In this document: positions 1 to 46,691 of the stretch, piece after piece
Layout of the letters: each line of letters begins with the position of its first letter
How positions within the stretch are numbered: position 1 is the stretch's first letter
Assembly (NCBI GenBank): GCA_964537235.1
Contig: CAZHZQ010000002.1
Span: forward strand, 1 to 46,691
DNA length: 46,691 nt
Reading direction: 5' to 3'
Origin: an uncultured Actinomycetota bacterium
Lineage (GTDB): Bacteria; Actinomycetota; Nitriliruptoria; Nitriliruptorales; JAHWKO01
Made by a program: the position numbers and the translations under genes
Notes under the pieces: generated by a model
What the model saw: the letters and a program-made list of their open reading frames with translations, nothing else
The model's database searches: none
Told to the model about the DNA's origin: nothing

Positions 1-247
1 GCGGCCAACGAGACGAAGTGGCCGAGGCCGCTTGACAGCTATAGGAGATTCGGCTCCGTCGTTTCGCCCTAGAGGGTGGGTCGATAAGGGCGTTCGCGGG
101 GTGTGCCGGAAACCCTGGTCAACCTGTCTATGGTGATTTCTCGTTGCTCGGGCGGGGTTCAATCTGCACGTGGATGGTGATGCGGACGGGGTCACCGGCG
201 GCGTTGTCGGGGTCCGCCGGCGATGGTGCGGAACGTTGCCCATGCGG

Positions 248-1099
248 CTATTCCTTGTTGGCCGTTGCGTCGGGCGACGCAACGTGTCGGGGAACTTGAT
301 CGGCTGGCAAGTCGATGAAGTCCCCCATCGAGGCACCGCTGGCGTATTCCTTGAGCTCGACGGGATGGCCTTCGTACCGAGGCAGGATGCGGGTCCAGGC
401 GAGATAGAAGGTGAAGAGGGCCCGCTCGGGTGGGTCGCTCCGGATGACGGTGAGGTTCGAACCCGGCATGGGCAGTGGGTCGAGTCCCCCGTCGGGGTGG
501 CGGTTCATGATCACGCCCTTGTCGAGAACGCAGATCATGTCGATTCGCTGATCGACGGCGAGGTCCCGATCAATCGTGGCTGCGCGGAGCCGTTCAGCGA
601 GGGTCTCCAACGAGATCGAGTCGAAGGCTAGGACTAGGTAGTTCGTCGGCCAGTAGTCCCATTGGGTCCCGTACACGATCGGGTGGTAGGCCACGCCCAT
701 GGGGACGTGCGCGGTCCGCTGCAGGCGCTTGAGGCTGAGCATGTTCTCGATCGCATCGTTCAGGGCCGAGCCGTCGAGGTAGCTCTTGACCTCTACGGCG
801 GCGAAGACCGATTCGATCGGTAGGACGCGGAAGCCTTCTCGCACGTGAAGGACGGGGGCGTTCTCCGTGTCGTAGATCATCACGTCGAGCTGTCGGGACG
901 TCGCTCCGGTGGAGTCCATCGCCTGCCCGTGACAAACGCCGAGGGAGCCCGGCACGTGGGTGGCGAGGAACTGGCGGACCGTGGTCTCGTGCATCGAGCC
1001 CTTGGAGGCTGCGTGGTCGGTCGTCGCGCGTGCTTCCTCGAACTCCGACCTCATCCGCACCGCGATCCGGTCCATCATCTCAGCGAGGTCAGTCACCAA
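248..1099 (-). CDS. PD-(D/E)XK nuclease-fold protein (reminiscent of DUF6602-type restriction-endonuclease-like proteins)
   Basis: 283-aa ORF with G/C-rich third positions. The motif order QLDVMIYD ... FAAVEVKS gives the D ... E-x-K pattern of PD-(D/E)XK nucleases. It is the last gene of the relaxase-xis-int string. The track start is TTG; GTG and ATG alternatives lie a few codons in. Confidence 0.6.
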   Translation of the reverse strand: MVTDLAEMMDRIAVRMRSEFEEARATTDHAASKGSMHETTVRQFLATHVPGSLGVCHGQAMDSTGATSRQLDVMIYDTENAPVLHVREGFRVLPIESVFAAVEVKSYLDGSALNDAIENMLSLKRLQRTAHVPMGVAYHPIVYGTQWDYWPTNYLVLAFDSISLETLAERLRAATIDRDLAVDQRIDMICVLDKGVIMNRHPDGGLDPLPMPGSNLTVIRSDPPERALFTFYLAWTRILPRYEGHPVELKEYASGASMGDFIDLPADQVPRHVASPDATANKE

Positions 1100-1135
1100 C
1101 GGTTCCTGGTGTGGTGTGCAGGCACGGTAGAGCGG

Positions 1136-1409
1136 TCAGACGCTGTAGACCTTGCGCCCTCGGTCACGTTCGCAGAGTGTGGGGCGCTCCTCGCACTGGA
1201 TGGACAGGTAGTCGCGGCAGGCCCGGCAGTGGGACCGGTTCCGCAGGACGGTGAGCATCTGGTCGAGGACGGGACGGAGCCACGGTGTACAGCTCGGCGG
1301 CCGCGAGACCGACGGCCTCGCCAGGGTGATGGCGCGCGGTGTCCTCGAGGACGGACAGCACGATCCGCGCAGAGCCGGACGGGTCGGAGAGGTTGACGCG
1401 GGCCTTCAC
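1136..1409 (-). pseudogene. Frame-disrupted small Cys-rich ORF (about 90 aa if repaired)
   Basis: The GTG-started frame MKARVNLSDPSGSARIVLSVLEDTARHHPGEAVGLAAAELYTV has high GC3 and then degenerates. The +1 frame continues with high GC3 as WLRPVLDQMLTVLRNRSHCRACRDYLSIQCEERPTLCERDRGRKVYSV and stops at 1136-1138. This is either a frameshift or a sequencing indel. Confidence 0.4.
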
Positions 1410-1446
1410 GACGACCCTCCGGTGACGGGAGCATCACCGCGGCCGT

Positions 1447-2769
1447 TCAGTCCTCCGCGTCGGTGCCCTTGGGGCCGAACAGCTCTTCGGCGAAGCGCTG
1501 GGCCGCCGCTCGCTGCATGCCTGGCACCAGGTGCGTGTACGTCTTCAGCATGAACGCAGCGGACGCCCACCCGAGACGTTCCTGTACGACCTTCGGGTTC
1601 TCGCCGTTCGCGAGCAGCAGGGAGGCGTAGGTGTGTCTGACGTCGTGTAGGCGGATCGCGGGTACACCCGCCTCCTCGCAGAGCGAGGCGAACTCGTGAC
1701 TGATCCAGTCGGGGTTGAGGTGGCGTCCGTCGGGCCAGGTAAACAGGAACGAACCGTGGCCGATGGCTCCGTGGCCCCGTCGACAGGAGTCGTGTACTTG
1801 GTTGCCTCGCCAAGCGCGACCGCACTCCCGCCGCCACCCATCGCGATGCTCGCGCCACCTACGCAATGATTCGAGGGTGTAGTCGTCGAGGTCGACCGGG
1901 CGGCTTCCAGCGCCGGACTTCATGACCGGCTTGTGGACCGGCGCTGTGACTCCCTCCTCCTCGACCTGTTCCTCGGGTACCAACTGCCAGGCGACGACCA
2001 GCTTTCCCTCGTCGAGATCGACGTTCTCGTCGACCAGACCACCGAGCTCTCCGCGGCGCATCCCGGTCGTCGCTACGAGCAGCCACATCGGGTAGAGCCA
2101 GTGGTCCCCGGCGTAGGACAGGAACGTGGTCAGCTGCTCGGGCGTCCAGATCTGGATCGCGCGGCGTCGTGCCGCCTCGACGGAGGCGTTCGACGGAGGG
2201 TCGGCGAGCGTCGCCACGTTCTGCTCGACGACGCCCCACTTGCGGGCATCCCGCAGGGCCTTGCGGATGACGCCATGGATCTGGACGACCGTGGCCGGCG
2301 CTAGGGGCTGGCGTTCCTCCTCCGTAGGGGGAGGCTTACCTCGAAGGAGCGCCGAGTAGAAGCGATCGAGGTGGGCTGCGGTCAACTCTTGGAGCGGGAC
2401 TCCTCCGAGGTGGGGGACGAGGTGACGTTCCACGGCGTTGCGGATGTTGCGGTACCGATTGGGACTCACCTTCGGAGGCAACTGGGTCTCGAGCCACTCG
2501 CGGACGAGGAAGTCCTCGAGGGTTCGCCCTGAGGGTTCAACGTACGTCGAGCCGTCGACCTTGGAGAGGAGCTCACGGAGGGCGCGTTCCGCCTCCCGCT
2601 TGGTGTCGAAACCACCACCCCGGCGCTGCAGCCTGCGACCGTTGCGGTCCTTGCCGACATCCACTCGGAACGACCACGACGACTGTCGTCCCTCGCACGT
2701 CTCGTCGTGTCGACCAGTCCCCGGTCGTCGACCGCAGGTCGTACAGCGCTTGAACACGCTCCCCTTCAC
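1447..2769 (-). CDS. int: Tyrosine recombinase / phage-type site-specific integrase
   Basis: 440 aa with a GTG start. The C-terminal catalytic region RLHDVRHTYASLLLANG ... LKTYTHLVPG carries the HxxR and catalytic Tyr context. The N-terminus has the SAM-like/arm-binding style typical of actinobacterial element integrases. Confidence 0.93.
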   Translation of the reverse strand: MKGSVFKRCTTCGRRPGTGRHDETCEGRQSSWSFRVDVGKDRNGRRLQRRGGGFDTKREAERALRELLSKVDGSTYVEPSGRTLEDFLVREWLETQLPPKVSPNRYRNIRNAVERHLVPHLGGVPLQELTAAHLDRFYSALLRGKPPPTEEERQPLAPATVVQIHGVIRKALRDARKWGVVEQNVATLADPPSNASVEAARRRAIQIWTPEQLTTFLSYAGDHWLYPMWLLVATTGMRRGELGGLVDENVDLDEGKLVVAWQLVPEEQVEEEGVTAPVHKPVMKSGAGSRPVDLDDYTLESLRRWREHRDGWRRECGRAWRGNQVHDSCRRGHGAIGHGSFLFTWPDGRHLNPDWISHEFASLCEEAGVPAIRLHDVRHTYASLLLANGENPKVVQERLGWASAAFMLKTYTHLVPGMQRAAAQRFAEELFGPKGTDAED

Positions 2770-2894
2770 ACGGAACCCCTCTCGTTGCCCTCGAACAGGC
2801 CAGGGTGCGTGGAAGGCGAGCGGCTGTCACGCGAGAGCACGTCAGGCCTGTGGACAACGCCTGTTCGACCGTTGGCGCTGCTTGAAGCCATCCC

Positions 2895-3101
2895 TCAAGC
2901 CTCCTCCGCCACCAGGGCTGGGAGGCCGTCGAGGCCGAGGAGGTCGAGGAGTTTGCCGGTGGGCACGATGATGCGTCCGCCGATGCGGAAGGAGGGGATC
3001 TCGCCTCGGTTGACGCCGCGGTAGGCGGAGGAGCGGGAGATGCCCAGCAGTCGTCCGGCTTGTTCGACGGTGAGGGTGGCGGGGTAGCCGTTGGTGGTCA
3101 T
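2895..3101 (-). CDS. xis: Excisionase-family helix-turn-helix DNA-binding protein
   Basis: I chose the internal ATG at 3099-3101, which is preceded by a GGAGGAACC Shine-Dalgarno. The 68-aa product reads MTTNGYPATLTVEQAGRLLGISRSSAYRGVNRGEIPSFRIGGRIIVPTGKLLDLLG, a typical Xis/MerR-like HTH. It sits immediately upstream of int. Confidence 0.8.
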   Translation of the reverse strand: MTTNGYPATLTVEQAGRLLGISRSSAYRGVNRGEIPSFRIGGRIIVPTGKLLDLLGLDGLPALVAEEA

Positions 3102-3263
3102 GGTTCCTCCTGGTTGTGTTGGCACATAGGGAGCCCCCGGGCGGCACGCCCGTTTGTGACATCGACTTCGAAATTGTTGGAGATCCCCTGTCATCTCATG
3201 GAGGCCGTTTGGGACCGCCTCATGTGACATCCGACCGCCAAGTTGTTGTGGATACGGCCGGAA

Positions 3264-6200
3264 TCAGCGGCTGATGCCGCGGCCGAGGCCGCGGGCGGGC
3301 GGGTCGCGGTCGACCTGCCGGCCGGCCTCGTGCGTGCGCTGTTGACGGGTGACCTCGAGCAGCGCGTCGAGGGCCTGGTTGCGGGTGGCCTGCTGTTGCG
3401 GGTCGGCGGGGCGTGGTTGTCCGAGGGGGCTGGTGGGGTCGCGGACGTCGTAGAGGGTCCGGTACTCCTCGACCAGCCTGGCCGCCTTCGCCCAGGTCTC
3501 GTGTTCGGGTCCGGTGGCGGGTGGGGTGCCGATGGTGGCGGTCAGGTAGCCGGGTGGCTGACGGAGGACGGCGGCCGTCCGCTGTTGGACGACCTGGTGT
3601 AGCTGGTGGGCGAGGTCGGCCCGTTCGGTCTTCCAGGCGTCGACCTGAGCGTCGTCGGGTAGCTGTGTGAGCTTCCGTCGGGCCAGGGTGCGCTGTCGGT
3701 GCAGGTCGTGCAGCCGGTTTCGGCCGTCGTCGATCTGCCGGTATAGCTGCTCGATCTCCTGCCTGGTGCCGCGGCGGAGCTGGCGGATGCCGGACAGCTC
3801 CTGCCGGCGGGCCTCGGCGTGGTGGATGGCGGCGACGGCCGCTTCGTAGGCGTCCGACGCCTCCTGCTCGGCCTGGACGAGCTGTCGCCGGGTGTCCTGA
3901 ACCTGGGTGATGCGCCTGCCGAGGTCCACGAACCGGGTGGCGGTCTGCCGGACCTGCTCGACGTCGTAGGAGTCGGGCAGGAAGGCGACGGCGGGGGTCT
4001 GCGCGGCCGATCGGCGCAGTCCGGCGACGGTGCGGGTGTGGGGGTCGGGGTCGGGCTGCTGCTGGTGGTGGTGGATGTCGTGGGGGTCGTCGGTGGCGGG
4101 GTGGACGTACAGGCGGTTGGTGTGCCGGCCGCGGGACATCGCGACGTAGCCCCATTCGCGGTACAGCAGGTCCGAGCCGAGCACGAACGCATGGTCGACG
4201 GTAAGGCCTTGGGCTTTGTGGCCGGTGATCGCGTACCCGTGCGCCACATGGCCGGCCTGCACGTAGGCCTCTGGCAGGTGTAGGACGGTGCCGCGATCGT
4301 CGACCGCCGACAGCCCGCCGTCGTCGGTGATGTCGGTGATGGTGGCGAAGGTGCCGTTGACCACGCCGAGCCGCCGGTCGTTTCGCAGGCACAGGATCCG
4401 GTCCCCGGCCCGGAACGTCCGCCCGTCGTCGGTCTCGAGGACCGGCCCGGTCAGGTGTCCGGCGGCGTCGGCCCGTAGCCGCGCCCGCTGGTTGAGATCG
4501 TCGACATCGGTCTGCCGCAGCGCGATCATCACCGCCTGGTCGGCGCCGACCTGATGTCGGGCGTGCCACCAGTCGGACACCAGCTGCTCGCGCAGCCCTT
4601 CGGCGGTGTCGCCGGTGACGAGCTGGCCGTGTTCGTCGTACAGACCCAGGGCGTCGGCGGGGTCGCCGTGCCGAAGCCGGTCGAGCGCGTCGATCTCCCA
4701 GGCTTGTGTCTGCCGGCGGTTGTCGGTCAGCTCGATCGCGTCCAGCCGCTGTGTGAGGGTGGAGAAGAGGCCGCCGGCGTCGATCTCGGGCAGCTGGTGT
4801 GGGTCGCCGACCAGCACCACCTTCACCCGCTGCGCCTCACAGTGATCGAGCAGCCGGGCGAGCTGGCGGGTGCCGACCATCCCGGCCTCGTCCACCACGA
4901 GCACCGACCCGGGCACCAGCGGAGAGCCGACACCGCGATCGATGTCGTGCAGCAGCTTGTGGATCGTGGTCGACGGGATGCCCGCCGAGTCCTGCAGCTC
5001 CTGTGCCGCGCGCGCGGCCAGCGCCACACCGTGCATGTCGATCCCGGAGCTCTGCCAGGCATGGCGGGCGGCGTCCAACGCGAAGGTCTTGCCGGTCCCG
5101 GCCTTCCCGACCACGACGGTCACACCGTCGCCGTCGCGGGACAGTCGCGTCAGCATGTCGATCTGCTCGCCGGTCAGCGTCGGGTGGACCGCCATGACGC
5201 GGCGGATCGTCTCTGCGTCGACCGTCGCCGCATCGTCGTCTTGGCGGGCGATGGAGGTGTTGATGGCGTGCTGTTCGGCCAGCAGCAGCCCCCGGGTGGT
5301 CATGCGCACCTCGTCATCGGTCCCGCCGGCGATGGTGCGTCCGTCGGCTGTGCGGATCACGTCCACCGACGACAGACGGCCACGGGTCGCGCCGAGGGTG
5401 ATCACCTGGTCGCGGCCGGCCGCCAACACCGCCTCCGCGAGCTGTTCGATGTCTTCGACGGTTGCGCCGTCGGGCAGCCGTTCGGCGACCGCCCGCAGCA
5501 GGTCCCGGCGGGTGAACGTCGCCGCCTTCGCGGTCAGCGCCTCGTCGCCGACCAGCTCCTCGGCCAACACATCCACGTCCGGCGCTTCTGCGGTGTGTCG
5601 GTTCAGGAGCCGTTCGAGGTCGGACCGGTCGAACCCCAACTCACGGGCCCGGGCCGCCCACCCTGCGCGCAGCTCCCGCTCGGTCGGCTGCACGCCCTTC
5701 GCGTCGCGGGTGCTGAGCGTGGCGACCTGGGCGGCCTTGGCCGACGACTCCCCACGCTCGGCGAGCTTGTCGAGGATCGCCTGGCGGCGTTGGGAGAACG
5801 CGTCGATCAACTGGCGGTCGATCCCGGCGATGTCCGCGTACCCGTTGGTCACCGGCCCCCACTCGACCCCCAGACGCTCGGTGAGCTCGTGACGCAACTG
5901 GGCCTGGTAGAGGAACCCGGCCGTCTTGGCGTGCTGGTACATCCGCCGCGACTCGAACGTCCGCCACTTCCCGTCATCGGATGCGCGTACGAGGTTGGCG
6001 GCCAGCACGTGGGTGTGCAGCAGCGGATCACCCGCCCTCGACGTGCGATGCGTGAACGCCGCGCCGATCAGTCCGTCCACCTCAACCCGCTCCACCCCGC
6101 CCGCGCCGCGTCGAGTACGTAACGCGTGACGTTCGAGGTAGCCGACCGCGGCCTTGACCCCGGCGTCGTGAGCGGCCTGGACCTGTCCGGCGGTGTGCTG

Positions 6201-6512
6201 GTCGCCGAGCGCCCAAGCGATCGACACCGACTTCGGTGCCCGGAACGTCATATCGAACCCGGGGATCTTGCGGGCCGGATGCGACGCCAACCGCACCCCC
6301 GACGAAGGATCGTCGCCAGCCAGCACCGCACGCAGCGCGTCGGCCTCCACCTTCGCCCCACGTTCAAGACCGACGGGGTCCAGGCCGCGGCCGAGCCAAC
6401 GGCCCGGCGCCTCACCGCGGCGCAGGTAGTACTCCTCGGACCCGTCAGCCACCTGCGACAGGTAGTAGTCCTCCGACCCCGGCGCCATCTTCCCCACGTT
6501 CAACACCGGCAT
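3264..6512 (-). CDS. MobF-family conjugative relaxase (TrwC/TraA-type) fused to a RecD-like helicase
   Basis: 1082 aa. The N-terminus MPVLNVGKMAPGSEDYYL and the His triad DPLLHTHVLAAN match TrwC-type relaxases. Walker A VVVGKAGTGKTF and the C-terminal GYAITGHKAQGLTVDHAFVL match the helicase part. Confidence 0.93.
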   Translation of the reverse strand: MPVLNVGKMAPGSEDYYLSQVADGSEEYYLRRGEAPGRWLGRGLDPVGLERGAKVEADALRAVLAGDDPSSGVRLASHPARKIPGFDMTFRAPKSVSIAWALGDQHTAGQVQAAHDAGVKAAVGYLERHALRTRRGAGGVERVEVDGLIGAAFTHRTSRAGDPLLHTHVLAANLVRASDDGKWRTFESRRMYQHAKTAGFLYQAQLRHELTERLGVEWGPVTNGYADIAGIDRQLIDAFSQRRQAILDKLAERGESSAKAAQVATLSTRDAKGVQPTERELRAGWAARARELGFDRSDLERLLNRHTAEAPDVDVLAEELVGDEALTAKAATFTRRDLLRAVAERLPDGATVEDIEQLAEAVLAAGRDQVITLGATRGRLSSVDVIRTADGRTIAGGTDDEVRMTTRGLLLAEQHAINTSIARQDDDAATVDAETIRRVMAVHPTLTGEQIDMLTRLSRDGDGVTVVVGKAGTGKTFALDAARHAWQSSGIDMHGVALAARAAQELQDSAGIPSTTIHKLLHDIDRGVGSPLVPGSVLVVDEAGMVGTRQLARLLDHCEAQRVKVVLVGDPHQLPEIDAGGLFSTLTQRLDAIELTDNRRQTQAWEIDALDRLRHGDPADALGLYDEHGQLVTGDTAEGLREQLVSDWWHARHQVGADQAVMIALRQTDVDDLNQRARLRADAAGHLTGPVLETDDGRTFRAGDRILCLRNDRRLGVVNGTFATITDITDDGGLSAVDDRGTVLHLPEAYVQAGHVAHGYAITGHKAQGLTVDHAFVLGSDLLYREWGYVAMSRGRHTNRLYVHPATDDPHDIHHHQQQPDPDPHTRTVAGLRRSAAQTPAVAFLPDSYDVEQVRQTATRFVDLGRRITQVQDTRRQLVQAEQEASDAYEAAVAAIHHAEARRQELSGIRQLRRGTRQEIEQLYRQIDDGRNRLHDLHRQRTLARRKLTQLPDDAQVDAWKTERADLAHQLHQVVQQRTAAVLRQPPGYLTATIGTPPATGPEHETWAKAARLVEEYRTLYDVRDPTSPLGQPRPADPQQQATRNQALDALLEVTRQQRTHEAGRQVDRDPPARGLGRGISR

Positions 6513-6948
6513 GCCCCCTCTGCCGAGGGAGACGAAGCCGACGCCTTACGGGACGCCGTGAAAGGCCCTATCGGGGGTGTTGCTTGAGCGTTGCTAGCCG
6601 CCGCCGGCGGGGCCAGTGACAGTCTGTGCTTCCGTTTTCTGGTTGGCATTGCCTATGTGTAGGGCTTGTTCATCAGGTATGTCCAGTAGCTGATTTGGCT
6701 ATAGCTACTTGATTTCTGGGTTTCTGAGCTTATTTGTGTTTCTTGGCTGATGTCTAGTTTCGCTGGGTTCTTGGTCGTTGCTGGTGGTCTCGTTCTGATC
6801 GGTCGTTGAACTTCTCCACCCGAGATCCGAGGGTGTGCGCCCAGCGCACAGATCCGAGAGGCCGGTCGTCCACCGACCACGAGGAGGCCGGCTGGCCGAC
6901 CCGCACGTCCACCTGCCACCGTGACCCGCCGAGACGGAAGGGACGTCG
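6513..6948. promoter_or_regulatory. Repeat-rich, locally A/T-rich non-coding region upstream of the relaxase; candidate oriT and promoter region
   Basis: No credible ORF. There is a T-rich stretch at 6640-6800. GGTCGTTG occurs twice (6773-6780 and 6801-6808). A 10-bp palindrome CCGCCGGCGG lies near 6600-6612. A perfect inverted repeat TGTGCGC-cca-GCGCACA (6834-6850) is flanked by direct repeats AGATCCGAG (6823-6831 and 6850-6858). Confidence 0.3.
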
Positions 6949-7528
6949 GTGTTTGACCAACCAGGCATCGACCTCGACCGCGACCTCGCCTGGATCCACC
7001 GCGATCAGTACGTCTACTTCATCGAGATCGCCCACGCCCTCGGCGATCCTGACGACTGGGCCAGCTTCCGGGCTGATCTCGCCGAGGCCCTGGCGGCAGT
7101 GTTCAGCCTTTACCCGCACCCCACCCTGGGCGGACCGACGCAGCAGCGAAGACCTCAAGACCCGATAGCGGGTACTCGACGTCCTCGACTCGGTCCGGTT
7201 CCGCCACCACCCAGCCGGCGACTGGGACGGATTCTTCGACGCACTCTGGGAGCGGCGGTCCGAGCTAGGAGACGACCTCTGATTCCCCCTGGATGGAGGC
7301 CGAGTCAGGCGGACGAGCTAGGGACGGTCCCCGCGCAGATAGCCACCGACTACCGGTACGAGACCCACGCATTGGGGATGGCGTTTATGCTCTTCCTGCG
7401 GACCGCCCAACGGGTGCTGGTCTACAACGGGGTGGAACACCGCCGGATCCTACGACGACGCCCTCAAGAAGATCCTCGCCGAGTTCGACAGGCTCATGGA
7501 GCTTCCCCACATGGACCGTCAGGGCTAA
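6949..7528 (+). pseudogene. Decayed ORF(s): coding signal hops between frames, with an in-frame TAG
   Basis: High-GC3 segments lie in frame 1 (6949 to about 7130, FDQPGIDLDRDLAWIHRDQYVYFIEIAHALGDPDDWASFRADLAEALAAVF) and then frame 2 (ADRRSSEDLKTR-TAG-RVLDVLDSVRFRHHPAGDWDGFFDALWERRSELGDDL, stop at 7280). The signal returns to frame 1 (DYRYETHALGMAFMLFLRTAQRVLVYNGVEH) and frame 2 again (GSYDDALKKILAEFDRLMELPHMDRQG, stop at 7526). Confidence 0.4.
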
Positions 7529-7552
7529 TGGTGATGGCCGCTGTCCCGGGCC

Positions 7553-7804
7553 CTAGTTGATGGCACGTTGACTAGGTAGATCCCCGATTAGCGCTTCGAC
7601 GCTCTCCAGCCCGTAGGCGGCCTGCAACTTCAGGAGCACTGCGATCGTCGGATTGGCCTCGGTCGAGTTCTCGAGCTTGCTGATGTGTGCACGGCTAACA
7701 CCAGACCGCTCCGCGGCTTCGCGAAGCGCGTACCCACGCGCGAGTCGAAGCTCGCGCAACCGAGAGCCGATGCCGCTTAAGTCGACGTCCACTATAAGAG
7801 ACAA
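7553..7804 (-). CDS. XRE-family (Cro/C1-type) helix-turn-helix transcriptional regulator
   Basis: 83 aa. The sequence LRELRLARGYALREAAERSGVSRAHISKLENSTEANPTIAVLLKLQAAYG is a canonical XRE HTH. It is divergent from the cargo operon. Confidence 0.88.
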   Translation of the reverse strand: MSLIVDVDLSGIGSRLRELRLARGYALREAAERSGVSRAHISKLENSTEANPTIAVLLKLQAAYGLESVEALIGDLPSQRAIN

Positions 7805-8004
7805 GCGGGGGTGCGCGGCGGTCGGTCAAAGTCGTTGAACATGAGTGACTTCGCCGCCGTATAGCGGTAGAATGCCACCGATGTGAGTAGTGGAGCCTTC
7901 ACGGTTCATGTTATCAACAGTCTACTATGATGGACACCCGGAAGGGTTCGGACGCGATTAGCCTCACAGGGAACCGAGATCGGGATGCCCGAAGGAGCAG
8001 CACC
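7805..8004. promoter_or_regulatory. Divergent promoter/operator region between the XRE gene and the cargo operon
   Basis: An imperfect inverted repeat GTTGAACATG (7834-7843) / CATGTTATCAAC (7907-7918) brackets the A/T-richer intergenic DNA, which contains TAGAAT-like hexamers. A GAAGGAG Shine-Dalgarno sits at 7991-7997. Confidence 0.4.
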
Positions 8005-8595
8005 ATGAGGGCGCAGTTGCACGACTCCCCCAAGCTCTTGCTCACATTCCGGGAGTGCGCTCGAATCGCTGGCCATCTCGCGACGTTCTGTGACCGTGCT
8101 GAACATGTCGAGGTTTCCGACCGGAGCGTGTTGAGCGACTCCGGACAGCGGCTCAGAAATCTCTCCGTCTCTTTGGCAGAACTTGGGGGTATCCCACTGC
8201 TCGAGTACTACGCGGAAAGACTTCGAGGGATCGAGACCGACCACCCGCTGCGAACAGCTGCTTCGCCGATATTTCACGAGGCAGCGCGCGCAGCCCGAAC
8301 GTGGAGGCAACTGCAAGAGATCCAGGCTGGGCACGACCGCTGGTACCACCCCGACGTCTTCGGGCTCAGCAAGTCGGATCAGGTCCGCCACTACACGCTT
8401 CACGTGACGAAGCTCACGGGCCACCTATCTCAGCTTCTCGATCCGAGCGAAGCCGACTGGGGCGAGTTCGCACGCAGACGGGTACCTGACTTCCTAGTGT
8501 TCGGGTTGAAGATGTCCACCTTGGCCGGAGAGACTCTGCCCGACGAGGCGGACTACCTGCTAGAGCAGGCCCGTTCCGAACTCCAACCGGTCTAG
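8005..8595 (+). CDS. Hypothetical His-rich all-helical protein (possible four-helix-bundle, MazG/DinB-like; unverified)
   Basis: The ORF track gives 7927..8595. I prefer the ATG at 8005 because a strong GAAGGAG lies 7 nt upstream. The product is 196 aa, MRAQLHDSPKLLLTFRECARIAGHLATF... Third-position G/C looks higher than the local average. The stop lies 15 nt before the next gene. Confidence 0.65.
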   Translation: MRAQLHDSPKLLLTFRECARIAGHLATFCDRAEHVEVSDRSVLSDSGQRLRNLSVSLAELGGIPLLEYYAERLRGIETDHPLRTAASPIFHEAARAARTWRQLQEIQAGHDRWYHPDVFGLSKSDQVRHYTLHVTKLTGHLSQLLDPSEADWGEFARRRVPDFLVFGLKMSTLAGETLPDEADYLLEQARSELQPV

Positions 8596-8610
8596 CTGGA
8601 CTGAATTGGC

Positions 8611-10839
8611 TTGGCTCGCAAGCGTCTACTTCACCTCTCTGATCTGCACCTTGGCACGAACCCGGATTGGCAGACAACTGGTGACTACAAGTCGGACATC
8701 GTCCGGGTGGATGAACGACAGAACCGAGTTCAGCTTCTCCGGAACTCGCTAGTCGCCCTCGCTGACTACCTACGGAGTTCTGGACAGAGCCTCGACGCAG
8801 TAGTCATCACTGGCGACGTCACGTACAAGGGAGACCCGGAGGGCTTCGACGAGCTCCCAGACCTGCTCGACCAGCTTGGAGACACCAAACCCGAACCCGA
8901 CCACATCGTCATCGTTCCTGGCAACCACGATTTCGAGTGGGGCGCCTCCCCTTCTTCGGAAGAACGCTACGACAGATGGAAGCGGCTCCGGGATGACGGG
9001 TACGTGATTCCGTACCTCGATGGGGTTGACATCGACGCCTCAGGGACCCTTACCAACCCGGCGAGCCAGCCACTGTTGGTCGATGATGACGGGGCGTTCG
9101 TCGTCGCCGCCATCAACTCGGCCAACTACTGCGCTGGGAACGAGCGGCTGAACGGCATCGACGAGGACTCCCTGGGAGAAGTCGCGGACGAGTTCTCCGA
9201 CGATGAGCGCATCGTGGCAGTGCTTGAGAATCTGAGGTCGCTACGGAAGGCCGACGTGGCACGCATCAGCCCTGGACAACTGTCGGCCCTCGCAACCGCC
9301 CTTGAGCCCCATATCAGATCGGAACCCAAGCCACTGATCATCTGTGCACTTCACCACCACCTTCTGCCGGTGTCAGCAGGTGAGGAGTTCAAGCGGTACG
9401 AGTCCATAACGAACTTGGGAGAAGTCAGAGCCTTCCTCGGCTCGAACGACGTGAGACTCGTGCTACACGGTCACAAACACCACCCTGCGCTGCTTGTCGA
9501 TCACCCTCACGAGCACTCGACGATTCGGCGGCCGGACCTGGACTGGGTGACGCCCGTCTATATCTCGTCGGTGGGCACTATCGGCCACGGACGTGGCCCA
9601 AACGACGAGATAGCACGGCTTGTAGAGATCGGAACTGAGCTTCCGCGTGCTCGCCGCGTGGTCGTTCGTGAGGTGTTGGCCCGATCTGCGGGTGCTCGAT
9701 ACGACGATGAGCCTGCAGTTGTCGGCAGCCTGACCCTGACCGGACGACGAGCTCGAGAGACGGGTTACCCCATTCATGCCGTCGAGGGCCTCGACGTGGA
9801 CGAGGTGTATCAGAAGATCCTTGCGCTGTTCGATGAAGCCGGTCAGTCAGCGGGCACCGTCGTCCGGAATCTGGTATGCCGAGTGGCTGACGGCACGTCA
9901 GCGTCCTCGCCCCCGGTTGGCTTCCCCGACGTGCCCGGTAGGGACGACTTGGACGAGTGGTTCGACGAGATCGTCGAGTGGTGGCAGAGAGAGGACTCCG
10001 GTCTTGAGGAGCCTCATTTCAACCACGGAGAGAGGATCCACCGACAAGGAGCAGGAAGAAGCCAGATCGAAGACGTTGCAGACGCGCTGGACGCTGAGCC
10101 TCGCACAACCCGCGGCGTGGCAGTTGTCGTCAGTCCCGGAATCGATGACGTTGGGAACACGCGGGTCCGGATGCCTTCATTTTGTCTGGCTCATTTCGTC
10201 CTGGACGCGAGCGGACGAAGGCTCGACACCATCGCCTACTTCCGGAAGCAGCAAATGCGCACATGGTGGCCGGTCAACGTGGGTGAGCTCCGGCGTTTGC
10301 AGAGCGGTGTTATCGATGCGCTTGCCACTCGCGGGCGGGACGTCTCTCCGGGTGAAATCGTGACCTTCGCGGCCGAAGCCATATGGGGTACGGACCGCCC
10401 ACGAGTCATGGTCCCGAACGTCGACCGGCTAGCTCAGGACGACCCTGCAGTCCTGTGGAAGACGGCCCTTCGGGCCTTCGCCGCGGACGAGGACTTCACC
10501 CCATCGATATGGGAAGACCTGTTCGCCGATTGGCTTCCTGGTGAACAGATGGAACCCGACGGTGTGCCCATTGCCATCCGAGGCATCGAGATGCTCGCAG
10601 GCATCATCGGGACGCTTGCCGACTTCCACGATTCCGAGCCGGGCAGTCGCCTAGCCGCGGAGTTCGACAGCTTGCTTCACAACAACCGAACATACTCCGC
10701 ACAGGAGGATCAACCAGAAGGACGGGATTCGACTGCGCGGCGTGTTGCCTTCGATCAGTGGCGAGGGGAAGTCGGAAGGAGGATGGATGCCATCGTTCGG
10801 CACACCGAGGAACTGCGCGACGATATCTCGAGCGAGTGA
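8611..10839 (+). CDS. Fusion protein: N-terminal calcineurin-like metallophosphoesterase plus thymidylate-synthase/dCMP-hydroxymethylase-like domain plus C-terminal helical tail
   Basis: 742 aa with a TTG start. MPE motifs appear in order: HLSDLHLG (D11/H13), ITGDVTYKG (D69), VPGNHD (N105/H106), LHHHLL, LHGHKHH (H286/H288). Residues about 385-605 align by eye to E. coli ThyA. [40 protein letters not shown] matches [63 protein letters not shown] matches [24 protein letters not shown]. Confidence 0.85.
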   Translation: [742 protein letters not shown]

Positions 10840-11024
10840 ACCCCTCGGACCTGATAGGTATGTCTGTCAGGGTGAGGATCCGGGGGACAGTCTTGGGCAC
10901 AGCCTGGGCACGACTTGCGCGAGACACGTCGACACGCGGTGCAACACGCCGTTACCGCCACGCCGTTTCCCCAGGTCAGAGGCATGAGCCGGTATCCCGT
11001 GGGCCAGGTGAAACGAACCGAAGT

Positions 11025-11069
11025 CCCCTGACAAGGGTGAGGTCCCTGGTTCAAATCCAGGTCGGCCCA
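11025..11069 (+). other. tRNA-Val(GAC) 3' fragment (anticodon loop to discriminator); candidate att core remnant
   Basis: The sequence CCCCTGACAAGGGTG-AGGTC-CCTGG-TTCAAAT-CCAGG-TCGGCCC-A parses as an anticodon loop CTGACAA, variable loop AGGTC, a perfect T-arm with a TTCAAAT loop, a 7-nt acceptor 3' strand and discriminator A. No matching 5' acceptor or D-arm lies upstream, so it is not an intact tRNA. Confidence 0.45.
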
Positions 11070-11332
11070 CAACTGCTCGTCGCATGTCTCCTGGACGACC
11101 GTGGCCGGCACAGCGGCGGCTCGACATACTTGCCGAGCACCCTGGATCACCGGATATCACAGGCCCCGCTCGATCGGTCTCCCTCTGTTACGAGCACTGC
11201 GCCGAACCAGCAACGAAAAGCAAGGCGGGCCGTTCGAAAGCTTCGCCGCTGCCTCGCTCTGGGCTGCAGCGTCCTGACCGAAACCAACAACGATCAGCGC
11301 AGCAGAACTGAGCCGACGGATGGAGACCTGCC

Positions 11333-11935
11333 ATGACAGACGAGAACACGGAACAGAGCCGCCGGCCCGACAGCCAGGACGGTCATGCGGGCATGCAGAA
11401 ACAGATGTACCTGCGGTTCGCCGCGATGATCCTCACCGGGATGGTGGTCATGTACTTCGTGATGTTCGTCGGCTCCTGGGAGCTGAGCCACGTGCGGTTC
11501 AGCCAGAGCCGCATCTTCATGGCGGTGACCATGGGCGGAGCCATGGGCCTGGTCATGCTCGCGTGGATGCTCAACATGTACCGCAGCACCACGGCCAACG
11601 TCATCGTGGTGGTCGTGAGCCTGCTGCTGTTGGCGACCGGGACCGTGCTGGACCGCAGCCAGACGACCGTCGACGACATCGCCTTCATGAAGGGGATGAT
11701 CCCGCACCACTCGTTGGCCATCACCCGCTCGGAGCGGTTCAACGTCGAGGATGTGCGCGTGTGCGAGCTCGCCGTGGAGATCAGCGAGGCCCAGCGGCGT
11801 GAGATCCTCGAGATGGACTGGCTGATCGACGACATCGCGCAGAACGGCCCCGCGTCCACCCCCGAGGAAGCCGAAGCACGCCCCGTTCCGAACTTCGACC
11901 GGCCCGCCCAACGGCAGTGTCCGACAGACGGCTGA
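11333..11935 (+). CDS. DUF305-family membrane-associated protein
   Basis: 200 aa with two or three hydrophobic helices, followed by the FMKGMIPHHSLAI and AQRREILEM motifs characteristic of DUF305 as I recall the family. A GGAGAC RBS lies upstream of the ATG. Confidence 0.8.
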   Translation: MTDENTEQSRRPDSQDGHAGMQKQMYLRFAAMILTGMVVMYFVMFVGSWELSHVRFSQSRIFMAVTMGGAMGLVMLAWMLNMYRSTTANVIVVVVSLLLLATGTVLDRSQTTVDDIAFMKGMIPHHSLAITRSERFNVEDVRVCELAVEISEAQRREILEMDWLIDDIAQNGPASTPEEAEARPVPNFDRPAQRQCPTDG

Positions 11936-11996
11936 CGGGAGCACAGGCAGCAGGCAGGTACCGTGCGCCGCCGACGGACGACTTGACCCAGGGAAC

Positions 11997-14468
11997 GTGA
12001 CCACCGAGCAGGCGCTGGCAGGAGACGCCAGAATGGTCACGGATGAAACTCATGACCCGGCTTCGGCGTCGTACCTGGGGACGGGCCGAGGGGGCTACGT
12101 GTCAGGAGCCGTACGTCGCCTGGTGATCACCGGGCTGCTCGCGCTCGCGTTCGTCGTGCCGGCGGGCGCGGCCGGAGCAGCGGCCGGGGCACAGGAGGAC
12201 GTCGCGCGATCCCTCGGGCTCGAGGCGACGGCGGGGTTCGACGGCACCCACGCCGGCTCGTCGTGGGTCCCGGTCACGGTGACGTTGGAGCCGGAGCGCC
12301 TGTTCGCGGGCAGCATCTCGGTGACCGGTCGGGGCGAGCTCGGTGAGATCGACGAGGAACGCGCCGTCGAGGTCCCCGGCGGTGGCCACCAGTCGTTCCG
12401 GTTCCTGCTGCCGTCCGCGCAGAGCGTCGTGGTGACGGCACGGCCGGACCGGGGCGAAGCGGCGACGGTCCGCGCCCAGGTCCGGGCCCTGGGGTCACGA
12501 GACCTCCTCGTGGGGATGTTGGGTGACGTCCCCGAGGGCGCACCGCTCGGGCTCGAGACGGACCCGACCGGCCTCGACGTCCACTACGCGTCGGTCGATC
12601 CCGCCTGGCTCGAGATGTCTCCACGTGCCCTGCACGGGGTGGGCACGCTCGTCGCCACGACCTCGACGCTCTCCGACCTCTCGGACGCCGCCAAGGGGAA
12701 CCTCACGAACGCGGTGGCCGGCGGGCTGGAGCTCGTCGTCACCCCCGGCGCCGCCGGTGTCGCGACCGAGCTCGGTGACCCCGGCCTGCCCGAGCTGCCG
12801 GCGGCCTCGGTCGCCGGCGGGTCGCTGGCCGCGGCTCCGGACGCCTGGACCCTGACCGTGGCGGACCTCTCGACAGGAACGACGGTCGACGATCAGCAGG
12901 GAGCCGTGATCGCCGCTGCCCGCAGCGAGGGACGCGGTGGGATCACGGTCGTCGCGACCCCACTGTCCGCCGGGAACCGCGGCGGAGACGTGGAGCTGTG
13001 GTCGCGGGTGCTCGCCCCGGGCGCCCACCGGCAGTACGACCAGGGTCAGCAGTCCGCGCTCTCGAGGGTCATGGAATCGGCCCAGCAGGCTCTGTCTGGC
13101 AACACGCTCGAGCTCCCGTCACTCCCGTGGTTGGCCGGGTTCCTGGCCGTGTACGTGCTCGTCGTCGGGCCTGTGAACGGGTTCGCGCTGGCTCGGATCG
13201 GACGCCGTGAGCTGGCCTGGGTGACGGTGCCCGCGATCACCCTGCTGTTCGCCGGTGGGGCGTTCCTGGCGGCGACGATCTCGGCGCCCCAGACCGGGCT
13301 CTCGGGGAAGCTCGCCTACTGGATCGACGGCGTGGGCACCGACGTCTCCGTGACCGCGGTCCGTGCACCCACGCCCGGCCGGCACGTGGTGGCTCTCGAC
13401 GGCAGCCGGTGGGACGTGCTCCCGACGTCGTTCCGCGCCCCCCCGACGGTGCGTCAGGACCGTTCGGACACCCAGGTCACCTTCGACCTCGAGTCGCTCG
13501 AGGTGGGGGTCGCCGTGGCATGGCGGCCGACCGCCACGCCGGCGCCGCTGGAGCTCGAGGCCGTCAGCAGCGGTGCAGACATCGACGTCACGGTCCGGAA
13601 CGTCGGCGACCGGCGTCTCCAGGACATCCAGGTCCGCGCGGCGAACCAGCGGCGGCAAGCCGGAGCCCTCGCCCCCGGCGAGTCGACGCAGCTCACCGTC
13701 CCGGCTGACCCGCTCCGACCCGTCGAGCCGTGGATCGACGAGCAGGAGTTCGCGATGGGGCGCCAGCCGGACGACCGCAACCTGCCGCAGGCGCTCGAAC
13801 ACCTCCTGCGCTTCCAGGCGATGGACCGCGCCCCCGGACTCGTCTGGGCGACCGCCTCGATCCCGGACGGGACGGGAGACCGGGTCTCGGCGGTCGACGG
13901 TCGATCGGCGGACGACGTCGGGACGTTGGTCGCCGTCGCGGAACCGATCCGCATCGAAGGCGAGATCGTTCCTCCCCACGCCGTAGCGCGGACCGTGGCG
14001 CAGGTGGCCGGACGGGGCGGCGGGCGCTCCGAATGGTGGCCGGGGCCGACGGCGGTCCAAGGCGCGGAGTCCGTGATCCTGCGGTACCGGCTCCCGCGCG
14101 TCACCGGCCTGCGGGCGCTGACCAGCTCTCTCGACTGGGCGTCCGATCACGTGGCCGTGAGGGTCGTCCCGCACGTTCGGGGCGGGCCGGACGCGCCGCC
14201 CGGCCGCCCGCAGCCCGCGCAGCCACTGCCGCCGCCTCCCGGCCGCTCCGGGTCGTTCGGGTCGGGCGGGTCGGGCGACAGCGTGGAGATCTGGGACGCG
14301 TCGTCGGTCACCTGGGTCCCGCTGGCGGCGGTGTTCGAAGGCGAGAACACCCTCTCCAGCCGGGCCGTGACCCCGCTCGGCGAGGTGTACGTCCGCGTCC
14401 GTGGCGGGGGACGGCTCATCGAGTTCTCCGGCAGGGGCGTCGGCGCGGTGCTGGGAGGGTCCGCATGA
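11997..14468 (+). CDS. Large membrane/exported protein of unknown function (first gene of the ABC-MoxR-VWA operon)
   Basis: 823 aa. The N-terminus is signal-like (RRLVITGLLALAFVVPAGAAGAAAGAQ). Internal TM helices are present (LPWLAGFLAVYVLVVGPVNGFAL..., VPAITLLFAGGAFLAATI). The stop overlaps the next start (ATGA at 14465). The ATG at 12033 is an alternative start. Confidence 0.72.
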   Translation: MTTEQALAGDARMVTDETHDPASASYLGTGRGGYVSGAVRRLVITGLLALAFVVPAGAAGAAAGAQEDVARSLGLEATAGFDGTHAGSSWVPVTVTLEPERLFAGSISVTGRGELGEIDEERAVEVPGGGHQSFRFLLPSAQSVVVTARPDRGEAATVRAQVRALGSRDLLVGMLGDVPEGAPLGLETDPTGLDVHYASVDPAWLEMSPRALHGVGTLVATTSTLSDLSDAAKGNLTNAVAGGLELVVTPGAAGVATELGDPGLPELPAASVAGGSLAAAPDAWTLTVADLSTGTTVDDQQGAVIAAARSEGRGGITVVATPLSAGNRGGDVELWSRVLAPGAHRQYDQGQQSALSRVMESAQQALSGNTLELPSLPWLAGFLAVYVLVVGPVNGFALARIGRRELAWVTVPAITLLFAGGAFLAATISAPQTGLSGKLAYWIDGVGTDVSVTAVRAPTPGRHVVALDGSRWDVLPTSFRAPPTVRQDRSDTQVTFDLESLEVGVAVAWRPTATPAPLELEAVSSGADIDVTVRNVGDRRLQDIQVRAANQRRQAGALAPGESTQLTVPADPLRPVEPWIDEQEFAMGRQPDDRNLPQALEHLLRFQAMDRAPGLVWATASIPDGTGDRVSAVDGRSADDVGTLVAVAEPIRIEGEIVPPHAVARTVAQVAGRGGGRSEWWPGPTAVQGAESVILRYRLPRVTGLRALTSSLDWASDHVAVRVVPHVRGGPDAPPGRPQPAQPLPPPPGRSGSFGSGGSGDSVEIWDASSVTWVPLAAVFEGENTLSSRAVTPLGEVYVRVRGGGRLIEFSGRGVGAVLGGSA

Positions 14469-15448
14469 GCACGGAGATGTTGCCCGATGCGCCGCCGCGG
14501 GCCGGGGACCGTCCCGCCGCGCGCATCCGCGGGCTCGTCAAGCGCTACGGGAACCTCGCGGCGGTCGACCGCCTCGACCTGGACGTCCCGGAAGGGTCGG
14601 TCGTGGGGCTGATCGGTCCGAACGGCGCCGGCAAGACCACGACGATGCTCGCGCTGGTCACCCTGCTCGAACCGGACGAGGGGACGGTCGAGGTGTTCGG
14701 GCTGGATCCGCGACGCGACCAGCGCGAGGTGCGTCGCCGGGTGGGCTACATGCCCGACTTCTTCGGGGTGTACGAGGGGCTGACGTGCGCGGAGTACCTG
14801 GACTTCTTCGCCGCCGCGTACAAGTTGGGTCCCGCGGAACGTCGGCGGCAGGTCGCCGACCTCCTGGAGCTGGTCGAGCTCGAGCACAAGGCGGGGGTCG
14901 ACGTCTCCGGGCTGTCGCGGGGGATGCAGCAGCGGCTCGGTCTGGCCCGGGCGCTGGTCCACGACCCCGAGATGCTGGTCCTCGACGAACCGGCCTCCGG
15001 CCTCGATCCGCGGGCGCGGATCGACCTCCGGGAGATCCTGCTCGAGCTCAGCCGGCAGGGCCGCACGATCCTGATCAGCTCGCACATCCTCGCGGAGCTC
15101 GAGGAGCTGTGCGACCGGGTCGCGATCATCGAGGCCGGGCGCATGCTGGCGCAGGGCACCCCGACGGAGATCCGGGAACGGAGCCCCGCCGGCCTCGTGG
15201 TGGTGGTTCGTGTCCTGGGCGGCGAGGACGCCGTCGCGCGAGCGACCGAGGTGGCCGAACGCAGCGGCGCCGGACGGGTCATGCACGCCGCCGACCACCT
15301 GACCGCCGAGATCCCGGGAGGGCTCGAGGCGGCTGCCGACCTGCTGGGCGAGCTCGTGGCGAACGGGGTCCGTGTCGTCGAGTACCGCGAGGAACGCGGC
15401 AGCCTCGAACGGATCTTCCTGTCGGTGACCGAGGGGATCGTGCGATGA
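14465..15448 (+). CDS. ABC transporter ATP-binding protein
   Basis: The ATG at 14465 overlaps the preceding TGA. Walker A GPNGAGKTT, signature LSRGMQQRL and Walker B MLVLDEP are present. The track ORF 13730..15448 carries an implausible Arg-rich N-terminal extension. Confidence 0.93.
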   Translation: MSTEMLPDAPPRAGDRPAARIRGLVKRYGNLAAVDRLDLDVPEGSVVGLIGPNGAGKTTTMLALVTLLEPDEGTVEVFGLDPRRDQREVRRRVGYMPDFFGVYEGLTCAEYLDFFAAAYKLGPAERRRQVADLLELVELEHKAGVDVSGLSRGMQQRLGLARALVHDPEMLVLDEPASGLDPRARIDLREILLELSRQGRTILISSHILAELEELCDRVAIIEAGRMLAQGTPTEIRERSPAGLVVVVRVLGGEDAVARATEVAERSGAGRVMHAADHLTAEIPGGLEAAADLLGELVANGVRVVEYREERGSLERIFLSVTEGIVR

Positions 15449-16527
15449 CGATCAACCCGGTCCTGCGGCGGGAGCTGACCGAGCGGTGGCGCGGTCGGCG
15501 GACGTTCATCGTGTTCACCGTGTACGTGGCGCTGCTCGCCGGGATCACGCAGCTGCTGTGGTGGATCGGCACGCGCTGGATCGGCTCCTTCGGGCCCTCC
15601 GGCGGCTTCGGCGGCGGTCCGGACATGGGCCTGGCGGTCGGACCGATGATGGGCAGGTTCCTGTTCGAGAACCTCCTCGGGTTCGTGCTCCTGCTCGTGC
15701 TGTTCATCGCCCCGGGGTACGCGGCCGCGCAGATCTCCGGTGAACGGGAGCGCCGCAGCCTGCCGCTGCTCCAGGTGACGCTCCTGCGACCGTTCCAGAT
15801 CGTCGCCGGCAAGCTCGGTGCCTCGGTGGCGTGGCTGGTCCTGCTGATCGTCGCCGCCCTGCCGCTCGGCGCCGCGACCTTCTTCCTCGGCGGTGTCGCC
15901 GTGGCTGACCTCCTCCGCGCCGTGGCCTACGTCCTCGTCATCACCGTCTCCATCGCCGCCATGGGTCTGGGCATCTCGGCGATGACCCGACGGACCACCG
16001 CCTCCGTCGTGCTCACCTACGGGCTGGTCCTGTTCCTGGTCATCGGGAGCCTCGTCGGGGCGGTCGCCGAGACCGTGCTGGAGGTGCGGGACGGTCCGGG
16101 CAGGACACGACCGCAGCCGGTCGCCCTGTACGCCAACCCGTTCTACGGTCTCGCCGACGCCGCCCGGGTCCGCTCCGACTTCGGCTTCGGCCGTCAGGTC
16201 CCCAGCGTCCTGACCCCGTTCGGGGCGGTCCTGCCGGTCGATCGCGTGGCGTTCGGAGGACCGGTGGCGGTGGAGGTGGAGGTGGAGGCACCGTTGGATG
16301 GGCCTCGCCCCGTGCCGCGCGGCCGTCTCGGAGTCCGAGAGCGGAGCAGCACCCCGGTGTGGCTGATCGAGCTGGGGCTGTACGCGTCCCTCGGGGCGGC
16401 CGGGCTGGTCGTCGCGACGCGTCGGATCCGGACCGGGCGGGTGCAGGCCCGTCCACGCGACGAACCCGACGAGCGGGAGGACCAGGCGGCGGAACGGACG
16501 GGGCCGTGGGAGGAGGGCGAGACGTGA
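15445..16527 (+). CDS. ABC-2 type transporter permease
   Basis: The ATG at 15445 forms an ATGA overlap. The sequence MTINPVLRRELTERWRGRRTFIVFTVYVALLAG... has about six hydrophobic helices. Confidence 0.8.
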   Translation: MTINPVLRRELTERWRGRRTFIVFTVYVALLAGITQLLWWIGTRWIGSFGPSGGFGGGPDMGLAVGPMMGRFLFENLLGFVLLLVLFIAPGYAAAQISGERERRSLPLLQVTLLRPFQIVAGKLGASVAWLVLLIVAALPLGAATFFLGGVAVADLLRAVAYVLVITVSIAAMGLGISAMTRRTTASVVLTYGLVLFLVIGSLVGAVAETVLEVRDGPGRTRPQPVALYANPFYGLADAARVRSDFGFGRQVPSVLTPFGAVLPVDRVAFGGPVAVEVEVEAPLDGPRPVPRGRLGVRERSSTPVWLIELGLYASLGAAGLVVATRRIRTGRVQARPRDEPDEREDQAAERTGPWEEGET

Positions 16528-18139
16528 GCGTCGACCTGCTGGAGCCTCGGACCCGTCCGCAGCAGACACCGGACCTCGACGCGCTCGTGGCCCGTGCGCG
16601 TCGCCGCATGCGGATCAACCGCGCCCTGTCCGCCACCGGACCGGTCCTGACCGCTGCGGGGATCGCGGGACTGGCCTGGGTCGGGCTGTCCCGGCTCGTC
16701 GTGCTCCCCGTCGCGGACCGAGCGGCGTTCGCGACGATCGCCGTGTTGGCGCTCCTCGCCGTCGCGGTCGCCGCGGCGGTCCGCATCCGCCCCGTGTGGG
16801 CGGCGCGTGCCGCCGACCGGTGGCTCGATGCCAAGGACCGGTTCGCCACGGCGGTCGAGCTCGTAGCCACGGGCACGTCCACACCGACCGCCGACCGTCA
16901 CGTCGCGCACGCCGAGGCGGCCGCCGGAGGGGTTCGCCGCTTCCCGGTCCGTCCGCACGTGCCGTGGAGGGCGCTGGCGGCGGGCGTGGCGCTGCTGGCG
17001 ATCGCGGTCTGGTTGGCAACGGTGCCCAACCCCCGCGATGCCGAACGGGCGCGGCTCGCGGCGGAGCAGGCCGCCGTCGCGACCGAGGCCGAGGAGCTCC
17101 GAGACGAGGCGGAACGGCTGCGCTCGGCGGGAGAGGAGGAGACCGCCCAGCGGCTCGATGAGCTGGCCGAGCGCCTCGAAGGACTCGACGTCGAGCAGGC
17201 GTTGGAGGAGCTCGCGGACGAGCGTGCCGAGCTCGGCGAGGAGCTCGCGGACGACCTCGCGTCCCAGCGCACCGCCCTGCACGGGCTGGCGCAGGAGCTG
17301 TCCCGGCAACCCCTCGCCGGGGGCGACACCGTCCGCGACCAGCTCGAGCAGCTCGGACGGGAGGTCGCGTCCGGGGGAGCGTCGCCGGAGGAGCTCGCCG
17401 CGATCGCCGAGCGGCTCGAACAGCTCGCCGACGCGATCCAGGCCGGGCAGCCCGAGATCGCCGATGCGCTCCGCGAGGCGGCGTCGGCCGCGGCCGCGGG
17501 TGATGCCGGGGCCGCGGCCGGGGCGCTCCGGCAGGCGTCCGGCGCCGTCGGCCAGGCGGTCAGCTCGCTACGGGCACAGGAAGCCGCAGCCAGTTCGGAC
17601 GGCGCGATCGCCCGGTCCCAGGCGGACCTCCGCCGGGCGCGGGACGCGATCGGCGAGGGCCAAGGTCAGGGCCAAGGTCAGGGTCAGGGTCAGGGGCAGG
17701 GCCAGGGCGACGGACAGGGGCAGGGCCAGGGGCAAGGTCAGGGCCAGGGGGGCGGCGGGGGCAGCCCGAGCGGCGACGTGTCCGTCGACAACCCGGGTGG
17801 TCAGGACGGCCAGGGCGGGCAGAGCGACGGCGCCGTGGGCACCGGAGACAACGCCTCGACCGACCTCGACCTCCAGACGGTCTACGACCCGCCCGCAGGG
17901 ACGAGCTCCTCGGATGACCTCGAGATCTCCGGCCAGGACGACGGACAGGGTCCCGACCGGGAGGTCGGACGGTCCGAGGGGCAGGGCCAGCGCAACGCCG
18001 CGCTGGTCCCGTACCGCGACGTCCTCACGCGCTACCGGGAGCTCGCGGGCCGGACGATCGAACGGCCGGACTTCCCGGTCCGGCTCCGAGGGCTCGTGCG
18101 TGACTACTTCGACGCGATCAGCGGAGGGATGACGACCCG

Positions 18140-18143
<4 letters not shown>
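16524..18143 (+). CDS. Membrane-anchored coiled-coil protein with a Gly-Gln repeat tract
   Basis: The GTG at 16524 forms a GTGA overlap. TM helices lie near the N-terminus. A long Ala/Glu/Leu-rich helical region is followed by the (GQ)n tract. The stop overlaps the moxR start. Confidence 0.7.
17658..17747 (+). repeat. In-frame hexanucleotide (GGN-CAR) tandem repeat encoding (GQ)8-GD-(GQ)6
   Basis: Hand parse: ggc caa ggt cag ggc caa ggt cag ggt cag ggt cag ggg cag ggc cag ggc gac gga cag ggg cag ggc cag ggg caa ggt cag ggc cag. Confidence 0.9.
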
Positions 18144-19207
<1,064 letters not shown>

Positions 19208-19208
19208 C

Positions 19209-20120
19209 GTGGACCGCCCCGACCGCCCACGGGTCCTGCCGACCGAGGTGGCAGCCCGCCTCCAGGAGCTCCGCCTGATGCTTCGTCGCCGGGTCCAGGG
19301 TCGCTACGCCGGCGCCCACAGCTCCCGGCGCTTCGGGTCGTCCCTGGACTTCGCCGACTACCGCGAGTACCTGCCCGGGGACGACCCGCGTCGCGTCGAC
19401 CTCGCCGCCTACCAGCGGCTGGGGCGGCTGCTCGTCAAGCTGTACGAGGCGGAGGACGAAGCGGCCGTCCGCGTCGTCGTGGACCTGTCGGCGTCGATGG
19501 GGTTCGGCGCCAAGGCGCGTGCTGCGCGGCAGGTCGCGGCGTCGTTCGCGGCGCTGGCGATGGGCGGCCAGGACCGGATCCGCGTGCTGCTCACCACGGG
19601 GCGGGGAACCGACGTCGGGCCGTGGTTCCGCGGTCCGGCGACGCTCGCGGCCGTGGAGGCCCGCCTCCTCGGGGTCGAGCCCGACCCGCCGTCGGAGGAG
19701 GAGGGCGGCGGGGATGCCGCTGCCACGCTGTCGGCGGCCGTACGCCGTGCCCGGGGCGAGGGGCCCGCCGGTCCGGTCGTGCTCGTGTCCGACCTCCTGT
19801 TCGAGGGATGGGAGGAGGTGCTGCGCGCCCTGGCGGCGGGGCGCGGCGACGGGTCCCTGGCCCACGTCCTGGGGCGGACGGACCTCGAGCCCGACGTCGG
19901 CGGCGACGTGCGTCTGGTCGACGCCGAGCTCGGGGGCTCGCTGGAGGTCTCGCTCACGGACGAGGCGTTGGCCCAGCACGCCGCCACGCGAGACGCCTGG
20001 CTCGAGGACGTCGAGTCCGTCTGCGGGCGGCACGGGATCACCTACGCGAGGCTCGTGGACGACGAGTCGGTCGGTGAGCTCGTCGAGGGGACGCTGCGTC
20101 GCCTCGGGGTGGTCGCGTGA
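19209..20120 (+). CDS. DUF58 domain protein (MoxR partner)
   Basis: The GTG at 19209 lies 1 nt after the moxR stop. The motif RRFGSSLDFADYREYLPGDDPRRVDLAAYQRLGRLLVKLYEAEDE is typical of DUF58. Confidence 0.85.
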   Translation: MDRPDRPRVLPTEVAARLQELRLMLRRRVQGRYAGAHSSRRFGSSLDFADYREYLPGDDPRRVDLAAYQRLGRLLVKLYEAEDEAAVRVVVDLSASMGFGAKARAARQVAASFAALAMGGQDRIRVLLTTGRGTDVGPWFRGPATLAAVEARLLGVEPDPPSEEEGGGDAAATLSAAVRRARGEGPAGPVVLVSDLLFEGWEEVLRALAAGRGDGSLAHVLGRTDLEPDVGGDVRLVDAELGGSLEVSLTDEALAQHAATRDAWLEDVESVCGRHGITYARLVDDESVGELVEGTLRRLGVVA

Positions 20121-22024
20121 GGCTCGCGGCGCCCTGGGGTCTCGCGGCCGCGACGCTCGCGGTCCCGTTGGTCGTCTGGTACCTCCTGCGGAGCCGCCGC
20201 CCCAAGGTCGTCGTGGCGTCCACCTACCTGTGGGGACGGGCCGACCGCTCGGTCTCGGCGGCCGTTCCGTGGCAGCGGTTCCGCGGGGACGTCACGTTCT
20301 GGCTGGTGCTCGCGGCGATCCTGCTGGGTTCCCTGGCGCTGGCCCGCCCCTACCTCCCCGTCGCCGCCGAGCTGGGCGACCACACCATCCTCGTGATGGA
20401 CGCGTCGGGCTCGATGCTGGCCGACGAGGACGGCCCGACGCGCCTCGAGCTCGCCCGCCGTGAAGCCGACGGTCTCGTCGAGCGGCTCGCGAGCGGGCAG
20501 GTCATGTCCGTGGTCGAGGCGGGGGCACAGCCACGGGTGCTGCTGTCGGCGTCGTCGGATCCGTCCGCCATCCGGCGGGCGCTCCGCGCGGTGGAGCCGA
20601 GCCACGGCCCCGCGGACCTCGACGACGCGTTCACGCTGGCGGCGGCGCTGGAACGTCCGGGGCAGTCCACGATCGTCCACCTGTACACCGACGGGGTCGT
20701 CCCGCACGAGTTCACCGACGCGGTCCCGGAGGGACTGCTGATCGCCGCGGTGGGCACGGAGCGGCCCAACCTCGCCGTGACGCGGCTCCAGGCCGTCCCG
20801 ACCGGAGGGGGCAGCAGCCAGGTCTTCGTGCAGGTGCGCAACCACGGGACGCTGCCGTCGACCGGATCGCTCGAGCTCCGCGTCGACGGCGAGGACGTGG
20901 TCAGCCAGCAGGTCCAGCTCGGACCGAGGGCCAGCGAGGACGTCGTCCTCCAGGTGGGCGGTGCCGTCGGTGACACGCTCGTGGCCGAGGTCAGCCCCGC
21001 GGGCGCCGGTCCGACGGGGACCGACAACACGGATGCGCTCGGACTGGACGACACGGCCACCACGCTGCTGGCCGGCGCGCGCGAGCTCACCGTGGCCGTC
21101 GCAACCCCCGGCAACGTCTTCCTGCAGGGAGCGTTCGGGGCGCTGGAGGACGTCGACCTGCGGACTACCGGCACCGTTCCCGCCCCCGGCGAGCTCGCGG
21201 GGGTCGACCTGCTGGTGGTCGACCGCCTCCCGGCACCGGAGACCCTGACCGTCCCCACGCTGTTCGTCGCCCCGACGACCGCTCCCGCCGGGGTGGACGT
21301 GACGGGCGAGATCGAGCGTCCGGCGATCACCTACCAGGCGCCCGACCACGAGCTGCTCGCCGCGGTGGACCTGTCGCAGACCGCGCTCGCCTCCGGGCAG
21401 CAGGTCGAGGCGCCGGACCTCACCACCGTGGCCGGAGGGACGACGGGACCCCTGATCCTGGCCGGACGCCTGGCCGGGGTCCCCACCGTGTACGTGGCGT
21501 TCGACCTCCTCGAGAGCAACCTCCCCCTCCAGTCGTCCTGGCCGGTCCTGGCGTCGAACGCGGCCACGTGGCTGGCGGGGCCGGTCGCCCCGCAGCCCGC
21601 GACGGCAGGATCGACCGTCGCCGTTCCGATGCCCGCCGGGGTCACCGGCGCGGTGGTCGAGCCTCCGTCGGGCGCCCCGCTGCGCGTCGACCCTGCCTCG
21701 CCCCGGATCACCGTCGACACCGTCGGCCTCTGGCGCATCCGTTACGAGGCCGGGGACGCACCACCGCCCAACGCGTCGATCGCCGTGAACGCGGCGCCGG
21801 GCGAGGGAGACCTGGCACGGTCGCGGCCGGGCCCGACCGAGCAGGCCGAAGCGGCCGATGCGGCGCGGCGCGCGGGGGCCGCGGAGGGGCGGCGGTCCGT
21901 CGTTCCCGAGCTGCTGGCGGTCGTGCTGCTGATCGCGCTCGTGGAATGGGCCTGGGTGACCGTGATCCGGCCGAGGCGTGCCCGTCGGCGCGGGGGCGCG
22001 CTGCCCGGCGGGGTGGGCGCGTGA
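20117..22024 (+). CDS. BatA-like protein: N-terminal double-TM anchor plus VWA domain
   Basis: GTGA overlap start. The N-terminus AAATLAVPLVVWYLLRSRRP ... WLVLAAILLGSLALARP gives two TM helices. The MIDAS-like motif is ILVMDASGSM. Confidence 0.85.
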   Translation: MRLAAPWGLAAATLAVPLVVWYLLRSRRPKVVVASTYLWGRADRSVSAAVPWQRFRGDVTFWLVLAAILLGSLALARPYLPVAAELGDHTILVMDASGSMLADEDGPTRLELARREADGLVERLASGQVMSVVEAGAQPRVLLSASSDPSAIRRALRAVEPSHGPADLDDAFTLAAALERPGQSTIVHLYTDGVVPHEFTDAVPEGLLIAAVGTERPNLAVTRLQAVPTGGGSSQVFVQVRNHGTLPSTGSLELRVDGEDVVSQQVQLGPRASEDVVLQVGGAVGDTLVAEVSPAGAGPTGTDNTDALGLDDTATTLLAGARELTVAVATPGNVFLQGAFGALEDVDLRTTGTVPAPGELAGVDLLVVDRLPAPETLTVPTLFVAPTTAPAGVDVTGEIERPAITYQAPDHELLAAVDLSQTALASGQQVEAPDLTTVAGGTTGPLILAGRLAGVPTVYVAFDLLESNLPLQSSWPVLASNAATWLAGPVAPQPATAGSTVAVPMPAGVTGAVVEPPSGAPLRVDPASPRITVDTVGLWRIRYEAGDAPPPNASIAVNAAPGEGDLARSRPGPTEQAEAADAARRAGAAEGRRSVVPELLAVVLLIALVEWAWVTVIRPRRARRRGGALPGGVGA

Positions 22025-24783
22025 TGCCGCTCGCCTTCGACGACCCGATGTGGCTGGTCGCGCTGCTGCTGGTGCCGCTCGTCGTGTGGACCGGTCGACG
22101 GGTCTTCCGCGACCGTCAGCGGCGGGGCGCCGTCTGGGTCCGGTCGGCGGCGGTCGTCCTGCTGGTGCTCGCCGTCGCGGGACCGCGGTGGCACGCCGCC
22201 GGCTCGCAGGTCGACGTGGTCTTCCTGGTGGACGCATCGGATTCCGTCGGTGGCACGCGAGACGCCGTCGGCTGGGTCGGTCAGGCACTGGACCACATGC
22301 CCGACGGCTCGCGTGCGGCGCTCGCCCTCTTCGGTGCCGATGCCCAGCTCGAGTACACCCTGCAGTCCGACCCTCCCCGGGGGGACGTCTTCACGATCGT
22401 CGATCCCAGCGCGAGCGACGTCGCGCGCGCCCTCCGTCTCGGCCAGGGCGTCCTCGGCAGCGAGAACCGGCGCCGGGCGGTCCTGCTCACCGACGGTCTC
22501 CAGACGCGCGGCGACGCGGCGAGGACGGCCGAGGAGCTGGCCGAGGCCGGCGTGCACGTGGATGTCGTCACCGTGTCGGGCGGTCTCGCCGCCGACGTCC
22601 TGGTGGAGGAGGTCCGGGCACCATCCCGGGTCCGGGAGGGCGAGTCCTTCGACGTGGTCGGCGTGCTGCGCAACACCTCGGACGACCCCGCCGAGGTGGT
22701 CGTCACCGTCGCCCGCGACGACGAGACGATCCACCGGGAGGAAGTCACCGCACCACCGGGACGGACCGAGGTCGCGGTCCCGCAGACCGCCTCGGGCAGC
22801 GGAACGGTCCGCTACGAGGTGCGGCTGTCGAGCCCCTCCTCCGCGATCGACGCCAACGACGTCGGTCGCGCCGCCGTCCACGTCGACGGCCCCCCGAGCG
22901 TCCTGGTCCTGGAAGGGGAGGACGGTGCCGGCCGCCAGCTCACCGATGCGCTCATCGCTGCCGGAGTCCCCGCCGACCTCCGGCCGGTCGGCAACGGCGT
23001 CCCGACCCTGGACCGGCTGCTCGCGCACGAGGCCACCGTGCTGGTCGACGTCCACGCCGATCGCATCGGCGACGCCGGCATGCGGACGCTCGACGCGTAC
23101 GTCCGCGACGCCGGACGGGGCCTGGTCGCCGTCGGGGGCGAGGACGCCTACGGCATGGGCGACTACGACGGGACGCTCCTGGAGGACCTCCTGCCGGTCT
23201 TCGCCCGCGTCGAGGATCCGGAACGTCGGCCGTCGGTCGCCGAGGCGCTCCTCGTGGACGTCTCCGGCTCGATGGCCGCCTGCCACTGCCAGAGCGGGGG
23301 CTTCGGATCCGTCGAACGTGGTGGGATGGCCGGCCAGGAGGGCGGCGTCAACAAGACGGACATATCCAAGGAGGCCGTCGCCCGCGCGATCGACGCGCTC
23401 GAAGCCGACGACACCGTCGGCGTCCTCGCGTTCAACACGCAGAGCAGCTGGGTGATCCCGCTCCAGAAGCTCCCCTCGGACGCCGTGGTCGACGAAGGTC
23501 TCGCCAAGCTGCACCCCGAGGGTGGCACAGCCGTTCCCCAAGCGGTCCGCGAGGCCATCGCGGGACTGAAGGACACCGACGCCCGCCTGCGGCACATCGT
23601 GCTGTTCAGCGACGGGTTCACGGAGGACATGGCGCTGGTCGAGGTCGCCGAGGAGGCGGCGGCCGAGGGCATCACCCTCTCGGTGGTCGGGACGGGGGAG
23701 GGGACCGGTGAGGTCCTCGAGGAGATGGCTGCTGCCGGCGGAGGCCGCTACTACCCGGGCCGGGATCTCAGCTCGATCCCCGACATCCTCGTCTCGGAGG
23801 TGCAGTTCGTCGCTCGTCCCATCATCAACGAGGGGAACTTCGTCCCGACCGTCACCGGGATCGCGGCTCCCACCGAGGACCTGGACTCCTCACCGCCCCT
23901 GCTCGGCTACCTCGCGACGACCGCCAAGCCCGCGGCTCGCACCCTCCTGACGGTGGGGGAGGACCGGGACCCCCTCCTCGCGACCTGGCAGGCCGGCTTG
24001 GGCACGGCGGTCGCGTGGACGTCGGACGCGTCGCCCCGGTGGTCCTCGCACTGGGTGACCTGGGAACGCTTCAGCCGCTTCTGGGCCGACACCGTCAAGT
24101 CGACGTTCCCCGGCGACCCCGATCCCCGGTACGACGCCGAGGTCACCTCCACACCGGACGGCCTCCAGGTGCGACTGGCCGGAGCCGCGACCATCCCGGC
24201 CGACGCCGCGGCCGCGATCACCGTCACCGATCCGGACGGCGATCGGACCGAGCTCACGATGAACCGCACCTCCCTCGACTCCTACGAGGCGACCGTTCCG
24301 GGTGGGGGCGAAGGCGTCTACGCGGTCTCGCTGCGGCTCCACGACGGAGAGACCGACCTCTACCGCGACACGGTGACGGCGATCCGGTCCTACTCGCCCG
24401 AGTACGGTTCGACCCACGCCGATCGCGACCTCGCCCAGCGCATCGCCGACGCCGGGCACGGGCGGCTCGACCCGAGCCCCGACGAAGCCTTCGCGCCGGC
24501 CGGCCTCCCACGAGGGGAGGGCTCGCACGACATCACCGCCTGGTTCGTGCTCGGGGCGCTCCTGTTGCTGCCGCTCGAGATCGGTCTGCGCCGCCTACGG
24601 CTCGAGCGCGGGGACCTTGCCCGCCTGACGACCTGGGTCCGGAGGGGGAGACGGGACGGTCGTGCGGTGGTGGCCAGGCGAGACGGGTCGGAGGACCCGG
24701 ACCCGCCGGACGTGGCTTCCGGGGGCGGGGTACGAGGACTCCTCGACGCGAAGCGCCGCGCCCGAGAACGTCGCAAGGACTGA
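22024..24783 (+). CDS. Double-VWA membrane protein with a C-terminal amidotransferase-like domain (BatB-like)
   Basis: The ATG at 22024 forms a TGATG overlap. The N-terminal TM pair begins MWLVALLLVPLVVWTG. Two MIDAS motifs are present, VVFLVDASDSVGG and LLVDVSGSMAA. The C-terminus has a TM helix (WFVLGALLLLPLEIGL). Confidence 0.85.
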   Translation: MPLAFDDPMWLVALLLVPLVVWTGRRVFRDRQRRGAVWVRSAAVVLLVLAVAGPRWHAAGSQVDVVFLVDASDSVGGTRDAVGWVGQALDHMPDGSRAALALFGADAQLEYTLQSDPPRGDVFTIVDPSASDVARALRLGQGVLGSENRRRAVLLTDGLQTRGDAARTAEELAEAGVHVDVVTVSGGLAADVLVEEVRAPSRVREGESFDVVGVLRNTSDDPAEVVVTVARDDETIHREEVTAPPGRTEVAVPQTASGSGTVRYEVRLSSPSSAIDANDVGRAAVHVDGPPSVLVLEGEDGAGRQLTDALIAAGVPADLRPVGNGVPTLDRLLAHEATVLVDVHADRIGDAGMRTLDAYVRDAGRGLVAVGGEDAYGMGDYDGTLLEDLLPVFARVEDPERRPSVAEALLVDVSGSMAACHCQSGGFGSVERGGMAGQEGGVNKTDISKEAVARAIDALEADDTVGVLAFNTQSSWVIPLQKLPSDAVVDEGLAKLHPEGGTAVPQAVREAIAGLKDTDARLRHIVLFSDGFTEDMALVEVAEEAAAEGITLSVVGTGEGTGEVLEEMAAAGGGRYYPGRDLSSIPDILVSEVQFVARPIINEGNFVPTVTGIAAPTEDLDSSPPLLGYLATTAKPAARTLLTVGEDRDPLLATWQAGLGTAVAWTSDASPRWSSHWVTWERFSRFWADTVKSTFPGDPDPRYDAEVTSTPDGLQVRLAGAATIPADAAAAITVTDPDGDRTELTMNRTSLDSYEATVPGGGEGVYAVSLRLHDGETDLYRDTVTAIRSYSPEYGSTHADRDLAQRIADAGHGRLDPSPDEAFAPAGLPRGEGSHDITAWFVLGALLLLPLEIGLRRLRLERGDLARLTTWVRRGRRDGRAVVARRDGSEDPDPPDVASGGGVRGLLDAKRRARERRKD

Positions 24784-24891
24784 GCACGCGGAGACGGCCC
24801 GTCACGAGAGGGCGAGCGTCTCGCCACCTTTCCCTTTCCATCGGCGGTGAGGGCGCCCTAGGTTGGCGGTGCCCGCGGTGCTGAGGGGCTG

Positions 24892-27573
24892 ATGGGATCT
24901 CTCCCGACCGGCACGGTCACGTTCCTGTTCACGGACGTCGAGGGGTCCACCAAGCTCCTGCGTTCGCTCGGCGACCGGTACCCGGACGTGCTCGCGCAGC
25001 ACTCACGGATCGTGCGAGAGGCGGTCGAGCGTGCCGACGGGCAGGAGGTCAGCACCGAAGGGGACTCGTTCTTCGTGGTGTTCGAGAGCGCCCAGAACGC
25101 GGTCCGTGCCGCGGTCGATGCCCAGCTGGGCCTGAGGGACGCGGACTGGCCCGACGGAACGGACGTCCGGGTACGGATGGGGCTCCACACGGGCGAGGGG
25201 AAGCTCGGCGGAGACGACTACGCGGGCCTGGACGTCAACCGTGCGGCACGGATCGCGGATGCGGCGCACGGGGAGCAGGTCGTGGTGTCGAAGACGACGG
25301 CGAACCTCGTGGAGAACGATCTGCCGGAGCAGAGCAACCTTCGAGACCTCGGTGAGCACCGACTGAAGGACCTCGGCCGCCCGGAGCACCTGTTCCAGCT
25401 CGACATCGACGGCCTCCCCACGGAGTTTCCTCCGCTGCGCTCGCTGGACGCACGGCCCAACAACCTGCCACGCCTCCCGACCAGGTTCATCGGCCGCGAG
25501 GAGGAGCTCGAGGAGATCGAGGAGCTCCTGCACGGAGCCCGTCTGCTGACCCTGACCGGTCCCGGAGGCGCGGGCAAGACGCGGTTGGCGTTGCAGGTCG
25601 CCGCGCGGGTGGCGCCCCGGTTCGAGGACGGCGTCTTCTTCGTCGACCTCGCTCCGGTCACCGACCCCGACCTCGTCGCGGTCAGGATCGCGCAGGCGAT
25701 CGGTCTCCCCGAGAGCCGAGGGGAGACCCGTACCGCCCGCGACCGCTTGGTCCAGCACATCCGCGATCGGGAGATGCTGTTGGTGCTGGACAACTTCGAG
25801 CAGGTGATCGACGCCGCGCCGGTCGTCCGTGACCTGCTGGCGGCGGGGTCGCGATCGAAGGTGCTGGTGACGAGCCGGGCGGTCCTGCACCTCTACGGAG
25901 AGCGGGACTACCCGGTGCCCCCGCTGCGTCGTCCCGATCCGGAGGCGCTGCCGAGCCTGGAGGCGATGTCGCAGTACGCGGCCGTCGGGCTGTTCATCGA
26001 CCGCGCGACCGCGGTGCAACCGGACTTCGAGATCACCAACGACAACGCCCCGGCGGTGGCGGAGATCTGCGCCCGGCTCGACGGCTTGCCGCTCGCGATC
26101 GAGCTGGCCGCCGCGCGGGTGCGGATGCTGTCGCCGGAAGCGATCCTCGACCGTCTCGGCGACCGCATGTCGCTGTTGGTCGGTGGGCCCCGGGACGTCC
26201 CCGACCGGCAACGAGCGTTGCGGCAGACGATCGCCTGGAGCCACGACCTCCTGGACGAGCGCGAACAGCGCCTCTTCGCTCGCCTGTCGGTCTTCGTCGG
26301 AGGCTTCGGTTTGGAGCAGGCGGAGGAGGTCTGCGGGCCCGCCGACGAACTGGGCGTGAACGTGCTCGACGGACTCACGGTGCTCGTCGACAACAGCCTG
26401 GTGACACCCGCCGGAGCCGCGTCCAGCGAGCCGCGTTTCGACATGCTCGAGACGATCCGGGACTTCGCCATCGAGCGGCTGGCCGAGAGCGGTGAGGAGG
26501 AGGAGCTCCGCCGTCGGCACGCCGTGAGCTTCCTGGCCCTCGCCGAGGAAGCCGCGCCGCAGGTGTACGGGGAACGCCGCCGGGAAGTCCTCGACGCACT
26601 GGAACGTGACCACGAGAATCTCCGTGCCGCGCTCGACTGGGCGATCGAGAGTGGCGAGACCGAGGTGGCCCTGCGCCTGGTCGGGGCGCTGTGGCGTCTG
26701 TGGCAGATGCGTGGGCACCTGCGGGAGGGCCGCCGCTACGCGGAGCGTGCGCTGCAACTGCCCGACGTCGACGACCATCCGGAGGCCCACCTGCAGGCAC
26801 TGGAGGCGGCTGGCGGCCTGGCTCACTGGCTGATGGACAACGAAGGTCAGCTGGGCTACTACGAGCAGGCGCTCGAGCTCGCCCAGGAGCTCGGGGACGA
26901 GCAGGCGATCGCCGACGCGCTTTACGACCTCAGCTTCCCGGTCTTCTTCGGACCGATCGTCGCCGACGACGGCAGGTCCCTCGTGCTCCCCCCGCCGGAT
27001 CCCGATGACCTGGAGGCGGCCCGATCGATGTGGGAGGATGCGATCGGCCTGTACGAGGAGCTCGGTGACCGCCACGGGCTGGCCAAGGTCCGCTGGATGC
27101 GCGGCTTCGATCGCGCGGTCACGGGCGACCCGGTCGGAGCGGAGGAGGATCTGGCGTTCGCCCGCCGCGTGTTCACCGACAGCGACGACCGCTTCATGCT
27201 GGCGTGGGCGAACTACGGTCTCGCGAACCTCGCGGACCTTGAGGGTGATTACGAGACGGCGCGGCGACGGTTCACCGAGACGCTGCGGCTGTTCGCCGAA
27301 GCGAAGGACACGACCGGCATCCTGCTGTCGATCGAGCTGCTCGCCAAGCTCGAGGCCACCCGCGGCGACACGGAACGGGCCGCGCGGCTCGCCGGGACCG
27401 TCACCGGGATGCGGGCCGAGAGCGGAACCCAGCTCGTCACGGGGTTCGTGGACGGCATTCCTCTCCCTGAGGATCTCCTCGACGACGAGGTGAACGTCGC
27501 GGCGTTCGAGGCGGGGAAGGGCATGGGGCGCGACGACGCCGTGGCCTACGCGCTGGAGGGCGACGTGCCCTGA
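24892..27573 (+). CDS. Class III adenylate/guanylate cyclase fused to a STAND (NB-ARC-like) ATPase and TPR-like repeats
   Basis: 893 aa. Cyclase motifs are VTFLFTDVEGST, GDSFFVVF, VRMGLHTGE and GLDVNRAARI. The P-loop is LTLTGPGGAGKTRLAL. The C-terminal half consists of helical repeats. No LuxR or other DNA-binding tail is recognisable. Confidence 0.9.
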   Translation: MGSLPTGTVTFLFTDVEGSTKLLRSLGDRYPDVLAQHSRIVREAVERADGQEVSTEGDSFFVVFESAQNAVRAAVDAQLGLRDADWPDGTDVRVRMGLHTGEGKLGGDDYAGLDVNRAARIADAAHGEQVVVSKTTANLVENDLPEQSNLRDLGEHRLKDLGRPEHLFQLDIDGLPTEFPPLRSLDARPNNLPRLPTRFIGREEELEEIEELLHGARLLTLTGPGGAGKTRLALQVAARVAPRFEDGVFFVDLAPVTDPDLVAVRIAQAIGLPESRGETRTARDRLVQHIRDREMLLVLDNFEQVIDAAPVVRDLLAAGSRSKVLVTSRAVLHLYGERDYPVPPLRRPDPEALPSLEAMSQYAAVGLFIDRATAVQPDFEITNDNAPAVAEICARLDGLPLAIELAAARVRMLSPEAILDRLGDRMSLLVGGPRDVPDRQRALRQTIAWSHDLLDEREQRLFARLSVFVGGFGLEQAEEVCGPADELGVNVLDGLTVLVDNSLVTPAGAASSEPRFDMLETIRDFAIERLAESGEEEELRRRHAVSFLALAEEAAPQVYGERRREVLDALERDHENLRAALDWAIESGETEVALRLVGALWRLWQMRGHLREGRRYAERALQLPDVDDHPEAHLQALEAAGGLAHWLMDNEGQLGYYEQALELAQELGDEQAIADALYDLSFPVFFGPIVADDGRSLVLPPPDPDDLEAARSMWEDAIGLYEELGDRHGLAKVRWMRGFDRAVTGDPVGAEEDLAFARRVFTDSDDRFMLAWANYGLANLADLEGDYETARRRFTETLRLFAEAKDTTGILLSIELLAKLEATRGDTERAARLAGTVTGMRAESGTQLVTGFVDGIPLPEDLLDDEVNVAAFEAGKGMGRDDAVAYALEGDVP

Positions 27574-27637
27574 TGTCCGACGGGGCGTCAGCTCGAGGGC
27601 GGGCAGTCCTGTTCGCCACGACCGATGAGCCCGAACG

Positions 27638-27907
27638 TCAGGCGCCGGCGTGACGCTCGACCAGCAGGGCGGCGTACGTCTCCGCCCAGTCGCTGTCATC
27701 AGGGTGCGCCTCGTCAGCGATGATCAGGCTGTGCACCAGCTCGCTGACGGTCAGATCGGTGTGGAGCAGCTCACGCAAGCGCGGGGCGAGGTGCTCCGCG
27801 TACCACAGCGGCCAGTCGGGGTCGGCGCCGTCGACCTCGGCGAACGCCTCGTGGTGGGCCTGCGCCGTCTCGCGCAGGAGCGCCGTCACCTCCTTGACCT
27901 CCGCCAT
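27638..27907 (-). CDS. Small conserved-looking hypothetical protein
   Basis: I chose the ATG at 27905-27907, which has GGGAGG upstream. The 89-aa product is MAEVKEVTALLRETAQAHHEAFAEVDGADPDWPLWYAEHL... The longer track ORF (to 28282) has a low-complexity Ser-rich N-terminus. Confidence 0.6.
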   Translation of the reverse strand: MAEVKEVTALLRETAQAHHEAFAEVDGADPDWPLWYAEHLAPRLRELLHTDLTVSELVHSLIIADEAHPDDSDWAETYAALLVERHAGA

Positions 27908-28067
27908 CGGTTGCCTCCCTCTCACGCCCTCGTGCACGCGTTCGAACGTAGAGGTGCCACCGGCACGGCGAAAGGCGGTGACCATCGGGGGGCATCCTCG
28001 GGGATGCGCGAGGTGGGGGTGACATGGCAGGCTGTCCACGAGTCGGACCGTTGAGAAGGGAACGCGG

Positions 28068-28274
28068 ATGAGCGACGAGGACACGAAGGCACGCAAGGAC
28101 GAGCTCCTCGAGGAACTCGAGCAGCTGAAGTCCGAGGAGGAGGACGAGGGCGGCGGCTTCTTCAAGAAGCTGCTCTTCGTCGGGGGTCTGCTCGGTGCTG
28201 CCGGGTGGTTCATGAAGCGCAAGCGCGAGCGCGAGCTCGACGAGGCGCTGTGGGAGGAACCCCGAGCGCTGTAG
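28068..28274 (+). CDS. Small single-TM protein with charged flanks
   Basis: 68 aa with an acidic helix, then FFKKLLFVGGLLGAAGWFM, then a basic tail. GAAGGGAA lies upstream of the ATG. Confidence 0.5.
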   Translation: MSDEDTKARKDELLEELEQLKSEEEDEGGGFFKKLLFVGGLLGAAGWFMKRKRERELDEALWEEPRAL

Positions 28275-28327
28275 ACCGTCACGTTCGGACCTCACGGAAC
28301 CCGAGCACCACGTAGGAGTCTCCGCTG

Positions 28328-30085
28328 ATGGCCGAGGGCGAGGACCGAGCTCCCGGGACACCCGAGGAGCTGTCGGCGTCGTCGTTCGCGAAGGCGTTGT
28401 TCTGCGGGGAGGTCCACGAGGACCTGCTCTTCCCCTACCACGACCTCGATCAGGACGAACGGATCAAGGTCGACGACCTGATCGACCGGATCGGGTCGTT
28501 CCTCGAGGAGGAGTACGACCCCGCCCGGGTCGAGGAGGAACGGTGGATCGGCGACGACATCGTCGCCGGGCTCGGCGAGATCGGTGCCCTCGGGCTGTAC
28601 GTCCCGGAGGAGTACGGCGGCCAGGGGCTGTCGCAGACCGGCTACTGCCGGGTCTTCGAGGAGATCGGCCAGGTCGACGGATCGCTCGCCACGGTCCTCG
28701 GGGTGCATCAGTCGATCGGTTACAAGGGGATCGTCCTCTTCGGGACCGACGAGCAGAAGGAGCGCTTCCTCCCGGACCTGGTCACGGGTCGCAAGCTCGC
28801 CGGGTTCGCACTGACCGAGCCCAACGCCGGTTCCGACGCCTACCACCTCGAGAGCAGAGCGGTGGAGCAGGCCGACGGCTCCTGGGTGCTCAACGGTGAG
28901 AAGCGCTACATCGGCAACGGCTCCAAGGACGTGCTCACGGTCTTCGCTCGCGACGACGAGGGCGGGCACGTCGCCCTGATCGTCGAGAAGGGCATGGAGG
29001 GTCTCGAGGTCGGGGAGCGGTTCGGCACGATGGGCCTCCGTGGGAACGACCTGCGTCGGCTGCGGTTCAACGACATCCGCGTGCCGCCCGAGAACGTCCT
29101 CGGCGAGGCGGGGGCCGGGTTCGACGTCGCCATGGAGGTCCTCAACAACGGCCGCATGTCGTTGGCGACCGGCTGCGTCGGTGCCACCAAACGGCTGCTG
29201 GACCTGTCGATCGAACGGGTCCGGGACCGGCGCCAGTTCGGGCAGCCGATCGGGGACTTCGAGCTCGTCGAGGAGAAGATCGCCTGGATGGTGTCGTACC
29301 TCTTCGGCCTGGAATCGATGGCGTACGCGACCACCTCGCTCGTCGACCGCGACGTGCCCGACTACACGCTCGAGTCGGCCATGTCCAAGGTCGCGGCCAC
29401 CGAGTTCCTCTGGTACGCGGCCAACCGCTCCTTCCAGCTCGCCGGCGGTGACGCCTACATCACCGACCATCCGTACGAGAAGATCCTCCGCGACATCCGG
29501 GTGTTCCCGATCTTCGAGGGCGCCAACGACGTCCTGCGCGCCTACATCGCACTCACCGGACTGCAGGGCCTGGGTGAGACCCTGCCCGACCTCGACAGCG
29601 TCGACCTGCGCGACCCGATCGGTCTCGTGGGCACGCTGGTCGGCGTGGCCGGCTACGTCGCCGGCCGCATCGAGCGCCGCGTCCGGCCGCGGCACCTCAC
29701 CGCCGTCCACGAGGGCCTGGAGGACCTCGCCGAACCGGTCACCGGTCAGGTCCAGCGGCTGGCGGTCACCGCGGAGCAGCTGCTGCGTGAGCACGGGCGC
29801 GACATCCGGTACCGCCAGTGGCAGCAGAAGCGCCTCGCCCACGCGGCGATCGACATCTACGCCCAGGTCGCCACGCTGTCACGCATGTCCGGGATCTTCG
29901 AGGACCGCGGCGGCGACGCATCGAGCCAGGAGCGCTACATCGCCGAGACCTTCTGCCGACGCGCCGAGGCCCGCGTCCACCGCAGCCTGGACCGGGTCGA
30001 GGACAACGACGACGACCGGATGCACGCCATCGCGCAGATCGCCTACGAACGCGGCAGCTACGGCTACCACCTGTTCGAGGTCTGA
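28328..30085 (+). CDS. Acyl-CoA dehydrogenase (long form with a C-terminal extension)
   Basis: 585 aa. The motifs GFALTEPNAGSDA, WVLNGEKRYIGNG, RVFPIFEGANDVLR and the catalytic-region pattern are typical of the ACAD family. Confidence 0.93.
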   Translation: MAEGEDRAPGTPEELSASSFAKALFCGEVHEDLLFPYHDLDQDERIKVDDLIDRIGSFLEEEYDPARVEEERWIGDDIVAGLGEIGALGLYVPEEYGGQGLSQTGYCRVFEEIGQVDGSLATVLGVHQSIGYKGIVLFGTDEQKERFLPDLVTGRKLAGFALTEPNAGSDAYHLESRAVEQADGSWVLNGEKRYIGNGSKDVLTVFARDDEGGHVALIVEKGMEGLEVGERFGTMGLRGNDLRRLRFNDIRVPPENVLGEAGAGFDVAMEVLNNGRMSLATGCVGATKRLLDLSIERVRDRRQFGQPIGDFELVEEKIAWMVSYLFGLESMAYATTSLVDRDVPDYTLESAMSKVAATEFLWYAANRSFQLAGGDAYITDHPYEKILRDIRVFPIFEGANDVLRAYIALTGLQGLGETLPDLDSVDLRDPIGLVGTLVGVAGYVAGRIERRVRPRHLTAVHEGLEDLAEPVTGQVQRLAVTAEQLLREHGRDIRYRQWQQKRLAHAAIDIYAQVATLSRMSGIFEDRGGDASSQERYIAETFCRRAEARVHRSLDRVEDNDDDRMHAIAQIAYERGSYGYHLFEV

Positions 30086-30149
30086 TCTGATCTGAGCGGC
30101 TCGGTCCGGCGCCCCGGTTACGCTCCCCCACCGCGAGGAGAGGGATGGC

Positions 30150-30605
30150 ATGAGGTACCGCACGCTCACGGTCGTCGCGGTCGTCGCGGTCGTCGTGGTC
30201 GCCCTGGTCGCCTGCACCGACGCCCAGGACCCCACGATCGGTGACGGCCCACCGGCCGCGACCGAGGCTCCGGACGCCGCAGAGACCGACCCGGCCACCA
30301 CCGCGGCGGACACGACGGAGACGGAGGCGGCGACAGAAGAGGCCGTCGAACGCATCGAGGTCACCGTCTCGGACGGTGAGGTCGACGGCCCGGGGACGGT
30401 GTCCCTCGAGGTGGGGACGCCGGTCGAACTGGTCGTGACGAGCGACGTCGCCGACGAGATCCACGTCCACGGCTACGACCTGCACCAGGACGTCGGAGCC
30501 GGCGAGACCGCGACCGTCACGTTCACCGCCGACATCCCCGGCGTGTTCGAGGTCGAGCTCGAGGAGAACCAGGTCCAGCTGGTCGAGCTGCAGGTGCGCG
30601 GATGA
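30150..30605 (+). CDS. Lipoprotein with a cupredoxin-like beta domain
   Basis: It has a signal peptide plus lipobox (VVALVAC), an Ala/Thr/Glu/Pro linker, and then IEVTVSDGEV ... EIHVHGYD ... GVFEVELE. GAGGAGAGGG RBS is present. Confidence 0.72.
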   Translation: MRYRTLTVVAVVAVVVVALVACTDAQDPTIGDGPPAATEAPDAAETDPATTAADTTETEAATEEAVERIEVTVSDGEVDGPGTVSLEVGTPVELVVTSDVADEIHVHGYDLHQDVGAGETATVTFTADIPGVFEVELEENQVQLVELQVRG

Positions 30606-31906
30606 CGCTGCTCGCGCACGGCATCGGGGTCAGGGGCGACCTGCCCCTGCCGTTGTGGATGGTCAGCTACGGGGCCGGCGCCGTGCTGGTCCTGTCGTTC
30701 GTCGCGCTCGCTGCGCTGTGGCCGCGCCCCCGGTTCGAAGGAGGCCTGGACGGTACGCCGGTCGCCAGCGGGGTCGACCGTGCGGTCGGGGCGCTCGAGT
30801 GGCCCACGCGGCTGCTCGGGGTCGTGCTGTTCCTCGTCGTGTGGGCCGCCGCGCTGTTCGGGCCCTTCGACGTCAACCGCAACCTCGCGCCGTGGGCGAT
30901 CTACGTGGTGTTCTGGGTGGGTGGCCTGATCGTCAGCGGTCTCTTCGGGAACCTCTGGGCGGTGCTGAGCCCGTTCGAGACGGCACGTCGGCTCGCGCCG
31001 TCGACGGTCGGCGACGCGGACGCCGACCGTCCGCTCGAACGCTTCGGGGTCTGGCCGGCAGCGATCCTGCTCCTGGCCTACACGTGGCTGGAGCTCGCGC
31101 ATCCGACACCTGCGGATCCGCGGACCCTCGGCGTCGCGATCGCCGTGTACGTGGCGATCATGGGTGTGGGCGTGGGCTGGTACGGGTGGCGGTGGCTCCG
31201 CAGCGCCGAGGCCTTCGGGGTGCTGTTCGGGATCGTCGCCGCGATGGCTCCGCTCCACCGCGACGATCACAGGCGCCTCCGGTTGCGCTGGCCCCTCGTG
31301 GGCCTGGCCGACCTCGAGATCCACCGAGGGACGACGGCGGTGATCCTGGTGGCGCTCGGATCCACGACCTTCGACGGGATCACGAGGCAGGACTTCTGGG
31401 AGTCGCTGCTGTCCGGACGCACGGGGTGGGCCGGGGTGCCGTACGCCACCGTCGGGTTGCTGCTGGCCGTCGCGATCGTCGCCGGCCTGTACGGGTTCGC
31501 GATGCGTGAGGCCGCCGCGCGCACGCGCGGCGACGCCGGGGAGCTGGCCGACCTGTTCGCCCACTCGCTGGTGCCGATCGCCCTGGCCTACGCGATCGCG
31601 CACTACTTCTCGCTGGTGGCGTTCGAGACCAACCGGTTCCTCGCGCTGCTGTCCGATCCCTTCGCCCGCGGGTGGGATGTGCTGGGCACGGCCGACTGGA
31701 GGGTCGACTACCGGGCGATCTCCACGGCGGTGATCGCCTGGGTGCAGACCGGCGCGATCGTGGTCGGGCACCTCGCCGGGGTGCTCCTCGCCCACGACCG
31801 GGCGGTCGCCCTGTTCGACGGGCGGGAAGCCACCCGCAGCCAGTACGCACTGCTCGTGGCGATGGTCGCCTACACGACCGGCGGCCTCGTGTTGCTGCTC
31901 GGGTGA
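30602..31906 (+). CDS. Polytopic membrane protein of unknown function
   Basis: 434 aa with about 10 hydrophobic helices. Its start forms an ATGA overlap with the lipoprotein gene. Confidence 0.72.
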   Translation: MTLLAHGIGVRGDLPLPLWMVSYGAGAVLVLSFVALAALWPRPRFEGGLDGTPVASGVDRAVGALEWPTRLLGVVLFLVVWAAALFGPFDVNRNLAPWAIYVVFWVGGLIVSGLFGNLWAVLSPFETARRLAPSTVGDADADRPLERFGVWPAAILLLAYTWLELAHPTPADPRTLGVAIAVYVAIMGVGVGWYGWRWLRSAEAFGVLFGIVAAMAPLHRDDHRRLRLRWPLVGLADLEIHRGTTAVILVALGSTTFDGITRQDFWESLLSGRTGWAGVPYATVGLLLAVAIVAGLYGFAMREAAARTRGDAGELADLFAHSLVPIALAYAIAHYFSLVAFETNRFLALLSDPFARGWDVLGTADWRVDYRAISTAVIAWVQTGAIVVGHLAGVLLAHDRAVALFDGREATRSQYALLVAMVAYTTGGLVLLLG

Positions 31907-32070
31907 CCGCCCCACCGACCCCGCTCGTGGCCCACCAGGGAGGGTGGGACGAGCTGCTGATCATCGCCGTTCCGCTGGCCCTCTACGGGCTCGTGCGGCT
32001 CTGGGAGCGGTACCGAGGACCCGAGGACGACGAGCCCGAGTCCCCCACAGGGACCGGCCGAGACCGGTGA
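31903..32070 (+). CDS. Small membrane protein (55 aa)
   Basis: GTGA overlap start at 31903. It has a single helix (LLIIAVPLALYGLVRLW). Confidence 0.4.
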   Translation: MTAPPTPLVAHQGGWDELLIIAVPLALYGLVRLWERYRGPEDDEPESPTGTGRDR

Positions 32071-32073
32071 CGG

Positions 32074-34095
32074 TCAGAAGTGGATGCCCCGGAACAGGTA
32101 GCTGAACGCCCGTCGCTCCGGTGCCAGGCGCAGTTCCTCCCGTGCCGCGTCGTCGCCCCGCGCGGCGGAGGACTCGGGGAACAGGTGGAACCCGAAGTTC
32201 ATCAGCGCGTCCATCGCCTTCGGAGCGATCGCGTAGCCGACCTCGCCGAGGGTGCCCAGGGCGGTGGCGATCCGCTTGGGTTCGTCCTCCACCGCCTCCA
32301 TCACCATGTCGGCCGCCTCCGACGGGCTGATCGCCGGGAAGAACCGGTAGATCTTGGTCGGCTCGATCATCGGGGTCCGGACCAGCGGCATGTAGACCGT
32401 CGTGATCGTGACGCCCTGGTCGATCACCTCGGTGGCGATCGAGCGGCTCGCGGCGTCCAGAGCGGACTTCGACGCGATGTACGCCGAGAACCGGGGGACG
32501 TTGGTCTGCACCCCGATCGACGAGATGTTGACGATGTGGCCATAGCCGCGCTCGCGCATCCCCGGGAGGAACCCGAGCATCAGTCGCAGCGCCCCGAAGT
32601 AGTTCAACTGCATGGTGCGCTCGTAGTCGTGCAGCCGGTCGTACGACAGCTCGACCGACCGCCGGATCGAGATGCCGGCGTTGTTGACGAGCACGTCGAC
32701 GCCGCCGTGCTGCGCCAGCACCTCGCTGACGAGCCGGCTGACGTCCCCCATGTCCGACAGGTCGGCCGCGTGCACGTGCGCGGTACCGCCGTCCTCCTCG
32801 ATCTCCTTCTTCAGGGTCGTCAGGTCCTCGACCGAGCGGGCGACCAGCAGGACGTCCGCCCCCCGCTGCGCCAGCGCCTTGGCCGACTCCAGACCGATCC
32901 CGGACGACGCGCCGGTGACCATGACCGTCTTCTCGCCGATGTGCGTGCGCCGCAGGTGGTCGCCCCGCCGGCGATCGCGCAGATGATCACGCCAGTAGCC
33001 GAACAGGACGCCGGCGTAGGTGTCGAGCGGAGGCACCCGGATGTCGGTGCCGGCCAGGGCGTCCTCGGCGTTGGCGGTGTCGAACTCCGTCGGGTTGGTG
33101 ATGTAGCCCATGGCCTGCCGGGGGATGCCGAGCTTGCGGAGCACCGCGTTGTAGGTGCGGTGGACCGGAGGCAGCGCGGTGACGATGTTGCGCAGCGGCT
33201 TGGGGACGACCCCGGCCGCGCGGGCGTCGAGCCGGATCGCGAACGTCGGTCCCCCGGCGGCCTCCGCGAACGCGTTGATCACCTCGCCCACGGACGGGGG
33301 GTCGGGGTCGACGAGGTGGAACGTCTCGCCGTCGCGGTCGTCCAGGTGGGCGATGTGGTCGAGCGCGTCGGCGACGAAATCCACCGGGACGAGGTGAACC
33401 CGGCCGCCCTCCACACCGATGAGGGGGATCTGTTCGGGCAGCGCGGACAGCCGTTCGAGCGCGGGGAAGAAGAAGTAGGGGCCGTCGATCTTGTCGATCT
33501 CCCCGGTCTCCGACTCCCCCACGACGATGCCGGGCCGGTAGATCCGCCACGGCACGTCGCACTCGGTCCGCACCACCTTCTCCGAGAGGTGCTTCGTGCG
33601 GAAGTAGGGGTGCTCCAGGCCGACGGCCTCACCGAACATGTCCTCGGTGAAGATCCCGTCGTAGCGTCCAGCGGCGGCGATCGAGCTCACGTGGTGCAGG
33701 TGCTCGGCTTCGACGGCCTCGGCGAAGCCGCACACGTGGCGGGTGCCCTCGACGTTGACGATGCGCTGCCACTCCGCGTCGGTCTCGAGGTCGTAGATCG
33801 CCGCGAGGTGGAACACGTGGGCGACGGTCCCGCGCAACTCGTCGATCGCGTCGGCGTCGGCGCCGAGCTGCGGTGCGGTGACGTCGCCGATCAGCGGTCG
33901 GATCTGCTCGTCGACGTCGACGGCGGGGACCGCCTGTGCCCAGCGGTCCCGCAGGCGCTCGAGCTTGTCCCGGGAGCCCTCCCGGACCAACACGTGGATC
34001 GGCCCGGAGACGTCCCCGGATGCGATCCGGGCGAGCAGACGTTCGGTGACGAACCGTCCGATGAAGCCGGTCGCACCGGTCACGACGTAGGCCAC
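32074..34095 (-). CDS. Two-domain SDR: fatty acyl-CoA reductase-like (NAD-binding reductase domain plus classical SDR domain)
   Basis: I chose the GTG at 34093-34095, which has GAGGAGG upstream. The N-terminal Rossmann motif is VVTGATGFIGRFV. The second domain has VMVTGASSGIG and YIASKSAL (YxxxK). The architecture resembles the mycobacterial AcrA1 type. Confidence 0.87.
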   Translation of the reverse strand: MAYVVTGATGFIGRFVTERLLARIASGDVSGPIHVLVREGSRDKLERLRDRWAQAVPAVDVDEQIRPLIGDVTAPQLGADADAIDELRGTVAHVFHLAAIYDLETDAEWQRIVNVEGTRHVCGFAEAVEAEHLHHVSSIAAAGRYDGIFTEDMFGEAVGLEHPYFRTKHLSEKVVRTECDVPWRIYRPGIVVGESETGEIDKIDGPYFFFPALERLSALPEQIPLIGVEGGRVHLVPVDFVADALDHIAHLDDRDGETFHLVDPDPPSVGEVINAFAEAAGGPTFAIRLDARAAGVVPKPLRNIVTALPPVHRTYNAVLRKLGIPRQAMGYITNPTEFDTANAEDALAGTDIRVPPLDTYAGVLFGYWRDHLRDRRRGDHLRRTHIGEKTVMVTGASSGIGLESAKALAQRGADVLLVARSVEDLTTLKKEIEEDGGTAHVHAADLSDMGDVSRLVSEVLAQHGGVDVLVNNAGISIRRSVELSYDRLHDYERTMQLNYFGALRLMLGFLPGMRERGYGHIVNISSIGVQTNVPRFSAYIASKSALDAASRSIATEVIDQGVTITTVYMPLVRTPMIEPTKIYRFFPAISPSEAADMVMEAVEDEPKRIATALGTLGEVGYAIAPKAMDALMNFGFHLFPESSAARGDDAAREELRLAPERRAFSYLFRGIHF

Positions 34096-34187
34096 GGGTA
34101 CCTCCTCGGGAGCGGCCCCGTCGAACCCAACGAGCGAGTTGCACGTACGGAAAGTATAGGGGGACCCCTCGACGTACGCTGGGTGCG

Positions 34188-36005
34188 ATGAACAGCCAAG
34201 ATCGCCGCGTGCTGGCCCCGTTCCGGCTCCGTACGGTCCGGATGGGGGTCCGGGCGACGCTGCTGATCGTGCCGGGCCTCGCGGCGATCCCGTTCCTTCC
34301 GGGGGCGAGCATCCCCAACCCCGTCGCGTACTGGGTGTTGCTCGGGACGACACTGGCCGGGGTCGCCGGTGTGGCGGCCCTGCCGTGGCAGCGGTTGCTC
34401 CTGCAGCCGACGGGCGAGTGGCTGCTGTACGCCTGGTCGGTCCTCGACATCGGGCTGATCAGCGGGTTCGTGGCGATCACCGGCGGTGGGCACACCCCCT
34501 TCCTGTTGGTCTACGCGCTGACGACCGTGTTCTTCGCCGCCTCCTACCCCCGCCGCGGGCAGTACGCGCTGTTCGCCCTGACGGCGGTCGCGTACATCGT
34601 GGCGGCGAGCCTCGGGGCCGACGGCCTGACCGCGGCGGACGCCGCCGTCGTCGTCACCACCTTGGGAGTCCTCGCCTACATGACCGGGTTCGTCTCCCGT
34701 GAGCTCCTGGCACAAGCCACATCCAGCCAGCGAGCCCGACAGGAGGCGGACCATCGAGCCGAGCTGCTCGCACGTGCAGGCGAGGCGGCGCGGACGATCA
34801 CCTCACTGGATCTCGACGAGGTGCTCGACGCGGTCGTCGACGCGGCCGCCGGCCTGGGGTTCGAAGCGGCGAACATCGACGTCTTCGATCAGGACGACGA
34901 GACCTACCGGGTCGCCCATCCCCGGGGCCTGCCTGCCGACTACGTCGAGGGCACGGTCTACCCCGCCGACCACGGGATGCCGGGTCTCGTGCGCGAAGCC
35001 CGCGAGACCATCACGGTCGACGACTACCGCGGGTACGACAAGGCGATCCCCGTGCTCGCCGCGTCCGGGTTCCGAGCGGTGATCGCCGCGCCGGTCTGGG
35101 TGCAGGGCCATCTGGCCGCGGTGCTCGTCGCCGGCACGCGCGAGGCGCGCCGCATCGGACCGTCCGAGGTGGAGGCGTTCGACCTCCTCGCGGCGCAGGC
35201 CGGACGGGCGCTCGAGAACGCCGCGCAGTTCAACTCGGAACTGCGCACGATCGAGCGGCTCGCCGAACTCGATCGGCTGAAGAGCGATTTCGTCGCGAAC
35301 GCTTCCCACGAGCTCCGTACTCCGCTGACCGTGATCTCCGGGCTGACCCATACCGTGAGCGAGCGCTGGGACCGGCTCGACGCCCAGGACCGACTACAGC
35401 TGTTCCAACGGATCCGAGCCAACGCGATCGCTCTGGAGGAGATCGTCGGGACCCTGCTCGACTTCTCGCGGCTGGAGCGGGGGCGCCTCGAGGCCACCAC
35501 CGAGCCCGTGGACCTGTCCGGCTTGGTGCGCGAGGTGACGGACCGCCTCCGCCCCATGGCCGACGACCACCGGTTCGGGTCGCAGATCGACGACGGGTTG
35601 CGCGTGGTCGCCGACCGTGTCCTCATCGAGCGGGTCGTCGAGAACCTGGTGACGAACGCGTTCACGCACACCCCTCCCGGCACCCGCGTGCTCGTGCGGG
35701 TACGCGGGAGCGGCGATCACGCCGAGGTCGCGGTCGTCGATGACGGTCCGGGGGTCGACGAGCAGGAGCGGGATCACCTCGGCGAACGCTTCTTCCGGGG
35801 CGGGGACGTGCACACCCGGCCGACACGCGGGCTGGGGTTGGGGCTGGCCATGTCCATGGAGATCCTGGATCTGCACGGCAGCCAGCTGGAGGTCGACAGC
35901 GCGCTGGGCGAAGGATCCACGTTCTCGTTCCGGCTGGAGCTGGTGGACCCGATCGGAGTCGAACCGACGACATCCGCCTTGCAAAGACGGCGCTCTGCCA
36001 ACTGA
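34188..36005 (+). CDS. Sensor histidine kinase (polytopic N-terminus, GAF domain, HisKA, HATPase_c)
   Basis: The H-box is FVANASHELRTPLT. The N-box is NLVTNAFTHT, G1 is VVDDGPGV and G2 is GLGLGLAMS. The last roughly 20 codons read through the antisense of tRNA-Ala. No cognate response regulator lies adjacent. Confidence 0.87.
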   Translation: MNSQDRRVLAPFRLRTVRMGVRATLLIVPGLAAIPFLPGASIPNPVAYWVLLGTTLAGVAGVAALPWQRLLLQPTGEWLLYAWSVLDIGLISGFVAITGGGHTPFLLVYALTTVFFAASYPRRGQYALFALTAVAYIVAASLGADGLTAADAAVVVTTLGVLAYMTGFVSRELLAQATSSQRARQEADHRAELLARAGEAARTITSLDLDEVLDAVVDAAAGLGFEAANIDVFDQDDETYRVAHPRGLPADYVEGTVYPADHGMPGLVREARETITVDDYRGYDKAIPVLAASGFRAVIAAPVWVQGHLAAVLVAGTREARRIGPSEVEAFDLLAAQAGRALENAAQFNSELRTIERLAELDRLKSDFVANASHELRTPLTVISGLTHTVSERWDRLDAQDRLQLFQRIRANAIALEEIVGTLLDFSRLERGRLEATTEPVDLSGLVREVTDRLRPMADDHRFGSQIDDGLRVVADRVLIERVVENLVTNAFTHTPPGTRVLVRVRGSGDHAEVAVVDDGPGVDEQERDHLGERFFRGGDVHTRPTRGLGLGLAMSMEILDLHGSQLEVDSALGEGSTFSFRLELVDPIGVEPTTSALQRRRSAN

Positions 36006-36016
36006 GCTACGGGCCC
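35941..36016 (-). tRNA. tRNA-Ala (anticodon UGC), CCA encoded
   Basis: The reverse complement is GGGCCCGTAGCTCAGTTGGCAGAGCGCCGTCTTTGCAAGGCGGATGTCGTCGGTTCGACTCCGATCGGGTCCACCA. It folds as a cloverleaf with a G3:U70 pair, anticodon loop TTTGCAA and T-loop TTCGACT. Confidence 0.92.
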
Positions 36017-36295
36017 GTGAACGCCCGAGGTTACCGCCGATCCGCCGCAGCTCGACGGCGACCGCACGCCGATCGTCGTGTACACGGCGAACCTCGATGA
36101 CGATCTGCGACGACCGGCCGACGACCTCGTCCCCGGTGACGCGGAGCCGGCCGGGTCTCGCTCACCCTCCGTGGTGACTAGCCCAACGGGACCGACCCGT
36201 GGTCACAGAGCGTGTTCAAGGCGGCACATTCCGTGGCCGATACTAGTTCAGGGAGGCCACATCGCCTCCCACCCTCGTTACTCGGGGAGGGTCAC

Positions 36296-36415
36296 ATGGA
36301 ACTGATGCAAGCGATGCTGGACCTGGTCGAGGCGAACCCGGTGGCGGCCTACGCCGTCCTCGGGGTCTTGATCCTCTGGGCGCTGGCGTGGGCGGTCAGG
36401 CTGTCCGCCCACTGA
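36296..36415 (+). CDS. Possible 39-aa membrane peptide
   Basis: The ATG at 36296 is preceded by GGGGAGGG. The product MELMQAMLDLVEANPVAAYAVLGVLILWALAWAVRLSAH is very short, so the call is weak. Confidence 0.35.
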   Translation: MELMQAMLDLVEANPVAAYAVLGVLILWALAWAVRLSAH

Positions 36416-36452
36416 TGCAGCCCGGGGATCCCGTCTCCCGGTGAACCACGCC

Positions 36453-36529
36453 GTCTCCTGGGAGGAGTCGGCGGTGCAGCCGTACCGCGCGCAGCGGTAG
36501 GGTGGCACCGAACGCCGCTCCCAGGAGAC
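36453..36529 (+). promoter_or_regulatory. Perfect 12-bp inverted repeat whose 3' arm contains the thiolase Shine-Dalgarno
   Basis: GTCTCCTGGGAG (36453-36464) pairs with CTCCCAGGAGAC (36518-36529). The ATG lies at 36537. A near copy of the 5' arm (CCGTCTCCCGG) sits at about 36431. Confidence 0.35.
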
Positions 36530-36536
36530 CTCACCC

Positions 36537-37730
36537 ATGCGCGAAGCCGTCATCGTCGAAGCCGTCCGCTCCCCGATGGGTCGGGGCAAACCCGGCGGGC
36601 AGCTCCACAACATCCACCCGGTGGACCTGCTGGCCGAGACCCTGCGCGGCCTCGTCGACCGCGCCGACATCGATCCGGCCGAGGTCGACGACGTGATCTC
36701 CGGCTGTGTGTCGCAGGCCGGTGAGCAGACCTTCAACATCGCACGCAACGCCGTACTGGCCGCCGGATTCCCGGAGTCCGTGCCGGCCACGACGGTCGAT
36801 CGCCAGTGCGGGTCCTCCCAGCAGGCGGCGCACTTCGCCGCCCAGGGCGTCATCGCCGGGGCCTACGACGTCGCCATCGCGTGCGGCGTCGAGTCCATGA
36901 GCCGCGTCCCGATGGGCTCCTCGATGGCCGGGGAGAACCCCTTCGGGTCCAAGATGTTCGAGCGTTACACCGACGGGTTGGTCAGCCAGGGCATCTCGGC
37001 CGAGCTGATCGCCGCGAAGTGGGGCTTCGACCGCGAGCAGTTGGACGGGCTCGCGCTGCGGTCCCACCAGCGTGCGGCGGAGGCCACCGAGGAGGGCCGC
37101 TTCGACAACGAGATCCTCCCGATCAAGGCGCCACAGGAGGACGGCTCGGTCGAGGAGGTCACCACCGACGAGGGCATCCGGCCGGACACCAGCCTCGAGA
37201 AGCTCGCCGGGCTGCCCCCGGCCTTCGAGGACGACCAGATGTCCGAGCGCTTCCCGCAGATCAACTGGGTGATCACCGCCGGAAACTCCTCGCAGATCAC
37301 CGACGGTGCGTCTGCGCTGCTGGTCATGACCCCCGAGAAGGCCGAGCAGCTCGGACTGGAGCCTCGCGCCCGGTTCCACGGCTTCGGGCTCGCCGGGGAC
37401 GATCCCATCATGATGCTCACCGGGGTGATCCCCGCGACCCGCAAGGTCCTGGAGCGCACGGGCCTGTCGATCGACGACATCGACGTGTTCGAGGTCAACG
37501 AGGCGTTCGCCCCGGTCGTGCTGGCCTGGGCCGAGGAGCTCGGCGCCGACCTGGACCTGGTCAACGTCAACGGCGGGGCGATGGCGCTGGGCCACCCCCT
37601 GGGCGCCTCCGGAGCCCGGCTGATGGCCACGCTGGTCAACGCGATGGAGCAGCGCGGTTCGCGGTACGGCCTGCAGACGATGTGCGAGGGCGGCGGCCTG
37701 TCCAACGCCACGATCCTCGAACGCCTGTGA
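36537..37730 (+). CDS. Acetyl-CoA acetyltransferase / thiolase
   Basis: 397 aa. The active-site Cys context is VDRQCGSSQQA. The C-terminal motifs are NVNGGAMALGHPLGASGARL and MCEGGGLSNA. Confidence 0.93.
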   Translation: MREAVIVEAVRSPMGRGKPGGQLHNIHPVDLLAETLRGLVDRADIDPAEVDDVISGCVSQAGEQTFNIARNAVLAAGFPESVPATTVDRQCGSSQQAAHFAAQGVIAGAYDVAIACGVESMSRVPMGSSMAGENPFGSKMFERYTDGLVSQGISAELIAAKWGFDREQLDGLALRSHQRAAEATEEGRFDNEILPIKAPQEDGSVEEVTTDEGIRPDTSLEKLAGLPPAFEDDQMSERFPQINWVITAGNSSQITDGASALLVMTPEKAEQLGLEPRARFHGFGLAGDDPIMMLTGVIPATRKVLERTGLSIDDIDVFEVNEAFAPVVLAWAEELGADLDLVNVNGGAMALGHPLGASGARLMATLVNAMEQRGSRYGLQTMCEGGGLSNATILERL

Positions 37731-37781
37731 CGGCACCGCCCGCGACCAGACCGTGATCCGTCAGCGGTGACGTAGACGACG

Positions 37782-38090
37782 ATGCGCTGGTGGGTCGCCC
37801 TGGGCATCGTCGGGGTCGTCGTCGCGGTCGCCTTCGACCCCAAGTGGGTCCTGGCGCCCCTGCTCGGCTTCGCGGTCTTCCGGGTGGGCATCGCGATGCT
37901 GCGTGGCATGGCCGCGGGCGTCGACGACGACCCGGGTGAGCCCGAGCCGGTCCTGGACCGACCCGAACGGACCCTGTACTGGTGCGAGTACTGCGGCGCC
38001 GAGCTGCTGCTGGTCGTCCGTGGGACGGACAAGCCGCCCCGCCACTGCGGCGAACGGATGCACGAGCGGGTCGAGATCACCCGCGAGTGA
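37782..38090 (+). CDS. Small membrane protein with a C-terminal zinc-ribbon-like motif
   Basis: 102 aa with two N-terminal helices, followed by YWCEYCGAE ... PRHCGERMH. Confidence 0.55.
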   Translation: MRWWVALGIVGVVVAVAFDPKWVLAPLLGFAVFRVGIAMLRGMAAGVDDDPGEPEPVLDRPERTLYWCEYCGAELLLVVRGTDKPPRHCGERMHERVEITRE

Positions 38091-38174
38091 CCATCGAGTG
38101 GCGGTTCAGCTGCAGATACGCAACCCAGCTGCCACTCGACGGGGTCATCGGGGTCAAGCTCGGCGGGTTCGGGG

Positions 38175-38435
38175 CTACAGCTCCCCGGTGTCAGACAGCT
38201 TCTCCGCGCGCTCCCGGACGGTCGCGAAGTCGTTGCGGCCGCCCGGCTTGTCCGGGACCAACCCGTCGGTGGCGTTGAAGCCCCAGGCGTCGTACCGCAC
38301 CGCCACGCGGGAGAAGCGGCGGGACAGATCGCCGTCGCACTCGGGACACGGCCCCGGTTCGTCGGCGCGGTCGTGGGGCAGGATGCGGTCGGTGCGCGCC
38401 CCGCACCCCTCACAGGCGTACTCGTAGACCGGCAT
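38175..38435 (-). CDS. FmdB-family zinc-ribbon putative regulatory protein
   Basis: I chose the ATG at 38433-38435, which has GGGGAG upstream. The product begins MPVYEYACEGCGARTDRI ... CPECDG, the hallmark MPxYEYxCxxCG start with a second CxxC. Confidence 0.8.
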   Translation of the reverse strand: MPVYEYACEGCGARTDRILPHDRADEPGPCPECDGDLSRRFSRVAVRYDAWGFNATDGLVPDKPGGRNDFATVRERAEKLSDTGEL

Positions 38436-38469
38436 CAGGCGATCTCCCCGTTCAAGGTCGGCGGGCGGG

Positions 38470-38572
38470 TTGTCCACAGAATGTGGACAGCGCGTGTGGA
38501 GAACCGGGTCCCACAACGACAACGGTGTGGTTCGTTATCCACAGTCCGTGGACAAGCTGTTGAGAACCACAC
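38470..38572. promoter_or_regulatory. Cluster of DnaA-box-like 9-mers
   Basis: The boxes are TTGTCCACA (38470-38478), CTGTCCACA (rc of 38482-38490), TTCTCCACA (rc of 38495-38503), TTATCCACA (38535-38543) and TTGTCCACG (rc of 38547-38555). Weaker NNAACCACA copies lie at 38526-38534 (rc) and 38563-38571. Confidence 0.5.
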
Positions 38573-38600
38573 CGGTGTGACTCCAGCTCAACGCCACGTC

Positions 38601-38849
38601 TCAACGCCACTGGGTGAGAAACCCGAAACCGGCAGCCATGAAGCCGAACCCGACGAGCAGGGCCCAGTTCGCGGTCCACAGGACGTTCGGGATGTAGTTC
38701 ACGATGATGACCAGCACCCCGACGAGGTTCAGTCCCAGTCCGGTCATCGGGACCCATCGGGGACTCGGTTCCGGTTTCTTCACCGGCCCCGCCGCCTCCT
38801 GCGGCCGGGGTCGACGCTTACCCTTGCGACGGTGCTTGCTCTTCGGCAC
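38601..38849 (-). CDS. crgA: Cell division membrane protein CrgA
   Basis: 82 aa with a GTG start. The basic N-terminus MPKSKHRRKGKRR is followed by two TM helices and a W-containing C-terminus, as in actinobacterial CrgA. It shows synteny with sortase and trpG. Confidence 0.85.
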   Translation of the reverse strand: MPKSKHRRKGKRRPRPQEAAGPVKKPEPSPRWVPMTGLGLNLVGVLVIIVNYIPNVLWTANWALLVGFGFMAAGFGFLTQWR

Positions 38850-38962
38850 GGGACATCCAGGTTCATCGCTCGCGTGTCGATGCTAGCGGCAGGAACGCAA
38901 CGACCCGCCCGGACGTTGGATGAACGCGACCGACGGATCGTCGAACAGGAGAGGGACCGAAC

Positions 38963-39628
38963 GTGAGCCGTGCCGTCCGCGGGATCGGCTGGACGCTGAT
39001 CGCTGCCGGGACCCTGATCCTGCTGTACCTCGGCTACCTGCTCTTCTACACGAACTTCACCACGGGCCAGGCGCAGGGCGATCTCCTCGAGACCTGGCAG
39101 GCCGAGTACGGCGCCCTGCCTGGCGAGGGCGAACAGGCCGCCGGTCCCAGCGACGACCCCGAGGAGGAGGCGCGCCCGGTCGATCCCGGCGAGGCCTACG
39201 CGGTGATGTGGTTCGAGCGCCCCGGCTCCGACGAACCGGTCGTGCACGACGGGCCGCTGTTCGTGGTGGAGGGGGTCACGCTCGACCACCTCAAGCGCGG
39301 CCCGGGCCACTACCCGCAGACTGCGGGACCCGGCCGAGAGGGCAACTTCGCGATCAGCGGTCACCGGACCACGTACGGGGCGCCCTTCTACCATCTCGAC
39401 CAGCTCCGGGAGGGCGACGAGATCCACGTCGTCGACCGACAGCAGCGGGAGTGGGTCTACGTCGTGCAGCGCCAGGAGATCGTGGCTCCCACCGCGCTGT
39501 GGGTGATCGGTGAGGATCCGCTGGACACCGGGGTCCCGACCATGACGCTGACGACGTGCCACCCACGCTTCAGCGCCGCCCAGCGCATGATCGTGTTCGC
39601 GGAACTCCAGGGCGAGGCGGTCGCGTGA
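38963..39628 (+). CDS. Class E sortase
   Basis: 221 aa with an N-terminal TM anchor. The active-site His context is FAISGHRTTYG and the Cys motif is TMTLTTCHP. An AGGAGAGGGA RBS lies upstream of the GTG start. Confidence 0.9.
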   Translation: MSRAVRGIGWTLIAAGTLILLYLGYLLFYTNFTTGQAQGDLLETWQAEYGALPGEGEQAAGPSDDPEEEARPVDPGEAYAVMWFERPGSDEPVVHDGPLFVVEGVTLDHLKRGPGHYPQTAGPGREGNFAISGHRTTYGAPFYHLDQLREGDEIHVVDRQQREWVYVVQRQEIVAPTALWVIGEDPLDTGVPTMTLTTCHPRFSAAQRMIVFAELQGEAVA

Positions 39629-39777
39629 TGGACGAACGTGGCGTCCGGATCGCGATCGCCGTCGTGCTCGGCGCGGCGATCCTGTGGCTGCTGTTCACCA
39701 CCGTGTTCCCCTGGGTCGAGCGCCGCATGGAGGACCCGACCCTCGGGGCGGGCCAGACGCTGACACACGCGGTCTGA
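39628..39777 (+). CDS. Small membrane protein (49 aa) coupled to the sortase gene
   Basis: The ATG at 39628 overlaps the sortase TGA. It has a single helix (IAIAVVLGAAILWLLFTTVFPW). Confidence 0.4.
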   Translation: MDERGVRIAIAVVLGAAILWLLFTTVFPWVERRMEDPTLGAGQTLTHAV

Positions 39778-39802
39778 GGGTGTCCGTCTACAGCGCCTCC
39801 GC

Positions 39803-40873
39803 CTACCGCTCGCGGTCCACGAGGTAGGACGCCAGCGACCGCAGCGTCGACCTCGCGCCGTCCTCGACCGGGAGCTGTTCCAGCTCCTCGACGGCGAGGC
39901 GGACCAGATCGTCGATCTTCTCCTCGGTCGCGGCCAGGCCGCCGGAGTCGACCATCGCACGACGGATCGTCGTGACCGCCGCGTCGTCGACCGAGAGGTC
40001 GCCGAGCAGGGACTCCACGTCCTCGGCCTCCTCCGGAGGGAGCCGCTCGAGGGTGGCGGCGAGCAGCCAGGTCCGTTTGCCCTCCACCAGGTCCGAGACG
40101 GCCGACTTGCCGGTCGTGGCTTCGTCCCCGAAGACGCCGAGGACGTCGTCGCGGAGCTGGAAGGCCTGGCCGAGCGGCACCCCGAAGCGGAAGAGGCCGT
40201 CCGCGAGCTCGCTCCGGCCGGTCGCCAGGACCGCCCCGATCTCCAGCGGTCGAGCCACCGAGTACCGCGCCGACTTCAGGTTCGCGACGTCCAGCGCCCC
40301 GCGCGTCCCCTCCGCCCGGGTGACCGCGGCCGTGACGTCGAGGAACTGTCCGACGGTGACCTCCTCGCGCATCGTGGCGAACACCGCACGGGCTTCCCGG
40401 GCGTGCTGGGTGTCGATGTCCGCCCGGTCGAACAGTTCGTCGGCCCAGACGTGGACGAGGTCACCGAGCAGCAGTGCGGAGGACCTCCCGTAGCGCGCGC
40501 CGTCGCCGTCCCACCCGGCCTCCTCGTGCTGACGGGCGAAGGCCACGTGCGCCGCCGGTTGGCCCCGTCGGTCGGTCGCGTCGTCGATCAGGTCGTCGTG
40601 CAGCAGCGCGCAGGTGTGCACCAGCTCGAGGGCGAGTGCGGGCCCCAGCACCCCTTCCGGGCTCCGGCCGGCGACCTGGTGGCCCAGCAGCAACAGCGTG
40701 GGTCGCAGCCGCTTGCCGCCGGCCGAGAACCGGCGCAGCTCGTCGCCGAGCGGCACCGCGCGCGGGTGGAGGCCGACCAGCCGGTCGTCGAGCTCGTCCA
40801 GCAGGGCGGCCAACGCGGCGTCGACCTGATCACGCAGGGCGACGAGCTCGGAGGGAGGCACGGAGACGTCCAC
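39803..40873 (-). CDS. Polyprenyl diphosphate synthase (GGPP/FPP synthase family)
   Basis: 356 aa. The first Asp-rich motif is LLHDDLIDD and the second is FQLRDDVLG. Confidence 0.92.
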   Translation of the reverse strand: MDVSVPPSELVALRDQVDAALAALLDELDDRLVGLHPRAVPLGDELRRFSAGGKRLRPTLLLLGHQVAGRSPEGVLGPALALELVHTCALLHDDLIDDATDRRGQPAAHVAFARQHEEAGWDGDGARYGRSSALLLGDLVHVWADELFDRADIDTQHAREARAVFATMREEVTVGQFLDVTAAVTRAEGTRGALDVANLKSARYSVARPLEIGAVLATGRSELADGLFRFGVPLGQAFQLRDDVLGVFGDEATTGKSAVSDLVEGKRTWLLAATLERLPPEEAEDVESLLGDLSVDDAAVTTIRRAMVDSGGLAATEEKIDDLVRLAVEELEQLPVEDGARSTLRSLASYLVDRER

Positions 40874-40964
40874 GCTTCGAGTATGGCGCAGACCGGCGGC
40901 GTCGCCGGCGGGAGCGGGCGGGGCGACGGTTAGACTCGCCTCCCGCCATCGAGCAGGAGTCCCC

Positions 40965-42308
40965 TTGGCGCGGTCCCCCCAGGAGGATCACACGGCCCTC
41001 GCGCTGCCCGACCCGCAGAGCGTGGCGCGTCCGTGGTTGGGCAGCTACCCGCCCGGCGTGCCGCCGACCTACCGCTACGCCGAGGTCCCCCTGACACGCT
41101 TCCTGGAGGACGCGGCACGCGACTTCCCGGCAGTTCCGGCCACGTGGTTCGAAGGGGCCACACTCGACTACGAGCAGCTCCGCACGCAGGTCGTCCGTTG
41201 CGCCGCAGGACTGCGGTCGTCCGGGGTGAGCGAGGGTGACCGGGTCGTCCTCGCGTGCCATGACCTGCCAGCACTGCCGATCACCCTGTTCGCCGTCCTG
41301 CGCCTCGGTGCCGTGGTCGTGTTGGTCGACCCCACCTCGGACGACCTCGCGGATGCGCTGCGCACCGCGGACCCGACCGTGGTCGTCGGTGGACGACCGG
41401 TGCTGGACGTCGCCGGCGGCCTGACCGACGCCGAGCTCGTCGCGGTCTGGACCCGCGACTGGTTGACGCCGGGGCGGCGCGCCGTGGTGACCGCACGGCG
41501 ATGGTGGTCGGACCGAGGACAGGAGGGGCGGCCCTTCCGGGATCTGCTCGAGACCGGGGTCGAGGTCCCGCCGGTCCAGGTCTCACCGGGCGCGACGGCG
41601 GTGATCGTCCACGAGCGGGGCGCGCGGGTGGAGCACACGCACGCCAGTCTCGTCGCGGGGGCGTTCCAGGCCAGGCTCTGGGTCCCGGACGTGCAGGCCG
41701 GCAAGGAGCGGGTCCTGCTCGGGGCGCCGGGGACCACCTCCTTCGGGTTGGTCGCGGGCCTCCTCGCGGGCGTGCTGTCGGCAGCCACCCTGGTCCTGCC
41801 TCGCAGCCGGCAGGCCGACGGGCTCCTGGACGCCGCCGCCGGTGCCCGACCCGGGTTGGCGATCCTGGCAGTGGAGTCCGCCGATGAGGTGGCCTCCGAG
41901 GCCGGCGGGCTCGCCTCGCTGCGGGTCGCCCTGGTGGACGGACCCGTCGCCCAGGAACCGGCTCGTCGTTTCGAGGTGCTGGGAGGCGTCCGGCTGCGCC
42001 CCGTCCACACCTCGGGTGCGGCGGGGTTCGCGCTGGCGGCGCCCGTCTACGGGCGGACCGGCCCCGCCGGGGCGATGCTGCCCGTCACGGACACGCTCGC
42101 GGTGGTCGTGGCCGAGGACGACCCCTCCCGGCTCGTGGACGAGGGGGAGGTCGGGCTCCTGGCGCTGCACGGACCACAGCTGTCACCCGGTCTGGTCGAT
42201 CCCCGAGGCTGGCTGCTGACCTCCCAGCGGGCCGTGCGTCATCCCGGCGGATGGGTGGAGCCCGTGACGGCGCGCCCGCGACCCTCGGCGGCGGGGGGTG
42301 TCGCATGA
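40965..42308 (+). CDS. FadD-like adenylate-forming-enzyme homologue with a degenerate AMP-binding P-loop
   Basis: 447 aa with a TTG start. The N-terminus RPWLGSYPPGVPPTYRY parallels the FadD pattern WLNRYPADVP. Where TSGTTGxPKG is expected, the sequence reads AVIVHERGARVEHTHASLVAG. It is shorter than canonical ligases. Its stop overlaps the trpG start. Confidence 0.72.
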   Translation: MARSPQEDHTALALPDPQSVARPWLGSYPPGVPPTYRYAEVPLTRFLEDAARDFPAVPATWFEGATLDYEQLRTQVVRCAAGLRSSGVSEGDRVVLACHDLPALPITLFAVLRLGAVVVLVDPTSDDLADALRTADPTVVVGGRPVLDVAGGLTDAELVAVWTRDWLTPGRRAVVTARRWWSDRGQEGRPFRDLLETGVEVPPVQVSPGATAVIVHERGARVEHTHASLVAGAFQARLWVPDVQAGKERVLLGAPGTTSFGLVAGLLAGVLSAATLVLPRSRQADGLLDAAAGARPGLAILAVESADEVASEAGGLASLRVALVDGPVAQEPARRFEVLGGVRLRPVHTSGAAGFALAAPVYGRTGPAGAMLPVTDTLAVVVAEDDPSRLVDEGEVGLLALHGPQLSPGLVDPRGWLLTSQRAVRHPGGWVEPVTARPRPSAAGGVA

Positions 42309-42901
42309 CCGGCATCCTCATCGTCGACAACTACGACTCGTTCACGTTCAACCTGGCGCAACAGCTGGGTGAGCTCGGGGCCACGGTCGAGGTGGTGCGC
42401 AACGACGCGTTCCGGGTCGAGGAGCTGGCCGACGATCTGCCCGACGGGGTGGTGATCAGTCCCGGCCCCGGTCGTCCGTCCGACGCGGGCCTGTCGAACG
42501 AGGTCGTCCGCACGGTGGCCGGACACCGGCCGCTGCTCGGGGTCTGCCTGGGCCACCAGTGCATCGGCGAGGTCTACGGCGGCGAGATCGTCCGCGCGCC
42601 CGAGCTCTTCCACGGCAAGACCTCGCGGATCTACCACCGGCGTGAAGGGGTCCTGGAGGGCCTGCCGGTCCCGTTCGACGCCACCCGCTACCACTCCCTC
42701 GTGATCGACCGGGATTCGATGCCCCAGGAGCTGAAGGTGACCGCCGAGACCTCCGACGGCCTGGTGATGGGGCTGCGACACCGGGAACTGCCCGTCGAGG
42801 GCGTCCAGTTCCACCCCGAGTCGATCCTCACCGGCGTGGGCATGCAGCTGCTGGGCAACTTCCTCCGCGCCTGTCACGCCCCGGAGCCGGCTCCGTCGTG
42901 A
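42305..42901 (+). CDS. trpG: Glutamine amidotransferase, anthranilate / aminodeoxychorismate synthase component II
   Basis: The ATG at 42305 forms an ATGA overlap. The sequence MTGILIVDNYDSFTFNLAQQL, the catalytic Cys in GVCLGHQ, and VQFHPES support the call. Confidence 0.92.
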   Translation: MTGILIVDNYDSFTFNLAQQLGELGATVEVVRNDAFRVEELADDLPDGVVISPGPGRPSDAGLSNEVVRTVAGHRPLLGVCLGHQCIGEVYGGEIVRAPELFHGKTSRIYHRREGVLEGLPVPFDATRYHSLVIDRDSMPQELKVTAETSDGLVMGLRHRELPVEGVQFHPESILTGVGMQLLGNFLRACHAPEPAPS

Positions 42902-42916
42902 CCGGGCCCGCTGGGT

Positions 42917-43924
42917 TCAGTCCGCCAGCGCGTCGATCGCATCCTGGAAGGTCGCGACCGAGACGACCTCGATACCCTCGGGTGCGGCCGAGCGTGCGGC
43001 GTCGGCCTGGTCCGCGGGAGACAGGAAGAGGTCAGCGCCACTGGCGGCCGCGCCCCGGACCTTCTTCTCGATCCCGCCGATCGGTCCGACCCGGCCGTTC
43101 AGACCGATGGTCCCCGTCCCGGCGATCTTCCGGCCGTCGGCCACGTCCTCCTCGGTGAAGAGGTCGTAGACGGTCAGGGACAGCATGAGGCCGGCGGACG
43201 GGCCGCCGATCCCCGAACGGTTGGAGATCTCGACGTCGGCCGGCAGCTCGATCTTCTGGTTGACCGTGTCGATGAACACGCCGATCCCCGAGGAGCTCGT
43301 CCCGGGGATCGGCGACACCTGCAGCTCGACCTCCTCGATCCCGGCGTCGCGTTCGACCCGCAGTGACACGTCGTCGCCCCGTTCGAGCTCCTGGGTCAAC
43401 GCGGCCAGCTCGCTGCCGAGGGAGATGTCCTCGCCGTTGGCCTGCACGATCACGTCGCCGGCACGCAGCTCGCCCTCCGCGGCGCTGCCCGGGATGACCT
43501 CGACGACGCGGGCGCCGTCGCCTTCGATCGTGACGTCCCGCCCGGCCGAGCGGAGCCCGACGGCGGCCGCGACCTTCACGCTCTCGTCGAAGATGTCCCG
43601 CTGGGTCTCGAAGAACTCCTCGGTGTCGATGTCGGGGGGGATCAGCTGCTCGCGTCGCGACACGTCCTCGTAGGGATCGAACCAGGCCTGGATCGCGCCG
43701 CTGGTGGTCGTGGGGAAGACCGTGACCGTCGTCAGCAGGATCTCACCGTTCAGCCGGTCGACCTCGCCGTCGACGACGATCACCGATCCCCCGTCGGCGG
43801 TGCACGTGTCGTTCCCGCAGATCGGCGTGGCCTCCGCGGGGGCGGTGACCAGCAACGGCAGCGGAACGGTCACGACCGCCCAGCCGATGACCAGGGCCGA
43901 CAGGGCGTACAGAAGACGTCTCAC
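42917..43924 (-). CDS. PDZ domain plus Lon-like (S16) C-terminal protease-domain protein (YlbL/SdrC-like)
   Basis: I chose the GTG at 43922-43924, which has AGGAG upstream and forms a GTGA overlap with the upstream gene. It has an N-terminal TM helix, a PDZ segment [22 protein letters not shown], and the Ser motif [14 protein letters not shown]. The track N-terminal extension is Arg-rich junk. Confidence 0.85.
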
Positions 43925-45102
43925 GGGGCGCTCCTGCGCCGCGCTGCGCGGCTCCGTCCGCGACGGCTGCCACCCGCGTGCGGTCCGTGCAGCCTCCGCA
44001 GACGTTCCAGCGCGGCGCGGAAGTCCCGGGAGCCGGCGAGCCCCACCAGTTCCCCGTCGTTCACGACCGCGACTGCGGGGCTGCTCTCGATCCGTTCGTA
44101 CACGTCCACGACCGCGGTGTCGGCGCTGACCGTCGGGATGTCCTCGATGCGGCACATGATCTGACGCAGCGTCCGGTGCGCCCGCTCCTCGCGCGGGACC
44201 GCGGCAGCGTCATCCACCCGCACGACCCCGACCAACTGGCCGTTGCTCTCCCTGACCGGGTGGGCGTCGGCGTTGACGCACGTCAGGTCCTCGAGCACGT
44301 CCACGACCCTCGCCCCGGCCGGGAGGCTCGGCGTCGGCTCGTCGAGCAGCGAGCCCACGGTGCGGTCGCGCAGCATCTCCACGGTCTCGGTCCGCCCCAG
44401 CTCCCCGTGAGCGGCCCGGTAGAGGAACCAGCCGACGAACCCGACCAGGAGCGCCTCGAAGACCGGACGAGGCCGGAAGACGAAGAACGCGTAGGCCGCG
44501 ACGCCGAGCAGGACGGCACCGACCACCTGGCCCGACCTCGCGGCGAACCGGACGGCCCGCTCGCGGTCGCCGGTGATCGCCCAGACCAGGGAGCGCAGGA
44601 CCCGCCCCCCGTCCAGCGGGGCACCCGGGATCAGGTTGAACAGCGCCAGGACCAGGTTCAACCAGCCCAGCAGTCCGGCGACCTCGGCGACCGCCGCGTA
44701 CCCGAGGTACCCGGCGCCGGTGGCGATCAGCCCGAAGAGCGCCGCCAGCACGAAGCTGACGTACGGCCCCACGGCCGACAGCGCGAACTCGTCGCGTGGA
44801 CGACGCACGTCGAAGCGGGTCTCGGTCACTCCTCCGAACACGAACAGCGTGATGCCGGCGACGCTGATGTCGCGGTGCTGTGCCTCGAGGGCGTGACCGA
44901 GCTCGTGGGCGAGCACGGACGCGAAGAACAGTCCGGTGGCCACGAGCGCCAGTCCGACGGCCGGGGCGATCGCGTGGCCGTACTTCTGCGCGAACCACGC
45001 CCAGAACTGCAGCGCGACCAACGCGGCGATGAGAAACCACGACGGGTCGATACGGATGTCGACGCCGCCGATCGAACCGATCCGGAGGGCACGGGGGAAC
45101 AC
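43921..45102 (-). CDS. Site-2 (M50) metalloprotease with a CBS pair
   Basis: 393 aa. The motifs HELGHAL (HExxH) and [11 protein letters not shown] are present, followed by a C-terminal CBS-like region. Confidence 0.9.
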
Positions 45103-45205
45103 GGACCCGACGCTATCAGCCCCTCCCCCTGCGCCCCTGCGCGCGATCGTCCGACCGGGGCGGGCGGCCCGGCCACCACCGCCGCCGGGACGTTAGGGTG
45201 GCCCC

Positions 45206-46384
45206 ATGAGCATCGACCAAGAGATCATCCTCGACCTCATCGACTTCCGCGACGACGTGGGCGTGCTGTCCGTGTTCGTCGGGATCACCCCGGACCGCGC
45301 GGCGGATCCCAAGCCGAGCTGGCCGATCGTGATCCGCAACGAGCTGCGCGATCTCCGCAAACGCGCGAAGGAGGACCGCTCTCATGAGGACTGGGAGGCG
45401 ATCGGCGATCGCATCGACCATCTGGACCGCCAGCTGGACCAGCTGTTCGACTTCTCCGCGCACGGGCGCGGACGTGCGCTGTTCGCGGCCGTCAGCAGCG
45501 ACCAGGTCTGGACGGTGTCGATCCAGGTGCCGTTCCGGGACCGTGTGATCCTCGATGACAACGCCTACGTCCGGCCGCTGATCGCCGCCTACGACGAGGG
45601 GCGACCGGCCGGCATCGCCGTGGTCCACAAGGGGGGTGTCCGCCTCCTCGAGTGGCGCTTGGGCGAGGCGGAGGAGCTCACCAAGGACGCCTTCACGATC
45701 GGCGGGCGCGACTGGCGCAAGGCCTCGGGACCGGCGCCGGCCCAGCCGCAGGACACCCGCCAGGGCGGACAGAAGCGCGACCAGTTCGACAACCGCGTCG
45801 ACGAGAACCGGCTCCGCTTCATGCGGGACCGTGCCCGTGACATCGCCGAGATCGCGAACTCGCGTGGCTGGGATCGGCTCGTCGTCGCCGGCGATCCGCG
45901 CCTGACCAAGCCGTTCGCCGAGGAACTCAACCCCGCGGGCGGCGAGCAGCTGACCGTCACCGACCTCTCCTGGGAGGACGAAGCCCCCAACGAGATCGCC
46001 GATCAGGCCTGGGAGACCCTCAAGACGCTCCGCCACGAGCGTGCGGTCAACCTCGTGCAGACCGCGAAGGACCGGGCGCTGTCCGGCGGGGCCGGGGCGC
46101 TCGGTCTCGACGACGTGCTGGCCTCGCTCAACGAGGGGCGTGTCGAGAGGCTGGTCTTCAACGCCGACGTCAGCCTCTCCGGGTACCGCACGGAGGCGGG
46201 GATGCTGTACGCCGACAACGGTCGCCCCGACCTCGACGACGACCTTCTGATCGAGGAGGAACTGCTCGTCGAGCGCGCGATCGAGCGGACGCTCGAGACC
46301 GGGGCGACCGTCACGCCCGTGCAGGACGACGCCGCCGAAACGCTCTCCGAGCACGGAGGCATCGCCGCGCTCCTGCGTTGGTGA
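45206..46384 (+). CDS. Bacterial archaeo-eukaryotic release factor (eRF1/Pelota-like) family protein with a GGQ motif
   Basis: 392 aa. GIAVVHKGGVRLLEW ... RQGGQKRDQFDNRVDENRLRFMRD aligns by eye with eRF1 GFIVMDGSGALFGTL ... [24 protein letters not shown]. GGQ lies at residues 187-189. The following RLVVAGDPRL resembles the start of the eRF1 C domain. Confidence 0.78.
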   Translation: MSIDQEIILDLIDFRDDVGVLSVFVGITPDRAADPKPSWPIVIRNELRDLRKRAKEDRSHEDWEAIGDRIDHLDRQLDQLFDFSAHGRGRALFAAVSSDQVWTVSIQVPFRDRVILDDNAYVRPLIAAYDEGRPAGIAVVHKGGVRLLEWRLGEAEELTKDAFTIGGRDWRKASGPAPAQPQDTRQGGQKRDQFDNRVDENRLRFMRDRARDIAEIANSRGWDRLVVAGDPRLTKPFAEELNPAGGEQLTVTDLSWEDEAPNEIADQAWETLKTLRHERAVNLVQTAKDRALSGGAGALGLDDVLASLNEGRVERLVFNADVSLSGYRTEAGMLYADNGRPDLDDDLLIEEELLVERAIERTLETGATVTPVQDDAAETLSEHGGIAALLRW

Positions 46385-46524
46385 CGCTCGTCGGGTCCCG
46401 TGTCCGGGACCACGGCGGGAACGCTTCGCTTCCGCCTCCGCTCTGGTCGGCTTCGCTGCGCTCGCCTCCCTCGCGAGGGTCCCGCACACGGGATCCCTCC
46501 TCGCTGTCCCATGGCTGTGGTGGG

Positions 46525-46691
46525 TTAGGGGCGGCGGCGGCCGCCCATCGCCAGGCCGAAGAGGCCCAGCGTCGCGGCTCCCAGCAGCGAGGTCGGGGCG
46601 GGACCGGTCATCGGGAGATCCGGGACGGGCGCCGGCGCGGCCATGACATCGACGCTGCCGGTCGGAGGTCCGTCCGGGGCGCCGGCGACCA
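46525..46691 (-). CDS. C-terminal end of an LPXTG-type sortase substrate (5' end outside the window)
   Basis: Hand translation of the minus strand gives ...VPDLPMTGPAPTSLLGAATLGLFGLAMGGRRRP-stop (TAA at 46525-46527). This is an LPMTG motif, a hydrophobic helix and a basic tail, the classical cell-wall sorting signal. It is not in the supplied ORF track because it is truncated. Confidence 0.55.
   Translation of the reverse strand, partial: VAGAPDGPPTGSVDVMAAPAPVPDLPMTGPAPTSLLGAATLGLFGLAMGGRRRP

Follow-up and report, generated by a model that had tools for sequence, protein, structure and literature searches.

A probable nucleotide-targeting defence module built on a phosphoesterase–thymidylate synthase-like fusion in an actinobacterial mobile element

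What might a calcineurin-like metallophosphoesterase do when it is fused to a thymidylate synthase (TS)-like domain, paired with a small helical protein and carried on a mobile element? The question is raised by the window, a 46,691-nucleotide stretch from an uncultured Actinomycetota bacterium, in which an earlier note had singled out these two genes and a divergent XRE-type regulator as a candidate three-gene module. We find that the pair is probably a nucleotide-sensing, nucleotide-destroying defence module, as judged from domain comparisons and genomic context. The locus has the following features.

1447-6512, minus strand: element backbone, tyrosine integrase plus TrwC relaxase/helicase (Pfam Phage_integrase, TrwC, AAA_30)
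1447-2769, minus strand: tyrosine integrase (Pfam Phage_integrase)
3264-6512, minus strand: TrwC relaxase/helicase (Pfam TrwC, AAA_30)
7553-7804, minus strand: XRE-family (HTH_3) repressor-type regulator of at most 83 residues, divergent from the pair (HTH_3, E = 1.2e-13)
7805-8004, no strand: divergent control region, with a promoter-like site and a palindrome-like candidate operator
8005-8595, plus strand: small partner protein, 196 residues, all-alpha, orphan family (gene call P0121)
8611-9600, plus strand: calcineurin-like metallophosphoesterase domain, residues 1-330 of the large protein, MisA/DS-9A (Calcineurin-CE) type
9601-9795, plus strand: beta-rich linker, residues ~331-395 (AF2 secondary structure; lower pLDDT)
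9796-10410, plus strand: predicted TS-fold pseudoenzyme, residues ~396-600 (TIGR03283, MilA/TS profiles, Foldseek)
10411-10839, plus strand: C-terminal helical bundle, residues ~601-742, and stop codon (AF2 helices 603-741, high pLDDT)
11041-11069, plus strand: tRNA 3' fragment, T-arm plus acceptor, GGTCCCTGGTTCAAATCCAGGTCGGCCCA

A cargo block on a mobilisable element

The module (7553-10839) is cargo of an integrative mobilisable element. It is located at the cargo end, directly before the tRNA 3' fragment, which occurs once in the whole window, is not called as a full tRNA by ARAGORN and, from its sequence, is a likely att-like right boundary. G+C content is 0.60-0.63 from about 6500 to 11500, compared with 0.64-0.71 elsewhere in the element and 0.70-0.76 on the chromosomal side, and it returns to above 0.70 after the tRNA fragment. 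Both the position and the A/T-richness described in the earlier note are borne out. Homology with the closest relative, L169, spans exactly 7563-10830; identity is 70% for nucleotides and 73-77% for amino acids, and dN/dS across the three genes lies between 0.07 (the small gene) and 0.13 (XRE). Purifying selection (dN/dS about 0.1) acts on the three genes, which form a single transferable unit.

As described before, the XRE gene diverges from a tightly spaced pair (open reading frames 7927-8595 and 8611-10839, plus strand). It keeps this orientation in L169 and was not found beside the pair in more distant loci. The block thus stands as a discrete cargo module, but its conserved core is the pair and not the trio. 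The best PADLOC match of the XRE protein is capH (6.7e-11), and there are weak matches of HipB/MqsA type. The resemblance to CapH/CapP control of defence operons extends to sister islands, which carry an XRE gene with an M78 (ImmA/IrrE-like) peptidase, whereas the window lacks the peptidase and its XRE is kept only in L169. The control region contains a promoter-like site, GTGACT-17-TAGAAT (7845-7873, plus strand; promoter scan), and a palindrome-like candidate operator, GTCTACTATGATGGAC (7920-7935). L169 retains the block TAGAAT..CCACCGATGTGAGTA..GTTATCAAC..GTCTA..TAGAC, and its version of the palindrome is perfect, GTCTATGATCATAGAC. These elements may act as promoter and operator; the XRE protein would then repress the divergent promoter and the module would regulate itself.

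The fusion protein and its helical partner

The large open reading frame starts with TTG. Its 742 residues and the 15-nt gap before it (8596-8610) are as first reported. PF00149 (Metallophos) covers residues 5-292, with an insert at about 110-240. All five calcineurin-like phosphoesterase motifs claimed earlier are present (D11/H13, GD68-69, GNHD104-107, HH248-249 and GHKH287-290), and across 33 homologues each is invariant or conserved to at least 90%. The model NF053862 (DS9_1_antiphage) matches 33 of 33 family members and hits the window protein with an E value of 9.6e-31, at 107 bits, a score far short of the 420 bits set as equivalog cut-off; the next-best phosphoesterase model is SbcD (1.9e-6). 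Identity to E. coli DS-9A is 30% over 103 residues and includes motifs I-III with their long motif I-II spacer. Foldseek matches of the domain are Rv0805, Lmo2642, GpdQ and SMPDL3A. Judged by these matches, the phosphoesterase belongs to the MisA/DS-9A effector clade (Metis, PUA-Cal-HAD, Calcineurin-CE).

The second domain does align to thymidylate synthase, as had been proposed. TIGR03283 matches with an E value of 6.9e-6, profile searches also find MilA, a CMP hydroxymethylase, along with numerous thymidylate synthases, and Foldseek returns the dCMP hydroxylase AfhB (9iqu, TMt 0.67), MilA and Mtb ThyA; Pfam PF00303 is not reached in the window protein. Its catalytic Cys is absent. TS Cys146 aligns with Ser523 (codon 10177-10179), a position that is Ser or Ala in the family. 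C525, which the earlier note had put forward for mutation, is variable across the family, and the proposed C525A mutant would hit a non-catalytic residue. Lacking the catalytic Cys, the domain is, by its alignment, a ligand-binding pseudoenzyme. With the ThyA/T4 gp42/MilA/AfhB superfamily it shares the fold, a 'PxxxxxQF' strand, one of the two phosphate-binding Arg residues donated across the dimer (Arg127, here R501), the second Arg that binds the dNMP phosphate (Arg166, R545) and the uracil/thymine-reading Asn (Asn177, invariant N556). It differs in the change of Cys146, in replacement of His147 by Phe and of Tyr94 by an invariant His (H472), and in its fusion to a phosphoesterase and a C-terminal helical bundle. 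No family was assigned to linker residues ~331-395, and none matches the C-terminal bundle, in which P643, G658, N692 and W717 are conserved. The AF2 geometry between the domains is uncertain (pTM 0.57). The phosphoesterase–TS-like fusion recurs in at least 399 full-length homologues, far beyond chance.

The small open reading frame could encode 222 residues from 7927 or 196 from an internal start at 8005. We adopt 196 because the gene call and the length of the closest relative agree on it and because the upstream in-frame ATG, which is unlikely to be used, lies inside the conserved palindrome. The protein is helical, as the earlier note had it, but it is rich in conserved His, Asp and Glu and not in His alone. 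The family has at least 546 homologues, and its 574 clusters at 50% identity contain no Pfam domain. Neither PDB nor BFVD contains a structure that matches the AF2 model (pLDDT 93.6), the sequence has no hit in Pfam, NCBIfam, PADLOC or PHROG, and neither sequence-profile nor structure searches detect homology to any hydrolase. About 25 polar residues are invariant, with an enzyme-like constellation of His, Asp, Glu and Arg. This constellation, and the MazG-type pyrophosphatase or active TS paralogue that takes the equivalent slot elsewhere, suggests by analogy that the protein takes part in nucleotide processing, where it may feed the effector or remove basal ligand as MisB does. An enzymatic role is conjecture.

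Recurrence of the pair and its genomic company

Co-conservation of the two genes, which the earlier note had put forward as a check, is found in unrelated loci. Small-protein homologues of 40-46% identity adjoin the fusion gene in L003-5, L083, L087, L099, L159, L165 and others, upstream or downstream of it and often with a 4-nt overlap; convergent order also occurs. Seen from the small protein, a Metallophos gene lies at most two genes upstream in three of four look-ups (L170/171, L173 and L174, the last with a 269-aa gene in between); in the fourth, L172, the sequence breaks off immediately ahead of the small gene. Otherwise the slot holds MazG plus MazG_C or a Cys-bearing TS paralogue. The pair stands alone in at least three further loci (L001, L096, L113), as it does in the window.

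HMUDK_hel occurs in 33 of the 42 well-flanked loci of the fusion gene. Other neighbours are Cys-bearing TS paralogues, dTMP-kinase fusions, MazG/MazG_C, Nmad2, ThsB-type TIR, TIR-SLOG, SLATT, type I and ISP restriction systems and a PLD-SNF2 protein, with a UDG alongside on pSfreGR64b. Several homologues reside on conjugative plasmids or ICE-like elements, and none was found among 50,697 phage records. The neighbouring TS is homologous to DS-4A (8e-41) and HMUDK_hel to DS-4C (5e-32). DS-4 of DefensePredictor, which consists of TS, dNMP kinase, HMUDK_hel, TIR and Nmad2 (PMC13092281, supplement), protects E. coli from phage (PMC13092281). In most relatives the fusion gene belongs to a larger island with homology to this validated system, often next to restriction systems; the window has a minimal version. 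The relatives' islands share TS and HMUDK_hel homologues with DS-4, as well as ThsB-type TIR and Nmad2, and the DS-4A-type TS is also a relative of the pseudo-TS domain. However, DS-4 as listed has neither metallophosphoesterase nor small helical protein, and the window has no DS-4-type neighbour gene. Nor does a further defence gene lie near the module there, except perhaps the uncharacterised DUF6602.

Proposed function and its alternatives

Metis (MisA/MisB) is the same system as DS-9 and PUA-Cal-HAD (bioRxiv 10.1101/2025.11.05.686725; 10.64898/2026.01.15.699771; PMC13092281), and DS-9 has been validated against phage (PMC13092281). Its effector cleaves NAD+ and/or (d)NDP pyrophosphate linkages after a mononucleotide binds the fused sensor (bioRxiv 10.1101/2025.11.05.686725; 10.64898/2026.01.15.699771). 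The window module resembles it in the clade of its catalytic domain, in the predicted fusion of the effector to a mononucleotide-binding domain, in a tightly linked second gene and in its mobile-element or defence-island setting. In contrast, it has a TS fold in place of the PUA sensor and an orphan all-alpha protein where Metis has a HAD phosphatase, one would expect its ligand to be a pyrimidine nucleotide of uracil/thymine type rather than m6dAMP, and its NF053862 score is far below the cut-off. The large protein also fits the Calcineurin-CE family (Nicastro, Burroughs, Iyer & Aravind, NAR 2023, gkad879) as the PUA-Cal-HAD preprint cites it, a predicted nucleotide-targeting effector in many combinatorial conflict systems. 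The text of the PUA-Cal-HAD preprint makes no mention of thymidylate synthase (bioRxiv 10.64898/2026.01.15.699771), and neither PADLOC (2023) nor NCBIfam, the latter at each model's own cut-off, assigns the pair to a named system. To that extent the architecture is unrecognised, as the earlier note had said, but it is not isolated, its phosphoesterase being a relative of MisA/DS-9A.

Nucleotide-pool attack or nucleotide sensing, the logic suggested at the outset, is the best supported. Tentatively, and at somewhat under an even chance, we read the module as a Metis-like abortive-infection system that senses a pyrimidine mononucleotide through a dead TS fold where Metis uses PUA. The pair would be a two-protein nucleotide-targeting conflict module, most likely for anti-phage abortive infection, with the 742-residue protein as effector, its phosphoesterase being of the MisA/DS-9A clade, and the 196-residue protein as its obligatory partner. 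The pseudo-TS would bind a pyrimidine mononucleotide resembling dUMP, dTMP or 5-hm-dUMP whose level goes up in infection, and in its ligand-bound state may turn the phosphoesterase on, possibly via TS-type dimerisation or higher-order assembly. The TS-fold domain could also be a substrate-selecting module rather than an allosteric sensor. Several points weigh against the Metis-like reading: the 107 bits against 420, the missing PUA sensor and HAD partner, the lack of DS-4-type or, DUF6602 perhaps aside, other defence neighbours in the window, the uncertain inter-domain geometry, the small protein's lack of detectable hydrolase homology, and the apparent loss, in an alignment inspected by eye, of TS His207 and Tyr209, which contact the sugar 3'-OH.

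On the unlikely side, the pair might instead edit the nucleotide pool so that DNA bases can be replaced or hypermodified, the fusion being a nucleotidase or pyrophosphatase directed at dTMP/dTTP or dUMP whose dead TS fold merely selects the pyrimidine substrate. Acting jointly with MazG, UDG, TS paralogues and 5-hmdU-DNA-kinase-like proteins, the fusion would help to exclude or modify thymidine in host or element DNA, for example as anti-restriction for conjugative elements, and of this pathway a reduced remnant would be left in the window. Phages with hmU encode dTMPase and dTTPase activities, which we count in favour, along with the UDG on pSfreGR64b, the occurrences on conjugative plasmids or ICE-like elements and the fact that the commonest neighbours (HMUDK_hel, TS paralogues, dTMP-kinase fusions, MazG/MazG_C, Nmad2) are homologues of phage thymidine-hypermodification enzymes. 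Yet the 50,697 phage genomes lack the fusion, the DS-4 enzyme set protects E. coli against phage (PMC13092281), TIR, SLATT and restriction genes keep company with the fusion, the closest match of the phosphoesterase is a validated immune effector, and the pair is under strong purifying selection although it stands alone in the window and in at least L001, L096 and L113. It is very unlikely that the block is what a larger DS-4-like island has decayed to, with no function left today. The window does lack HMUDK_hel, TS paralogues, the M78 peptidase and other components common in relatives, but its three open reading frames are intact with complete catalytic motifs, the whole unit is shared with L169 at low dN/dS, and the pair is alone in other loci too.

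A housekeeping role, as a 3',5'-cyclic-nucleotide phosphodiesterase or in ordinary thymidylate metabolism, is scarcely credible. It is prompted by JGI names for many homologues ('CpdA' or 'CpdA/thymidylate synthase') and by weak matches to Rv0805/Icc and PRK11148; the CpdA model scores 23 bits against a cut-off of 225, the TS catalytic Cys is gone, the genes occur patchily and in association with mobile elements, composition is atypical and the neighbours are conflict-system genes. We consider it decidedly unlikely that the genes form a toxin-antitoxin module that stabilises the element, with the fusion as nucleotide-depleting toxin, the small protein as its direct protein antitoxin and XRE as autoregulator, and with no need to sense phage. 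The tight coupling of the two genes (15-nt gap here, 4-nt overlaps in other loci), the cargo position, an XRE gene typical of such loci, with its weak HipB/MqsA-type matches, and a small protein of no recognisable enzyme fold would all suit it. But the invariant polar residues of the small protein look like an active site rather than an antitoxin interface, enzymes (MazG, TS) take its slot in sister loci, gene order varies between upstream, downstream and convergent, and a constitutive toxin would not need the conserved pseudo-TS ligand pocket. The toxin-antitoxin and abortive-infection readings overlap and are not fully exclusive.

The three-gene block and its mobile element

The block and its flanking features are arranged as follows.

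Features of the block and the element, with window coordinates
1447-2769, minus strand: tyrosine integrase, left of the block
3264-6512, minus strand: TrwC relaxase/helicase, left of the block
7553-7804, minus strand: XRE-type gene (ORF search)
7927-8595, plus strand: small-protein ORF, 222 aa; an internal ATG at 8005 gives 196 aa
8611-10839, plus strand: large-protein ORF, 742 aa, TTG start, 15-nt gap after the small gene
11041-11069, right of the block: att-like 3' fragment of a tRNA (T-arm/acceptor), single copy in the window

The three reading frames and the 15-nt gap fall exactly where the earlier note had placed them, and its view of the block as cargo on an integrative mobilisable element is confirmed by the integrase and TrwC relaxase to the left and the tRNA fragment to the right. 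Only a 3' fragment, and no complete tRNA, is present at 11041-11069. The contig begins within the element, whose left end is therefore out of view. As had also been noticed, the block is lower in G+C than its surroundings, at 0.60-0.63 across about 6500-11500 against 0.64-0.71 in the remainder of the element and 0.70-0.76 in the right-hand chromosome.

A DUF6602 protein of 283 aa (248-1099, minus strand; PF20247, E 2.3e-27) lies beyond the integrase at the left contig edge; it may be extra cargo, either of this element or of one next to it. Its family is uncharacterised, and the single PHROG match has no assigned function. A 203-aa ORF (6949-7560, plus strand) without Pfam or PHROG matches sits between the relaxase and XRE genes and shares 8 nt with the 3' end of the latter; since the stretch in common with the closest relative leaves it out, we treat it as a candidate gene that is not in the module. 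On the chromosome, a DUF305-containing membrane-type protein (11333-11935, plus strand) sits directly right of the att-like fragment, and an 823-aa protein (11997-14468, plus strand) has no Pfam match.

The closest relative, locus L169 on a 3.6-kb assembly contig, carries all three genes, the divergent XRE, the 196-aa gene and the large gene. Nucleotide similarity between the two copies, at 70% identity, extends from 7563 to 10830 and ends there, indicating that the three genes travel together. Between them, dN/dS is about 0.07 for the small gene, about 0.08 for the large gene and 0.13 for XRE, values that are approximate since dS is saturated. Such low ratios argue that the block is not a decaying remnant and, with the limits of the homology, bear out the proposal that the three genes form a discrete unit.

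A promoter scan and the alignment identify a promoter-like site common to both copies, GTGACT-17-TAGAAT at 7845-7873. The palindrome GTCTACTATGATGGAC at 7920-7935, perfect in the L169 copy, is a plausible candidate for the XRE operator. The ATG at 7927 falls within this palindrome, and the 196-aa start at 8005 agrees with the gene calls of both copies (P0121 in the window, and L169). For the large protein, the gene call P0001 (710 aa) begins 32 codons downstream and drops motif I (D11-x-H13). The TTG at 8611 is the better start, because homologues align from residue 3-6. The XRE protein best matches PADLOC capH, the repressor of the CapH/CapP pair, but the window holds no M78 metallopeptidase, the cognate partner in that pair. 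An XRE of the window type recurs in L169 only; none was found beside the other loci that carry the small and large genes by themselves.

The two domains of the large protein

The large protein carries a Pfam Metallophos domain over residues 5-292. The calcineurin-like phosphoesterase motifs recognised in the first reading are intact, and the metal-binding motifs D11/H13, GD68-69, GNHD104-107, HH248-249 and GHKH287-290 vary little or not at all in the family alignment. The best NCBIfam match is NF053862, 'DS9_1 anti-phage phosphoesterase' (E 9.6e-31; the next phosphoesterase model, SbcD, gives 1.9e-6), which all 33 of the 33 aligned homologues also match. The score of 107 bits is far under the equivalog cut-off of 420, which makes the large protein a relative of MisA and not an orthologue. 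The NF053862 alignment is limited to profile positions 193-358, leaving the PUA part unmatched. Pairwise, E. coli DS-9A shares 30% identity over 103 residues covering motifs I-III, including the unusually long motif I-II spacer. Foldseek with the predicted structure (pLDDT 86) matches Rv0805, Lmo2642, GpdQ and SMPDL3A.

DS-9, also described as Metis (MisA/MisB) and PUA-Cal-HAD, is a two-gene metallophosphatase and HAD system validated by DefensePredictor (PMC13092281). In Metis, m6dAMP-activated MisA cleaves NAD+ to NMN and AMP (bioRxiv 10.1101/2025.11.05.686725), while PUA-Cal-HAD forms an m6dAMP-induced filament and depletes dNTPs, its phosphoesterase domain being assigned by the authors to the 'Calcineurin-CE' effector family (bioRxiv 10.64898/2026.01.15.699771). 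The large protein has a MisA-type metallophosphoesterase domain with intact metal motifs. It differs in lacking the N-terminal PUA-like modified-base sensor, since its phosphoesterase starts from residue 3, and the domain fused to it is instead C-terminal and of the TS fold. The adjacent gene differs as well: in place of the HAD phosphatase MisB it encodes an all-alpha protein with no match in Pfam, NCBIfam, PADLOC or PHROGs. No HAD proteins occur among the recurrent neighbour families of related loci.

That the second domain aligns to thymidylate synthase is upheld by profile and structure matches. TIGR03283 matches the large protein and all 33 relatives, and a family profile search of PDB sequences retrieves the CMP hydroxymethylase MilA and dozens of thymidylate synthases at E 3e-7 to 1e-5. 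Foldseek of the model finds the dCMP hydroxylase AfhB (9iqu; TM 0.67 on target), MilA and M. tuberculosis ThyA (4fox; TMt 0.51). The HMM alignment sets the strand f-P-S-F-C-L-V-Q-F of the large protein against l-P-C-H-x-F-x-Q-F of TS.

E. coli TS residues and their equivalents in the large protein
Cys146, catalytic nucleophile: Ser523 (HMM alignment)
His147, after the nucleophile in the P-C-H motif: Phe524 (HMM alignment)
Ala148, non-catalytic: Cys525 (HMM alignment)
Arg127, dNMP phosphate, donated across the dimer interface: Arg501, at least 90% conserved
Arg166, dNMP phosphate: Arg545, invariant
Asn177, reads the base: Asn556, invariant
Tyr94, active-site residue: His472, invariant

Family members carry Ser or Ala in place of the nucleophile, and Ser or Thr where TS has R126. 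The earlier note had chosen C525 for a point mutant. C525 is ruled out as the catalytic Cys, as it aligns with Ala148 and can be C, A, F, S, T or V among relatives, while the nucleophile position is Ser523. In TS, the dimer partner supplies the Arg126/127 pair, and Asn177 selects uracil, where cytosine-specific relatives have Asp. The fusion domain thus has the fold, the phosphate arginines (R127 and R166 equivalents) and the Asn177 equivalent in common with the active TS superfamily, but S523 and F524 replace the nucleophilic Cys and the His of the P-C-H motif. From this residue mapping, with the catalytic Cys missing and Arg501, Arg545 and Asn556 kept, we conclude that the domain is a pseudoenzyme in which binding of a uracil- or thymine-type mononucleotide and dimerisation have probably both been retained. 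It is followed by a conserved helical bundle (residues about 601-742) with no family match.

The small partner and the neighbourhood of the fusion

The small protein belongs to a family of at least 546 homologues by profile search, and an exhaustive HMMER scan gives 574 clusters at 50% identity, nearly all of them stand-alone proteins of about 190 aa annotated as hypothetical. Its AlphaFold model is all-helical (pLDDT 93.6) and has no significant structural neighbour by Foldseek in PDB or BFVD (best E 0.38); a viral 'NTP-PPase-like' protein at a non-significant E of 0.93 is a faint hint. About 25 positions are invariant, mostly polar, including C29, D30, H34, E36, Y69, R72, E77, H110, D111, D117, H129, H133, K136, R159, D162 and K169, a set more suggestive of a catalytic site than of an interaction surface.

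Several assignments for this protein were rejected. A divergent MazG or MazG_C is not supported: hhalign probabilities are at most 1%, there is no Pfam match even for distant members, and Foldseek finds nothing significant, so that any MazG likeness is a positional analogy only, from occupying the gene slot that MazG+MazG_C proteins take elsewhere. An HD-type phosphohydrolase, to which its H...HD...H...H...D-like pattern might point, finds no support in a profile search of PDB or in Foldseek, and such a role is speculation from motifs alone. Distant family members (P0350, P0365, P0372-P0388) match the profile in two stretches, with its C-terminal half on their N-terminal part, and contain no Pfam domains; internal duplication was discarded, as hhalign of the N- against the C-terminal half of the small protein is not significant.

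To follow the linkage of the two genes, 92 loci were searched with family HMMs and grouped by the ORFs next to the fusion: 80 metagenome loci found by alignment of the TS part, five genome loci, six exact look-ups and the window. In the genome-contig scan, generic phosphoesterase motifs drowned out the signal of the full-length alignment, leaving only the five full-length loci. In the 42 non-redundant loci flanked by 1.5 kb or more on each side, the gene adjacent to the fusion (within 300 nt) is a Cys-bearing TS paralogue of about 510 aa in 13, the small protein in 11, a MazG+MazG_C protein in five and a nucleoside/nucleotide-kinase-like protein in four. The small gene is upstream of the fusion in the window and L087, downstream with a 4-nt overlap in six loci (L003, L005, L083, L099, L159, L165) and convergent with it in L001 and L104. 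Linkage kept through rearranged order is strong evidence for a functional tie, and the co-conservation proposed for the pair is thereby borne out. A reverse check by four look-ups from the small protein agrees: a Metallophos gene of 717-720 aa lies immediately upstream in L170/171 and L173, a 427-aa Metallophos gene and then a 269-aa gene lie upstream in L174 (Thermoleophilaceae MAG, 3736-5948), which may be the fusion split in two, and in L172 the contig end cuts just before the small gene. The pair stands without other recurrent neighbour families in the window, L001 (Actinoplanes), L096 and L113. Beside the small gene of L001 (Actinoplanes sp. NPDC049118), a 109-aa ORF (12692-13021, minus strand) looks MazG-like by eye ('EEVAEATAE') and has no Pfam match at E <=1.

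Elsewhere the fusion keeps richer company.

Families within 6 kb of the fusion in 42 well-flanked loci
HMUDK_hel (PF18723), sometimes fused to a dTMP-kinase-like domain: 33
284-aa TS-like protein: 24
M78 peptidase fused to a chagasin-type inhibitor: 24
XRE: 22
TS paralogue: 16
Papain-like peptidase: 12
MazG/MazG_C: 10
ACPS: 8
ThsB-type TIR: 8
Nmad2: 5
TIR-SLOG: 3

These neighbours recall DS-4, the DefensePredictor system of TS, dNMP kinase, HMUDK_hel, TIR and Nmad2. The DS-4 TS matches the neighbouring TS-paralogue cluster at 8e-41, and 51 neighbouring ORFs are matched by the DS-4 HMUDK_hel protein, the best of them at 5e-32. DS-4 component genes surround most relatives of the fusion but not the window's copy: HMUDK_hel, the TS paralogue, MazG_C, M78 peptidase and others, used as tblastn queries, have no match in the window. 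Restriction-type genes adjoin several of the islands (type I in L170 and L174, type ISP in L081, PLD-SNF2 in L096, SLATT in L174). No fusion homologue was found in 50,697 phage records, while six rhizobial plasmids carry one, five of the six conjugative. In S. fredii pSfreGR64b, examined in full, the island holds an ImmA/IrrE peptidase, a C1 peptidase, UDG, an NTP pyrophosphohydrolase and TS, and adjoins trb genes. Absence from phage records, presence on plasmids and restriction-type neighbours place the family in conflict islands that cells carry on mobile elements, and set it apart from phage genes for DNA modification.

Proposed function and alternatives

In general terms, we consider it probable that the block is a nucleotide-targeting conflict module. 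The specific mechanism, a Metis-like module with its sensor exchanged for a pseudo-TS, is put forward tentatively, at slightly less than even confidence. The pseudo-TS fold would bind a pyrimidine mononucleotide, and the MisA-type phosphoesterase would then be activated to destroy NAD+ and/or (d)NDP/(d)NTP, halting phage replication. The partner would process nucleotides, either feeding the effector, like the HAD protein in the Nobrega/Patel model, or removing basal ligand, like MisB in the Sorek model, and XRE would hold expression low. The analysis shows the domain identities, conserved residues, linkage, context and selection; the ligand, substrate, mode of activation and phenotype are inferences.

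The alternatives differ in how they read the same genes. A substrate-selective nucleotidase of a thymidine replacement or hypermodification pathway is unlikely: the fusion is absent from phages, DS-4 is a validated defence, and the loci with the pair only are under selection. The gene arrangement, taken alone, would fit an ICE addiction (toxin-antitoxin) module in which the small protein neutralises the large one; we judge this rather improbable, and it partly overlaps abortive infection. A decayed remnant is very improbable with dN/dS near 0.1. A housekeeping role is hardly credible, whether as CpdA, for which the score is 23 bits against a cut-off of 225, or as TS, whose catalytic Cys is missing.

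The claim that the architecture belongs to no named system stands in part. PADLOC-DB 2.0 has no model for the small family and gives weak motif-level matches for the large protein, and neither it nor any NCBIfam model at its own cut-off assigns the pair to a named system. A full-text literature search, whose scope stopped short of the Calcineurin-CE definition (Nicastro et al. 2023) that may list the architecture, returned no phosphoesterase::TS-fold fusion and no description of the small family. The effector clade and the sensor-effector logic, in contrast, are already known from NF053862 and Metis; what is new here is the proposed sensor fold (a dead TS), the partner family and the minimal two-gene form.

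Metis and PUA-Cal-HAD (2025-26) detect infection via a modified purine mononucleotide freed from the bacteria's own DNA (bioRxiv 10.1101/2025.11.05.686725; bioRxiv 10.64898/2026.01.15.699771). If the Metis-like proposal is true, mononucleotide sensing extends to pyrimidines, and the sensor, unlike that of Metis, was recruited separately by converting the fold of a housekeeping enzyme into a receptor. One component of the DS-4 type islands, a validated defence whose mechanism is unexplained, would then have a role open to experiment, and the orphan family of the small protein, with its several hundred sequence clusters and a confident model that finds no PDB match, would gain a function. The window's minimal two-gene version is the simplest construct for testing it. 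A more detailed version, possible but doubtful, is that the dead TS acts as the receptor for a danger signal in the form of a pyrimidine deoxynucleotide (dUMP, 5-hydroxymethyl-dUMP or dTMP, from phage metabolism or host-DNA breakdown), whose binding switches on the Metis-type phosphoesterase. The threshold for activation would be set by the 196-aa protein, as a metal-dependent nucleotide hydrolase of a new fold. This would make the module a pyrimidine-sensing counterpart of Metis and the first inactivated TS to serve as an immune sensor, and would also account for the part of the fusion in DS-4-like islands.

A cassette also recurs beside the fusion, consisting of a small ORF, a 275-284-aa TS-like protein, ACPS (phosphopantetheinyl-transferase-like), XRE, M78 (ImmA/IrrE)-Inhibitor_I42 (chagasin-type) and a papain-like C1 peptidase. 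It is found in L081 (3216-7022), L083 (11963-15619), L085 (1174-4272), L170 (7856-11467) and L167, the S. fredii pSfreGR64b locus (2727-5866). The peptidase gene lies beside a protein that bears an inhibitor domain for that peptidase family, which suggests a proteolytic switch.

Follow-up and report, generated by a model that had tools for sequence, protein, structure and literature searches.

Anti-phage systems closest to the locus

The nearest precedent for the locus analysed here is PUA-Cal-HAD, in which a sensor of modified dNMPs is fused to a Calcineurin-CE effector and paired with a second phosphohydrolase (bioRxiv 10.64898/2026.01.15.699771). In this system, which corresponds to DS-9 from E. 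coli ECOR28 (DefensePredictor DS-9A/B), the effector hydrolyses dNDP and, in vitro, also NAD+, resulting in collapse of the dNTP pool. DS-4, a validated anti-phage system of E. coli, combines a thymidylate synthase (TS), a dNMP kinase, a 5-hmdU DNA kinase, TIR and Nmad2. Defence by nucleotide modification of the DS-4 type (TS homologue, 5-hmdU DNA kinase, MazG, Nmad) is genetically validated. The Calcineurin-CE metallophosphoesterases are reportedly a family defined by Nicastro et al. in 2023.

The window (that is, the whole 46,691-nt stretch of DNA that was analysed) encodes a fusion protein that shares with PUA-Cal-HAD/DS-9 a Calcineurin-CE phosphoesterase, in which the mutationally essential metal ligands and the equivalent of N367 are kept, as well as the logic of an effector fused to a putative nucleotide-binding domain, with a small additional gene alongside. 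It differs from that system in that neither the fusion nor its neighbours match PUA or HAD (Pfam, NCBIfam), the partner is a helical protein (MazG elsewhere) and not a HAD phosphatase, and any ligand that it has is expected to be a pyrimidine of the uracil type, not m6-dAMP; the match to the family model NF053862 (DS9_1 anti-phage phosphoesterase; E-value 9.6e-31) scores 107 bits against an equivalog cut-off of 420. As for DS-4, most related loci place the fusion beside homologues of the DS-4A TS and the DS-4C kinase, with the phosphoesterase fusion occupying the place of the DS-4 TIR effector, whereas the window has neither TS nor kinase and DS-4 itself lacks a dead TS domain. On balance, the comparisons described below incline us, with modest confidence, to the view that the TS-like domain senses a uracil-type nucleotide, or confers specificity for one, and is linked to an effector that depletes nucleotides, the locus as a whole being cargo of anti-phage type.

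The locus and its mobile element

The features of the locus are the following.
1447..6512 (-): mobile-element backbone, with a tyrosine integrase (1447-2769) and a TrwC relaxase/helicase (3264-6512)
7553..7804 (-): XRE/Cro-type HTH regulator, divergent from the operon (Pfam HTH_3, 1.2e-13)
7845..7873 (+): promoter-like site, GTGACT-17-TAGAAT, in the intergenic region between HTH and partner genes
7927..8595 (+): helical partner of ~192 aa ('p222'), with its real start probably at 8005 and its stop 15 nt upstream of the fusion gene
8611..10839 (+): fusion gene, 742 aa, TTG start (ORF; in-frame TGA at 8602-8604)

The integrase (Pfam Phage_integrase, 8e-18) and the relaxase (Pfam TrwC, 3.8e-87) mark the locus as putative cargo of an integrative mobilisable element. 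The GC content of the window is 61-64% at 6-12 kb, compared with 70-76% beyond. Relatives of the fusion gene are also carried by conjugative rhizobial plasmids. A phage origin of the fusion was considered and rejected, given that IMG/VR and a set of 50,697 phage genomes yielded zero relatives. The top PADLOC match of the HTH regulator is capH, the CBASS regulator (6.7e-11), and at related loci an HTH gene is paired with an ImmA/IrrE (M78) peptidase. The promoter-like site, a consensus match only, is the sole sigma-70-like match within 7500-11400. According to a tblastn search of the window, the locus is a reduced version comprising the HTH regulator, the partner and the fusion gene, with neither TS nor kinase, and inferences drawn from full clusters may not hold for it.

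A fusion of fixed architecture

The database gene call for the fusion begins at V33 (710 aa) and thereby loses the conserved LHLSDLH metal motif, which the TTG start restores. Within the 742-aa ORF, the TS-like stretch at 9763-10425 corresponds to residues 385-605, just as the earlier note had placed it. The AF2 model of the full-length protein has a pLDDT of 90.7 and a pTM of 0.88, and the protein can be divided into three parts.
8611..9762 (+): Calcineurin-CE-class metallophosphoesterase domain, residues 1-384
9763..10485 (+): TS-fold domain without catalytic Cys, residues 385-625 (profile homology and predicted fold)
10486..10836 (+): conserved C-terminal helical domain, residues 626-742

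That a calcineurin-like phosphoesterase is part of the same protein was confirmed by Pfam (PF00149, E-value 1.5e-13, residues 5-292). Rather than a one-off, the fusion is a fixed and widespread architecture found in about 243 clusters at 50% identity. The association had left traces in databases: some members carry the JGI label 'CpdA/thymidylate synthase', and PF00303 is flagged in the precomputed Pfam annotation of several homologues, although Pfam run on the window protein alone did not report PF00303. Full-text literature searches combining TS, metallophosphoesterase and defence did not find a description of the fusion; an earlier computational description is quite possible.

In an exhaustive search with representatives, other architectures for the TS-like module were sought and rejected: the module is paired essentially only with this phosphoesterase, all matches being the same fusion or its fragments. 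Defence sensor domains typically recombine with a variety of effectors; this module does not, which counts against a sensor role. The C-terminal helical domain consists of long helices (pLDDT >90, AF2) and is conserved jointly with the TS-like domain across the family; no relationship was detected between it and the C-terminal extensions of DS-4A or of the TS genes nearby.

The phosphoesterase is predicted to be an active Calcineurin-CE enzyme

More than a generic phosphoesterase, the domain can be placed, by its closeness to DS-9A-type effectors, in the Calcineurin-CE class, a known type of defence effector. After NF053862, the next metallophosphoesterase model in NCBIfam scores 1.9e-6, and hhalign against DS-9A/PUA-Cal gives 97.6% (E-value 4e-12), with N169 aligned to the substrate-recognition residue N367. 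The dinuclear-metal motifs of the calcineurin-like fold are complete, and D11, H13, D69, N105, H106, H248/249, H286, H288 and H290 show little or no variation among 120 sequences, which would be expected of a catalytically intact, active enzyme. DS-8, a metallophosphatase with a NACHT protein, resembles the fusion in the broad metallophosphatase effector class and in the fusion of the effector to a sensing or oligomerising module (NF053861, 7.5e-6); its sensor, however, is a STAND NTPase and not a TS fold, and the similarity is only weak.

Many JGI records name the protein CpdA, the NCBIfam CpdA model gives a weak match (3.7e-5), and Foldseek, which also retrieves YydD, GpdQ, SMPDL3A and 5'-nucleotidases, finds Rv0805; the names, the CpdA match and Rv0805 could suggest a housekeeping 3',5'-cAMP phosphodiesterase of the usual kind, its C-terminal extension being incidental. 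We give this explanation almost no credence: the E-value of the DS-9A-type model is 25 orders of magnitude lower than that of CpdA, conservation of the C-terminal 360 residues equals that of the catalytic domain, and the gene is accessory, borne by mobile elements and clustered with nucleotide-modification genes.

A divergent domain of the TS superfamily

The divergent TS-superfamily domain postulated in the earlier note was recovered by four independent routes (NCBIfam, PDB profile, hhalign, AF2/Foldseek), which agree far beyond chance that residues ~385-625 are a genuine member of the superfamily. NCBIfam TIGR03283 (archaeal-type TS) matches residues 469-589 (E-value 6.9e-6). A family profile was needed for the search of the PDB because single-sequence phmmer with residues 335-742 returned only spurious matches to designed TPR repeats; with a 30-sequence profile of residues 385-742, the best 60 of 125 matches (E <= 10) were TS-superfamily chains except one designed serine hydrolase (MilA, 4.9e-6; ThyA, about 3e-5). 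In profile-profile comparison, hhalign gave 91.9% (E-value 7e-7) against E. coli ThyA alone and 98.1% (E-value 1.1e-13) when the target was a profile built from ThyA and the TS genes next to the fusion. The AF2 model of the TS-like region (pLDDT 93.2) matches the TS core: Foldseek found 396 PDB matches at E <= 1e-3, of which the best 50 are all TS-fold enzymes, including the phage dCMP hydroxylase AfhB (TM 0.66), human TS, MilA and T4 dCMP hydroxymethylase (probability 1.00; target TM-score 0.42-0.66 across the four).

Sequence blocks that had been paired by eye with ThyA were largely reproduced by the profile alignments, namely HGERI with YGKQW (H472=Y94, G473=G95), SQIEDV...TTRGVAVVV with IDQIT...SRRIIVSAW (R501=R127), YFR(545)KQQ with YQRSCD (R545=R166) and WWPVN(556) with GLPFN (N556=N177). 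For the helix block that had been matched to IIHELLWFLQ, the alignments put WWQ opposite ThyA W80-W83, with low local confidence. The domain shares with ThyA, T4 gp42, MilA and AfhB a common fold and clear homology, with alignable equivalents of R166, R127', N177 and Y94/G95, but lacks the C146 Cys, the R21 loop and H207/Y209, has Glu or Gln in place of D169, and is fused to a phosphoesterase and followed by a unique C-terminal helical domain.

Loss of the nucleophile and retention of putative ligand-binding residues

Four positions of the domain are singled out here.
10177..10179 (+): S523, at the TS nucleophile position, ThyA C146 (three profile alignments)
10183..10185 (+): C525, equivalent to ThyA A148 and formerly the candidate nucleophile (coordinates confirmed by translation)
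10243..10245 (+): R545, equivalent to the phosphate-binding R166 (120/120; three alignments)
10276..10278 (+): N556, equivalent to the base-specifying N177 (120/120)

The cysteine that had been thought to lie in register with the TS nucleophile, C525, falls two residues off. HMMER alignments against TS and MilA and two hhalign runs gave P522=P145, S523=C146, F524=H147, C525=A148 and H528=Q151. Nor is C525, on whose conservation the earlier note had staked its claim, generally kept: it is Cys in only about half of the homologues (57/120, and 37/68 metagenomic loci), and its presence does not correlate with the type of partner. Position 523 is Ser in 74, Ala in 44 and His in 2 of the 120 homologues, and at least 12/120 have neither Cys nor Ser at 523 or 525. 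By these alignments, the TS-like domain is best described as a nucleophile-less homologue and not as an enzyme of the ThyA/gp42/MilA class, and the earlier suspicion that it works without folate-dependent methyl transfer is supported: the domain is very unlikely to perform such a reaction.

An active TS-like enzyme that would use C525 or another cysteine on dUMP or dCMP, bifunctional with the phosphatase, has some points in its favour: C525 lies only two residues along the strand from the canonical position, C423, in strand beta-i, is conserved in 119/120 homologues, and one metagenomic member does carry Cys at 523. Such an enzyme is nevertheless highly improbable, given that C525 is Cys in only 48-54% of sequences, that 523 is Ser or Ala, that C146 is kept by every characterised catalytic member of the superfamily, and that the R21 loop, H207 and Y209 are lost. 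Even the flavin-dependent 5hodCMP synthases retain C146 (PMC13326640). As a point against the sensor or specificity reading, the very large set of invariant residues would also suit an enzyme with a Cys-free mechanism.

R545, N556, H472, G473, R475, W458, W552 and E559 are each conserved in 120/120 homologues and R501 in 116/120, a pattern that points to strong selection on the predicted binding residues. Other ligand contacts have changed: the ThyA R126 position is Ser/Thr in the family, a deletion covers the R21 loop, D169 is replaced by Glu in 101 and by Gln in 18 of 120 (Gln in the window), and the equivalents of the 3'-OH ligands H207/Y209 are lost, with residues 589-593 variable (I/L/E, V/H, G/S), so that the DTHLY block is indeed not conserved, as had been noticed. 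Within the superfamily, specificity for dUMP goes with Asn at the base-specifying position and specificity for dCMP with Asp (PMC13326640). Of the dUMP- or dCMP-like ligand proposed earlier, the first half is supported by the phosphate- and base-binding residues kept for a dUMP-like ligand, whereas the invariant N556, being of the uracil type, speaks against dCMP. Because the nucleophile, the R21 loop and the His/Tyr pair are lost but R545, R501 and N556 are kept, the domain most likely binds, without modifying it, a pyrimidine mononucleotide of the uracil type, for instance dUMP, dTMP, 5-hmdUMP or a phosphorylated form. The loss of H207/Y209 and of the R21 loop suggests that the ligand may not be a classical dNMP.

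Neighbourhoods of related loci

The fusion gene usually shares an operon with a 5-hmdU-DNA-kinase-like gene (PF18723 HMUDK_hel), which 28 of the 34 well-flanked loci contain; alongside the kinase comes the partner, a MazG_C protein or an active TS. A catalytically intact TS occurs in 13/34. Homologues of the DS-4 TS (34-40% identity, E-values down to 1e-40) and of the DS-4 kinase (27-30% identity, 53 loci) adjoin the fusion gene. TIGR03283 is the top family match for the TS genes of the clusters, as it is for the fusion domain, and all 27 neighbouring TS genes (27/27) keep R21, E58, Y94, C146, R166, S167, D169, N177, H207 and Y209. A DS-4-specific model matching the neighbouring genes was not found in NCBIfam, and neither dNMP kinase, TIR nor Nmad2 was seen in the annotated neighbourhoods, bar one ThsB-TIR neighbour. 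Further neighbours include SLATT, SIR2, caspase-family, type I/ISP restriction, HTH+ImmA/IrrE and uracil-DNA glycosylase (UDG) genes, and on plasmids the fusion adjoins a MazG-type NTP-PPase and UDG.

This gene content bears on the possibility that the TS-like domain is a substrate selector and the whole protein a thymidine- or 5-hmdU-nucleotide phosphohydrolase with a metabolic or DNA-modification role, comparable to the phage dTMPases of thymidine-replacement pathways. Such a protein would clear dTMP/dTTP or sanitise modified dUTP beside a TS hydroxymethylase, a 5-hmdU DNA kinase, MazG and UDG. Indeed, the N177-bearing TS homologue and the HMUDK_hel kinase are classic thymidine-hypermodification enzymes, and the plasmid-borne MazG-type NTP-PPase and UDG, the fixed, enzyme-like architecture and the 5'-nucleotidases among the Foldseek matches would all be in keeping with this role. 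However, the clusters lack downstream hypermodification transferases and reside in defence islands or mobile elements with TIR, SLATT, SIR2 and CapH/CapP-like regulators, the homologous DS-4 module, which has a TIR effector as its partner, confers phage protection on E. coli, and the version in the window has no TS or kinase with which to cooperate. We consider the substrate-selector role unlikely; were it true, the fusion would be a novel type of phosphohydrolase for thymidine or 5-hmdU nucleotides.

Dimerisation via the beta-sheet is obligatory for TS enzymes, and the clusters often encode two additional TS paralogues. The TS-like domain could accordingly be imagined, as a degenerate half of such a dimeric fold, to recognise a protein, either pairing with a TS-family enzyme of the phage or the cluster or homodimerising the effector as a scaffold; the near-invariant C423 would then lie at the subunit interface, if the TS mode of dimerisation is kept. 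Recognition of a protein is quite improbable, considering that the invariant residues include those of the predicted nucleotide pocket (R545, N556, R501) and not of the sheet alone, and that the window and several other loci have no TS paralogue nearby.

A candidate mechanism

Under the sensor or specificity reading, the HTH regulator, the small partner and the fusion gene would constitute a nucleotide-targeting module of anti-phage type. The C-terminal half of the fusion would have descended from a thymidylate synthase or dUMP hydroxymethylase, retaining the phosphate clamp, formed by R545 together with R501 from the dimer partner, and the uracil-specifying N556. Nucleotide binding would activate the phosphoesterase allosterically or through oligomerisation, or confer specificity on it, and the phosphoesterase would act as the nucleotide-depleting effector.

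A more specific version, which we put forward tentatively as possible rather than probable, holds that the catalysis-dead TS fold is an immune receptor for uracil-derived nucleotides made by the phage or by the cluster (e.g., 5-hmdUMP or its phosphorylated form) and gates the Calcineurin-CE effector. Together with the ~192-aa partner, it would suffice as a two-gene defence module; in most genomes, it would serve as the effector arm of DS-4-like TS/5-hmdU-kinase systems. If so, this would be the first identified signal-receptor pair for DS-4-like systems. A sensor function would also make the domain a clear example of bacterial immunity co-opting a core metabolic enzyme fold as a pseudo-enzyme sensor. 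The fusion joins a recognisable candidate pocket for a uracil-type nucleotide to an effector class with chemistry known from PUA-Cal-HAD, and the pocket and effector together provide a concrete ligand panel and readout for testing.

The partner protein

The partner, called as a 196-aa gene in the database (P0143), would be co-transcribed with the fusion. Its homologues directly adjoin the fusion gene in 13/34 well-flanked loci and in 3/3 loci reached from the partner side. Nothing significant was obtained with the single sequence in Pfam, NCBIfam or PADLOC, with seven family members in Pfam, or with 7- and 40-sequence profiles against the PDB; a relationship to MazG was tried and rejected, hhalign against MazG proteins giving nothing significant. 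Because the partner fills the slot held elsewhere by MazG-type pyrophosphohydrolases, it probably supplies, by analogy, a second step in nucleotide breakdown. The sensor reading, if true, would place the partner family, which has at least 285 members, in a functional context. Residues invariant in this family comprise, in order, C, D, E, H, E ... H, D, H, D ... H, H, K ... R, D.

A thymidylate synthase-fold domain fused to a phosphoesterase

Residues 385-605 of the 742-aa ORF at 8611-10839 (+), which correspond to positions 9763-10425, had been described in an earlier note as a thymidylate synthase (TS)-fold domain joined to a phosphoesterase. The fusion was confirmed by Pfam, which recognizes the calcineurin-like phosphoesterase only (residues 5-292, E = 1.5e-13), and NCBIfam gave two matches under their curated cut-offs, NF053862 ‘DS9_1 anti-phage phosphoesterase’ (9.6e-31) and TIGR03283 archaeal-type TS (6.9e-6, residues 469-589). 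The TS resemblance of the C-terminal half is real, being recovered not only by TIGR03283 but also by profile search, HMM-HMM comparison and structure prediction. A profile built from 30 sequences over residues 385-742 had 125 matches in PDB, and the 60 listed were TS-superfamily chains except for one designed serine hydrolase, with MilA CMP hydroxymethylase at 4.9e-6 and many ThyA entries at ~3e-5. Using hhalign, the domain matched E. coli ThyA alone (91.9%, E = 7e-7) and, more strongly, a profile of ThyA and 27 TS genes neighbouring the fusion family (98.1%, E = 1.1e-13). The AF2 model of residues 385-742 (pLDDT 93.2, pTM 0.90) retrieved nothing but TS-fold enzymes among the 50 Foldseek matches listed, including AfhB, a dCMP hydroxylase from phage (target TM 0.66), T4 dCMP hydroxymethylase, MilA and the TS of human, mouse and M. 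tuberculosis. With the full-length model (pLDDT 90.7, pTM 0.88), the N-terminal half retrieved the metallophosphoesterases YydD, Rv0805, GpdQ and SMPDL3A and 5'-nucleotidases, and the C-terminal half TS enzymes.

Comparison with homologues puts the true start at the TTG at 8611: because of an in-frame TGA at 8602-8604, it is the sole possible start that retains the conserved LHLSDLH metal motif. The database gene call (710 aa, beginning at V33) omits 8611-8706 and with it the motif, including D11 and H13.

A database search found at least 399 full-length homologues (33-73% identity), several with a precomputed PF00303 match or the JGI name ‘CpdA/thymidylate synthase’; an earlier computational description of the fusion is possible. 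Searched exhaustively, 1.84 billion representative proteins gave 243 clusters (E<=1e-30), almost all 690-790 aa long with the TS-like module at ~380-740. The shorter members examined were fragments, and the search found no TS-like module with other effectors. Neither IMG/VR nor a set of 50,697 phage genomes contained a relative.

Loss of the catalytic cysteine and retention of ligand-contact positions

The earlier note proposed C525 as the nucleophile, a role that fails on alignment. The HMMER alignments (TS, MilA) and two hhalign runs share a register in which P522, S523, F524, C525, H528 and F529 lie opposite P145, C146, H147, A148, Q151 and F152 of ThyA; since the three alignments agree on S523 = C146, the nucleophile position is a serine. 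Among 120 homologues, position 523 is Ser in 74, Ala in 44 and His in 2, and position 525 is Cys in only 57, with Ser, Val, Ala, Thr and Phe making up the rest; 12 or more lack both Cys and Ser at the two positions. The pattern recurred in a separate set of 68 metagenomic loci, where a single member has Cys at 523. Flavin-dependent 5hodCMP synthases, too, retain C146 (PMC13326640).

The Arg and Asn previously placed in register are indeed invariant (R545 = R166 and N556 = N177, each 120/120), as are H472 and G473 (= Y94 and G95), and W458, R475, Q547, W552, E559 and Q564 are fixed as well. The equivalent of D169 is Glu in 101, Gln in 18 and Ser in 1 (Gln in the window), the R21 loop lies within a deletion, and the H207/Y209 block is not conserved, as had been noted for the DTHLY block. 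R501 (= R127, supplied in TS by the dimer partner) is kept in 116/120. Conservation of the pocket residues R545, N556 and R501, and not of the sheet alone, makes it improbable that the domain senses a protein or acts as a scaffold by dimerising in the TS manner. In the TS superfamily, Asn at position 177 goes with uracil and Asp with cytosine (PMC13326640). Ser or Ala at the C146 position, fixed ligand-contact positions and Asn at position 177 thus argue that this TS homologue has very probably kept its capacity to bind a uracil-type nucleotide phosphate and is very probably incapable of TS-type covalent catalysis. On the same residues, TS-like catalysis through C525 or C423 is very unlikely, even though C423 (nt 9877-9879, strand beta-i) is conserved in 119/120 homologues, far above C525; the reading preferred below leaves this conservation of C423 without explanation.

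Relationship to the DS-9 anti-phage system

The metal ligands of the phosphoesterase half (D11, H13, D69, N105, H106, H248/249, H286, H288 and H290) are invariant or nearly so in the 120 homologues. The NCBIfam model of the type of DS-9A, the phosphoesterase of the E. coli system DS-9, scored ~25 orders of magnitude ahead of every other metallophosphoesterase model; a housekeeping CpdA, the role echoed in the JGI name, is most improbable beside this score. When the DS-9A sequence from the DefensePredictor supplement was compared with the fusion family by hhalign (97.6%, E = 4e-12), invariant N169 lay opposite N367. The model and hhalign matches and this correspondence thus mark the N-terminal domain, at the level of sequence, as a Calcineurin-CE-class effector.

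DS-9 of DefensePredictor is PUA-Cal-HAD, in which mutation of N367 or the metal ligands abolishes defence (bioRxiv 10.64898/2026.01.15.699771). Its PUA-like domain binds m6-dAMP from degraded host DNA, whereupon the complex polymerises; dNTP is taken to dNDP by HAD and on to dNMP by the Calcineurin-CE domain, and dNTP pools collapse (bioRxiv 10.64898/2026.01.15.699771). Lacking both a PUA domain and a HAD partner, the fusion protein does not belong to DS-9.

Gene neighbourhoods

Neighbours were mapped by tblastn in 94 related loci, genomic and metagenomic. In every case that the contig allows to be judged, the phosphoesterase precedes the TS-like domain in one fused protein. In 34 of the loci the contig extends 4 kb or more to each side; of these, 28 have a 5-hmdU-DNA-kinase-like gene (PF18723), and 31 encode p222 (13 loci), a protein of the MazG+MazG_C type (7) or a homologue of TS (13). 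A stand-alone ~275-aa TS-like protein and an HTH and ImmA/IrrE pair are present in 18-19, and C1 peptidase and AcpS-like genes occur in some. The ~275-aa protein (L001 1527-2351, L003 1673-2272 and ~30 other loci) has no Pfam match, matches TIGR03283 (1.6e-11) and is a third type of TS paralogue beside the canonical active TS (~512-aa and ~340-aa versions). Neighbouring TS genes retain all catalytic residues and the ~275-aa paralogue its catalytic Cys (FPC motif), whereas loss of the Cys is restricted to the fused copy.

The family of p222, the partner encoded upstream of the fusion gene in the window, is uncharacterised and tightly linked to that gene. It comprises at least 285 proteins (~192 aa), all annotated as hypothetical, with no match in Pfam, NCBIfam, PADLOC or PDB; their striking invariant Cys/Asp/Glu/His set suggests a metal site. 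In 3/3 loci reached from p222 homologues, p222 lies directly downstream of a 720-739-aa metallophosphoesterase with the kinase adjoining the pair (kinase, fusion, p222 on one strand in two); genes for SLATT, ThsB-TIR, type I restriction and a resolvase are among the flanks.

Full-length homologues, annotated merely as ‘metallophosphoesterase’, are also encoded on six rhizobial plasmids, five of them conjugative. In both regions examined, on conjugative plasmids, the homologue has a uracil-DNA glycosylase and an NTP pyrophosphohydrolase of the MazG type as neighbours; further flanks are thymidylate synthase, HTH and ImmA/IrrE, C1 peptidase and a caspase-family protein in Sinorhizobium fredii pSfreGR64b, and a SIR2 gene and an AAA ATPase in the Agrobacterium vaccinii plasmid. 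The experimentally validated E. coli system DS-4 consists of TS, dNMP kinase, 5-hmdU DNA kinase, TIR and Nmad2; homologues of its TS (34-40% identity, E down to 1e-40) and 5-hmdU DNA kinase (27-30%, 53 loci) adjoin the fusion gene.

Proposed function

On balance, we lean towards a defence-type nucleotide-targeting module in which a pseudo-enzyme TS domain would bind a uracil-type mononucleotide and, once bound, control the Calcineurin-CE phosphoesterase or lend it specificity. A second hydrolytic step would come from p222 or the MazG protein, by analogy with HAD in PUA-Cal-HAD, and in full clusters the ligand could come from the cluster's own TS and kinase. In proposing a ligand, substrate, activation mechanism and phenotype, we infer beyond the observed domain identities, conservation patterns and gene associations. 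Against this reading, the TS-like module does not combine with other effectors in the representative proteins searched, its invariant residues are numerous for a pure binding domain, and p222 has its invariant set yet no detectable homology. The main rival likewise keeps the binding, but as substrate selection in the clearance of thymidine or 5-hmdU nucleotides; it is rather unlikely.

The window locus

Upstream of the fusion gene, the window carries the following features.

7927/8005-8595 (+), p222 ORF, ~192-222 aa, 15-nt gap to the fusion gene
7553-7804 (-), XRE-type HTH, divergent, upstream of p222; best PADLOC match capH
3264-6512 (-), TrwC relaxase/helicase, upstream of the HTH
1447-2769 (-), tyrosine integrase, upstream of the HTH

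GC content is lower at 6-12 kb (61-64%) than beyond that stretch (70-76%); with the relaxase and integrase upstream, the locus therefore looks like cargo of an integrative mobilisable element. It is without the kinase that most related loci carry, which counts against the defence module favoured here; in so reduced a locus, the source of ligand would be the invader or damaged DNA. An exact 19-nt direct repeat, CTGGACGACCGTGGCCGGC, occurs at 2281-2299, inside the integrase ORF, and at 11091-11109, just past a tRNA-like Rfam match at 11001-11069 (+) that scores 21 bits against a gathering score of 29 and is not called by ARAGORN; these may be an attachment-site remnant or chance. A DUF305 membrane protein (11333-11935, +) just downstream of the island and a tRNA-Ala(TGC) gene (35941-36016, -) are seemingly unrelated to the fusion.
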